A DNA stretch of 29,836 nt from a virus. The notes below the pieces were generated by a model that was not told where the DNA came from, did no database searches, and saw only the letters and a list, made by a program, of their open reading frames with translations. Shown here one piece after another: positions 1-29,836 of this stretch. Every line of letters starts with the position of its first letter. The stretch's first letter is position 1. The position numbers and the translations under genes were made by a program. Location: IMG/VR virus record IMGVR_UViG_2029527005_000013. One strand, 5' to 3'.

Positions 1-419
1 TTGTGTAAAGCGCGGTACTCGTTTTCAATAGCCCATTTCAGGTTAAACGGGGTAACGTTGACGGCCCCGGCGCGGGCGTACTTCAGATCCTGCATGATTA
101 ACGGGTAACCGCTAGGGAGGCAAGCCTCGCCATATTTCGCCAAGTCTGCGAATACTTGATCCGGGTATTCGTTCCCGCAATTAGTTTCAATGCTAACCTG
201 GAAGCCCTCATGATAACCGGACTCAATCGAAACGGTCCAAAATTCTGGGGTGTCGATACCGTCGATCACTTCCTGCATTTGGTCTCGCTGTTCGCTGGTC
301 CAGTATGCGTGATCCTCTGCGTTCTGCTGTTGGATCTCTTCGTCGTCATTCCAGTCATTGAACGGGAAAGAAGCCAGGTTTAACATGATGCCGTTAGTGC
401 GAAAGTTTGGGCTACCCAT
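1..419 (-). CDS. hypothetical early phage protein, acidic N-half (MGSPNFRTNGIMLNLASFPFNDWNDDEE...), truncated by window edge
   Basis: Read manually: ATG at 419, frame open to position 1, purine-rich leader and a dedicated promoter at 472-500; absent from the ORF track because it has no stop in the window. Confidence 0.8.
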   Translation of the reverse strand, partial: MGSPNFRTNGIMLNLASFPFNDWNDDEEIQQQNAEDHAYWTSEQRDQMQEVIDGIDTPEFWTVSIESGYHEGFQVSIETNCGNEYPDQVFADLAKYGEACLPSGYPLIMQDLKYARAGAVNVTPFNLKWAIENEYRALH

Positions 420-471
420 TTTACGATCTCTCTTTTGTTTGTGCGGCGCGGTGTGCGTCGCTATGTGTGAT

Positions 472-500
472 ATTATGGGGCCTATCGTCGGCCCCGTCAA
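472..500 (-). promoter_or_regulatory. sigma70-type promoter TTGACG-17-CATAAT with AT-rich upstream element AAAATAGTTG
   Basis: Hexamers and spacing read directly; spacer carries inverted repeat GGGGCC/GGCCCC. Confidence 0.8.
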
Positions 501-509
501 CAACTATTT

Positions 510-881
510 TTAAATATTTTTGCAGGTTACGGGGCCAGTTGCGATCACGCTGCTTTCATCCATCATAGATAAAAAGCCTTTGCCCGTGCGGGTGTCGATC
601 TGCACCGTGGTTGATCCGGTGGCGTCCTCTTCGTGATAAGTGCGGGTAGTTCCTTTGTCGTACACGTCGCCGGACGGCGTAAAGTTTTGGGCCGGGCTTG
701 TCTTGCCTGTTGCCTCATTGGTGAGCGTCACACGGCAAACGGGCGCACTGTTGCGGGCCTTCTCCACCTCCGCGATAAAATCAGGCACGGCGAAACGGTC
801 CCGCATATCTTCGGACCAGCCAGCGGCGGCAGTGTTGACCAGGGAAGCGGAAAGGATAGCGGCGGCGATAATCTTTTTCAT
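510..881 (-). CDS. small secreted/periplasmic protein with Sec signal peptide
   Basis: MKKIIAAAILSASLVNTAAA|G signal peptide; two Cys in the mature part; own promoter. Confidence 0.8.
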   Translation of the reverse strand: MKKIIAAAILSASLVNTAAAGWSEDMRDRFAVPDFIAEVEKARNSAPVCRVTLTNEATGKTSPAQNFTPSGDVYDKGTTRTYHEEDATGSTTVQIDTRTGKGFLSMMDESSVIATGPVTCKNI

Positions 882-912
882 GGTGTAAACTCTCATTTGT
901 TTGTGTGCCTGA

Positions 913-942
913 AGTGTAAGCCGGGACGGTGCCCGGCGTCAA
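913..942 (-). promoter_or_regulatory. sigma70-type promoter TTGACG-18-TACACT
   Basis: Same AAATAGTTG upstream motif as 472-500; spacer inverted repeat GCCGGG/CCCGGC. Confidence 0.75.
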
Positions 943-945
943 CAA

Positions 946-1272
946 CTATTTATAGTTTAGTTTTGTTTCTTCCTGGTACGGCTTGCCCGTTGCCGTTTCA
1001 TAAACGACATAGCGCCCGGCGCGGTCCGCCTGCTGAAGAGTAACGGCGCGATCCTGGCATTGCTTCACGCTACCAATATAAACCGGGTCAAGGTCCGCCA
1101 GGGTAACAGGTCCCACACCAGGCAGGATCTTGAATAGGGCATAGCCACGATCCACACTATCGAACCCGGCGAACCATTCCAGGCGGTTGGCCTCCTTATT
1201 GTATCGGCAAGCGCGGACCGATCCGGCGTGTGCGGCGGTGGTCCCTTCAATGAAATATTTCGTTTGTTGCAT
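946..1272 (-). CDS. hypothetical early phage protein
   Basis: 108-aa ORF with AAGGAG RBS and upstream promoter. Confidence 0.8.
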   Translation of the reverse strand: MQQTKYFIEGTTAAHAGSVRACRYNKEANRLEWFAGFDSVDRGYALFKILPGVGPVTLADLDPVYIGSVKQCQDRAVTLQQADRAGRYVVYETATGKPYQEETKLNYK

Positions 1273-1302
1273 TGTCTTTACTCCTTTGTGTGGTGTGGCT
1301 GC

Positions 1303-1331
1303 ATTGTGGCCCGGCGGGCCTGGTAAGTCAA
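1303..1331 (-). promoter_or_regulatory. sigma70-type promoter TTGACT-17-CACAAT
   Basis: Hexamers read directly; inverted repeat GGCCCG-C-CGGGCC in the spacer; AT-rich upstream. Confidence 0.7.
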
Positions 1332-1355
1332 CATAATTTTATTTTGTCGTGGGGA

Positions 1356-1384
1356 TTGACTAACCACCAGGCTTGATCAATAAT
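1356..1384 (+). promoter_or_regulatory. sigma70-type promoter TTGACT-17-AATAAT (divergent from 1303-1331)
   Basis: Hexamers and spacing read directly. Confidence 0.65.
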
Positions 1385-1412
1385 GAGGACTCAAGCAAAC
1401 GAGGATCAAACG

Positions 1413-1673
1413 ATGACCAATACAGAATTGTTAATGAAGGCGCTAGGCTGGCAAGGTGGCACCGTTCACCAGGTGGCACGGGAAACCGGGATCACGGTTT
1501 GCCAGGTCTTGGACCTGCATACTTTCGGGCATTGCGTTTACAATACCCCACGCCGCCGGGGATACCGGGACGCCAGCCAGGGCAAGATTGACGCCGCCCC
1601 GGCGGGGCTAGATACCAGTGAATTGATCTCTTATTGGTACGGCGTGATCCAATTCCACCGGGGATATTTTTAA
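1413..1673 (+). CDS. hypothetical protein (MTNTELLMKALGWQGGTVHQVA...)
   Basis: GAGGA RBS before ATG 1413; upstream promoter. Confidence 0.75.
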   Translation: MTNTELLMKALGWQGGTVHQVARETGITVCQVLDLHTFGHCVYNTPRRRGYRDASQGKIDAAPAGLDTSELISYWYGVIQFHRGYF

Positions 1674-1692
1674 ATTATTTTCGTGTGGGGTA

Positions 1693-1722
1693 TTGACGGC
1701 CCGGCGCAAGCTGGGCTATACT
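1693..1722 (+). promoter_or_regulatory. sigma70-type promoter TTGACG-18-TATACT with no conventional ORF downstream
   Basis: Near-consensus hexamers; spacer hairpin GCCCGGC-GCAA-GCTGGGC. Confidence 0.75.
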
Positions 1723-1728
1723 TCTATT

Positions 1729-1823
1729 AACAGGAGAAGAGACGCCACCCCACGGCGAAAAGGCGGGGCTAACGTACCGGGCACCGGGGCCAGGTCGGAA
1801 GGTGAATCGCCGGGAGTTCGTCC
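1729..1823 (+). ncRNA. candidate small structured RNA (or ACG-initiated/decayed micro-ORF 1742-1879)
   Basis: GC-rich ~95 nt directly after a strong promoter, no ATG ORF; possible H-type pseudoknot at 1743-1768. Confidence 0.35.
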
Positions 1824-1854
1824 AAAATAGTTTTGTAAAGAAACGTAAAGGCGC

Positions 1855-1883
1855 TTGCAACCTGGGCCGATTTGTTTAATAAT
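1855..1883 (+). promoter_or_regulatory. sigma70-type promoter TTGCAA-17-AATAAT
   Basis: Hexamers read directly; followed by ACACATAGCG, the same leader start found after promoter 472-500. Confidence 0.6.
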
Positions 1884-1885
1884 GT

Positions 1886-1944
1886 ACACATAGCGGGAAC
1901 AAAGAGACCGGAGTACAAAACACCGGGGGTGCCCGCTATTCTGC
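1886..1944 (+). ncRNA. candidate ~55-nt hairpin RNA
   Basis: ATAGCGGG(1890-1897)/CCCGCTAT(1932-1939) outer stem, CCGG/CCGG inner stem, A-rich loops, no RBS-led ORF. Confidence 0.35.
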
Positions 1945-2026
1945 AAATGCGAATGATTATCATTCACCTACCTAAATGCGAATCACTATCATTTCACTTC
2001 TCAAATGAGAATTATTCTCATTCCAC
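1945..2026. promoter_or_regulatory. three tandem Fur-box-like palindromes, 29-bp period
   Basis: AAATGCGAATGATTATCATT (1945), AAATGCGAATCACTATCATT (1974), AAATGAGAATTATTCTCATT (2003); compare Fur 9-1-9 consensus AATGATAATNATTATCATT. Confidence 0.7.
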
Positions 2027-2088
2027 TCCCGGCGCGGGGCGCTGGCCCACGTTTTCGATTTCAATTTGGAACGGCATCACTCTGCCAC

Positions 2089-2268
2089 GAATACGATTTC
2101 GATTTTGAAAATGAGATCGAGAACTCGATCGAGAAGTCGAGATCCGGCGCGAGAATACGATTGAGAAATTGAGATCGGGATCGAGAACCCGGTAGCCCTG
2201 TCGAGACCTCGCGCCCGGCAGCGGGCACAAGAATACGATCGGCAGAATGGAAAAGCGATCGAGAACTC
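2089..2268. repeat. GATC-rich dispersed repeat cluster (4x GATCGAGAA(C/G)(T/C)C, 3x GAATACGAT)
   Basis: 12-mers at 2115, 2127, 2179, 2257; 9-mers at 2089, 2153, 2231; seven GATC between 2115 and 2260. Confidence 0.8.
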
Positions 2269-2286
2269 AAAATTTTTGATTGGCCG

Positions 2287-2359
2287 TAACTCCATTAATG
2301 AGTAGCTTATGACTCATTAATGGGGCATAACTCTCTTAATGAGTGGTTTATGACTCATT
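2287..2359. repeat. direct repeat of a 32-bp palindrome-containing unit, 41-bp period
   Basis: TAACTCCATTAATGAGTAGCTTATGACTCATT (2287-2318) and TAACTCTCTTAATGAGTGGTTTATGACTCATT (2328-2359). Confidence 0.85.
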
Positions 2360-2442
2360 GCCTATGAAGGTTTGATGAGGTGTGTGGAAGTTTGTTCAAT
2401 CCATTTGATGATGATGTGCCTGTGCGTACACGCCTACCAGGT

Positions 2443-2542
2443 ATCTTGATTTCAATCTTGAATCTATTTTCAAATCGAAAACTGATTTCAAATCTCGGCG
2501 CAAATATCATGGCAAATATCAAATCGATTTTCGATCTGAAAA
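2443..2542. repeat. AT-rich low-complexity tract (TTTCAAATC, CAAATATC repeats), partly an inverted copy of 2097-2117
   Basis: 2462-2480 reverse-complements to TTTCGATTTGAAAATAGAT versus TTTCGATTTTGAAAATGAGAT at 2097-2117. Confidence 0.6.
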
Positions 2543-2567
2543 CTAAGCCGTCCTTGGCCCACAAATA

Positions 2568-3422
2568 TCAGAGGGCTACAGAGATGAAGTTACGTATGTC
2601 AATACCTGTCTTGGGTTTGTTGCTGACATAGTTCTTCTCTTGGTAGTCACGCAGGTATCGCAGGACTGTCCAGTCTGCGCCTGGGTGTAGCACATCAAAC
2701 AGGGCAATCTCTTCCTCCAATGGCTCTGCCCAGTTCTCAAAGTGAGACATGAAGTCTGTCACAGGCATGACAAAGGCCCCGGTCTTTTGTCGGGAGGGAT
2801 CTTTACTGCTGAGGACAATCTCATTGTCTCGGGTAAAGATCATGTGCCCAGGATTCCATTCGGAATCGAAACGCAGTACGCCACCAGAACAAGCCTTCAC
2901 ACTGAGACGGCCCATTGCATCATCCCGCAGGTAGCCGTGATACATATCATCGGTGCGGTAGCTTACCGTCATGAACTTCAGGGCATGGAAATTGTGGACA
3001 AACTGACCAACCTGATAACCGAACCAGGCGTGTGCAACGTCCTTCAGTGTCTTCGATGTTGGGAGATTCTCCTCCAGGCCCCCCTGTAATTTCTCCACAA
3101 AGGCGACCATCTCGTCCCGTGTCATGTTTTCCGGGTCCCACTCTTGGGTCAGTGAGGCACAGGCATCGCGTATACCACGGTGAAGCAGGTCGATGGTTTC
3201 GTAAGACTTCTCGACGTACATCTCCAGTTCGTTATCAAAGTCGAAGTCACTGGCGATACTGCTGATGTCGCTCGCCGCCTCGCTCCCTTCGTTCTCTGTA
3301 ATAGATTGCACGTCACCGAGACGCTTTGTCAGATCTTTGAAGTCGGGAACGGTTGGGCTTGGCCTTGCCCCACGGGCGTAGTCCATCACCCCGTGTAAGA
3401 ATATTGCATCAAATGAACTCAT
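2568..3422 (-). CDS. hypothetical protein, 284 aa, acidic
   Basis: Long ORF with AGGAG RBS; last gene of the leftward cluster. Confidence 0.85.
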   Translation of the reverse strand: MSSFDAIFLHGVMDYARGARPSPTVPDFKDLTKRLGDVQSITENEGSEAASDISSIASDFDFDNELEMYVEKSYETIDLLHRGIRDACASLTQEWDPENMTRDEMVAFVEKLQGGLEENLPTSKTLKDVAHAWFGYQVGQFVHNFHALKFMTVSYRTDDMYHGYLRDDAMGRLSVKACSGGVLRFDSEWNPGHMIFTRDNEIVLSSKDPSRQKTGAFVMPVTDFMSHFENWAEPLEEEIALFDVLHPGADWTVLRYLRDYQEKNYVSNKPKTGIDIRNFISVAL

Positions 3423-3448
3423 GCTCTAAAAGCTCCTGTAACGACGCA

Positions 3449-3468
3449 GGAGAGGCGCAAGCCTCTCC
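3449..3468. other. intergenic GC-rich hairpin GGAGAGGC-GCAA-GCCTCTCC (no U-tract)
   Basis: Perfect 8-bp stem between two genes; possible mRNA stabiliser or weak terminator. Confidence 0.55.
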
Positions 3469-3480
3469 CGGTATACTTTG

Positions 3481-3738
3481 TTATCCGACGATAGATCGTG
3501 GCACGTTGGGGTCCTGACGGCTCTTGGTGTGGTCATCCACGTAAGCCTGTTGGCTTGCCAATAAACTGCCGCAGTCAATCCCCGCCTGCATGGTGTTTCG
3601 TAACGCCTGCGGGCACACGCCGTCCTGAATAGCCTTGGCTGTCAGTTCCTCTGCGAGAGCACGGACCTTATCCCAGGCTTCCTGCTGATAGGTAGCGAAC
3701 TCACGGGTCATCTTCCCGTACTTGTCATAGCAGATCAT
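3481..3738 (-). CDS. hypothetical protein
   Basis: Start MICYDK overlaps the upstream stop (ATGA coupling). Confidence 0.7.
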   Translation of the reverse strand: MICYDKYGKMTREFATYQQEAWDKVRALAEELTAKAIQDGVCPQALRNTMQAGIDCGSLLASQQAYVDDHTKSRQDPNVPRSIVG

Positions 3739-4010
3739 GATACGTAGTCCAGTACAGCGCCGCATTTTTCCATCTCTGCCAGCAACCAGATGCAGGCTTG
3801 GTTGAACTCGACCTCGTTCTCTACGTCTGCCGTCAGGTAATACTGGCAGAACTCCGCATCATCAACGTTAAGCAGTACCACGTTGCCGAAGGGTTGCTCC
3901 GGGAACTTCTGCATGATGTGGTTTTCGATAGCGTCATACTGGTCTTCGTTGGCCGGGATAAAGAACATTACGCCAGTTTGGATCGTGCGAGTAATTTTCA
4001 GGTCTGCCAT
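3735..4010 (-). CDS. hypothetical protein
   Basis: GGAG RBS, tightly packed in the operon. Confidence 0.75.
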   Translation of the reverse strand: MADLKITRTIQTGVMFFIPANEDQYDAIENHIMQKFPEQPFGNVVLLNVDDAEFCQYYLTADVENEVEFNQACIWLLAEMEKCGAVLDYVS

Positions 4011-4011
4011 T

Positions 4012-4239
4012 TTATTTCTCCACATAGTGTTTAAGGAAACATTCTACAGCCAGGTTCGGAACGGTCTGGTAGAAGAAGTCATTCTCCGTCCCGTGGAACA
4101 TAGCCGCCACATCTGGGAAGTCCTCTTGAATATAGTTCCAGAGGTTCTGCCCAACACGTAACTGGGGGTGTGCCCGGTTCAGTTCGTATGCCTGATTGAT
4201 GAGTTTAGCAGCATTCTTATGGCTGATCAACTTAGTCAT
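4012..4239 (-). CDS. hypothetical protein (HPQLRVGQ motif)
   Basis: GGAGG RBS, operon packing. Confidence 0.75.
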   Translation of the reverse strand: MTKLISHKNAAKLINQAYELNRAHPQLRVGQNLWNYIQEDFPDVAAMFHGTENDFFYQTVPNLAVECFLKHYVEK

Positions 4240-4576
4240 CAGTTACCTCCGAAGTGATACGGTTTGCCCAGCCCTCAAGGCGGATGTTTACGAATGTGGA
4301 AAACTCCTCGCTCTCCTGCATACGTTCCAGTGTCTCAACCGCTCCCAGCGCCTTGATGGCCTTGATGAATTTAATCATCTCGTCTTGGTTGTCCAGGTTC
4401 AGCTTACGCACAGCTTCGGTGAATGCGTAGTTGTTGTCATCCATCTGGGGGATGAATGCGTCCATCTCCCACTGCTCGGAATCTCCGTTACGCATAGCCT
4501 GGTATTGGCGGATGTCCTTCTGACAGATCCCTGCCATAGCCTCTACGTTCTTGATGTTCTCAAAGATGTGGTTCAT
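4232..4576 (-). CDS. hypothetical protein
   Basis: GGAG RBS, ATGA overlap. Confidence 0.75.
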   Translation of the reverse strand: MNHIFENIKNVEAMAGICQKDIRQYQAMRNGDSEQWEMDAFIPQMDDNNYAFTEAVRKLNLDNQDEMIKFIKAIKALGAVETLERMQESEEFSTFVNIRLEGWANRITSEVTDD

Positions 4577-4935
4577 TTATTCTTCTCCAGTTCAGTGATG
4601 GCGTCGGATGCCGCCTTTGTGTTTCTGAAATTGATTGTAGCACACTGGCCCATCACGTCAAGACGCTGAAGCAAAGTTTCTGCTGCATCATCTTCACCCA
4701 TTGCCCAGAAGCCCGGCAGGCCGAGGAACTCACACCAGTACGCCTTGCCCCATGAGTCGATTGACTTCGGGCAGGTCTCGTCGGTGTAGGTCCAGTACCC
4801 AACACCAAACCCGGACAGGCCGTTCTTGGTCAGGATCAACTCCGGCATACAGTCACAGGAGTCATTGATGTGGCACTCACAATCACCGAGACCCTGGCGG
4901 ACCATGTACTGTGGGACGATTTTATTGATGTTCAT
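4573..4935 (-). CDS. hypothetical Cys-rich protein (CECH..SCDC)
   Basis: ORF with ATGA overlaps on both sides. Confidence 0.75.
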   Translation of the reverse strand: MNINKIVPQYMVRQGLGDCECHINDSCDCMPELILTKNGLSGFGVGYWTYTDETCPKSIDSWGKAYWCEFLGLPGFWAMGEDDAAETLLQRLDVMGQCATINFRNTKAASDAITELEKNK

Positions 4936-5126
4936 TCGCTTCTCTCTACGTAAACTGGTGTGTTTTCACGGAACGCCATTGCGATCCCGCTGTTGTAGCC
5001 ATACTGGTGCATTATTGCCGAGATGGCCTCTTCAATATCTTTCTGAAATTGAGGATACAGGACGTTCGGCATCCTGTCAACAATCCATTCAGCACCTTGG
5101 CTCAAACGTACAGTTGCCTTCGCCAT
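4932..5126 (-). CDS. hypothetical protein
   Basis: GGAGG RBS, TGATG coupling. Confidence 0.7.
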   Translation of the reverse strand: MAKATVRLSQGAEWIVDRMPNVLYPQFQKDIEEAISAIMHQYGYNSGIAMAFRENTPVYVERSE

Positions 5127-5350
5127 CACATGTCCTCCAGTTCGAACAGTGCATTGTCGTACTGACCGCCGATGGAGTCCTCGTAGAACCCGATGGTCGC
5201 GTTCAGCTTCGCCAGTTCGGCGTCAACACCTTTGATGCCAGCGTCACGCATTTCCAGTTCGAGGGCCAGTTGCAGGCGGCGGACTGCCTCGATGTGGCCT
5301 TTCTGTTTAGCGATGCGGGCCAGGTCATTTGCTTTCTTCTTCATGCTCAT
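5126..5350 (-). CDS. hypothetical helical protein
   Basis: GAGGA RBS before MSMKKK; first gene after promoter 5384-5411. Confidence 0.75.
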   Translation of the reverse strand: MSMKKKANDLARIAKQKGHIEAVRRLQLALELEMRDAGIKGVDAELAKLNATIGFYEDSIGGQYDNALFELEDM

Positions 5351-5383
5351 CGTTTCTTCCTCGTGTTTTGTTTCGATGGGTGT

Positions 5384-5411
5384 ATAATAACACACCCGGC
5401 ACCGGATGCAA
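5384..5411 (-). promoter_or_regulatory. extended -10 promoter TTGCAT-16-(TGn)TATTAT
   Basis: AAATAGTTG upstream motif shared with the early promoters; inverted repeat CATCCGG/CCGGGTG. Confidence 0.7.
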
Positions 5412-5414
5412 CAA

Positions 5415-5717
5415 CTATTTGAACATTTTTACCAATTTCTGACGAATGCCGTAGCCTTTCGGGTTTTCTTGGTAAAGATGGTACGCCTTGGTCCACGTCA
5501 TAACCTTACTGTAGGACGATCCTTTGTGGCTAAAGGAAATAGATACCGACCTGTCATGGTCATGAATGAAGACCATGATGCCTTCCTGTCCGAAGCACTT
5601 ACGCAACTTGCGTTGGTTGTTATAATCACCCATCCATTCATGAGCCTCGCCATCTTGACTCAGGGAAACCATACATACAAAGCCGAGGATCAGTAATGCG
5701 ATAAGTAATAAGTCCAT
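5415..5717 (-). CDS. hypothetical membrane-anchored protein
   Basis: N-terminal hydrophobic helix; AGGAG RBS. Confidence 0.75.
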   Translation of the reverse strand: MDLLLIALLILGFVCMVSLSQDGEAHEWMGDYNNQRKLRKCFGQEGIMVFIHDHDRSVSISFSHKGSSYSKVMTWTKAYHLYQENPKGYGIRQKLVKMFK

Positions 5718-5733
5718 GATGTTCTCCTGTTAG

Positions 5734-5751
5734 GCCCCGGCATTCCGGGGC
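5734..5751. other. intergenic hairpin GCCCCGG-CATT-CCGGGGC
   Basis: Perfect 7-bp stem just upstream of the RBS. Confidence 0.5.
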
Positions 5752-5758
5752 ATTATGA

Positions 5759-5995
5759 TTAGTCTTTGAGTACAAATCCGTAACTGGACTCTGCACTTCT
5801 GATGTAGGAGGCTTTGCAGGCTATGTACCCGATGTGCCCAGAGGCACCCTTCATTTCTCCTCGGAAACGCATTCTGTCCATCCCGGTGGTCATTGCATCC
5901 GCCAGGTAATAGCTGGCGACTTCAGCCACAATCTTCCCCACTTTTCCGAACTCTTCGCTTTTGGTAATTTCGATTACGACCGCTTTGGTTTCCAT
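5759..5995 (-). CDS. hypothetical protein
   Basis: GAGGAGG RBS before METKAVV. Confidence 0.75.
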   Translation of the reverse strand: METKAVVIEITKSEEFGKVGKIVAEVASYYLADAMTTGMDRMRFRGEMKGASGHIGYIACKASYIRSAESSYGFVLKD

Positions 5996-6022
5996 GACAC
6001 CCTCCTCTGTTTCGATGAGAGA

Positions 6023-6052
6023 AGCATAGCAAAAAGGGCTGACCGAAGTCAA
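6023..6052 (-). promoter_or_regulatory. promoter TTGACT-18-TATGCT embedded in a terminator
   Basis: -35 lies in the 5' arm of the terminator hairpin; CATCGAAAC leader follows. Confidence 0.6.
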
Positions 6053-6059
6053 CCCCTTT
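6031..6059 (-). terminator. intrinsic terminator GGGTTGAC-TTCG-GTCAGCCC-TTTTT
   Basis: UUCG tetraloop stem plus U-tract immediately after a stop codon. Confidence 0.8.
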
Positions 6060-6062
6060 GGA

Positions 6063-6275
6063 TTAAATAAATTCGAACACGGCTTCAAACCCGTAGAGTT
6101 TTACCTTGCCACCCCACACATAGGCATTCCACTTCTCCCCGTAGGGGTCGCGGATGAATACCTCATCCACCTCCATGTCGTGGTATGACTCCGTGGAGTA
6201 GACCCCGCCGACCTTGAAGAAGTATTTCAGTGTTGGGTCAAGCTCTGTACACCGGACATTACTTTTGATAATCAT
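6063..6275 (-). CDS. hypothetical protein
   Basis: Likely start MIIKSNV overlapping the upstream gene end. Confidence 0.65.
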   Translation of the reverse strand: MIIKSNVRCTELDPTLKYFFKVGGVYSTESYHDMEVDEVFIRDPYGEKWNAYVWGGKVKLYGFEAVFEFI

Positions 6276-6798
6276 CAGGTTTAATGACCTCTCGGACCAG
6301 ATCCAGAATGCGGGCCAGGTAGTCGTACTTGTGGCTGGATTTATTGGGCCACTCGTAGTACCACGGCTCGTCCATCCCCTCCAAGCATCGGAGTTCTGAC
6401 GGTGTTTCACCATAATACAGGTGATTACGGTTAGGGCCGAACGACTCGACGTAGTTGAACGCTTCACGCGCCTCGTCCTTGTCGAGTGTTCCGTTCCGGC
6501 GCTGCTTGAGGATCTGACGTGCCAAGAATGCCGGGTCCTCTTCGAGGTCCGGTTCAGTCTCCCGGTAGTCGGACATTTTACCGATCAGATAGTCGTTGGA
6601 CACACGTTGGAAGAACTCCTCAATGGTGCCTCCCATACTGCCCCAATACCCGGTCCAGGATTCACCCCAGCAAGAGATCAGGATCTTTCCTGCCCCTTCC
6701 CCGTAGTTCTCGATGATCACCTCCACCGGGTCTAGACGGTGTGAGGCGTTGACATCTTCGATGCGGATCTTTTCTACGGTTGTGCGTTTGATTTCCAC
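6259..6798 (-). CDS. conserved-type phage hypothetical protein (LDPVEV..GKILISCWGESWTGYWGSMG)
   Basis: 179 aa, GTG start with GGAG RBS. Confidence 0.85.
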   Translation of the reverse strand: MEIKRTTVEKIRIEDVNASHRLDPVEVIIENYGEGAGKILISCWGESWTGYWGSMGGTIEEFFQRVSNDYLIGKMSDYRETEPDLEEDPAFLARQILKQRRNGTLDKDEAREAFNYVESFGPNRNHLYYGETPSELRCLEGMDEPWYYEWPNKSSHKYDYLARILDLVREVIKPDDYQK

Positions 6799-6799
6799 G

Positions 6800-7048
6800 T
6801 TATCTCCCTAATAAGTATACAGTCCCGGCTTGCGAAATGGTGTATTGTGGATACGTTTTCGGTTCGTCAGGTCGCCACTGGTATTCCCCTTTGGTAACCA
6901 ACCCTTTCTTCACGAGAGACTCCAGAATCCTAACTGTCCCCTTCTGAGTGCCCCACGTCCAACCGGAACCGTATGGCCCGTCAACAAATCCACGTTCACG
7001 TTCTTGGAGGCACTTCAGCACCCCCAGTTGGCTTGACCCCAGCTTCAT
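6800..7048 (-). CDS. hypothetical protein, possible winged-helix
   Basis: 'VRILESLVKKGLV..YTISQAG' resembles a wHTH wing pattern. Confidence 0.7.
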   Translation of the reverse strand: MKLGSSQLGVLKCLQERERGFVDGPYGSGWTWGTQKGTVRILESLVKKGLVTKGEYQWRPDEPKTYPQYTISQAGTVYLLGR

Positions 7049-7206
7049 AGCAGGTCCTTCTTAGTGAAGATGTATTCGAAGTAAGCCTGGTTGCGGTTGT
7101 CCTTGACGCCGTAGTAGGCTTCATGACCGTAACCGAACAGCCAGCCTGTCAGCTTCAGGATCTGCTCCCACATTTTCCACTTATACTTCAGGTAAGTCAG
7201 CTTCAT
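7045..7206 (-). CDS. hypothetical protein (MKLTYLKYKW...)
   Basis: Purine-rich RBS, ATGA overlap downstream. Confidence 0.65.
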   Translation of the reverse strand: MKLTYLKYKWKMWEQILKLTGWLFGYGHEAYYGVKDNRNQAYFEYIFTKKDLL

Positions 7207-7534
7207 TCTTCTTCTCCTCGCGCTTGTTGTGCATATGCTCAACGATACGGACAATCGGACCCCGGCGGCGCTTACGTAATTTACGCATGGTGCGCCACAG
7301 GACCATCTTCGGCGACTGCCACCACTTATCGATCCATGCTCCGCCGTGGAACAGGCTCTCTGCAAAAGCAATGGAAATTGCCATCAGGACGGAGAGGATA
7401 GGGACAAATGCCAGGATAACAAAGATCCGCCCAATGTTGTCAACCTCCCCAGACCACGACATCATGGTGAGTACACGCCAGATGCAGAAGATGGAGCACA
7501 GGACGTTAACTGCCCAGAAAATAATATTTTCCAT
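7181..7534 (-). CDS. hypothetical membrane protein, two TM helices and a basic tail
   Basis: Two hydrophobic segments. Confidence 0.7.
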   Translation of the reverse strand: MENIIFWAVNVLCSIFCIWRVLTMMSWSGEVDNIGRIFVILAFVPILSVLMAISIAFAESLFHGGAWIDKWWQSPKMVLWRTMRKLRKRRRGPIVRIVEHMHNKREEKKNEADLPEV

Positions 7535-7536
7535 GA

Positions 7537-7659
7537 TTACGCCCCCGGCTGAATGTTGGAAGGCCACCAGAAATACTGCTGCGCCACTGCACGTTTACCG
7601 TCGCCGCCATCACCTTCGTTTGCCGCCTCGATGAGTGCCCACCACTTGATACCTACCAT
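7537..7659 (-). CDS. 40-aa small protein (MVGIKWWALIEAANEG...)
   Basis: Read manually; fills the gap exactly between neighbours. Confidence 0.5.
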   Translation of the reverse strand: MVGIKWWALIEAANEGDGGDGKRAVAQQYFWWPSNIQPGA

Positions 7660-7767
7660 CTAAACCCCCATTATCCACATGATTAAAAGTGCAACCACCT
7701 TCAGGATTGCTGCACACACTATAATACCAATCCCAACCTGAATCAAGAGGTCTGGGAGATCTTTCAT
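7660..7767 (-). CDS. 35-aa single-TM peptide (MKDLPDLLIQVGIGIIVCAAILKVVALLIMWIMGV)
   Basis: Read manually; ATGA overlap with the upstream gene. Confidence 0.55.
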   Translation of the reverse strand: MKDLPDLLIQVGIGIIVCAAILKVVALLIMWIMGV

Positions 7768-8006
7768 GTCGGCTTCTGGTCGCAGTAACCAAACACGCCG
7801 AGACCTTCTACTACGATCAGGTGACTGTTCCATCCAATACGCTCATCCAATCCTTGTTCCACAATGGTGATAGAACCAGGTCCGAACTTGACCGGGAAGT
7901 TCATCACATTGTTGATGTGATCTGCCAGATCCATTTTGGTAGCCGGGATCTGACGTACAGTTTTCAGGCTTTCAACCAGTGTACCGCGATGCTCACGAAC
8001 TCTCAT
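7764..8006 (-). CDS. hypothetical protein
   Basis: GAGGAG RBS; first gene after promoter 8060-8088. Confidence 0.8.
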   Translation of the reverse strand: MRVREHRGTLVESLKTVRQIPATKMDLADHINNVMNFPVKFGPGSITIVEQGLDERIGWNSHLIVVEGLGVFGYCDQKPT

Positions 8007-8059
8007 ATTTATCTCCTCATAATTTTAGTTTAGTGTGGGAGTCATCTCCCTTGCAACTA

Positions 8060-8088
8060 AGACTACACGTTATGGGGAGAGGTGTCAA
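8060..8088 (-). promoter_or_regulatory. sigma70-type promoter TTGACA-17-TAGTCT
   Basis: Consensus -35, correct spacing. Confidence 0.65.
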
Positions 8089-8100
8089 CCCATAAGATCA

Positions 8101-8206
8101 ACTTCGTTTAAAAAATTAACTGCCGAACGAATGTGAGTGTAGATAATTTTTTAATAGAAGTATAAACACCCAAGGCCCGGAGGGTGAGCGGACGCGAAGG
8201 TGTTTA
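8101..8206 (+). other. two adjacent stem-loops carrying GA-NN-GNNN-NN-GA mini-hairpins (ssi/pas-like)
   Basis: Stems TTAAAAAATTA/TAATTTTTTAA and TAAACACC/GGTGTTTA; inner motifs CGAACGAATGTGAG and TGAGCGGACGCGAA. Confidence 0.5.
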
Positions 8207-8231
8207 GATCTAATATAGTATAGTGTTCCTT

Positions 8232-8627
8232 TTAAGGAACAACAGAAATGTTATCAGGATCGATAACTTTCCACGTTTCCAGAGTGTCTGCGATCACATT
8301 GTGGAACGAATCCTCATTGTGGCCCGCTGCCCACTTGGCAACCAAGAAAGAGCACAAAGAGATCACATCTCGATCCTCTTTCACCGGAAACCCAGACAAC
8401 ACATCTACCAACTGAAGCTCATCCTCCTCAACGGCATCAGGATATAGAAACGTATCGAAGTCGCACAACAATACTTCATTGCCTTCACGATCCGAACGCT
8501 TAACCTCGATCCCTTTGCTGTTGAACATACAGACCCAGTTGTACTCCACCTCTGCCGCCTTATTCAGACGGAAGATGGAAAGGGACACACCCGTGCGCCC
8601 CGTATCCAAAGAAAATCCGTACTGCAA
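8232..8627 (-). CDS. hypothetical acidic protein downstream of the vWA gene
   Basis: TTG start with perfect AAGGAGG RBS, 9 nt after the vWA stop. Confidence 0.75.
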   Translation of the reverse strand: MQYGFSLDTGRTGVSLSIFRLNKAAEVEYNWVCMFNSKGIEVKRSDREGNEVLLCDFDTFLYPDAVEEDELQLVDVLSGFPVKEDRDVISLCSFLVAKWAAGHNEDSFHNVIADTLETWKVIDPDNISVVP

Positions 8628-8636
8628 ATTACCTCC

Positions 8637-10196
8637 TTAGATATACTTGTCGAAATCAACTGCGTTCCCGAATGGCGGCTTCCATTCCTGACCGTGACGC
8701 CCCAGGATAACCCACAAGGTTTTCGGCCCATACCGCTTGGCCCAGTCCTTCACCTTAGACACATCGGAGAAACATCCATCCGTGTAGATCACAATCTGGT
8801 CCGGCTCACGGTCCTGCTCGTCCATGTAGTTGAACACACATTTCACATCTGTCCCGAAGGTCGTTGTGATGCTGTAATCACTGATCTCCTTGACGTTCTT
8901 TTTGGTGTACGTCTTGACATGACCAACTTTTGTTGACCAGCAACCCAAGTGTACCACAAAATCATCGTACTGGTTACACAAACCTTTGATCTCTCGGATC
9001 GTTGGCTTCAGTAACGTATCGTTAAAGGACCCGGACACATCGAACCAAATGTCTGCCTCGATTGTCTTCGCCTTAGAGTGCGATGGTAAGCCGATCGTCT
9101 GCCGGGAGGACAGATACCCTGCCTTACGTAAAGAACGTGTCAGAGAGTAGCTACGGCGGCTTAAACGGCGGTATGTCACGTTGTCCTTGAACAGACGTTC
9201 GATTGTCCGGCGTAACAGACGCAGATAGTTGATCTTCGGCTTGCCTGCCTCTTCCACAAACTTACGAGCATCAGGCGGCGCACCCTTGCCCGCTGCCTGC
9301 ACGGCGTTCTCAATTGCACGACGCATCACAGTGTCGTTGTAGTTCTTCTGGTCCTGAGTCAGCGGCTTCTGTGCTGCCGGGTCGGTGCCCATAGCCTTTG
9401 ACAGGTCGCCTGCCTCTTCAGAGTCAATGGAGCCGTCTGGATTGCAGTGCTGGTCCACACCCTTTTGGCCCGAACCTGGGTTGTTTCCGCCCGGCTGGCC
9501 CGACTGGTCATCCCCCTGACCACCACTACCTTGCCCCGAACCGCCGCCCGGCATCTGCGGTTGTTCTTTCTTCAGGATCTCGTAGATCTGCTCTGCGTAC
9601 ATATCCACAAAGCGGAAATCACAATACCCGAAAGCCATGAACCCAAACTCCTCTTCGTGCTTGAAGACGGTACGCTCGCCCGCCGGGAACCACGCCTTGC
9701 CCAGTTCGTTGGCCTTGGTATGAGCCATGACCAGGTTGGTATTGATACGGTGATCCGCCGCGATGTTGAACAGGGCATGGTCAAATCCCCGGCCTCGGTG
9801 TGCGTGGTCAGAGATCACGTGGTCACACTCATGCTCAAGAACCAGCGCCACTTCACGGGCAGTTTTACGACGATAGAAGACATTGATCATCTGCTTCGTC
9901 TCTTTGTTCTTCGCCGGATCGGTGACGAACATGTCGATACGGGCAAACACCGCCTTCTTACGGTTGTCACACATCCCGGTGATGAACTCCGGGGAGTAGA
10001 AGATGTCGCGCCCATTGGTAGCCATCGTGTTGATGGTCTCCGTCGCCCTGATTACAGGCATAGAGGACAGCATGACTCCATAAAAGGGCTTAAACCTCAT
10101 CAATTGTAAACTGGCGGCTTCAATTAACTTTTCCGCCTCTTCAGTGTTGGCGTTAGCCCAGTCCAACTCTTCCTGACTCATAATATTGTCAATCAT
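8637..10196 (-). CDS. DUF2201-type putative metallopeptidase (HExxH) with C-terminal vWA-like domain
   Basis: TMATNG, HECDH, FNIAADHRIN; Gly/Gln-rich linker; MIDAS-like DVSGS...T...YTDG. Confidence 0.9.
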   Translation of the reverse strand: MIDNIMSQEELDWANANTEEAEKLIEAASLQLMRFKPFYGVMLSSMPVIRATETINTMATNGRDIFYSPEFITGMCDNRKKAVFARIDMFVTDPAKNKETKQMINVFYRRKTAREVALVLEHECDHVISDHAHRGRGFDHALFNIAADHRINTNLVMAHTKANELGKAWFPAGERTVFKHEEEFGFMAFGYCDFRFVDMYAEQIYEILKKEQPQMPGGGSGQGSGGQGDDQSGQPGGNNPGSGQKGVDQHCNPDGSIDSEEAGDLSKAMGTDPAAQKPLTQDQKNYNDTVMRRAIENAVQAAGKGAPPDARKFVEEAGKPKINYLRLLRRTIERLFKDNVTYRRLSRRSYSLTRSLRKAGYLSSRQTIGLPSHSKAKTIEADIWFDVSGSFNDTLLKPTIREIKGLCNQYDDFVVHLGCWSTKVGHVKTYTKKNVKEISDYSITTTFGTDVKCVFNYMDEQDREPDQIVIYTDGCFSDVSKVKDWAKRYGPKTLWVILGRHGQEWKPPFGNAVDFDKYI

Positions 10197-10207
10197 TTGT
10201 TTCCTCC

Positions 10208-10241
10208 AAAAGAAAAGGGGGCCATCTCGAAAGATGACCCC
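10208..10241 (-). terminator. intrinsic terminator GGGGTCATCT-TTCG-AGATGGCCCC-CTTTTCTTTT between the ATPase and vWA genes
   Basis: 10-bp stem, UUCG loop, U-tract. Confidence 0.75.
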
Positions 10242-10269
10242 ATTTTAACAGTTCAGATTGTCATGTCAA
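10242..10269 (-). promoter_or_regulatory. extended -10 promoter TTGACA-16-(TGn)TAAAAT
   Basis: Near-consensus; predicted start site falls inside the terminator 5' arm. Confidence 0.7.
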
Positions 10270-10272
10270 GCA

Positions 10273-11490
10273 TTACGCTTCGAAATCTTGCAGAATTACA
10301 CCATAACGAGTCTGGTATTCCAGGACAATCTTCATGATGGACGGACAACCTTTACGCAGCGCCGGGATCATCTTCACACGTTTCGGGTTCATTGCCAGAA
10401 TGGATTGCTCACCATTTTGGGCACGGAACAGGCCGATCATCAACGCGATAAGGGTATCCTTGTTTCGCTCATAGTAGTTGTTGAACATGAAGTTCATGAA
10501 GTTACCAGCACGTTCGATGAATTTCTCATCGGCGATGTTGTTGTTCATAACCTCTTCTTCCAGCTTACGTAAACAGGTCTGCGCCAATACATAAACCAGG
10601 TCGTTCTTATCACGAGCAAGTTCATGCTTGGTTTTCTTGCCGGAGAACACGTCCTCAACGGATGGCAGTTCGGCAGCACGTAAGTGATACGCCATAACCA
10701 TCGTTTCCAGACCCTCACCAACGGTGCCTGCAATGGCAATCTCGGTGATGAACTCGTTCTTGGACTTCTCGTAATCGTACACGATGTCAGAGGTTGTTTT
10801 CCACTGACGAGGTGATGCGAACACGCCGTTCTCTGGACGGTTGGTAACATCACCCGTGTAGAAGTGCTCCGGGAACTGCTTCAGGAAGCCGATGATATGC
10901 GGGTGCAGTTTGAACGGCACGGCATAGTCTTCGATCCACACATCCAGGTTGTACTCAACTTCACACACGATCATACGGTTGATCAGTGGACCCGGCATTT
11001 CTGTGGTGCCAGCGTTATCCGTTGCACGGTTGCCAGCCCCGACGAACACACACCCTTCAGGGAACTTGAAGTTACCCGCCATGTGATCCAAGATAACCTG
11101 ATACGCAGAGTGCTGGGTGCCCAGGATTGCGTTCGGCAGTTCGTCAAGGAAGATGATACCTTCCCAGTTTGGATCGGTAGGCCAGAAGTCCGGCACAGCG
11201 TACATAGTACGGACGGTTCCGTCCTGCATTTCCAGCGGCAGCGGGATACCTGCGATGTCCTGCGGCTCTTTGTCAGACAGACGAACGTCACACAGGTTAT
11301 CGCCAATGCGGTGTGGGAACATTTTGTTGGCAATTTGGCGCATCTTCTCTGACTTACCCAGCCCGGCACCGCCGTAGAAGAACGTGGTTTTACCGATACG
11401 AGCGCCGAGCATTACCATGTCTTCCATTTGACGAATGGAAATACGTTTCTTAAACATGGTTTGGTTTTCGCGCTTATACGTGGTTTGCAT
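10273..11490 (-). CDS. MoxR/AAA_5-like AAA+ ATPase
   Basis: Walker A GGAGLGKS, Walker B IIFLDE, sensor-1 GAGN, Arg finger LINR, sensor-2 SPR; GAGGAG RBS before MQTTYK. Confidence 0.9.
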   Translation of the reverse strand: MQTTYKRENQTMFKKRISIRQMEDMVMLGARIGKTTFFYGGAGLGKSEKMRQIANKMFPHRIGDNLCDVRLSDKEPQDIAGIPLPLEMQDGTVRTMYAVPDFWPTDPNWEGIIFLDELPNAILGTQHSAYQVILDHMAGNFKFPEGCVFVGAGNRATDNAGTTEMPGPLINRMIVCEVEYNLDVWIEDYAVPFKLHPHIIGFLKQFPEHFYTGDVTNRPENGVFASPRQWKTTSDIVYDYEKSKNEFITEIAIAGTVGEGLETMVMAYHLRAAELPSVEDVFSGKKTKHELARDKNDLVYVLAQTCLRKLEEEVMNNNIADEKFIERAGNFMNFMFNNYYERNKDTLIALMIGLFRAQNGEQSILAMNPKRVKMIPALRKGCPSIMKIVLEYQTRYGVILQDFEA

Positions 11491-11522
11491 CTCAAATCTC
11501 CTCTTTGTTATTGATGAGGGCC

Positions 11523-11550
11523 ATTCTACATGGCCCATTTATAAAGTCAA
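11523..11550 (-). promoter_or_regulatory. promoter TTGACT-16-TAGAAT
   Basis: -10 enclosed by inverted repeat GGGCCAT/ATGGCCC. Confidence 0.65.
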
Positions 11551-11553
11551 GCA

Positions 11554-12168
11554 TTATCCGCCGAAAGAACTGCTGCTACGACCAACAGAGGAACCAAACC
11601 CGCCCCGGGTGGTCGTCTTCGACGAAGAGAAGCCGGACTTGGAACCGGACCAGGTGGATCGCGGTGCTTCGACCTTCGGCTTCACTGCCGATTTGGTAAC
11701 CTTGAACGATTTGCCGGGCTTCACATCGTAAGATCGGGACTTGTTGTCCACCCACTTACCAGAACGGCTCTGGTACATCGGTGCTGAGTGATAAGAGTTA
11801 TTGGACCCCATCATATTGCCCAGCATGTAACCCATCATCAGAGGCATCCACGGAGACTCCCCGCCCGTCGAGGCTGCTGCCGCCGAGTTGTGCTGGCACA
11901 TATTGCCAAACTCTTCGTAGCATTCTGCATAGGAGCCGAACTTAGGTGCCGTCTCCGCTGCAACTTTTTGGGCTTCCTTCTCTGCGGTCTTGCACTGCTC
12001 CAAGGTGTTGCCGCTTTCGGCGGCACACTGCTCGGAGTTCATGTACAGTTTCACCGTCTCGTCGGCCTGCTCGCAGCCGGACAGGGTGAAGGTTACTGCA
12101 ACTGCCACAGCGAATCCGAGGAAAGACTTACGGAAACGTGACTTATTCATGGTCTTTGTGCGCTTCAT
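11554..12168 (-). CDS. DUF1190 (YgiB/YjfM-like) lipoprotein
   Basis: Lipobox LSGC, Cys pattern C..C..APKF...CYEEFG..C, 'WMPLMMGYMLG', C-terminal TTTRGGFG; start may be 12150. Confidence 0.85.
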   Translation of the reverse strand: MKRTKTMNKSRFRKSFLGFAVAVAVTFTLSGCEQADETVKLYMNSEQCAAESGNTLEQCKTAEKEAQKVAAETAPKFGSYAECYEEFGNMCQHNSAAAASTGGESPWMPLMMGYMLGNMMGSNNSYHSAPMYQSRSGKWVDNKSRSYDVKPGKSFKVTKSAVKPKVEAPRSTWSGSKSGFSSSKTTTRGGFGSSVGRSSSSFGG

Positions 12169-12169
12169 T

Positions 12170-12700
12170 TTAACCCCATGTTGCTAGGCCATAACGGCCT
12201 GTGAAATAGATGTCGTTATCTTTGAAGATGGCATCCGGGTTCTTGCGGAACAGGTCCACATAGTACGCCCGCACGGCATCCCAATCTGCCTTGTCGAAGT
12301 AGACAACCTGGTCACCAGTGCCCACAACCCCATCAGTATACCCATCCCGGCGCTTACCTGCAACACGGACCGTATTCTTTTTGCGGTGGATACGGACGTT
12401 TTCGTGATACCCGGCACAGCCGCCGTGACCACAGGAACAGGTAAAGAAGGAATCCCAGATCCAGCCGTCCTGATAATCCCCCTTCCAGCCCGGACGCATT
12501 GCATGAAGGAAGTAGTACATGCAGTACGTTTCTTCCGGCTCTACCTTGTTGATCCGGCACCCGACACGGGTGATGGTCACCTCTTTACCTTCTTCAAGGT
12601 CCAGCCAGTCACCATCATCGAGGACTTCCGGCATCCCGTGTCGTTCTGGGCAACCACGGTAGGTGGAGATCACTGGCTCAATACGCAAAGTCTTTTTCAT
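12170..12700 (-). CDS. hypothetical protein with CSCGHGGC motif
   Basis: 176-aa ORF, GGAGG RBS. Confidence 0.8.
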   Translation of the reverse strand: MKKTLRIEPVISTYRGCPERHGMPEVLDDGDWLDLEEGKEVTITRVGCRINKVEPEETYCMYYFLHAMRPGWKGDYQDGWIWDSFFTCSCGHGGCAGYHENVRIHRKKNTVRVAGKRRDGYTDGVVGTGDQVVYFDKADWDAVRAYYVDLFRKNPDAIFKDNDIYFTGRYGLATWG

Positions 12701-12894
12701 TCTGCCTCCACCATGACTTCAATGAAGTCGTCAGCCCCAGTAAGGGCGCGGTAATAAAAATGATTAACCTCGCGGACAAAGTATCGCTTGCCGTGGGCGG
12801 TTACCGTTTCGTTTTTCCGTGGGACAATAAGTCCATCACCCTGTCGGCTAACCAACATTACATCGGTCCCACGTTCATAGATTTCAATTTTCAT
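12697..12894 (-). CDS. hypothetical protein
   Basis: ATGA overlaps on both sides. Confidence 0.7.
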   Translation of the reverse strand: MKIEIYERGTDVMLVSRQGDGLIVPRKNETVTAHGKRYFVREVNHFYYRALTGADDFIEVMVEAE

Positions 12895-13049
12895 TCAGAT
12901 ACCACCTCTTCCCATTCCATATCGTCCAAGAAGCAGGACTCGCAGTCGTCATCAAACACAAAACGGCTGTCACCTGCACCATACACCTGATAATGCGTTT
13001 CAGCGCTGAACTTGTGGCCCAGCGGTGCATCCAGTACAATAATCCTCAT
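12891..13049 (-). CDS. 52-aa acidic small protein (MRIIVLDAPLGHKF...)
   Basis: Read manually; ATGA overlaps on both sides. Confidence 0.65.
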   Translation of the reverse strand: MRIIVLDAPLGHKFSAETHYQVYGAGDSRFVFDDDCESCFLDDMEWEEVVSE

Positions 13050-13606
13050 TTGAACATCCCCATGATGGTTCCAATTGCCCTTTTCTTACGCTGAACAAAG
13101 ATGTCACGAGGCTCAAAGGTTGCCATGTTTCCAGGATTGTCCTCGTGCCACTCGATCATCGTCTTAATTTGCATGTGCATTGTATGGTATTTCTTCATAC
13201 GCTGCAAGTCCTTTTCACGCAGACCTTTCAGGCGGCGGATGTCAGTGTTATGCCGGAGGTCAGCCAGTTTTACACGGCAGGCGTCGTAGCTCCACAGAAT
13301 CCCCTCCAAATATTCTTCGTGCGTTTGGAACTCAACTTTGGTCAGGCGGGTGATCCCGTCAATGACACGGTTGGAGATCCCGAGGCGTTCCAGGTCGCAC
13401 TGCTGCACCGGGGTGTCCTCGATCAGGTCGTGACCCACAGCGATACAGTTTAACTCGTCATCGTCCTTCTCCTTCAGGTAGTGCATTACCTTCAGTACGT
13501 GCAGGACATAAGGACGCCCACCCTTGTCGAACTGTTGTTGGTGGTGAGTAGCAGCCAGCTTGATCATCATCGCCAGTTGTTTTTCCGGGGAAAGTACCTT
13601 GTTCAT
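13046..13606 (-). CDS. HD-domain hydrolase of the Mesh1/SpoT (small alarmone hydrolase) type
   Basis: H..QFDKGGRPY..H, GHDLIEDT, LTK, VKLADLRHN motifs; AGGAG RBS before MNKVLS. Confidence 0.85.
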   Translation of the reverse strand: MNKVLSPEKQLAMMIKLAATHHQQQFDKGGRPYVLHVLKVMHYLKEKDDDELNCIAVGHDLIEDTPVQQCDLERLGISNRVIDGITRLTKVEFQTHEEYLEGILWSYDACRVKLADLRHNTDIRRLKGLREKDLQRMKKYHTMHMQIKTMIEWHEDNPGNMATFEPRDIFVQRKKRAIGTIMGMFK

Positions 13607-13637
13607 TTGTTGCTCCTGTTCATGAATTGTGAACGCC

Positions 13638-13666
13638 AATTTATCATGAACAAAAATACGATTCAA
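13638..13666 (-). promoter_or_regulatory. leftward promoter TTGAAT-17-TAAATT
   Basis: At the strand switch; long inverted repeat TGTTCATGA/TCATGAACA spans the -10 and leader. Confidence 0.55.
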
Positions 13667-13669
13667 GTA

Positions 13670-13698
13670 TTGATTTCTCGATCGAGTACCTGTATAGT
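13670..13698 (+). promoter_or_regulatory. rightward promoter TTGATT-17-TATAGT
   Basis: Back-to-back with the leftward promoter; palindrome CTCGATCGAG in the spacer. Confidence 0.65.
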
Positions 13699-13726
13699 CC
13701 ACTCATCAAATGACGAGGAGCACAAA

Positions 13727-14269
13727 ATGAAACTACGTGAACGCACTGAAGGACGGGAACAAGAGCATGTCGATGAAAGAGCCTACAAATTCTTTACCTA
13801 CGGATATTCCGGCGAATACAAATACCACTGGAAGAGTACGTCAGAGGGACTCCGCCCTACTGCTGTACTGGAGCACGGTCATTTCTACCCAGTATGCGCT
13901 TACTGCGGGCGACAGGCGCTGCCAATCCAAGGTGAAAGGAGAGCCTACTCCCCAATGGGGTCCACGTCATATTATGACAAAGGTCACTGCTGCGTGTGCA
14001 AAGATGCGATGGACGAGCTTGAGTGCAAGGATAAGGCAACCGAGATCCGGGAGAAAATGAACCGTCTCTTGGGCGAGTTGAATCAGGCAAAGCCGAAAGT
14101 AAACCCTGACGTTGTAGAGGCAATGATCAAGGAACGGGCCGAGAGCGACCTGAAAGAGCTAAATCGGAATAAAAAGCACAGTGCTTGGGGCATTTATCAC
14201 CAACTGGATAGTCTGGGTATTGCGTTGAAGAAAGAAAACAACCGTGAAGAGGAGTACGACGATGAGTAA
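13727..14269 (+). CDS. hypothetical Zn-binding protein (CAYC...CCVC) with coiled-coil
   Basis: GAGGAG RBS before MKLRER. Confidence 0.8.
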   Translation: MKLRERTEGREQEHVDERAYKFFTYGYSGEYKYHWKSTSEGLRPTAVLEHGHFYPVCAYCGRQALPIQGERRAYSPMGSTSYYDKGHCCVCKDAMDELECKDKATEIREKMNRLLGELNQAKPKVNPDVVEAMIKERAESDLKELNRNKKHSAWGIYHQLDSLGIALKKENNREEEYDDE

Positions 14270-14498
14270 ATACACAATGGTGGACGAGGCTTACGATGTC
14301 ACTTTGTTGAATAACCTCCAGCAGTTGGCCTGGCGTTCTGTTGGTCTTTTCTATGAGGACGGGACCGAAACCACCTTCGAGAAGACAAAGAAGTTTTTCC
14401 GGGACAATCCTAAAAGGACCCTGTACCTGTACCAAAAGGACGAGGACGGGGATAACCGCTGGAACCGTGACTGGTATTATCGTGTGGAGAAACACTGA
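14262..14498 (+). CDS. hypothetical protein
   Basis: GAGGAG RBS, overlap. Confidence 0.7.
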   Translation: MSKYTMVDEAYDVTLLNNLQQLAWRSVGLFYEDGTETTFEKTKKFFRDNPKRTLYLYQKDEDGDNRWNRDWYYRVEKH

Positions 14499-14788
14499 TG
14501 GAAAAGCTGAAACTGTGGTTCCTTCGTAAGTTCAGAGGGATCGATACATCACCGAGGGAGTTTGAGATTTGGATGCACCACCAGATCGGGAAGCAACTCC
14601 AAGGCGGGCAGGTATTCTACGCCATTGCTGTGCGGGGACGACCCGGCATTCCAACCATCGGGGAGGACTGGAAGTTGTACGCTGAGTTTGATGATGCAGA
14701 AAGTAAAAGAAAACGCTTGCAATCTGGCAACCCAAACATTACACTTGAACTTCGAATCGTGAGAAACTTTTATTCAGAGGTGAAATGA
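14498..14788 (+). CDS. hypothetical protein
   Basis: TGATG coupling, GGAG RBS. Confidence 0.75.
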   Translation: MEKLKLWFLRKFRGIDTSPREFEIWMHHQIGKQLQGGQVFYAIAVRGRPGIPTIGEDWKLYAEFDDAESKRKRLQSGNPNITLELRIVRNFYSEVK

Positions 14789-14789
14789 T

Positions 14790-15029
14790 ATGAAATTACC
14801 AGAACCGGAACGTATTGACCTGCGATTGGCTAATGTTCCCCGCCTGAATGACAAAGGGAAACGTGTAATAGGTTTCGTTATTGACGAAAAAGAACTTCCC
14901 AACGGACAGGGCTGGTTCTCTCCCCTGTTGGAACAATATGCAGTTCTTCTGCTCCAATCCCGTGGCTACACGGTTGAGAAGAAGGAGGTTAATGATCGTT
15001 TGACAATGGAGAACACTTGTGGAAAATAA
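14790..15029 (+). CDS. hypothetical protein
   Basis: GAGGTG RBS. Confidence 0.7.
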   Translation: MKLPEPERIDLRLANVPRLNDKGKRVIGFVIDEKELPNGQGWFSPLLEQYAVLLLQSRGYTVEKKEVNDRLTMENTCGK

Positions 15030-15297
15030 CCTGGCAGCAACCATCGACGCGATGTCCCTAGCCTACTGGGGCCGGGAGACGTGTCAGCACGACCACGATG
15101 CCGTTGCCCGCTTCGGTATGCCGAAGTACGGTTGTGGCACCAAACTTGCGCTCGGTAGTAATGCCGGGTCTGGGTACGCCGGACACCAATTCGAGGTGGA
15201 AGGTATGTTCTGGTCGGATTTACTGCACTCTTGGGTGTATTACGTCCCGACTTTTGACTTTTATCAATGTGAATCTGATCTTGAGGAGATTATTTAA
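15019..15297 (+). CDS. hypothetical protein
   Basis: GTG start with GGAG RBS. Confidence 0.7.
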   Translation: MENNLAATIDAMSLAYWGRETCQHDHDAVARFGMPKYGCGTKLALGSNAGSGYAGHQFEVEGMFWSDLLHSWVYYVPTFDFYQCESDLEEII

Positions 15298-15560
15298 TGG
15301 AAGCGATTATCAACTTTTTCACCGTGACCCCGGCTGACTCCGTTGTCTACGTACTGATCTTCGGCGTTGTGTTTATTGTTATAGGCTGGTTTAACGAAGT
15401 TTTCCAGGTCTTTAAGCGCATCCGTTACCTGACCAGTGAATCAACCCGTGGCCTCGTTACCTGGCACACGTGGGTGTGGATGCCTGTTCGCCTGTTCGTG
15501 ATCGTTATCCTGCCGCAGGTTATTTACCAGTTCTTCACGGAAGTTGTAAAATTCGTTTGA
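15297..15560 (+). CDS. hypothetical membrane protein, two TM helices
   Basis: Hydrophobic segments; TAATG coupling. Confidence 0.75.
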   Translation: MEAIINFFTVTPADSVVYVLIFGVVFIVIGWFNEVFQVFKRIRYLTSESTRGLVTWHTWVWMPVRLFVIVILPQVIYQFFTEVVKFV

Positions 15561-15585
15561 CAGTAACGACAGGGGCCTGTAATAT
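15557..15585 (+). promoter_or_regulatory. promoter TTGACA-17-TAATAT
   Basis: Consensus -35; -10 enclosed by GGGGCC/GGCCCC. Confidence 0.7.
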
Positions 15586-15614
15586 GGCCCCATACCAACA
15601 CAAATGAGGAAGAC

Positions 15615-16562
15615 ATGATGACTACTAACTACAAATCTCAAGGCCGTACTTTCCGCGAAGTCGCTATCGACAGTTTAGAACTGCTGGACCGCCAGCGTGA
15701 GTCGGGCTTGATGTTTGATGAAGAGAAGCTGCTGGCTCTCCGCGATGAACTCCGTGATACGGCGTCAAAGATGGACATCACGGTTGTCACCACGCCGGAG
15801 CGTCAGGTCATCCTTGACAATGACCACGTTGTCAACCCGAGCCTGATTTGGTTCGATGAGATCAGCCAAGACGGTGATAAGATGTACGTAGAGTGGCTGA
15901 AGCGCCGGAAACTGGAGCAGGTTGAACTTCAGCAACTTCCGAAGGCTGTGGTTCACGATGAGGTCCAGTTTGAACGTAAGCATCCGTACATGTTCAAGAT
16001 CACTGACCTGGTTGAAGACCCGATCGAGTTAGCTCGACTCAAGATGCGTCTCGAAAGCGATAAGCAGTTCGAGAAGTATTATGGCTTCAAGATGGCACCG
16101 ATCTTTGTGGAGGCCATCCCGGATGCCAACATCATTGCCCGCTCTGCCGACGACACCATGAAAAAGCTGGTCAAGCTGGCAGCAGAGTACAAGGTTGAGA
16201 TTTACTTTGGCACTAAGACGGCGCTGAAGACAATCATGTACCAGTTCATGTACGGTGCCCGCCGGGCGGACATGGATTTATCAAAGGTCGAGGAGATCTC
16301 TGTGGAGAAGGCTCAAGAAATGGTTGACAAGCAGACGAAAGTTGCTATCCTTGGTGGTCACGGGCTTGGCTTCGGGAAGATGGCAAAACTGCTGGCGGAT
16401 CACTACAGTGAAGAGATTCGTATGGTCGAGTCCTGCGATACTTGGAACTTCAAGGATTTCGCTGCCATTGCCAAGCTGGACAAACCAGCACGTGACTGGG
16501 AGCAGGGTAAACTGCGCCGTGGCAAGGGCCACAACAAATTCAAACGTAAGGGGAAGAAATAA
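15615..16562 (+). CDS. hypothetical protein, 315 aa, very basic C-terminus
   Basis: Long ORF, GAGGA RBS, own promoter. Confidence 0.85.
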   Translation: MMTTNYKSQGRTFREVAIDSLELLDRQRESGLMFDEEKLLALRDELRDTASKMDITVVTTPERQVILDNDHVVNPSLIWFDEISQDGDKMYVEWLKRRKLEQVELQQLPKAVVHDEVQFERKHPYMFKITDLVEDPIELARLKMRLESDKQFEKYYGFKMAPIFVEAIPDANIIARSADDTMKKLVKLAAEYKVEIYFGTKTALKTIMYQFMYGARRADMDLSKVEEISVEKAQEMVDKQTKVAILGGHGLGFGKMAKLLADHYSEEIRMVESCDTWNFKDFAAIAKLDKPARDWEQGKLRRGKGHNKFKRKGKK

Positions 16563-16801
16563 TGGAAAAATATCTGAGCGTCCAAGAGAACACCGAGTTT
16601 TACGAGGGCCATGCTGAAGTCATGGAGTCCAACTGCAATCCCGGTATGGTCCTGATCCAATTGTGGATGAAAGATAAGACCAACGATGATCGCGACAGTG
16701 CAGGTATCCGTCTGACTCGTGAGCAGGCCCGCCAGGTAGGATCTCATCTCCTGAATCTGGCAGATGAACTCTTCTTTGAAGAACAACGCCGGGGGAAATG
16801 A
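16562..16801 (+). CDS. hypothetical protein
   Basis: TAATG coupling. Confidence 0.7.
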   Translation: MEKYLSVQENTEFYEGHAEVMESNCNPGMVLIQLWMKDKTNDDRDSAGIRLTREQARQVGSHLLNLADELFFEEQRRGK

Positions 16802-16998
16802 TGCAAGACTTCGTTGGTAAGTCGCTGTCAGTTGGTGATGATGTTGCATTCACAGAGTACAACCGCCATGCGTTAACTCGCGGGACGGTGGTTGGATTCT
16901 CAAAAGGTATGGGGATGGTGGAAATTGAGTACACCCTCCACGGGCAGACACGGAAGACGAAGAAGACTTCCGGCTATGTAATGAAGGTGGTGAAATGA
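16798..16998 (+). CDS. small SH3/KOW-like beta-barrel protein
   Basis: 'DFVGKSLSVGDDVAF...GTVVGFSK' pattern. Confidence 0.7.
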   Translation: MMQDFVGKSLSVGDDVAFTEYNRHALTRGTVVGFSKGMGMVEIEYTLHGQTRKTKKTSGYVMKVVK

Positions 16999-17201
16999 GT
17001 AAAGTGCAGATTTTATTCTCGAAAGACGACCCGTATGGGTACGAATCTGGTGTCGATAAGAATTTCGACATCCATGCGATAAAGAAAGGATCTTTCAACG
17101 TGGATATTGACAAATGCTATCCTCGCGGTAAAGCCTATTGGAAGTTGTACAACATCCAGGTTGAGAGCGAATGTGGTAAGTGGGGGCCTGACTATGACTA
17201 A
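16995..17201 (+). CDS. hypothetical protein
   Basis: ATGA overlap. Confidence 0.7.
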   Translation: MSKVQILFSKDDPYGYESGVDKNFDIHAIKKGSFNVDIDKCYPRGKAYWKLYNIQVESECGKWGPDYD

Positions 17202-17925
17202 AGAAAAAGAAAAGCCGTATCCAAAAGAGCGCCCAACTATTCGTGAGGATGAGTTTGGTTCCGGCAATGATCGTATCATCCAGGAACACCCGGCGTATGG
17301 TCGTATCACCCTGACTCACCCGTCAGGTGGCAACACCGAGATGTTTGGCTCAGACATCGTTCATAACGAGCGCATAGCGCTCCGTATTGACCTCGGGTAC
17401 GAAGAGACGGCCTATGGCATTCCTCACTACCGAAGCCAGCCACAGAGCCGTGGAGGCCGTGTGGTTGAACTGGAGATGACGGCGTTCCAATGGGCGGGTC
17501 TGGTTGCATCCCACAGTGGAAACGGTGTACCATGTACTTTGCGTTACATCACGCCACACGGTCAGGGTAACCTGCCGCTCATCGACGGGCAGAATACCAG
17601 CACTGACCAGGCCAATCGTGAGGTGGAGGCAAGTCTCCGCGCCATGATGACTAAGCACCGAGAGGGACTTCAAGCCCTTCAGGCACTGATTGCCAAAGGT
17701 AAGGCCAACAAAGGAGAGTTGCAGGCTGCGATGGAGAAGTTCCAGAACATCCATACCAAGCTGCCTGAAGTTACTGCCTTTGCATTGCAGACATTCACTG
17801 AACACTCAGAGACTGTCATGGCTAAGGCCAACGCAGAGATCGAGGCATCGCTGAACAGTCTGGTCGTCCGTACCGGAATGAAGGCTTTAGGAATGAAGCC
17901 TTTGGAACTGGAGGACAAGTCATGA
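17194..17925 (+). CDS. conserved-type phage hypothetical protein (HPAYG...MFGSD...GNGVPCTL) with helical C-half
   Basis: 243-aa ORF from MTKEKEK. Confidence 0.85.
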   Translation: MTKEKEKPYPKERPTIREDEFGSGNDRIIQEHPAYGRITLTHPSGGNTEMFGSDIVHNERIALRIDLGYEETAYGIPHYRSQPQSRGGRVVELEMTAFQWAGLVASHSGNGVPCTLRYITPHGQGNLPLIDGQNTSTDQANREVEASLRAMMTKHREGLQALQALIAKGKANKGELQAAMEKFQNIHTKLPEVTAFALQTFTEHSETVMAKANAEIEASLNSLVVRTGMKALGMKPLELEDKS

Positions 17926-18269
17926 TGGATTGTGCAACAATGGACGACATCATCACCCGCATCGACGCCAAGATCCACGGCGGTATGAACGATGACGAGG
18001 CGGAGATTGAGTTCGAACTCCGTGAAGTAATGGATCTTCGCGGGGCGTTTGAAGGTGTTCGTCATGAACTGTTTCATGTTCGTAAATGCGGCATCCCGGC
18101 CTTTGTGGCTAAAGATCTTGTCCGTGACAAGTTCAACGGGAAGTCGTTTTACGTTACGGACGCTGAAGTGACAGAGGGTGACAATGGATTTGAGTGGCAT
18201 TATCGCTCGGGGTTCTACTTCATCCCTCAGTCTGATTTGGAATTGGTCAAGCCTCGCGGCGTTAATTAA
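17922..18269 (+). CDS. hypothetical protein
   Basis: GGAGG RBS, ATGA overlap. Confidence 0.75.
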   Translation: MMDCATMDDIITRIDAKIHGGMNDDEAEIEFELREVMDLRGAFEGVRHELFHVRKCGIPAFVAKDLVRDKFNGKSFYVTDAEVTEGDNGFEWHYRSGFYFIPQSDLELVKPRGVN

Positions 18270-18279
18270 GGAGTTTTTG

Positions 18280-18603
18280 ATGGAACTTACCAACACTGTT
18301 GGCGGTAGTACCCTGATGTATGCGATTGATGACACCGCCGCCGGGCATAACGTCCCGTCGATGCCTATGGGGCAGACTGAAGATGGTCACACCATCATGG
18401 CTAAGGCCGTGTTTGCGGATGAAGAAAGTGCGACGTTGATGGCAAACCATATGGACAAACAGCCGGGCGCACATCCGGGCCGCTTCCAGGTGGTCCCGGT
18501 AGAGGTGTGGCGTCCAACGGACATTGAGATCCTTATCCGTGAGCGTATTCGTGAAGCTAAGAAGGGTGAAGGTCCAAAATTAATCCTGCCGGGCAGCATG
18601 TGA
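18280..18603 (+). CDS. hypothetical protein
   Basis: TAAGGAG RBS before MELTN. Confidence 0.75.
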   Translation: MELTNTVGGSTLMYAIDDTAAGHNVPSMPMGQTEDGHTIMAKAVFADEESATLMANHMDKQPGAHPGRFQVVPVEVWRPTDIEILIRERIREAKKGEGPKLILPGSM

Positions 18604-18797
18604 TGGAACACATGGTCGAGGTAACACCGGAAGACTTCGCCGCCATCGTTAAGCAATTTACTGGACGCAATGGCTGGAAACGTTCTAACGGAAGAGGGTC
18701 ATTTAACCCGGTGATTCACACCCACCGTGGTGATGACCGTCGTAAACTGAAATATGGTGACATTATCTTTGTCGAAAAGGTTGACTCGGTAGAGTAA
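18603..18797 (+). CDS. hypothetical protein
   Basis: TGATG coupling. Confidence 0.65.
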   Translation: MEHMVEVTPEDFAAIVKQFTGRNGWKRSNGRGSFNPVIHTHRGDDRRKLKYGDIIFVEKVDSVE

Positions 18798-18809
18798 GTC
18801 ATGTATTCT
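18781..18809 (+). promoter_or_regulatory. promoter TTGACT-17-TATTCT
   Basis: Hexamers read directly; followed by GCCCTC/GAGGGC hairpin covering the RBS. Confidence 0.6.
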
Positions 18810-18840
18810 GCCCTCATTGGAAACAGAGAGGGCTTTATAG

Positions 18841-19308
18841 ATGAAATTTACGATTGAAGATTTTGATGTGACAGTGCAATTTGGTCGTCCAGAGGTTCAG
18901 TACCTGAAAGGTGAGGATGGTCAATACCGTGTGGTGCATTTCTTTGCCCCGGAAGCACTGATCCATCCGGCGTTCAAGAAGGAGTTCGAGGAGTACGTGG
19001 TGAAGTGCATCAAGATGCACCGCAACAAAGTGGCTATGTCACAGCGGGCTATCGATGCAGGGCTTATCCGCTACGTTCCGCCCAGAGTCATCTGTTCCGG
19101 GTATTCTGCTTATGAGTTTAGAAAGCAGATCGAGAACCGGGTTGGTGACATCGAGGAGGCGAAGGAAGCCTGGGACTACAACCGAGCGCCAGCGGGAGCG
19201 GTGACAACAGGGAAGTTTGGTGACCTGAAGGCATTCTTGGAGATGCGTACAGGCCGTGAACTGAATTGCACTGGAGCAGGGGTGGGCAAGCATGTCAAAA
19301 CGTCCTGA
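18841..19308 (+). CDS. hypothetical protein
   Basis: 155-aa ORF after a promoter. Confidence 0.8.
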   Translation: MKFTIEDFDVTVQFGRPEVQYLKGEDGQYRVVHFFAPEALIHPAFKKEFEEYVVKCIKMHRNKVAMSQRAIDAGLIRYVPPRVICSGYSAYEFRKQIENRVGDIEEAKEAWDYNRAPAGAVTTGKFGDLKAFLEMRTGRELNCTGAGVGKHVKTS

Positions 19309-19690
19309 GCGTCGCCCAACAGATTACCGTTACCAAGACCAGATTAACAAAAGCTGGGACCCCAAACTGGAACGTGGTGACCTTTTCTGGGTTTTCAACG
19401 AGAAGACCGGGAAAATATGGGGGCCATATAACTTCAGTCACTACACGCACCTCGGCGCTGTAGGCTGGGTAAAGACGTATTGCACCCAAAGCATCAAGGT
19501 TCGCTACAGCAAGGGTGAAATCGTGTGCGGTACGGAACTGATTGCCCTTGAGCGACAATTCCTCCACAAGGCTTTTGAGTATGCGAAGACCCAAGGTCTC
19601 GCTGATACACTTCGGGCAGAAGTAGAGGCCCTTAATGAGAAACTGAAGGAGAGTAGAGGTGGAACAACTGACCAAACAGGAGAACTTTGA
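19292..19690 (+). CDS. hypothetical protein
   Basis: 132-aa ORF in operon. Confidence 0.75.
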   Translation: MSKRPERRPTDYRYQDQINKSWDPKLERGDLFWVFNEKTGKIWGPYNFSHYTHLGAVGWVKTYCTQSIKVRYSKGEIVCGTELIALERQFLHKAFEYAKTQGLADTLRAEVEALNEKLKESRGGTTDQTGEL

Positions 19691-19925
19691 CCTGGTGGCG
19701 GACCGCTGCGAGGCAGAACTCCACGGAGAGATCCGTATCCTTGCGGATCAGGATTACAAGGGCATCTGGCACATCGAAGTCCAAGAGATCGCGGACGAAG
19801 GTGATGAGTTCGAGGACGGCTGGGAAGAGATCGATAGTGATGGCTTCTTCACTGTTGAGCGCAAGAAGTTCGAAGACCTCGACGAAGCTGCCATTTGGCT
19901 ACACAACCGATACATTGGAGGCTAA
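19659..19925 (+). CDS. small highly acidic protein
   Basis: GTG start with AAGGAG RBS; many D/E residues. Confidence 0.75.
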   Translation: MEQLTKQENFDLVADRCEAELHGEIRILADQDYKGIWHIEVQEIADEGDEFEDGWEEIDSDGFFTVERKKFEDLDEAAIWLHNRYIGG

Positions 19926-19928
19926 CCC

Positions 19929-20144
19929 ATGTTTATTATGCTGAATCAACTCCGTTCCGGCGACCCGGTGTGCATTGATGTCAACAACATCAAGGACTTC
20001 ATGCCGGAGACCATCTTCATTGATGAGGTGGAAAGAACTGGTACACTTATTGAACTGTACCGTGGCGGCGATCCGTGGATCGTATCCCAGCGTTGCTACG
20101 AGGTTATTGAAGTAGCAAACAAAGCTAAAGCGGGTGCCCTTTAA
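19929..20144 (+). CDS. hypothetical protein
   Basis: GGAGG RBS. Confidence 0.75.
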   Translation: MFIMLNQLRSGDPVCIDVNNIKDFMPETIFIDEVERTGTLIELYRGGDPWIVSQRCYEVIEVANKAKAGAL

Positions 20145-20647
20145 TGATAAAGGAAAGCGATAAGTCTCTCGCTTTTCTTCGTGAGCGCTTGCATTATGAT
20201 CCCATCACTGGGATATTCGTCAGCACCAATTTGAAAAGCCGATTTTTCGGCAAGCAGGTCGGTAGTATCGGGAGCGGTGGTTATGTAAGGTTAACCTTCA
20301 CCATTGGCAATAAGACAGTGTACTGGCTGGCGCATCGCGTAGCTTGGGCATTTTATTATGGGAAGTGGCCTGACAAGTTCATAGACCACAAAGATAAAGA
20401 CAAGGTAAATAACGCCATCCTTAATCTTCGTGACGTGGATAAGTCAACCAACGTGTACAACTACAGCCGGGAGGGTAAGAACTCCAGCGGGTTCCGTGGT
20501 GTGTTCCCTGACTATCGTGGTGATAGTCCCAGATTCAACGCTGCTTATGGCAGAAAGCACCTCGGGACATTTTCTACCCCGGAGGAGGCCAGCAACTGCT
20601 ACCTTGCCTACGTTGCCTCTATCCATGACGTAATTGTGGAGGATTAA
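20144..20647 (+). CDS. free-standing HNH homing endonuclease (HNH_3 plus AP2-like C-terminus)
   Basis: LHYDPITG, AHRVAW, IDHKDKDKVNNAILNLR, NSSGFRGV, HLGTFSTPEEA. Confidence 0.9.
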   Translation: MIKESDKSLAFLRERLHYDPITGIFVSTNLKSRFFGKQVGSIGSGGYVRLTFTIGNKTVYWLAHRVAWAFYYGKWPDKFIDHKDKDKVNNAILNLRDVDKSTNVYNYSREGKNSSGFRGVFPDYRGDSPRFNAAYGRKHLGTFSTPEEASNCYLAYVASIHDVIVED

Positions 20648-21159
20648 TGATAAAATACAAAGTTGGTGACCTCATAGCGGCTGCGAGGTCGGGGGAGGTC
20701 AATGTCATCGCTCACGGGGCGAATTGTATGAACACCATGAAATCCGGTATCGCCCCTAAAATTGCGGAGGCATTCCCGGAGGCATGGAGGGCAGACCAGG
20801 CCACCCGGCGAGGAGACCGTCACAAACTCGGGACCTTCTCTGAGGCTTTTGCCGGGAATAACCTACTGATCTACAATCTCTACAGCCAGTACACTTTTAC
20901 CGGGCGCAGAGAGGGTAAGATGGACCTCGATTACGAGGCGCTCCGTTCGGCACTGGGTATGATGTCGGCGTCACTTCACGCCAAATGTCGTATCTTGGGA
21001 ATGACGGCAGAAGATTTGCAAATCGGCCTACCAAAAATAGGGGCTGGACTTGCCGGGGGTTCTTGGCCTATAATTTACCGAATGATCGAGGAACAACTGA
21101 AGGACTTCGACATCACGGTTTACGTATTAAAGGAGAGTGAAATTGTCCACTACGACTAA
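20647..21159 (+). CDS. macrodomain (Appr-1''-p processing; Poa1p/TARG1/DarG-like) protein
   Basis: GDL, IAHGANC..TMKSGIA, IYNLYSQ, LPKIGAGLAGGSW. Confidence 0.9.
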   Translation: MIKYKVGDLIAAARSGEVNVIAHGANCMNTMKSGIAPKIAEAFPEAWRADQATRRGDRHKLGTFSEAFAGNNLLIYNLYSQYTFTGRREGKMDLDYEALRSALGMMSASLHAKCRILGMTAEDLQIGLPKIGAGLAGGSWPIIYRMIEEQLKDFDITVYVLKESEIVHYD

Positions 21160-21541
21160 AGCTCATCGCTTTGCTCAGAAGTACGGGAAGAAGTACGGCG
21201 GTAATCTGTGTCTGGAAGGGTGTAAGTCCGGCGCACAGATTCTCAGCCATGATAAGTTGCCGGGGATCGAAGTCCCGGACAACATTGTGACGTTGACTGG
21301 CTACATTGAGTTCAACGATGCAAAAGCACGTAAGACCGGGAAAGACGGGGCGCAGATCCGCACAGGATATGTCACCAGCCTCGCTATCCAAGACCGTCAG
21401 TTGTACGCTGTCACTGTGGATTCGGTTTACCGCCTGATCGGCCCGTGGACGGCGGACGTTATTACCTCAAACCCGTTCCTGAACTCCCTGTGGGAGGAAC
21501 TCAAGGCACAGGTCCTCGCTCAAGCTATCAAAAAGGCTTGA
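21137..21541 (+). CDS. hypothetical protein
   Basis: 134-aa ORF overlapping the macrodomain gene end; exact start uncertain. Confidence 0.7.
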   Translation: MKLSTTTKAHRFAQKYGKKYGGNLCLEGCKSGAQILSHDKLPGIEVPDNIVTLTGYIEFNDAKARKTGKDGAQIRTGYVTSLAIQDRQLYAVTVDSVYRLIGPWTADVITSNPFLNSLWEELKAQVLAQAIKKA

Positions 21542-21565
21542 CTCTCAAAGGCTCAGTGTTAAACT
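21538..21565 (+). promoter_or_regulatory. extended -10 promoter TTGACT-16-(TGn)TAAACT overlapping a terminator-like hairpin
   Basis: AAAGGCTCAGT/ACTGGGCCTTT stem followed by a T-rich tract encloses the -10. Confidence 0.6.
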
Positions 21566-21590
21566 GGGCCTTTCTTATTTGGAGTTCTCT

Positions 21591-22118
21591 ATGAAAAAGA
21601 GCATAGCTGCCCTCATTGCAGCCAGCGTACTTTCTTTAGCCCCGACTGCGGTCTCAGCTAAAGACAATACACCGAAAAAGAAGCTCGCCCCGGCGGTTCA
21701 TGTGTGTAAAAAGACTGACTCTTCAGTCGATGCCTTAGCCTGCAACATTTATTGGGAGGCAAGAGGTGAAAATATTAGTGGACAGATGGCAATTGGATTT
21801 GTTACTCTGAACAGGCTGAAACATGAGGGATTCCCGGAGTCTGTCAGGAAGGTTGTGTACCAACCCTCCCAGTTCTCCTGGACCCTTATCAAAGGGGCCT
21901 ACACGGTTAGGGACAAGGACTCGTGGATTGTTGCAAAGGATATGGCTAAATTCCTTTACAAGATCCGTAACAATGAGGTACTCTATAATCGTTTGGACCC
22001 AACACACGGCAGCATTTACTTCCACACGAAGAAAATAAAGCCATACTGGACAAAATATTTTATAAGGACTGTGGCTATTGATGGTCATGTGTTCTACAAA
22101 CCGAAGGAGATGACATAA
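21591..22118 (+). CDS. SleB-like cell wall hydrolase (Hydrolase_2) with signal peptide
   Basis: LACNIYWEARGE, VTLNR, VVYQPSQFSW, IYFH, IDGHVFY; N-terminal signal peptide. Confidence 0.9.
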   Translation: MKKSIAALIAASVLSLAPTAVSAKDNTPKKKLAPAVHVCKKTDSSVDALACNIYWEARGENISGQMAIGFVTLNRLKHEGFPESVRKVVYQPSQFSWTLIKGAYTVRDKDSWIVAKDMAKFLYKIRNNEVLYNRLDPTHGSIYFHTKKIKPYWTKYFIRTVAIDGHVFYKPKEMT

Positions 22119-22315
22119 TGCGCTTTCTTATTGCACTGGTGGTGAATGCCCTGATTTGGCTCGGTCTCGGTAAAGGTGGTGTGGAGAAGTTCTTCCCGGA
22201 GATCATGGCATCACCTTATGCGAGCACTGTACCTATCCTCATGATGTTTGGCGGTGTACTTACCGCCTTGATCATCATCACCAACATAATTATCTTTTGG
22301 GCTGGTAAAAAGTAG
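22118..22315 (+). CDS. small membrane protein, two TM helices
   Basis: Hydrophobic; TAATG-coupled to the hydrolase. Confidence 0.7.
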   Translation: MRFLIALVVNALIWLGLGKGGVEKFFPEIMASPYASTVPILMMFGGVLTALIIITNIIIFWAGKK

Positions 22316-22323
22316 GGGGTTTT

Positions 22324-22509
22324 ATGGAAGAGAATACGGTATTTCTGGTATCATCCAACGCCGGGTATGGCGTGAGCATTCGTGCTAAGGTAGATGACCC
22401 GCAGGCAGCAACGCTGAAAGCGTCACGCCTGAAGAAAAAGGGCCACACCAATATTGAAATTAGTGAGGCCAAAATCATCAGTACCACCAAATTTGAGGCG
22501 GAAGAGTAA
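22324..22509 (+). CDS. hypothetical protein
   Basis: GGGGG RBS, coupled to the helicase. Confidence 0.7.
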   Translation: MEENTVFLVSSNAGYGVSIRAKVDDPQAATLKASRLKKKGHTNIEISEAKIISTTKFEAEE

Positions 22510-23870
22510 TGGGTAAGACGGTAATTGGTAATGAGTTGGCTATGGAAGCCATCATGCGTGGCGACAACGTGTTCGTAACCGGGCCAGGCGGCTGCGGTAA
22601 GAGTCTGATGATCGCCTCACTCCGCGAGTTCTTTGCTGACAGCTTCCTGTTTGTGGCACCAACGGGCATTGCGGCGCTGAACATCGGCGGGATCACCACC
22701 CACAAGGCATTCGGCCTGACGTTTGGTGTGACCACGAAAGAAGACTTCAAGGCGAAGTCCAAGAAGCCAGCGATGCTGATGGCGTCTGATGCTCTGGATG
22801 CGTTAGTATTCGATGAGATCTCTATGACCCGTAGCGACAAGCTGCGTGAGATTGACATGAAACTGCGCTACCACCGTAAGGTGAACAAGCCATTCGGTGG
22901 CCTCCAAGTCATCGCTTTCGGTGACGGGTTCCAGATCAAGCCTGTACTGAAGCGTGAAGAGACGGCGATGTTCCGTGAACTCCACGGAAACGAGATCCCG
23001 TTCGGCTCCGACATCTGGAACGAACTTAACTTCACCAACGCATATCTGCCGAAGGTTCACCGCCAGGCTGACCCGGTATTCGCTGGTCACCTGAACAACA
23101 TTCGTGTTGGCAAGAACATCGGTGCAGCGGTTGATTACTTCAACCAGAACTGCTTTGGCCCGCCGCTGGCTGGTGCTGTTACTCTCACCACCACCAACAA
23201 ACTGGCGGAAGAGATTAACGATAAAGAGTTCCACAAGATCAAGGCCGAACCACGTGAGTTCAAGGCTCAGATCAAAGGTGAGTTCACCGAGCGCCCGGTA
23301 AATGAAATCCTGAACCTGAAGGTCGGTCTGAAGGTAATGATCGTCGTCAACGACAACGACGAGAAGAAAAAGGCCCCGGACTACGTTAACGGCACGGTTG
23401 GCATCATAACCAAGATCGCCCACAGCTACTGTACTGTGGACATTGATGGTCGCCAGATTGCCATCGGCAAGAACGAGTGGACCAACGTTGTGCAGGTCCC
23501 GGAAGAGAAGCTGGTGCAGGTCGAGAAAGAGATCGACATGCCGGACGGCACCAAGCAGGTAACGAAGGTCATGGAAAAGCAAATGGTCCTCGTCGATAAA
23601 GAGATCGGTAAATACTTGCAGTTCCCGTTCAAACTGGGTTATGCTATCACCGGACACAAAGCACAGGGTCTGACCCTTGGCAAAGTGAACATCGACCTGG
23701 GTTACGGCACCTTTACGCCGGGGCAAGCGTATGTTATGCTTTCCCGAGCAACGTCACCTGAAGGTCTTCGTCTGATGAAGCGCCTGCGTGTGAAAGACAT
23801 TATCGTGGACCAAGGCGTTAAGCGCTTCTATGAGTACACATTCCCAGAAATCTTTGGAGGTCAGCCATGA
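22509..23870 (+). CDS. Pif1/RecD-family SF1B DNA helicase
   Basis: GPGGCGKS, APTGIAA, DEISM, KPFGGLQVIAFGDGFQ, YAITGHKAQGLTL, GQAYVMLSRA. Confidence 0.93.
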   Translation: MGKTVIGNELAMEAIMRGDNVFVTGPGGCGKSLMIASLREFFADSFLFVAPTGIAALNIGGITTHKAFGLTFGVTTKEDFKAKSKKPAMLMASDALDALVFDEISMTRSDKLREIDMKLRYHRKVNKPFGGLQVIAFGDGFQIKPVLKREETAMFRELHGNEIPFGSDIWNELNFTNAYLPKVHRQADPVFAGHLNNIRVGKNIGAAVDYFNQNCFGPPLAGAVTLTTTNKLAEEINDKEFHKIKAEPREFKAQIKGEFTERPVNEILNLKVGLKVMIVVNDNDEKKKAPDYVNGTVGIITKIAHSYCTVDIDGRQIAIGKNEWTNVVQVPEEKLVQVEKEIDMPDGTKQVTKVMEKQMVLVDKEIGKYLQFPFKLGYAITGHKAQGLTLGKVNIDLGYGTFTPGQAYVMLSRATSPEGLRLMKRLRVKDIIVDQGVKRFYEYTFPEIFGGQP

Positions 23871-24076
23871 AACAGTACGAGAAAGGTCAGAAAGTTAAGT
23901 TCGTCCCGCAAGAAGGTTGGTTAGATGACTACTCCCCAGACGGCGTAACGCCGGGCTGCATTGGTGTTGTTAAGAACCAGACGTTCGATGACGACGTTGT
24001 GGTTGACTTCACCCGCGAAGATGGTACAGTGTGCCACGGGTTCTTCGCCTTCATCGAAGACTTGGAGGCGGTGTGA
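23867..24076 (+). CDS. small SH3-like hypothetical protein
   Basis: GGAGG RBS, ATGA overlap. Confidence 0.7.
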   Translation: MKQYEKGQKVKFVPQEGWLDDYSPDGVTPGCIGVVKNQTFDDDVVVDFTREDGTVCHGFFAFIEDLEAV

Positions 24077-24390
24077 TTAAAGACGCATTTGGTTTGGCAG
24101 CGCAAGTTGGCGATAAAGTAGCATATGCCCCGGGAGGGGCAGGTGCTCAGGACTTCCATACCGGGAAGATCTCTAAGGTTTCCGGGAAGACGGTAACCAT
24201 CGTTGACCACGGAGAACTGGACTGGATGAACTCACCTAAAATCATTCGTCGTGGTTCTGGCTGTTTCGTAATCGACGCCACAAAGCGAGAGGCCGAAGCT
24301 CTGGTGGGACTGGTAGCCTTATCTGAACAAGATAAGAAAGAAGGCCGGGTATATTCCCGTGATCAACTAATGGAGGCCCTCGATGAGTAA
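24073..24390 (+). CDS. hypothetical protein with KOW-like N-terminus
   Basis: GTG start with GGAGG RBS; 'DAFG..AQVGDKVAY' resembles the 16798 protein. Confidence 0.7.
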   Translation: MIKDAFGLAAQVGDKVAYAPGGAGAQDFHTGKISKVSGKTVTIVDHGELDWMNSPKIIRRGSGCFVIDATKREAEALVGLVALSEQDKKEGRVYSRDQLMEALDE

Positions 24391-24565
24391 AATCAAAGCC
24401 GGGTCGGTTGTTCGTTTGAAGTCGGGTAGCCCTTGGATGACCGTTGTTCGAATCTGGGAGCAGACAGGAACGGTAGGTGCCGATGGAACTATGGCATACT
24501 GCCAGTGGTTCAACCAGGATAAGCTGGAAGAAAAGAATTTCCACATTGAAGTTTTGGAGGAATGA
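24383..24565 (+). CDS. DUF2158/YodC-family small protein
   Basis: GSVVRLKSGSPWMTV...CQWF...F.IEVL signature. Confidence 0.8.
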   Translation: MSKIKAGSVVRLKSGSPWMTVVRIWEQTGTVGADGTMAYCQWFNQDKLEEKNFHIEVLEE

Positions 24566-24738
24566 TGAGCAAGCCATTCGAAGACCTGACCAAGTTACCA
24601 ATGCAGACCTTACTGGCGCTGCGTGACCTCGGGCGCGATGACCTGCGCCGGACGGAGGCTCACGCCGCTGACCTGAAAGAAATGTTGGCTAACATTAAGC
24701 TGGAGATCGAAATCCGTGGAAACCGAGCAGCAGAATAG
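24562..24738 (+). CDS. 58-aa helical small protein (MMSKPFEDLTKL...)
   Basis: Read manually; GGAGG RBS, overlap; fills the gap. Confidence 0.65.
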   Translation: MMSKPFEDLTKLPMQTLLALRDLGRDDLRRTEAHAADLKEMLANIKLEIEIRGNRAAE

Positions 24739-25015
24739 GGTCAGAATGACCGCAGATCGCCACTGGGAGCGTTTTGACGAGGCATGTCATGGAAACGCCC
24801 AGCAAATGGCGGAAATCGCTGAGAGCGCGATTGAGGAGCTTTTACAGCGTGAACGTGAAACTCCCCGGTTGCGCCCGGATTTGTTCAACAAGCTGGTGAT
24901 TGACATCATGGAAACCGTCAAGGTGTATGGTGCCACCCAGCAGTGCCGGACCAAACTGGTTGGGGTTCTCTCCAAGTACGTTGTGCCGGACCATTCTCAC
25001 ACGAGGCCACGATGA
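24716..25015 (+). CDS. hypothetical protein
   Basis: GTG start, GGAG RBS. Confidence 0.7.
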   Translation: METEQQNRVRMTADRHWERFDEACHGNAQQMAEIAESAIEELLQRERETPRLRPDLFNKLVIDIMETVKVYGATQQCRTKLVGVLSKYVVPDHSHTRPR

Positions 25016-25374
25016 AGAAGGTTGCACCGGAAGAACTAAAAGGATACTCTACGGAGAGGTTGAAGGGTATCCTCGCAGAGTACGCAAGCCTCTGGGGAGA
25101 AAGTCCTTATGCCTTCTTCGAGGTGAAGCGGGAGTATGATGACCGTTTCCCTTTACTGGAGTTTGAAATCCTTGGGCCTTTCAATGACACTATTGACCGA
25201 TATGTCGGCCCTTGTGTTGACCAAGTTCCGGCGCACGTCTTTGTTGTCGAGGATGGCAAGGTAACACACGTGGATGTCCACGAGTTTATGTGGTCATTCG
25301 GGTCAGACTATTTCGAAAGCCAGGGGTACGTACCTGTGCCCCCAGGGTCAGTTATTATCCGAGGTGAAGTATGA
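25012..25374 (+). CDS. hypothetical protein
   Basis: ATGA overlap, GAGG RBS. Confidence 0.75.
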   Translation: MKKVAPEELKGYSTERLKGILAEYASLWGESPYAFFEVKREYDDRFPLLEFEILGPFNDTIDRYVGPCVDQVPAHVFVVEDGKVTHVDVHEFMWSFGSDYFESQGYVPVPPGSVIIRGEV

Positions 25375-25589
25375 GTAGAGACATCCGTTGTTTAGTAAAG
25401 AAAGGTGATGGTGACTTTGACCGGGCAGCAGGGCTTGGTTATGCCATCAACCTGCACTGTGCTGATGGTTATATGTGGTTGAGCTATCCGGGCCACATGT
25501 TCAATTCAGCCGAGCGACTGAAGCAGATCTTCGAAATGCACCTCGAAAAGGATGGTTTCGAGAAAATCTCTGCGGTGGAGTTCCGATGA
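25371..25589 (+). CDS. hypothetical protein
   Basis: GAGGTG RBS, ATGA overlap. Confidence 0.7.
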   Translation: MSRDIRCLVKKGDGDFDRAAGLGYAINLHCADGYMWLSYPGHMFNSAERLKQIFEMHLEKDGFEKISAVEFR

Positions 25590-25768
25590 TGGTTATGTTG
25601 ATACCGCTCAGTATCTTGGTGGTTTCATTCCTGATACTGTTGTTTGGATTACCGTTCGTCAGCATAGCCACCGCCAAGAACATCGGCGGACGCCGGGCGG
25701 TAAGATTGCGGGTTGGTGTTTCTCACCTGTTCTGTGGTGAGGATCGTTACTGGGAGCACACGTGGTGA
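25586..25768 (+). CDS. small membrane protein
   Basis: GGAG RBS; N-terminal TM helix. Confidence 0.6.
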   Translation: MMVMLIPLSILVVSFLILLFGLPFVSIATAKNIGGRRAVRLRVGVSHLFCGEDRYWEHTW

Positions 25769-25956
25769 AACCTGTTTTTAAGTACGAAGTGAATGAAGTT
25801 GTTCTGTTTGACCAGGGTGACAACCGCTGGGATTACAAAGGTGAGGGTAAAGTCCTGATGCAACAGGAATACATCTCATGCAATGCTTATCTGGTCGAAA
25901 TGCCGGATGGAGTCAAAACACAGGTCAGAGAAGACCAAATTTCCGGCAAGAAGTAA
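25762..25956 (+). CDS. small SH3-like hypothetical protein
   Basis: GTG start, GGGAG RBS. Confidence 0.7.
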   Translation: MVKPVFKYEVNEVVLFDQGDNRWDYKGEGKVLMQQEYISCNAYLVEMPDGVKTQVREDQISGKK

Positions 25957-25992
25957 TTGATCAGTTAAGAAATCATCAATAAGGAGTTTATC

Positions 25993-26268
25993 ATGCGTAG
26001 CACGACTGTAGAGTTCCCATATTTTCACAAGGCGTTCGGTCAGGAAGTTGTAGTTGAAGCGGAAGTAATGCTGTACAAAGGCATTCCGAATGCCGCCAGC
26101 GACTGGGATGCAGAGGATTACCTCGAAATCATCTCGGTTGCCGTCTACCATGAAGGTGATGTGCTCGACATTGACATTCCCCGCAAAGTAATCTATGCTG
26201 AGATCTCGTCTCAAATCCGTGATGCGGAGATGAGCGTGGCGTTCTTGGAAGAAAGCGGAGGTTTCTAA
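25993..26268 (+). CDS. small acidic hypothetical protein
   Basis: TAAGGAG RBS. Confidence 0.8.
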   Translation: MRSTTVEFPYFHKAFGQEVVVEAEVMLYKGIPNAASDWDAEDYLEIISVAVYHEGDVLDIDIPRKVIYAEISSQIRDAEMSVAFLEESGGF

Positions 26269-26438
26269 TGACGGAAGTCAAGATCCTTGTATCTACCAAT
26301 CCGATCGAGTTGGCCCAGAAGATCAAGCTGTGGGTGAATGAGTACGATTATTCACTCAAAGGCCCGGTATCTATTGGCGTCAACAACGTGGGCAACACGG
26401 TTTATGTTGCAACTTTGGTAAAGGGGGAAGTTGAGTGA
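26268..26438 (+). CDS. 56-aa protein, DUF1737-like
   Basis: Read manually: MTEVKILVSTNPIELAQKIKLWVNEYDYSLKGPVSIG...TLVK; coupled on both sides. Confidence 0.6.
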   Translation: MTEVKILVSTNPIELAQKIKLWVNEYDYSLKGPVSIGVNNVGNTVYVATLVKGEVE

Positions 26439-28543
26439 GCACTTTTGGTGAAGGATTGTTCGGCGGGTATAAGACGGGTTACACCAACCCGAAGGCTTCT
26501 ACCCAACGTAGTTTTGGAGGCGGAATGCAGCGCGTAGAAGAGACAGTTGAAGATGTGAAGACGTACCCGTTCAAGTCCATCCCTGAGCGCGGGATCGACG
26601 AGAAGACGGCGGAACGCTTCGGCATCCGTACCAAGCTGTCGGCTAAGGACGGCATGACGCCAGAGGCGCACTATTTCCCGTACACACTGGAAGGGAAGAT
26701 TGTCGGCTTTAAGAAGCGCGACCTGACTATCCCTAAACAGCAGAAGGGCCACTTCACGACGATCGGCTTCCAGTCGGTTGCGTGTGACCTGTTTGGCCTT
26801 GAGGGGTCCAACAAGTCGTCCAAGCGTATGATCTTCATCACTGAAGGTGAGTACGATGCGGCGGTACTGTGGCAGGTTCTCCGTGAGAACTACAAATCGA
26901 AGGATGGCAATGCACGTAAGCCAAACTTCACGGTTGTGTCTATCTCCAACGGCACCTCCAACGCTGTGCAGAACCTAGCGCAGAAGAACAACTACAAACT
27001 CCTGAACAAGTTCGAGGAGATCATTGTGGCGTTCGATGCTGACAGGGCGACAGAGGCGGAGAAGGCCAAGGGCATCATGAAGGGTAAAGACGCAGTGGCG
27101 GCGGTGTATTCCGTTATCCCACAAATGAAAGTCGTCGATATTCCTGAAGACATGGACCCTTGCGACATGTACACTAAGGGCCTGGCGCAGCAACTCTTCT
27201 GGGCAGCGATGAAGCCAAAAGAGTATGTGCCGGACGGGTTCTCTACGTACAGCCAGTTCCGTGACAAGGCACACGAGATTCCTAAACTCGGGAAGAAATT
27301 CCCGTGGCCTACTCTGACCCGCCTGACGCTGGGTCGCCGTAAAGGTGAAGGTTACTTCATCGGCGCTGGCGTTAAGATGGGTAAGTCTGAGCTTCTGAAC
27401 CAGTTGGTGGAATACATCACCGGGGTCGAGAAGGCGAAAGCCGCTGTGTTCAAGTTCGAGGAAGAGAACGAGATCACGTGTAAGAAAATCGCCGGGAAGC
27501 GTTATCACAAGGACTTCGTGAACGCAGAGAAGGTGATGATCCCGCAAGAAGATGGCACCTATCGTGACATCTGGGGCGACGAGGTGTTCGAGGGCCAGCG
27601 TGGTTACTTCAAGCAGGAAGAACTGATTGCAGCCACGGATGAAGTAGGTGACTCGGTAATCTATTACAACAACTACGGTCGTGCAGTGTGGGACGAACTG
27701 AAAGGTGCGATCCGCCATGCCGTTATCGTGGAAGGTTGTGAAGACATCTTCATTGACCCGATCACCCGTCTGGTGCAGGGCATGAGTGCATCCGAAGCCA
27801 ACCAAGAACTGGAGCGATTCTCTGATGAGATCTCCAAGCTGGCGAAGGAACTGGGCTTCACGTACTACTGTTTCTGCCACCTGAACAAACCGGAAGCGGG
27901 TAAGCCGCACGAGTTCGGCGGTCAGGTTCAGTCGGCGCAGTTCGCCGGGTCCCGTGCTATGATGCGTAACACCTACTACATGTGGGGTATCGAGCGTAAC
28001 AAAGACCCAGAACTGCCGATGAAGCAGCGTAACACATCGTGGTTCGTTATTCTGGATGACCGTAAACACGGTCGTGCAGGCAAGTTCCCGGTGTTCTACG
28101 ACATCGACACTGGTGATTATCTGGAACCGCCTGAAGGGTTCTTGGACAGCCCATACGAAACTCTGCGTGAGTGGTATGCTGCCCACCCGGCAGACGACCC
28201 GAGTCACGAGACTTATCAGGAACCTCGTGGAACCAACGCCCAGCCGTTGTCCAGTGAGAACCAAGATAAGACTGGCTCTGACCTGACGGAAGATGATATT
28301 CCTCCGGCAGACGAAGAGTTCATGGCAGCACTGGCAGAGTCAGAGGCCAATAAGGCGGTTGTTCAGGAAGACTTACCTCTGGACGATGAACCGCTGGATG
28401 TACCTGATGAACCCGAAGTTGTTGTGGAAACGGCACCGGAAGTCGTTGAAAATAAAGCCGATGTTCATTACGCCTGCAATACGGCACCGCCAGAAGTCCC
28501 GGATGTACCGGAAGACGACTGGGATGACGCAGTTCCATTCTAA
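26435..28543 (+). CDS. T7 gp4/Twinkle-like DNA primase-helicase (TOPRIM + SF4 helicase)
   Basis: ERGI, YFPY, ITEGEYDA, FDAD, DPCD (primase); AGVKMGKS, IFIDPIT, CHLNK, FAGSRA (helicase); long acidic tail. Confidence 0.93.
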   Translation: MSTFGEGLFGGYKTGYTNPKASTQRSFGGGMQRVEETVEDVKTYPFKSIPERGIDEKTAERFGIRTKLSAKDGMTPEAHYFPYTLEGKIVGFKKRDLTIPKQQKGHFTTIGFQSVACDLFGLEGSNKSSKRMIFITEGEYDAAVLWQVLRENYKSKDGNARKPNFTVVSISNGTSNAVQNLAQKNNYKLLNKFEEIIVAFDADRATEAEKAKGIMKGKDAVAAVYSVIPQMKVVDIPEDMDPCDMYTKGLAQQLFWAAMKPKEYVPDGFSTYSQFRDKAHEIPKLGKKFPWPTLTRLTLGRRKGEGYFIGAGVKMGKSELLNQLVEYITGVEKAKAAVFKFEEENEITCKKIAGKRYHKDFVNAEKVMIPQEDGTYRDIWGDEVFEGQRGYFKQEELIAATDEVGDSVIYYNNYGRAVWDELKGAIRHAVIVEGCEDIFIDPITRLVQGMSASEANQELERFSDEISKLAKELGFTYYCFCHLNKPEAGKPHEFGGQVQSAQFAGSRAMMRNTYYMWGIERNKDPELPMKQRNTSWFVILDDRKHGRAGKFPVFYDIDTGDYLEPPEGFLDSPYETLREWYAAHPADDPSHETYQEPRGTNAQPLSSENQDKTGSDLTEDDIPPADEEFMAALAESEANKAVVQEDLPLDDEPLDVPDEPEVVVETAPEVVENKADVHYACNTAPPEVPDVPEDDWDDAVPF

Positions 28544-28544
28544 T

Positions 28545-28571
28545 AAAAAGGTCCCTTCGGGGGCCTTTTTT
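28545..28571 (+). terminator. intrinsic (potentially bidirectional) terminator AAAAAGGTCCC-TTCG-GGGGCCTTTTTT
   Basis: UUCG hairpin with U-tract right after the primase stop. Confidence 0.88.
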
Positions 28572-28574
28572 CGT

Positions 28575-28603
28575 TTGACCTCCTCGAAATATTCCCGTAT
28601 ACT
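28575..28603 (+). promoter_or_regulatory. sigma70-type promoter TTGACC-17-TATACT
   Basis: Near-consensus, immediately after the terminator. Confidence 0.75.
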
Positions 28604-28630
28604 CCCCTTATCAAACCAATAGGAGGTTCT

Positions 28631-28801
28631 ATGAGCAAAACAACAGTCCATGTCCTGATTCCGTTTGGCACAAAAGCCGCATGTGGGGTTGACCCATATA
28701 TCAACGGGGGCTGTCGCAGCAGTATTACCTGTAAGAACTGTAAGAAAACTCAGTATTACAAAGACCTGCCGCCAGGTCCTAACAAGGGGAAGAAACGATG
28801 A
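28631..28801 (+). CDS. 56-aa putative zinc-finger protein (H..C..C..CKNC)
   Basis: Read manually: MSKTTVHVLIPFGTKAACGVDPYINGGCRSSITCKNCKKTQYY...; AGGAGG RBS. Confidence 0.75.
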   Translation: MSKTTVHVLIPFGTKAACGVDPYINGGCRSSITCKNCKKTQYYKDLPPGPNKGKKR

Positions 28802-29094
28802 GCAAATTAATGGTGCCTGTGGTCCGTGACCTCGTGGCAGAAAACACTGGGATTGAGTCCCTCGTTGGACAGATGGTTGAAGTGGTCAAGAAGATCCCTA
28901 AGTACAAGAAGGTAACGATGGCTACGCCCGGTATCGGTAAGCCAAAGGTGTTTCCAACTCGTCGGGATGTGTATCTGGTAAACGCCCCGAGAACCCGCTG
29001 GATGATGGGACCACACCGGGTGGACGAGGCAATCGTCCTGTACTGCGGCTACAAGGGCAACGATATTTATTCGGCAGAGGAGCTTGGACTATGA
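28798..29094 (+). CDS. hypothetical protein
   Basis: ATGA overlap. Confidence 0.7.
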   Translation: MSKLMVPVVRDLVAENTGIESLVGQMVEVVKKIPKYKKVTMATPGIGKPKVFPTRRDVYLVNAPRTRWMMGPHRVDEAIVLYCGYKGNDIYSAEELGL

Positions 29095-29231
29095 TTACTT
29101 TCTTTGTTACCCTTATGGCCCATTGTTTCGGTAGACGCCCGGTAGAAGAAGGGATCTGGATCGTGGCAGTCATAATCGGGGTATTGGAGATTATGTTCGG
29201 CGCTGTATTGCTGGCGGGGATGATGAAATGA
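29091..29231 (+). CDS. 46-aa membrane peptide
   Basis: Read manually; GAGGAG RBS, ATGA overlaps on both sides. Confidence 0.6.
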   Translation: MITFFVTLMAHCFGRRPVEEGIWIVAVIIGVLEIMFGAVLLAGMMK

Positions 29232-29413
29232 GCGTCGTCGTAGAGGGCCGCACGTGGAACGAATACCAGCTTGAATGGAACGATGCTGACGGGAAGTTGT
29301 ATTCTGTTTGCTTCTTTGCCATCAGCCGGGAACACGCCTCTTATATTGTGGAAGAAATCAAAAAGACCGGGCGCTTGGCGGACGGTGAAGTCGTGGGGAA
29401 ATATAATGCGTGA
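29228..29413 (+). CDS. hypothetical protein
   Basis: ATGA overlap. Confidence 0.7.
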   Translation: MSVVVEGRTWNEYQLEWNDADGKLYSVCFFAISREHASYIVEEIKKTGRLADGEVVGKYNA

Positions 29414-29618
29414 CATCGAGTACGAAACCCATTATAGTGTGAAGTGTCGGATGTCGGTCAGTGATTCTTACCACGTTTGTGGCTACGCCCGGACGGAGGA
29501 GCACCTCAAGGAACTGATTGAGCATCTGAAAAAGACTTGGCGCTACGTGGAGTATAATTGCTACCGGGCGCGGAAGTTTGTCGAGCAACCACAAACGAAA
29601 AGGAAGGTGAAGAAATGA
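29406..29618 (+). CDS. hypothetical protein
   Basis: Start MRDIEY overlapping the upstream end. Confidence 0.65.
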   Translation: MRDIEYETHYSVKCRMSVSDSYHVCGYARTEEHLKELIEHLKKTWRYVEYNCYRARKFVEQPQTKRKVKK

Positions 29619-29812
29619 AAATGTTACTCTGCTGCCGTGTCAACCCCGGCTTTGAGGATCTGTTCAAAGCAGGTCGAAAGTATAAGATTGTCGGCACCGC
29701 CCCTAACGGGAAGGCTTGGAACATCCAGCGCGTGTGGGGAGAGACGCCAACCTTCGTCTCCGCGAAACACTCCGTGTTTGGGATTTTTACGGAGGTAGAC
29801 GAGAATGAGTGA
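29615..29812 (+). CDS. hypothetical protein
   Basis: Start MKMLLC, AAGGTG RBS, ATGA overlap. Confidence 0.65.
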   Translation: MKMLLCCRVNPGFEDLFKAGRKYKIVGTAPNGKAWNIQRVWGETPTFVSAKHSVFGIFTEVDENE

Positions 29813-29836
29813 TCTCTCACGGAAAGACAAATGTGA
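29805..29836 (+). CDS. start of a CDS truncated by the window edge
   Basis: GGAGG RBS, ATG AGT GAT CTC... open to the end. Confidence 0.45.
   Translation, partial: MSDLSRKDKC

Follow-up and report, generated by a model that had tools for sequence, protein, structure and literature searches.

In bacteriophage T5, tandem box sequences lie within Repeat Region 3, to which the injection stop signal is assigned; the boxes adjoin the 7.9% nick and precede nine DRD repeats, and the region that holds the array is not considered to be an origin (Davison, bioRxiv 10.1101/866236). The mechanism of the injection stop was still called poorly understood as of 2026 (PMC13250531), and the T5 papers that we examined make no mention of Fur.

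Other described systems to which the locus can be compared are iteron origins, transcript-primed origins and the chromosomal operators of Fur. In iteron plasmids, an extra repeat over a promoter serves Rep autoregulation. Fur normally represses by sitting over the −35/−10 elements of its target promoters, and the pac site of P1 has GATC-containing repeats. For the large rV5-type virulent phages, we know of no mapped origin and of no annotation of the non-coding DNA.

A conserved gene-free interval with promoters and non-coding elements

We analyzed a stretch of 29,836 nucleotides, referred to as the window, which corresponds to positions 111,989-141,824 of a virus record of 152,940 bp (IMGVR_UViG_2029527005_000013). 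The phage is rV5-like, of the Certrevirus type. A gene-free interval extends over 1674-2567 (113.7-114.5 kb in the whole genome), between the ends of a plus-strand ORF (1673) and of a minus-strand ORF (2568), so that the flanking transcription converges on it, as in the original prediction. The interval was also correctly predicted to be the one large ORF-poor block of the window; the genome contains a bigger one (1.2 kb), located 11 kb upstream. The interval holds, in order, promoter P1, RNA1, promoter P2, RNA2, the boxes, the bipartite repeats, the cassettes and the AT-rich tract, and the set beyond the boxes is bracketed by inverted repeats:

1413-1673, plus strand: small conserved gene left of the interval, phrog_33408, with a syntenic counterpart in phi92, Kashira and Mydo
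1693-1722, plus strand: predicted promoter P1, TTGACG-18-TATACT, 10/12 match, with a GC-rich dyad in the spacer
1729-1830 (core 1745-1773), plus strand: RNA1, a near-invariant non-coding element downstream of P1
1832-1851, plus strand: tandem TTGTAAAGA-type element, immediately 5' of the P2 −35 element in all aligned phages
1855-1883, plus strand: predicted promoter P2, TTGCAA-17-AATAAT, 9/12 match
1890-1939, plus strand: RNA2 hairpin with a conserved loop (GAGACAAACACC type), identified by shuffle test and compensatory changes
1945-2031, no strand: three Fur-operator-like palindromic boxes, starting at 1945, 1974 and 2003 (29-bp phase)
2047-2110, no strand: left copies of a TTTCGATTTCAA-type repeat, inverted relative to 2454-2545
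2090-2124, plus strand: bipartite repeat 1, AATACGAT-N17-GATCGAGAAC
2154-2188, plus strand: bipartite repeat 2
2232-2266, plus strand: bipartite repeat 3
2276-2357, no strand: two 41-nt cassettes with one palindrome each
2442-2545, no strand: AT-rich tract of low stability, with a 27-nt inverted repeat (2467-2493/2516-2542)
2501-2569, no strand: three CAAATATC motifs (2501, 2513 and 2562), kept in every lineage including Phapecoctavirus
2568-3422, minus strand: conserved gene right of the interval, phrog_12463

Searches with the flanking proteins against Pfam, PHROGs, PDB sequences and the ESM Atlas provided no function, and no fold was assigned to the single-sequence AlphaFold model of a flanking protein (pLDDT 39). 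The small left gene, phrog_33408, gave a weak lead to a helix-turn-helix.

A BLASTN search with positions 1600-2700 matched 536 phage records. The full interval aligns at 70-75% identity with the Pectobacterium phages POP15/17/18, the Cronobacter phages CR3/CR8/CR9/PBES 02, KaOmega and the F1M1E group, while phiTE and CB7 align in two pieces over about half of the interval (81% identity). All phages with a whole-interval or two-piece alignment are within, or group with, Certrevirus (Vequintavirinae). Orthologous intergenic regions of about 0.8-0.9 kb are found at phiTE_078/079, POP15_153/154, phi92 gp223/224 and Kashira 02290/02300, and the order of a small plus-strand gene, the gap and a minus-strand gene recurs in Certrevirus, Mydovirus, Kashira, phi92 and phAPEC8. 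The original prediction had proposed a search for motif conservation in related phages; the order of the elements and the synteny of the gap are kept across the Vequintavirinae, for the left half also across the Stephanstirmvirinae, and both persist across genera with diverged proteins. The anatomy of the module and its conservation are thus established. In the large rV5-type virulent phages, it is the most conserved non-coding element.

Promoter-like sites are enriched at positions 1300-3000 (7 as compared to 2.1 ± 1.6 in shuffles). The −35 and −10 elements of both P1 and P2, which are predicted to be promoters of the sigma70 type, are kept in 17 aligned phages from two subfamilies. In KNP2, PVP-SE1 and Kashira, an extra promoter is directed into the repeats. 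The TTGTAAAGA-type element upstream of P2 has a second copy at genome positions 102,725-102,748, beside another promoter-like site.

RNA1 spans about 120 nt with 66 invariant columns in the alignment. Its variable hairpin differs between phages by indels of 3, 5 and 6 nt, which are not confined to multiples of three and thus indicate that RNA1 is non-coding. Its fold energy is no better than that of shuffled sequences (z = +0.97), and covariation was seen at 1-2 pairs only (AU:9/GC:8 at one pair). The candidate pseudoknot helices are invariant across the phages and, since they never vary, give no covariation test. A stable structured or pseudoknotted RNA is thus unsupported, and we refer to RNA1 as a conserved non-coding element rather than a proven structured RNA. 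For RNA2, the fold of the hairpin beats 200/200 shuffles (z = −2.9), and the outer stem shows compensatory changes at three pairs with pairing kept, whereas the loop is conserved. Of the two promoters driving short structured transcripts that had been predicted here, both promoters and the structure of RNA2 were recovered, but not the structure of RNA1.

These elements bear on a possible, if rather doubtful, interpretation of the interval as a non-replicative regulatory hub or insulator at the point where transcription converges. P1 and P2 would make small non-coding RNAs, and the Fur boxes and bipartite sites would be operators, for host Fur and a phage transcription factor, that stop, time or iron-tune early transcription, thereby avoiding a collision with the leftward operon. 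In line with this, P1 and P2 align as members of the early promoter family of the phage (PMC7344957), and RNA1 is extremely conserved, being present in 231 phage records. The RNA1 unit is also separable from the unit formed by the TTGTAAAGA-type element and P2, since phage L015 carries a 0.7-kb insertion with an ORF of 197 aa between them and everything downstream is intact. However, no plus-strand terminator was found after the RNA1 or RNA2 units to bound the putative small RNAs, RNA1 carries no stability signal, and neither Rfam, at the gathering threshold and at E = 10, nor ARAGORN identified a known RNA. As terminated small-RNA genes, P1 and P2 thus have the promoters but neither the terminator nor the Rfam match.

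By eye, the ORF inserted in L015 resembles a homing endonuclease.

Bipartite repeats, cassettes and the AT-rich tract

The cluster of GATC sites pointed out in the original prediction is a by-product of a longer repeat unit. In total, 7 of the 8 GATC sites of the region are located in 2115-2257, as compared to 0.8 expected from the density in the window (5.63 per kb; Poisson tail about 2e-5), and they resolve into three bipartite units of 35 bp with an invariant 17-bp spacer, spaced by 64 and 78 bp. We sampled 10 phages of the Vequintavirinae that carry the repeats, from Certrevirus, Seunavirus, Mydovirus, KNP2/BIS47 and Kashira. Exactly three units were identified in nine of them, with a unit length that is always 35 bp and spacings of 63-67 and 74-78 bp. 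The tenth phage, phiTE, has one full unit and otherwise only right half-sites, the left halves being degraded. In Phapecoctavirus, the promoters, the RNAs, the boxes and the CAAATATC motifs are kept, but a different repeat family occupies the position of the bipartite units, which is what would be expected of an origin after the exchange of an initiator together with its sites.

A further unit was identified outside the interval:

13655-13689, plus strand: fourth, solitary bipartite repeat, inside a 121-bp divergent promoter region and overlapping TTGATT-17-TATAGT

This repeat is located 11.5 kb from the interval, and one of the neighbouring genes resembles an HD-domain (p)ppGpp hydrolase. Conserved copies occur in phiTE, in other certreviruses and in some of the rV5-like phages of E. 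coli, and the chance expectation for such a bipartite match is about 3e-4 per genome. Judging from its sequence context, the fourth repeat is an operator that has been conserved within a divergent promoter; this is a new observation. It indicates that the protein for which the "iterons" of the interval are sites is sequence-specific and has a promoter among its targets. The use of the site as an operator is one of the points in favour of regulation as the function of the interval, and the 35-bp bipartite site also provides a handle for finding the putative phage DNA-binding protein.

The product of phrog_13698 (13727-14269), which is encoded beside the solitary operator, was considered as the repeat-binding protein and rejected, as it does not co-occur with the repeats: Seunavirus has the repeats but lacks phrog_13698, whereas the phAPEC8-like and Pakpunavirus phages encode it without having the repeats.

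Downstream of the repeats, the duplicated palindrome cassette of the original prediction is present as a 41-nt duplication at 2276-2357, and the arms of the cassette palindromes change together between phages. The AT-rich tract is partly an inverted copy of the left part, as had been described, with one pair of arms at 2051-2064/2469-2482 (93% identity) and another at 2090-2110/2467-2487 (76%). The GC content is 0.377 over 2251-2550, and the 100-bp segment starting at 2442 (2442-2541) is about the sixth least stable in the 152.9-kb genome (z = 3.4). The tract is located 175 bp beyond the last bipartite repeat, and a far less stable site is found at about 55 kb.

We also considered the pseudo-ToxI locus of phiTE, a mimic of a type III antitoxin. 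This escape locus is located at 106,714-106,772 in phiTE (PMC3475682), while the orthologous gap is at 38,965-39,840. The candidate was rejected because of this distance of 67 kb, and no ToxI-like sequence (36-nt repeats) was identified in the interval of the window.

Fur-operator-like boxes and the T5 injection-stop region

The three Fur-like boxes that had been anticipated are 29-nt repeats, located at 1945, 1974 and 2003, that match the 19-bp Fur consensus at 15, 13 and 13 of the 19 positions, and the relatives contain 1-4 boxes with matches of up to 16/19, always with a phase of 29 bp and at a constant distance from RNA2. In the genome as a whole, 10 sites have at least 14 matches to the consensus, as compared to about 1.8 in shuffles. 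The boxes also have the extended AATGC...GCATT palindrome form in common with chromosomal Fur operators.

We examined the genomic context of the exact 19-mer that is common to the phage group and T5, from which each of the boxes in the window differs by one base. This 19-mer was found in at least 120 bacterial contigs from many phyla among the matches listed. The most common Pfam families among the 128 ORFs that flank it were the TonB-receptor Plug (13) and barrel (12) domains and Cupredoxin_1 (5), and others included FUR (4), TonB_C (3), FeoB (2), Rubrerythrin (2) and metal-binding SBPs; by their annotation, these families represent the Fur regulon. Likewise, the best matches of a phAPEC8 box in E. 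coli chromosomes were in the divergent promoter region at a cluster for a TonB-dependent receptor and a siderophore NRPS, and upstream of fhuE. A BLAST search of E. coli genomes with one of the boxes from the window gave no match, the query being too short for the database. Two independent tests thus support the prediction that these Fur-operator look-alikes are Fur sites. They appear to behave like genuine Fur operators, with matches in the range of 13-16/19 and an identical 19-mer at the promoters of the Fur regulon in many phyla, and Fur would presumably bind to them. The difference from the chromosomal operators is that the boxes are found in a virulent phage, downstream of a promoter and phased at 29 bp.

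About 57 nt separate the P2 start from the first box downstream of it, and none of the boxes overlaps the −35/−10 elements, so that the boxes would not obviously act by repressing P2 in the classical way. This location, away from the usual place of repression by Fur, is a point against a regulatory hub. The box itself occurs in 12 copies across the early region of the genome (at least 15/21 matches to the ideal palindrome), of which six are clustered in a second block, rich in promoters and free of ORFs, at a distance of 11 kb upstream of the window. This second block is larger than the interval and is also conserved in Certrevirus, which is likewise a new observation. Since the boxes are also clustered there, they are not specific to an origin, and their dispersal over the early region is better in line with regulation.

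The boxes might alternatively act as a decoy, in that hundreds of replicated arrays would titrate host Fur in a FURTA-like manner and de-repress iron uptake, feeding iron enzymes of the phage such as ribonucleotide reductase. We consider this unlikely, even though the arrays of 1-4 phased boxes and the second cluster of six would provide numerous sites, which by sequence appear to be top-grade sites of the Fur type, and multicopy Fur boxes are stated to titrate Fur in work cited in PMC2189734. A decoy would leave unexplained why the boxes keep a fixed position and phase beside P2 and the repeats, and T5 has the same array yet degrades the host DNA within minutes (10.64898/2026.04.02.716235), so that de-repression of the host cannot be the purpose of the array in T5.

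The similarity to T5 was identified in a BLASTN search with positions 1940-2560, in which about 150 T5-like siphophages were also recovered, with alignments confined to the box array. The counterpart in T5 (AY587007, 9468-9637) consists of copies 1-4 of direct repeat C together with the palindromes E, G and I. The T5 box matches phAPEC8 over up to 31 nt at 97% identity and the window over up to 33 nt at 88%, and in pairwise BLAST comparisons of T5 with the phage group the homology ends at the boxes. The analogy to the injection-stop region of T5 drawn in the original prediction thus extends to homology of the box array. In both cases, tandem boxes are followed by lineage-specific direct repeats in a non-coding block of about 1 kb between early gene sets. 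In contrast, T5 has paired DnaA boxes upstream, where the phage group has promoters and RNAs. In T5, the bipartite repeats are replaced by DRD repeats and a site-specific nick is present, and the T5 region is at the inner edge of a fixed terminal repeat, whereas the ends of the phage group are permuted. The paired DnaA boxes of T5 are in the inverted repeats D' and C'; within 1675-2560, no DnaA box was identified, with one mismatch allowed.

This homology is the main point in favour of a pac site, a genome-end boundary or a T5-like stop of DNA entry, since the injection-stop region of T5 extends across the inner end of the terminal repeat, and the GATC-containing repeats recall those of the P1 pac site. 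Such a function is nevertheless very improbable. Of the T5 elements, only the boxes are in common, and not the inverted repeats with DnaA boxes or the DRD repeats. CB7 and phiTE are circularly permuted without fixed ends, as demonstrated by BAL-31 digestion, restriction mapping and read depth (PMC7344957, PMC3475682). TerL is located at genome positions 45.2-45.9 kb, 68 kb from the interval, and no end repeats were found in the 152,940-bp record. The permuted genomes of these close relatives and the distance to TerL argue against both the terminal-repeat or packaging boundary and the DNA-entry checkpoint that had been put forward. The record PP357458 starts inside the region, but it is flagged as circular in GenBank; its start is thus not a physical end and was rejected as such.

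Since the same array is present in the injection-stop region and the mechanism of the stop is poorly understood, Fur is a concrete candidate for a host factor in the T5 stop. It is conceivable, although we regard it as doubtful, that two unrelated groups of virulent enterobacterial phages, the T5-like siphophages and the rV5-like/phAPEC8-like myophages, have in common a cis-acting module in which Fur is a functional component and couples iron status to a DNA transaction. The transaction would be the pause in DNA entry in T5, and here the firing of an origin or the entry of early transcription into the repeats. Provided that Fur binds to the boxes, the iron state of the host would be read by a lytic phage through the host's own repressor; our literature search recovered no paper stating that a lytic phage does so via Fur.

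Origin and regulatory functions of the interval

The interval is best explained as a conserved cis-acting hub for the assembly of several proteins on DNA. The original prediction of an ordered landing pad for DNA-binding proteins, some of them host-encoded, has gained good comparative support from the genome-context test for Fur and from the strict geometry of the repeats. Among the functions of such a hub, we rank a lytic replication origin first and the regulatory hub second. The interval may be the origin, or one of several, and would then be of the iteron type, activated or primed by transcription and gated by Fur; we favour this reading tentatively and would not give it an even chance.

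Host RNA polymerase would start at the early-type sigma70 promoters P1 and P2 and read rightward, and about 57 nt past the P2 start the transcripts would meet the phased array of Fur operators, where Fur-Fe may serve as a gate or roadblock for incoming transcription. Past the boxes, the three 35-bp bipartite sites would bind a putative phage protein, followed by the cassettes and the easily melted tract. The incoming transcription would activate or prime the origin, as in lambda ori, the T7 primary origin, T4 oriF/G and ColE1.

The original prediction of an origin remains plausible in that the architecture fits, but no skew signal, DnaA boxes or initiator was found. The GC-skew check that had been suggested gave no usable origin signal: the skew follows the gene orientation, and after its removal by regression, replication-linked skew accounts for at most 2.3% of the residual variance. 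A cognate initiator was sought among the flanking proteins, by family and fold, and in phrog_13698, and none was found, nor is an origin reported in the HIDEN-SEQ and rV5 genome papers. Also, the site at about 55 kb, where the least stable DNA of the genome coincides with the minimum of the cumulative skew and a divergence of transcription, is a better-looking melting and skew site. The convergent flanks, the location of the T5 array in a non-origin region and the presence of boxes in the second non-coding block further argue against an origin.

A regulatory hub, on the other hand, would leave about 500 bp of operators, palindromes and AT-rich DNA without a gene to regulate in Certrevirus. The points that favour the origin are the conserved order and synteny, the fixed geometry of the repeats, the extra promoters directed into them in three of the phages, the tract of low stability, the GATC cluster inside the repeats, the solitary repeat at a promoter and the likeness to Fur operators. 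As in iteron origins (lambda ori; P1, R6K, pSC101), at least three regularly spaced repeats in the same orientation are found near an AT-rich tract, transcription would enter the origin, and an extra repeat is positioned as a promoter operator. The differences from the iteron origins are that no initiator gene or DnaA boxes were found here, that the units are bipartite and 35 bp long, and that the flanks are convergent. With transcript-primed origins (T7 primary, T4 oriF/oriG, ColE1 RNA II), the interval has in common tandem promoters toward an AT-rich, meltable segment and a G-rich transcript, but here the promoters are host sigma70 early promoters, and about 500 bp of protein-binding repeats precede the AT-rich tract. 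The helicase and primase genes are located 20-25 kb downstream of the interval, which also counts in favour of an origin.

Fur-like boxes outside the module

Fur-like boxes recurred in the phage genome beyond the module, and a similar palindrome was identified in the chromosome of E. coli strain 005008 (sequence piece L024). The three sites concerned, with genome coordinates referring to the complete phage record, are:

Genome 100,537-101,150 (positions 638-1251 of the phage genome piece L027), second cluster of Fur-like boxes, outside the window
Genome 102,725-102,748, minus strand, second copy of the tandem TTGTAAAGA-type element located immediately upstream of promoter P2, an exact 24-nt match, outside the window
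L024 2495-2530, 25-bp palindrome between a gene for a TonB-dependent receptor and an MFS/NRPS siderophore cluster

The second cluster consists of six boxes within a 1.2-kb block that is rich in promoters and contains no ORFs, and this block is retained in POP15, phiTE, CR3 and CR8. A 16-bp inverted repeat pair, with arms separated by about 90 nt, was found inside the same block, and the end of the GenBank record for PBES 02 also falls within it. The E. coli palindrome is nearly identical to the long form of the box in phAPEC8 and T5, and is likely to be a Fur operator.

Promoter-associated sequences and the solitary bipartite repeat

The second copy of the tandem element is, as at P2, followed by a promoter-like site, and a Fur-like box is located 110 bp away from it. 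In promoter P1 (window 1693-1722), the spacer between the -35 and -10 boxes contains a GC-rich dyad, the sequence of which varies among the phages while its symmetry is retained. A single copy of the 35-bp bipartite repeat was identified in the following region:

Window 13607-13726, divergent promoter region between a gene on the minus strand (13049-13606) and a gene on the plus strand (13727-14269)

The gene to the left resembles an HD-domain/(p)ppGpp hydrolase, and the gene to the right belongs to phrog_13698. The intergenic DNA shows about 85% identity to relatives, as compared to at most 50% for the phrog_13698 protein, even inside the genus.

A candidate alternative origin

Genome ~55,000-55,200 (~1500-1700 of the phage genome piece L150), least stable DNA in the genome, outside the window

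This segment, in which the 100-bp dG is -101.6 as compared to a mean of -143, coincides with the minimum of the cumulative GC-skew and is a candidate for an alternative origin. Leftward structural genes meet rightward genes here, and three AGATCT-type repeats are present.

The module in other phage records

L015 (the related IMG/VR UViG 2974574029) ~6.2-7.0 kb, inserted ORF of 197 amino acids, homing endonuclease-like as judged by eye

This ORF splits the RNA1 element from the P2 unit in the orthologous module, an arrangement similar to that in T5, where two repeat regions are split by an HNH gene (Davison, bioRxiv 10.1101/866236). The rV5-like module, along with further rV5-like sequence, was also recovered from several records of 140-146 kb that are named as Campylobacter phages (e.g., MG065689, “Campylobacter phage A110a”, and MG065672, A141), the host labels of which look doubtful.

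What the first reader, a model, noticed from the sequence alone, without database searches (positions are those of the whole stretch)
1945..2026. Three phased Fur-box-like sites in a lytic phage
Seen: AAATGCGAATGATTATCATT, AAATGCGAATCACTATCATT and AAATGAGAATTATTCTCATT start at 1945, 1974 and 2003, an exact 29-bp period. Each is followed by (T/C)0-1CAC, and the third contains a perfect 9-1-9 palindrome. Established: gammaproteobacterial Fur binds AATGATAATNATTATCATT-type sites, and multicopy Fur boxes titrate Fur (FURTA). No iron-related gene or obvious overlapping promoter lies here. Inference: the array could be (a) a DNA decoy that derepresses host iron uptake as phage DNA replicates, (b) an iron-dependent roadblock for the small RNAs transcribed from 1693/1855, or (c) an iron-sensing switch on the adjacent repeat element.
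Basis: partly seen in the sequence, partly recalled or inferred. Interest (0 to 1): 0.8.

Follow-up and report, generated by a model that had tools for sequence, protein, structure and literature searches.

The report
Host Fur-operator array in phage hub
Three evenly spaced DNA sites in a gene-free stretch of this virulent enterobacterial phage are indistinguishable from proven binding sites of the host iron sensor Fur, and hundreds of related phages keep them in exactly the same place just behind a small RNA gene. The phage therefore almost certainly recruits Fur there, probably as an iron-dependent transcription barrier, though no binding or effect has been tested.

Summary
Three 19-bp palindromes lie at 1946-1964, 1975-1993 and 2004-2022, exactly 29 bp apart (0.02 matches expected by chance).

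They are Fur-type operators:
- A matrix learned only from E. coli Fur-bound promoters scores them 24.4, 19.6 and 26.7 bits; its training sites score 20.5-29.1.
- The phage consensus, searched in E. coli K-12, lands on gpmA, ryhB, yoeA, nohD/nohA, entS, entC, oppA, exbB and fhuE. Several of these are gel-shift-proven Fur sites.
- The phage has no Fur homologue.

The array sits at a fixed offset behind a promoter-driven ~50-nt hairpin RNA in all 16 comparison phages that keep that hairpin RNA, with no indels. The module is detectable in 554 phage records. A second cluster of boxes lies about 11-13 kb away. The two clusters flank the sigma70-promoter-dense early island, where converging gene blocks meet.

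The unrelated phage T5 carries the same boxes in its injection-stop region. This phage has no homologue of T5 A1 or A2, which points to a host factor.

Best reading: host Fur binds (about 0.8), most likely acting in cis as an iron-dependent roadblock or insulator (about 0.4). Titration of Fur would be a side effect.

This scan has noted the same kind of array before, in this genome and in other genomes. I found no paper describing it.

The parts
1946..1964 (.). Fur-type operator 1, AATGCGAATGATTATCATT. A weaker overlapping site lies 6 bp to the right (1952, 10.2 bits).
   Evidence: 24.4 bits with the E. coli-derived matrix. The box is present at the same offset in all 16 comparison phages that keep RNA2.
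1975..1993 (.). Fur-type operator 2, AATGCGAATCACTATCATT.
   Evidence: 19.6 bits. It lies 29 bp from box 1 in every comparison phage with two or more boxes (14 of the 16).
2004..2022 (.). Fur-type operator 3, AATGAGAATTATTCTCATT, a perfect 9-1-9 palindrome.
   Evidence: 26.7 bits. It differs from the gel-shift-proven gpmA Fur site AATGATAATAATTCTCATT only at position 6 and at the centre.
1855..1883 (+). Promoter P2 (TTGCAA-17-AATAAT), preceded by the conserved A/T-rich element TTTTGTAAAGAAnnGTAAAG.
   Evidence: The hexamers are conserved while the spacer sequence varies across phages.
1890..1939 (+). RNA2, a ~50-nt hairpin RNA. The outer stem is ATAGCGGG/CCCGCTAT and the conserved loop motif is GAG(T)ACAAnCACCGG. 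It ends 6 nt before box 1.
   Evidence: There is partial covariation in the outer stem (A-U to G-C). Paralogous cassettes occur in hub 1 and in phage slur16.
1693..1722 (+). Promoter P1 (TTGACG-18-TATACT), which drives RNA1.
1729..1815 (+). RNA1, a nearly invariant ~85-nt non-coding element upstream of P2. It is context, not part of the Fur array.
   Evidence: covarying stem. No Rfam match.
2040..2560 (.). Downstream gene-free repeat region, with the GAATACGAT iteron three times, GATC-rich repeats and a duplicated palindrome cassette. Any read-through from P1/P2 past the boxes would enter it.
   Evidence: Only the GAATACGAT motif is shared across lineages.

Best explanation
The three boxes are genuine high-affinity operators for the host ferric uptake regulator Fur. 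The phage has no Fur of its own, so iron-loaded host Fur dimers present at the moment of infection should occupy them.

The array is the fixed 3' partner of a small transcription unit: a sigma70 promoter P2, then a ~50-nt hairpin RNA, then the boxes. This unit fires outward from the phage's early-gene island into a zone where it meets converging transcription.

I propose that bound Fur acts in cis as a protein roadblock or insulator. In iron-replete cells it would stop P1/P2 transcription at the boxes and stop incoming transcription from the other side. In iron-starved cells (apo-Fur off the DNA), transcription would run on into the repeat region and antisense into the neighbouring genes. As phage DNA copies accumulate, the 8-15 boxes per genome would also tie up a sizeable share of the cell's Fur as a side effect.

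Shown: the sequence identity with proven Fur sites, the conservation, the fixed geometry and the boundary position. Inferred: Fur occupancy, the roadblock effect and its dependence on iron.
For: (1) Fur identity.
- The phage-box consensus, searched in E. coli K-12, gives 51 sites against 7 for the reversed control.
- The 0-1-mismatch hits lie directly upstream of gpmA, ryhB, yoeA (a TonB-dependent receptor) and nohD.
- Other hits lie in fepD-entS and upstream of entC.
- Further hits coincide, after the known coordinate offsets between genome versions, with the Chen 2007 sites at oppA, nohA, acnA, exbB and fhuE (PMC2189734).
- That paper shows Fur gel shifts for yoeA, fepD-entS, gpmA, ryhB, fhuA, nohA, oppA and fhuF.

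(2) Independent matrix. A matrix learned de novo from seven E. coli Fur-bound promoter regions has the consensus AATGATAATAATTATCATT. It scores the boxes 24.4, 19.6 and 26.7 bits, within the range of its training sites (20.5-29.1). The phage genome has 9 sites at 15 bits or more against 0.23 expected.

(3) Extent of the conserved unit. Information per position in 27 distinct phage boxes is high only across the 19-mer. It dips at the positions where Fur is tolerant (centre, 6 and 14).

(4) Protein site rather than RNA hairpin. Half-site variation is asymmetric (GAGAAT, GCGAAT, GATAAT).

(5) No phage Fur. There is no Pfam FUR match in the phage, and the control genomes do match.

(6) A shared host factor. 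Unrelated phage T5 has five pattern matches (0-3 mismatches; four distinct boxes, two matches overlapping by 6 bp) at 9552-9715, in its injection-stop region; T4 has 2, no more than the reversed control, and T7 has none. T5-like phages even align to the array by blastn. This phage has no homologue of the T5 DNA-binding proteins A1 or A2.

(7) Cis role.
- Boxes start at +30, +59, +88 (and +126) from an RNA2 loop anchor in every phage where that anchor could be found, and the alignment shows no indels between RNA2 and the boxes in the rest. Neighbouring segments do carry indels.
- The promoter-hairpin-box cassette is duplicated in hub 1 of this genome and occurs twice in tandem in rV5-like slur16.
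- None of these small units has an intrinsic terminator where the boxes stand.
- Boxes cluster in two hubs that flank the early island, which is dense in sigma70 promoters (34 found against 14.1 expected). The block to the right is not (24 against 16.3).
Against: - No binding data exist for any of these phages, and I found no transcriptome or paper.
- Phage boxes prefer G at half-site position 6 (GAGAAT, 23 of 27). The E. coli sites listed mostly have T there (GATAAT), by my reading rather than a tally. This could mark a different binder, or selection against -10-like hexamers.
- A roadblock at 1946 should stall RNA polymerase with its active site near 1930, inside the 3' arm of the hairpin. 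The hairpin therefore cannot act as a simple release element, and the reason for the fixed 6-nt gap is unexplained.
- The 29-bp period (2.76 helical turns) does not put the dimers on one face of the helix.
- In Mydovirus-type relatives a strong promoter follows the boxes directly. Blocking downstream transcription cannot be the whole story there.
- Conservation of spacing among related phages is partly inherited rather than independently selected.
Confidence: 0.45

Rival explanations
1. Fur sponge. The boxes exist mainly to titrate host Fur as phage DNA multiplies. This would derepress the host iron-uptake and iron-sparing regulon (RyhB, siderophore systems, NrdHIEF) to feed iron-dependent phage enzymes.
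For: - The sites score as high-affinity.
- There are 6-15 sites per phage genome against 51 in the whole E. coli chromosome by the same pattern. A hundred genome copies would therefore outnumber the host sites many-fold.
- The principle is established by the Fur titration assay (my knowledge).
- The phage encodes a di-iron ribonucleotide reductase small subunit.
Against: - A sponge needs no fixed position, phase or partner, yet the boxes keep an invariant offset behind RNA2 and a 29-bp phase, and they sit only at the edges of the early island.
- Three sites per array is few.
- Titration becomes large only late, when host transcription may no longer matter.
- No host iron gene needs to be induced for a single-cycle burst, as far as is known.
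Confidence: 0.15
2. The boxes are operators of a phage-encoded dimeric DNA-binding protein whose specificity happens to resemble that of Fur. Fur binding would be incidental or excluded.
For: - The phage consensus GAGAAT-N-ATTCTC is shifted from the host's GATAAT preference.
- GAGAA[TC] half-site-like hexamers also litter the downstream repeat region.
- The flanking genes are almost all of unknown function, so a binder could be hidden among them.
Against: - Several phage boxes match proven Fur sites at all 18 specified positions or differ at one position. For example, phiTE/Mydo AATGATAATCATTCTCATT differs from gpmA only at the unspecified centre, and KE23 differs from ryhB at one position. 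Abundant Fur should bind regardless.
- The same boxes occur in T5-like phages, which share no A1 or A2 homologue with this phage.
- The sites must work from the first minute, before any phage protein exists, if they act on the early promoters.
- The conserved + strand gene next to the hub (1383-1673) is missing in CR3, CR9 and POP15, which keep the boxes.
Confidence: 0.15
3. The array is a classical Fur-repressed promoter. The flank of box 1 would supply a -35 and the right half of box 2 a -10, with box 3 at about +10. The promoter would drive iron-starvation-induced transcription into the repeat region.
For: - A promoter-like match TTCACC-18-TATCAT lies at 1963-1992.
- The right half of box 2 is TATCAT in most relatives.
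- Overlapping boxes at -35 and -10 are the standard Fur operator layout (established knowledge; aerobactin promoter).
Against: - The -35-like hexamer is weak and not conserved (TTCAAC, TTTTGG, TTCAAA, TTTCGT).
- There is no UP element, unlike every clear promoter of this region.
- No conserved product lies downstream, and the sequence after the last box diverges between lineages.
Confidence: 0.1
4. The array is not a regulator site at all. The AT-rich repeats would be a DNA-unwinding or injection-pause element of an origin-like or terminal region, or RNA hairpins within a longer P2 transcript.
For: - The boxes neighbour iteron-like and GATC-rich repeats.
- The T5 copies lie in its injection-stop region.
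Against: - phiTE-type genomes are circularly permuted, so there is no fixed end (PMC3475682).
- There is no enrichment of DnaA boxes.
- Folding of the transcript is not better than shuffles (z = -1.66), and half-site changes are not compensatory.
- The match to Fur sites is far too specific for a generic AT-rich element.
Confidence: 0.05

Closest known systems
Chromosomal Fur operators of Enterobacterales (19-bp Fur box; 7-1-7 / 9-1-9 reading; clusters with 6-bp-shifted overlapping sites; Chen et al. 2007, PMC2189734)
   Same: They share the same 19-bp palindrome and the same tolerant positions. Overlapping 6-bp-shifted weaker sites occur in both (1952 here). Scores fall within the range of proven sites.
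   Different: These boxes do not overlap the promoter of an iron gene. They lie at +56 to +132 behind a small non-coding transcription unit, as three separate sites with a strict 29-bp period, on a virulent phage genome. G is preferred over T at half-site position 6.
Host Spo0A boxes on the virulent Bacillus phages phi29 and Nf (Castilla-Llorente et al. 2009, PMC2731898)
   Same: A lytic phage carries binding sites for a host global regulator. Through them the host's physiological state controls early phage transcription and replication (abstract).
   Different: The regulator, signal and host are different. In phi29 the boxes overlap early promoters and origins, and binding is proven. Here the sites lie downstream of a promoter and nothing has been tested.
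Fur titration assay (FURTA) and multicopy Fur-box plasmids
   Same: Many copies of a high-affinity Fur box in one cell derepress the Fur regulon. Replicating phage DNA would create the same situation.
   Different: FURTA is a laboratory artefact used as a tool. No natural element is known to me that uses it, and the fixed geometry here argues for a cis role.
Repeat region 3 / injection stop signal of phage T5 (Davison preprint, 10.1101/866236)
   Same: The same AAATGAGAATCATTATCATT-type boxes occur in tandem (9552-9715) in a large conserved gene-free region at the edge of the first-expressed genes. blastn aligns T5-like arrays with this one.
   Different: The T5 region sits at a fixed distance from a physical genome end and is tied to two-step DNA injection. 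The spacing is 23-46 bp. The preprint's repeats and palindromes are interpreted through DnaA boxes, not Fur. phiTE-type genomes are circularly permuted.
Fur sites in E. coli cryptic prophages upstream of nohA/nohD, and Fur boxes before prophage cargo (stx1, sitABCD; PMC6969025)
   Same: They are Fur-binding sites on phage-derived DNA. The nohA site is gel-shift-proven.
   Different: They are single sites at promoters of prophage genes, not phased gene-less arrays in a virulent phage.

Membership tests
Fur box (operator of gammaproteobacterial Fur) | Sequence match to the 19-bp Fur consensus, at a score typical of proven sites | tested here: met
   The boxes score 24.4, 19.6 and 26.7 bits with a matrix trained on seven E. 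coli Fur promoters, whose own sites score 20.5-29.1.
Fur box (operator of gammaproteobacterial Fur) | Reciprocity: the element's own consensus retrieves known Fur-regulated promoters in a host-type genome | tested here: met
   51 hits against 7 for the control in E. coli K-12. The top hits are gpmA, ryhB, yoeA, nohD/nohA, entS, entC, oppA, exbB and fhuE.
Fur box (operator of gammaproteobacterial Fur) | Metal-dependent binding by Fur protein (gel shift, footprint, ChIP or FURTA) | not testable with these tools
Fur box (operator of gammaproteobacterial Fur) | Overlap with the -35/-10 region of a promoter whose transcription responds to iron | tested here: not met
   The boxes lie at +56 to +132 of P2. 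The only overlapping promoter-like match is weak and not conserved. This is a feature of typical Fur-repressed promoters rather than of a Fur-binding site as such.
Host-regulator sites on virulent phage genomes (phi29 / Spo0A type) | Binding sites for a host regulator that the phage does not encode, conserved across related lytic phages | tested here: met
   There is no FUR domain in the phage. The boxes are conserved in all 16 comparison phages that keep RNA2, and the module is found in 554 records.
Host-regulator sites on virulent phage genomes (phi29 / Spo0A type) | Regulator binding changes phage transcription or replication | not testable with these tools
   This needs infection of fur-mutant or iron-starved hosts.
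Type III toxin-antitoxin antitoxin-like RNA repeats (ToxI / pseudo-ToxI of phiTE) | Tandem direct repeats conserved as RNA, similar to ToxI, at the phiTE escape locus | tested here: not met
   The phiTE pseudo-ToxI lies at 106,714-106,772, far from this hub. In these boxes the palindromic core is conserved while the spacers vary, and half-site changes are not compensatory.

The most novel reading that the evidence does not exclude
A large group of virulent enterobacterial phages (rV5-like Vequintavirinae and Stephanstirmvirinae, and independently T5-like phages) has co-opted the host iron sensor Fur as a ready-made, time-zero DNA-binding factor. Phased Fur arrays would serve as iron-gated terminators or insulators that bound the early-gene island and set the 3' ends of small phage RNAs. 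The phage developmental programme would thus read the cell's iron status at the instant of infection.
Probability: 0.3. Interest if true: 0.8.

Novelty: new variant of a known kind. Interest (0 to 1): 0.62.

Why it matters
Fur boxes are textbook elements. Host-regulator sites on lytic phages are known for phi29 and Spo0A. I found no report that virulent coliphage-type phages carry conserved, phased, gene-less Fur operator arrays.

If Fur binds and gates transcription, three things would follow:
- It would add a direct molecular link between host iron status and lytic phage development. Iron limitation is the norm in infected tissue, so this bears on phage therapy with rV5-like phages.
- It would give a function to the conserved non-coding hubs of a widely used phage family.
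- It would offer a testable candidate factor for the unexplained repeats in the T5 injection-stop region.

It is also a natural example of a protein roadblock standing where a terminator would be expected.

Tried and rejected
- Rfam scan of 1-6000 at E<=1: nothing relevant. No tRNA or tmRNA in the window.
- RNA-level reading: the P2 transcript through the boxes folds no better than shuffles (z = -1.66), and RNA1 alone gives z = +0.42. Half-site changes are not compensatory. Rejected.
- Pseudo-ToxI or type III antitoxin mimic: the phiTE escape locus is elsewhere. Rejected.
- Origin signature: DnaA boxes are not enriched in either hub, and the hub's GATC content is not exceptional in 500-bp bins. 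Not supported; not excluded.
- Phage-encoded Fur: none. T5 A1 or A2 homologues: none.
- Function of neighbouring genes: all nine match only PHROG families of unknown function, with no Pfam domain above cut-off. No iron gene is nearby.
- Supplementary site list of Chen 2007: not held, so I built my own matrix by expectation-maximisation. The first attempt timed out.
- Literature searches for Fur boxes on lytic phages, for rV5-like transcriptomes and for Fur in the T5 stop signal returned nothing relevant.
- Hairpin-plus-roadblock as a conditional intrinsic terminator: considered, but the expected stall point (about 14 nt before the box) lies inside the 3' arm of the hairpin. I do not claim it.

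Full report
**1. Observation**

The window is positions 111,989-141,824 of a complete 152,940-bp virus record. Its nearest relatives are Pectobacterium phage POP15, Cronobacter phages CR3 and CR9, and Pectobacterium phage phiTE, all in Vequintavirinae, genus Certrevirus.

The repeat finder reports them as one family with spacing 29 and 29. The core is a 19-bp palindrome at 1946-1964, 1975-1993 and 2004-2022. Its consensus, with up to 3 mismatches, occurs nowhere else in the window, and 0.02 matches are expected by chance.

**2. What the sites are**

I ran three independent tests.

*(a) Reciprocal search.* I searched the degenerate phage consensus AATGAKAATNATTMTCATT (up to 3 mismatches) over the whole E. 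coli K-12 chromosome. It gives 51 sites, against 7 for the reversed control.
- The only perfect match lies 26 bp upstream of gpmA.
- The one-mismatch matches lie on the ryhB promoter, upstream of the TonB-dependent receptor pseudogene yoeA, and upstream of nohD in prophage DLP12.
- Other hits lie in the fepD-entS intergenic region and upstream of entC.
- Chen et al. 2007 (PMC2189734) report gel shifts with Fur for yoeA, fepD-entS, gpmA, ryhB, fhuA, nohA, oppA and fhuF.
- They also give coordinates for sites at gpmA, oppA, nohA, acnA, exbB and fhuE. These equal my hits once the insertion offsets between genome versions (+768, +1967 or +1969) are added. The offsets are my inference.

*(b) Independent matrix.* I learned a palindromic 19-mer matrix by expectation-maximisation from seven E. 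coli Fur-bound promoter regions only. Three were picked by gene identity: fepA-fes, fepD-entS and fepB-entC. Four were the annotated upstream regions of gpmA, yoeA, ryhB and nohD, which were selected after the pattern search, so this is a partial circularity.
- The consensus is AATGATAATAATTATCATT, and the training sites score 20.5-29.1 bits.
- The window's boxes score 24.4, 19.6 and 26.7 bits.
- The phage genome has 9 sites at 15 bits or more, against 0.23 expected. Seven of them lie between 100.5 and 114.0 kb.

*(c) Information profile.* In 27 distinct boxes from the comparison phages, information is high exactly over the 19-mer. It is low at the centre and at positions 6 and 14, where Fur is tolerant, and low in the 10-bp spacers.

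Half-sites vary independently (GAGAAT, GCGAAT, GATAAT), which is the pattern of a protein site rather than an RNA stem. The transcript does not fold better than shuffles.

The phage encodes no FUR-family protein, while the control genomes ring. One difference from host sites: the phage prefers G over T at position 6.

**3. Conservation and anatomy**

The comparison set is 18 distinct sequences including the window (17 comparison phages).
- Sixteen of the 17 comparison phages keep RNA2 and box 1 at the same place, counting KE23 and excluding L028.
- Fourteen have two or more boxes.
- L022 has one box.
- L023 is cut off after box 1.
- Only L028 lacks RNA2 and the boxes.

Wherever the anchor motif in the RNA2 loop could be found, the boxes start at +30, +59 and +88 from it, with a fourth at +126 in CR3-type phages. 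The alignment shows no indels between RNA2 and the boxes in the others. The promoter spacers, the hairpin interior and the DNA after the last box do carry indels or diverge. A distant blastn search finds the module in 554 phage records, 141 of them covering 80% or more of the query.

The order of parts along the + strand is:
- promoter P1 (1693-1722);
- a nearly invariant ~85-nt RNA1 with a covarying stem;
- an A/T-rich element, then promoter P2 (1855-1883);
- a ~50-nt hairpin RNA2 (1890-1939) with the loop motif GAG(T)ACAAnCACCGG;
- six nucleotides;
- the boxes.

There is no intrinsic terminator between P2 and the boxes.

The same cassette (promoter, hairpin with the same loop motif, box) is present in inverted orientation at 102,990-102,860 of this genome. 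It occurs twice in tandem in the rV5-like phage slur16. In Mydovirus-type relatives, KE23 and L022, a further strong promoter follows the boxes directly.

**4. Genome context**

A second cluster of boxes lies at 100,538-102,879. Between the two clusters lies a run of about twenty small minus-strand genes, each with a near-consensus sigma70 promoter: 34 promoter-like sites against 14.1 expected. To the right of the window's hub, the count is near chance, 24 against 16.3.

Genes on the outer side of each hub point towards it, so both hubs are convergence zones. Both promoter-hairpin-box cassettes fire outward from the early island.

Five relatives (phiTE, CR3, Mydo, FBKp34, KE23) have 6-15 boxes each, concentrated in two clusters about 10-13 kb apart.

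The nine neighbouring genes have no known function, and none is iron-related. The phage does encode a di-iron ribonucleotide reductase small subunit elsewhere.

**5. Host factor or phage factor**

Phage T5 belongs to a different family. The pattern gives five matches at 9552-9715 (four distinct boxes, two of the matches overlapping by 6 bp), and the matrix adds another box at 9610. All lie within the annotated injection-stop region and around the published shear point of about 9618.

T4 has no more matches than the control, and T7 has none. T5-like phages align to the array by blastn. This phage has no detectable homologue of the T5 pre-early DNA-binding proteins A1 or A2.

Several phage boxes are identical or nearly identical to proven E. 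coli Fur sites. The shared factor is therefore most simply the host's Fur. A phage protein with overlapping specificity cannot be excluded.

**6. Mechanism**

Shown: the sites are Fur-type, conserved, phased, tied to the 3' side of a small transcription unit, and placed where early outward transcription meets converging transcription.

Inferred: Fur-Fe2+ occupies them from the first moment of infection and blocks RNA polymerase in both directions. Without iron, P1/P2 transcripts would run into the repeat region (2040-2560) and antisense into the 2568-3422 gene.

The fixed position and phase, the small copy number and the boundary location argue for a cis role over a pure sponge.

There are caveats:
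- The expected stall point lies inside the 3' arm of the hairpin.
- The 29-bp period does not align the dimers on one face of the helix.
- A downstream promoter exists in some lineages.
- Part of the fixed spacing is simply inherited.

phiTE-type DNA is circularly permuted (PMC3475682), so a T5-like role in stopping injection is unlikely here. Titration of Fur by replicating DNA is quantitatively plausible: 8-15 sites per genome against 51 in the host by the same pattern. I regard it as secondary.

**7. Comparison and novelty**

As sequence elements these are members of the Fur-box family on every feature testable here, except overlap with an iron-regulated promoter. Binding itself is untested.

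As a system, the nearest precedent is the use of host Spo0A boxes by the lytic phages phi29 and Nf (PMC2731898). I found no paper that describes Fur arrays in rV5-like phages or in T5.

Earlier notes of this scan reached the same reading for the other hub of this genome and for other phages. I re-tested the points I use. I class the finding as a new variant of a known kind.

**8. Verdict**

- Observation: confirmed.
- Fur-type identity: well supported, with about 0.8 probability that Fur binds.
- Cis roadblock or insulator role: the best of several untested readings, at about 0.4-0.45.
- Interest: 0.62.

Noticed in passing
window 1729-1815 (promoter P1 at 1693-1722): RNA1 is an ~85-nt non-coding element, almost invariant across Vequintavirinae and Stephanstirmvirinae. 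It has a covarying stem (ACGUACCGGG..CCAGGUCGG versus ACAUACCAGG..CCUGGUUGG) and no Rfam match. In IMG/VR locus L028 a ribosome-binding site and ATG follow it directly, so it may be a leader there.
   Followed up: partly
window 1855-2022 (+); genome C1:102990-102860 (-); L034 480-620 and 640-790: A recurring cassette: sigma70 promoter, then a ~50-nt hairpin RNA with loop GAGACAAnCACCGG, then Fur box(es). There is one copy in each hub of this genome, both firing away from the early island, and two tandem copies in rV5-like phage slur16.
   Followed up: partly
window 2089-2097, 2153-2161, 2231-2239: The iteron-like motif GAATACGAT is repeated three times inside a GATC-rich repeat block. The same short motif follows the boxes in all lineages compared. 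It could be the site of a phage DNA-binding protein or part of an origin.
   Followed up: no
window 2276-2357: A duplicated 41-bp cassette containing the inverted repeat CCATTAATGAGT / ACTCATTAATGG (D5 and I7). Function unknown.
   Followed up: no
L018 (E. coli K-12 580592-580610) and K-12 1636591-1636609: The cryptic lambdoid prophages DLP12 and Qin carry top-scoring Fur sites just upstream of the terminase-small-subunit-like genes nohD and nohA. The nohA site is gel-shift-proven in Chen 2007. Why a packaging gene should carry a Fur site is unexplained.
   Followed up: no
L030 (phage T5) 9552-9715: Tandem Fur-type boxes (up to 27.5 bits) lie in the T5 injection-stop region around the published shear point of about 9618. 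The Davison preprint interprets this region through DnaA boxes and does not mention Fur.
   Followed up: partly
window 1-1331 and genome C1:103000-112500: An early island of about twenty small minus-strand genes. Each has its own near-consensus sigma70 promoter (TTGACG-17/18-CATAAT) preceded by an A/T-rich element.
   Followed up: partly
window 1383-1673 (+): This is the only + strand gene beside the hub (96 aa, PHROG families of unknown function). It is present in phiTE, SSBI34, Mydo and KP13-16 but absent from CR3, CR9, KaOmega and POP15, which keep the boxes.
   Followed up: partly
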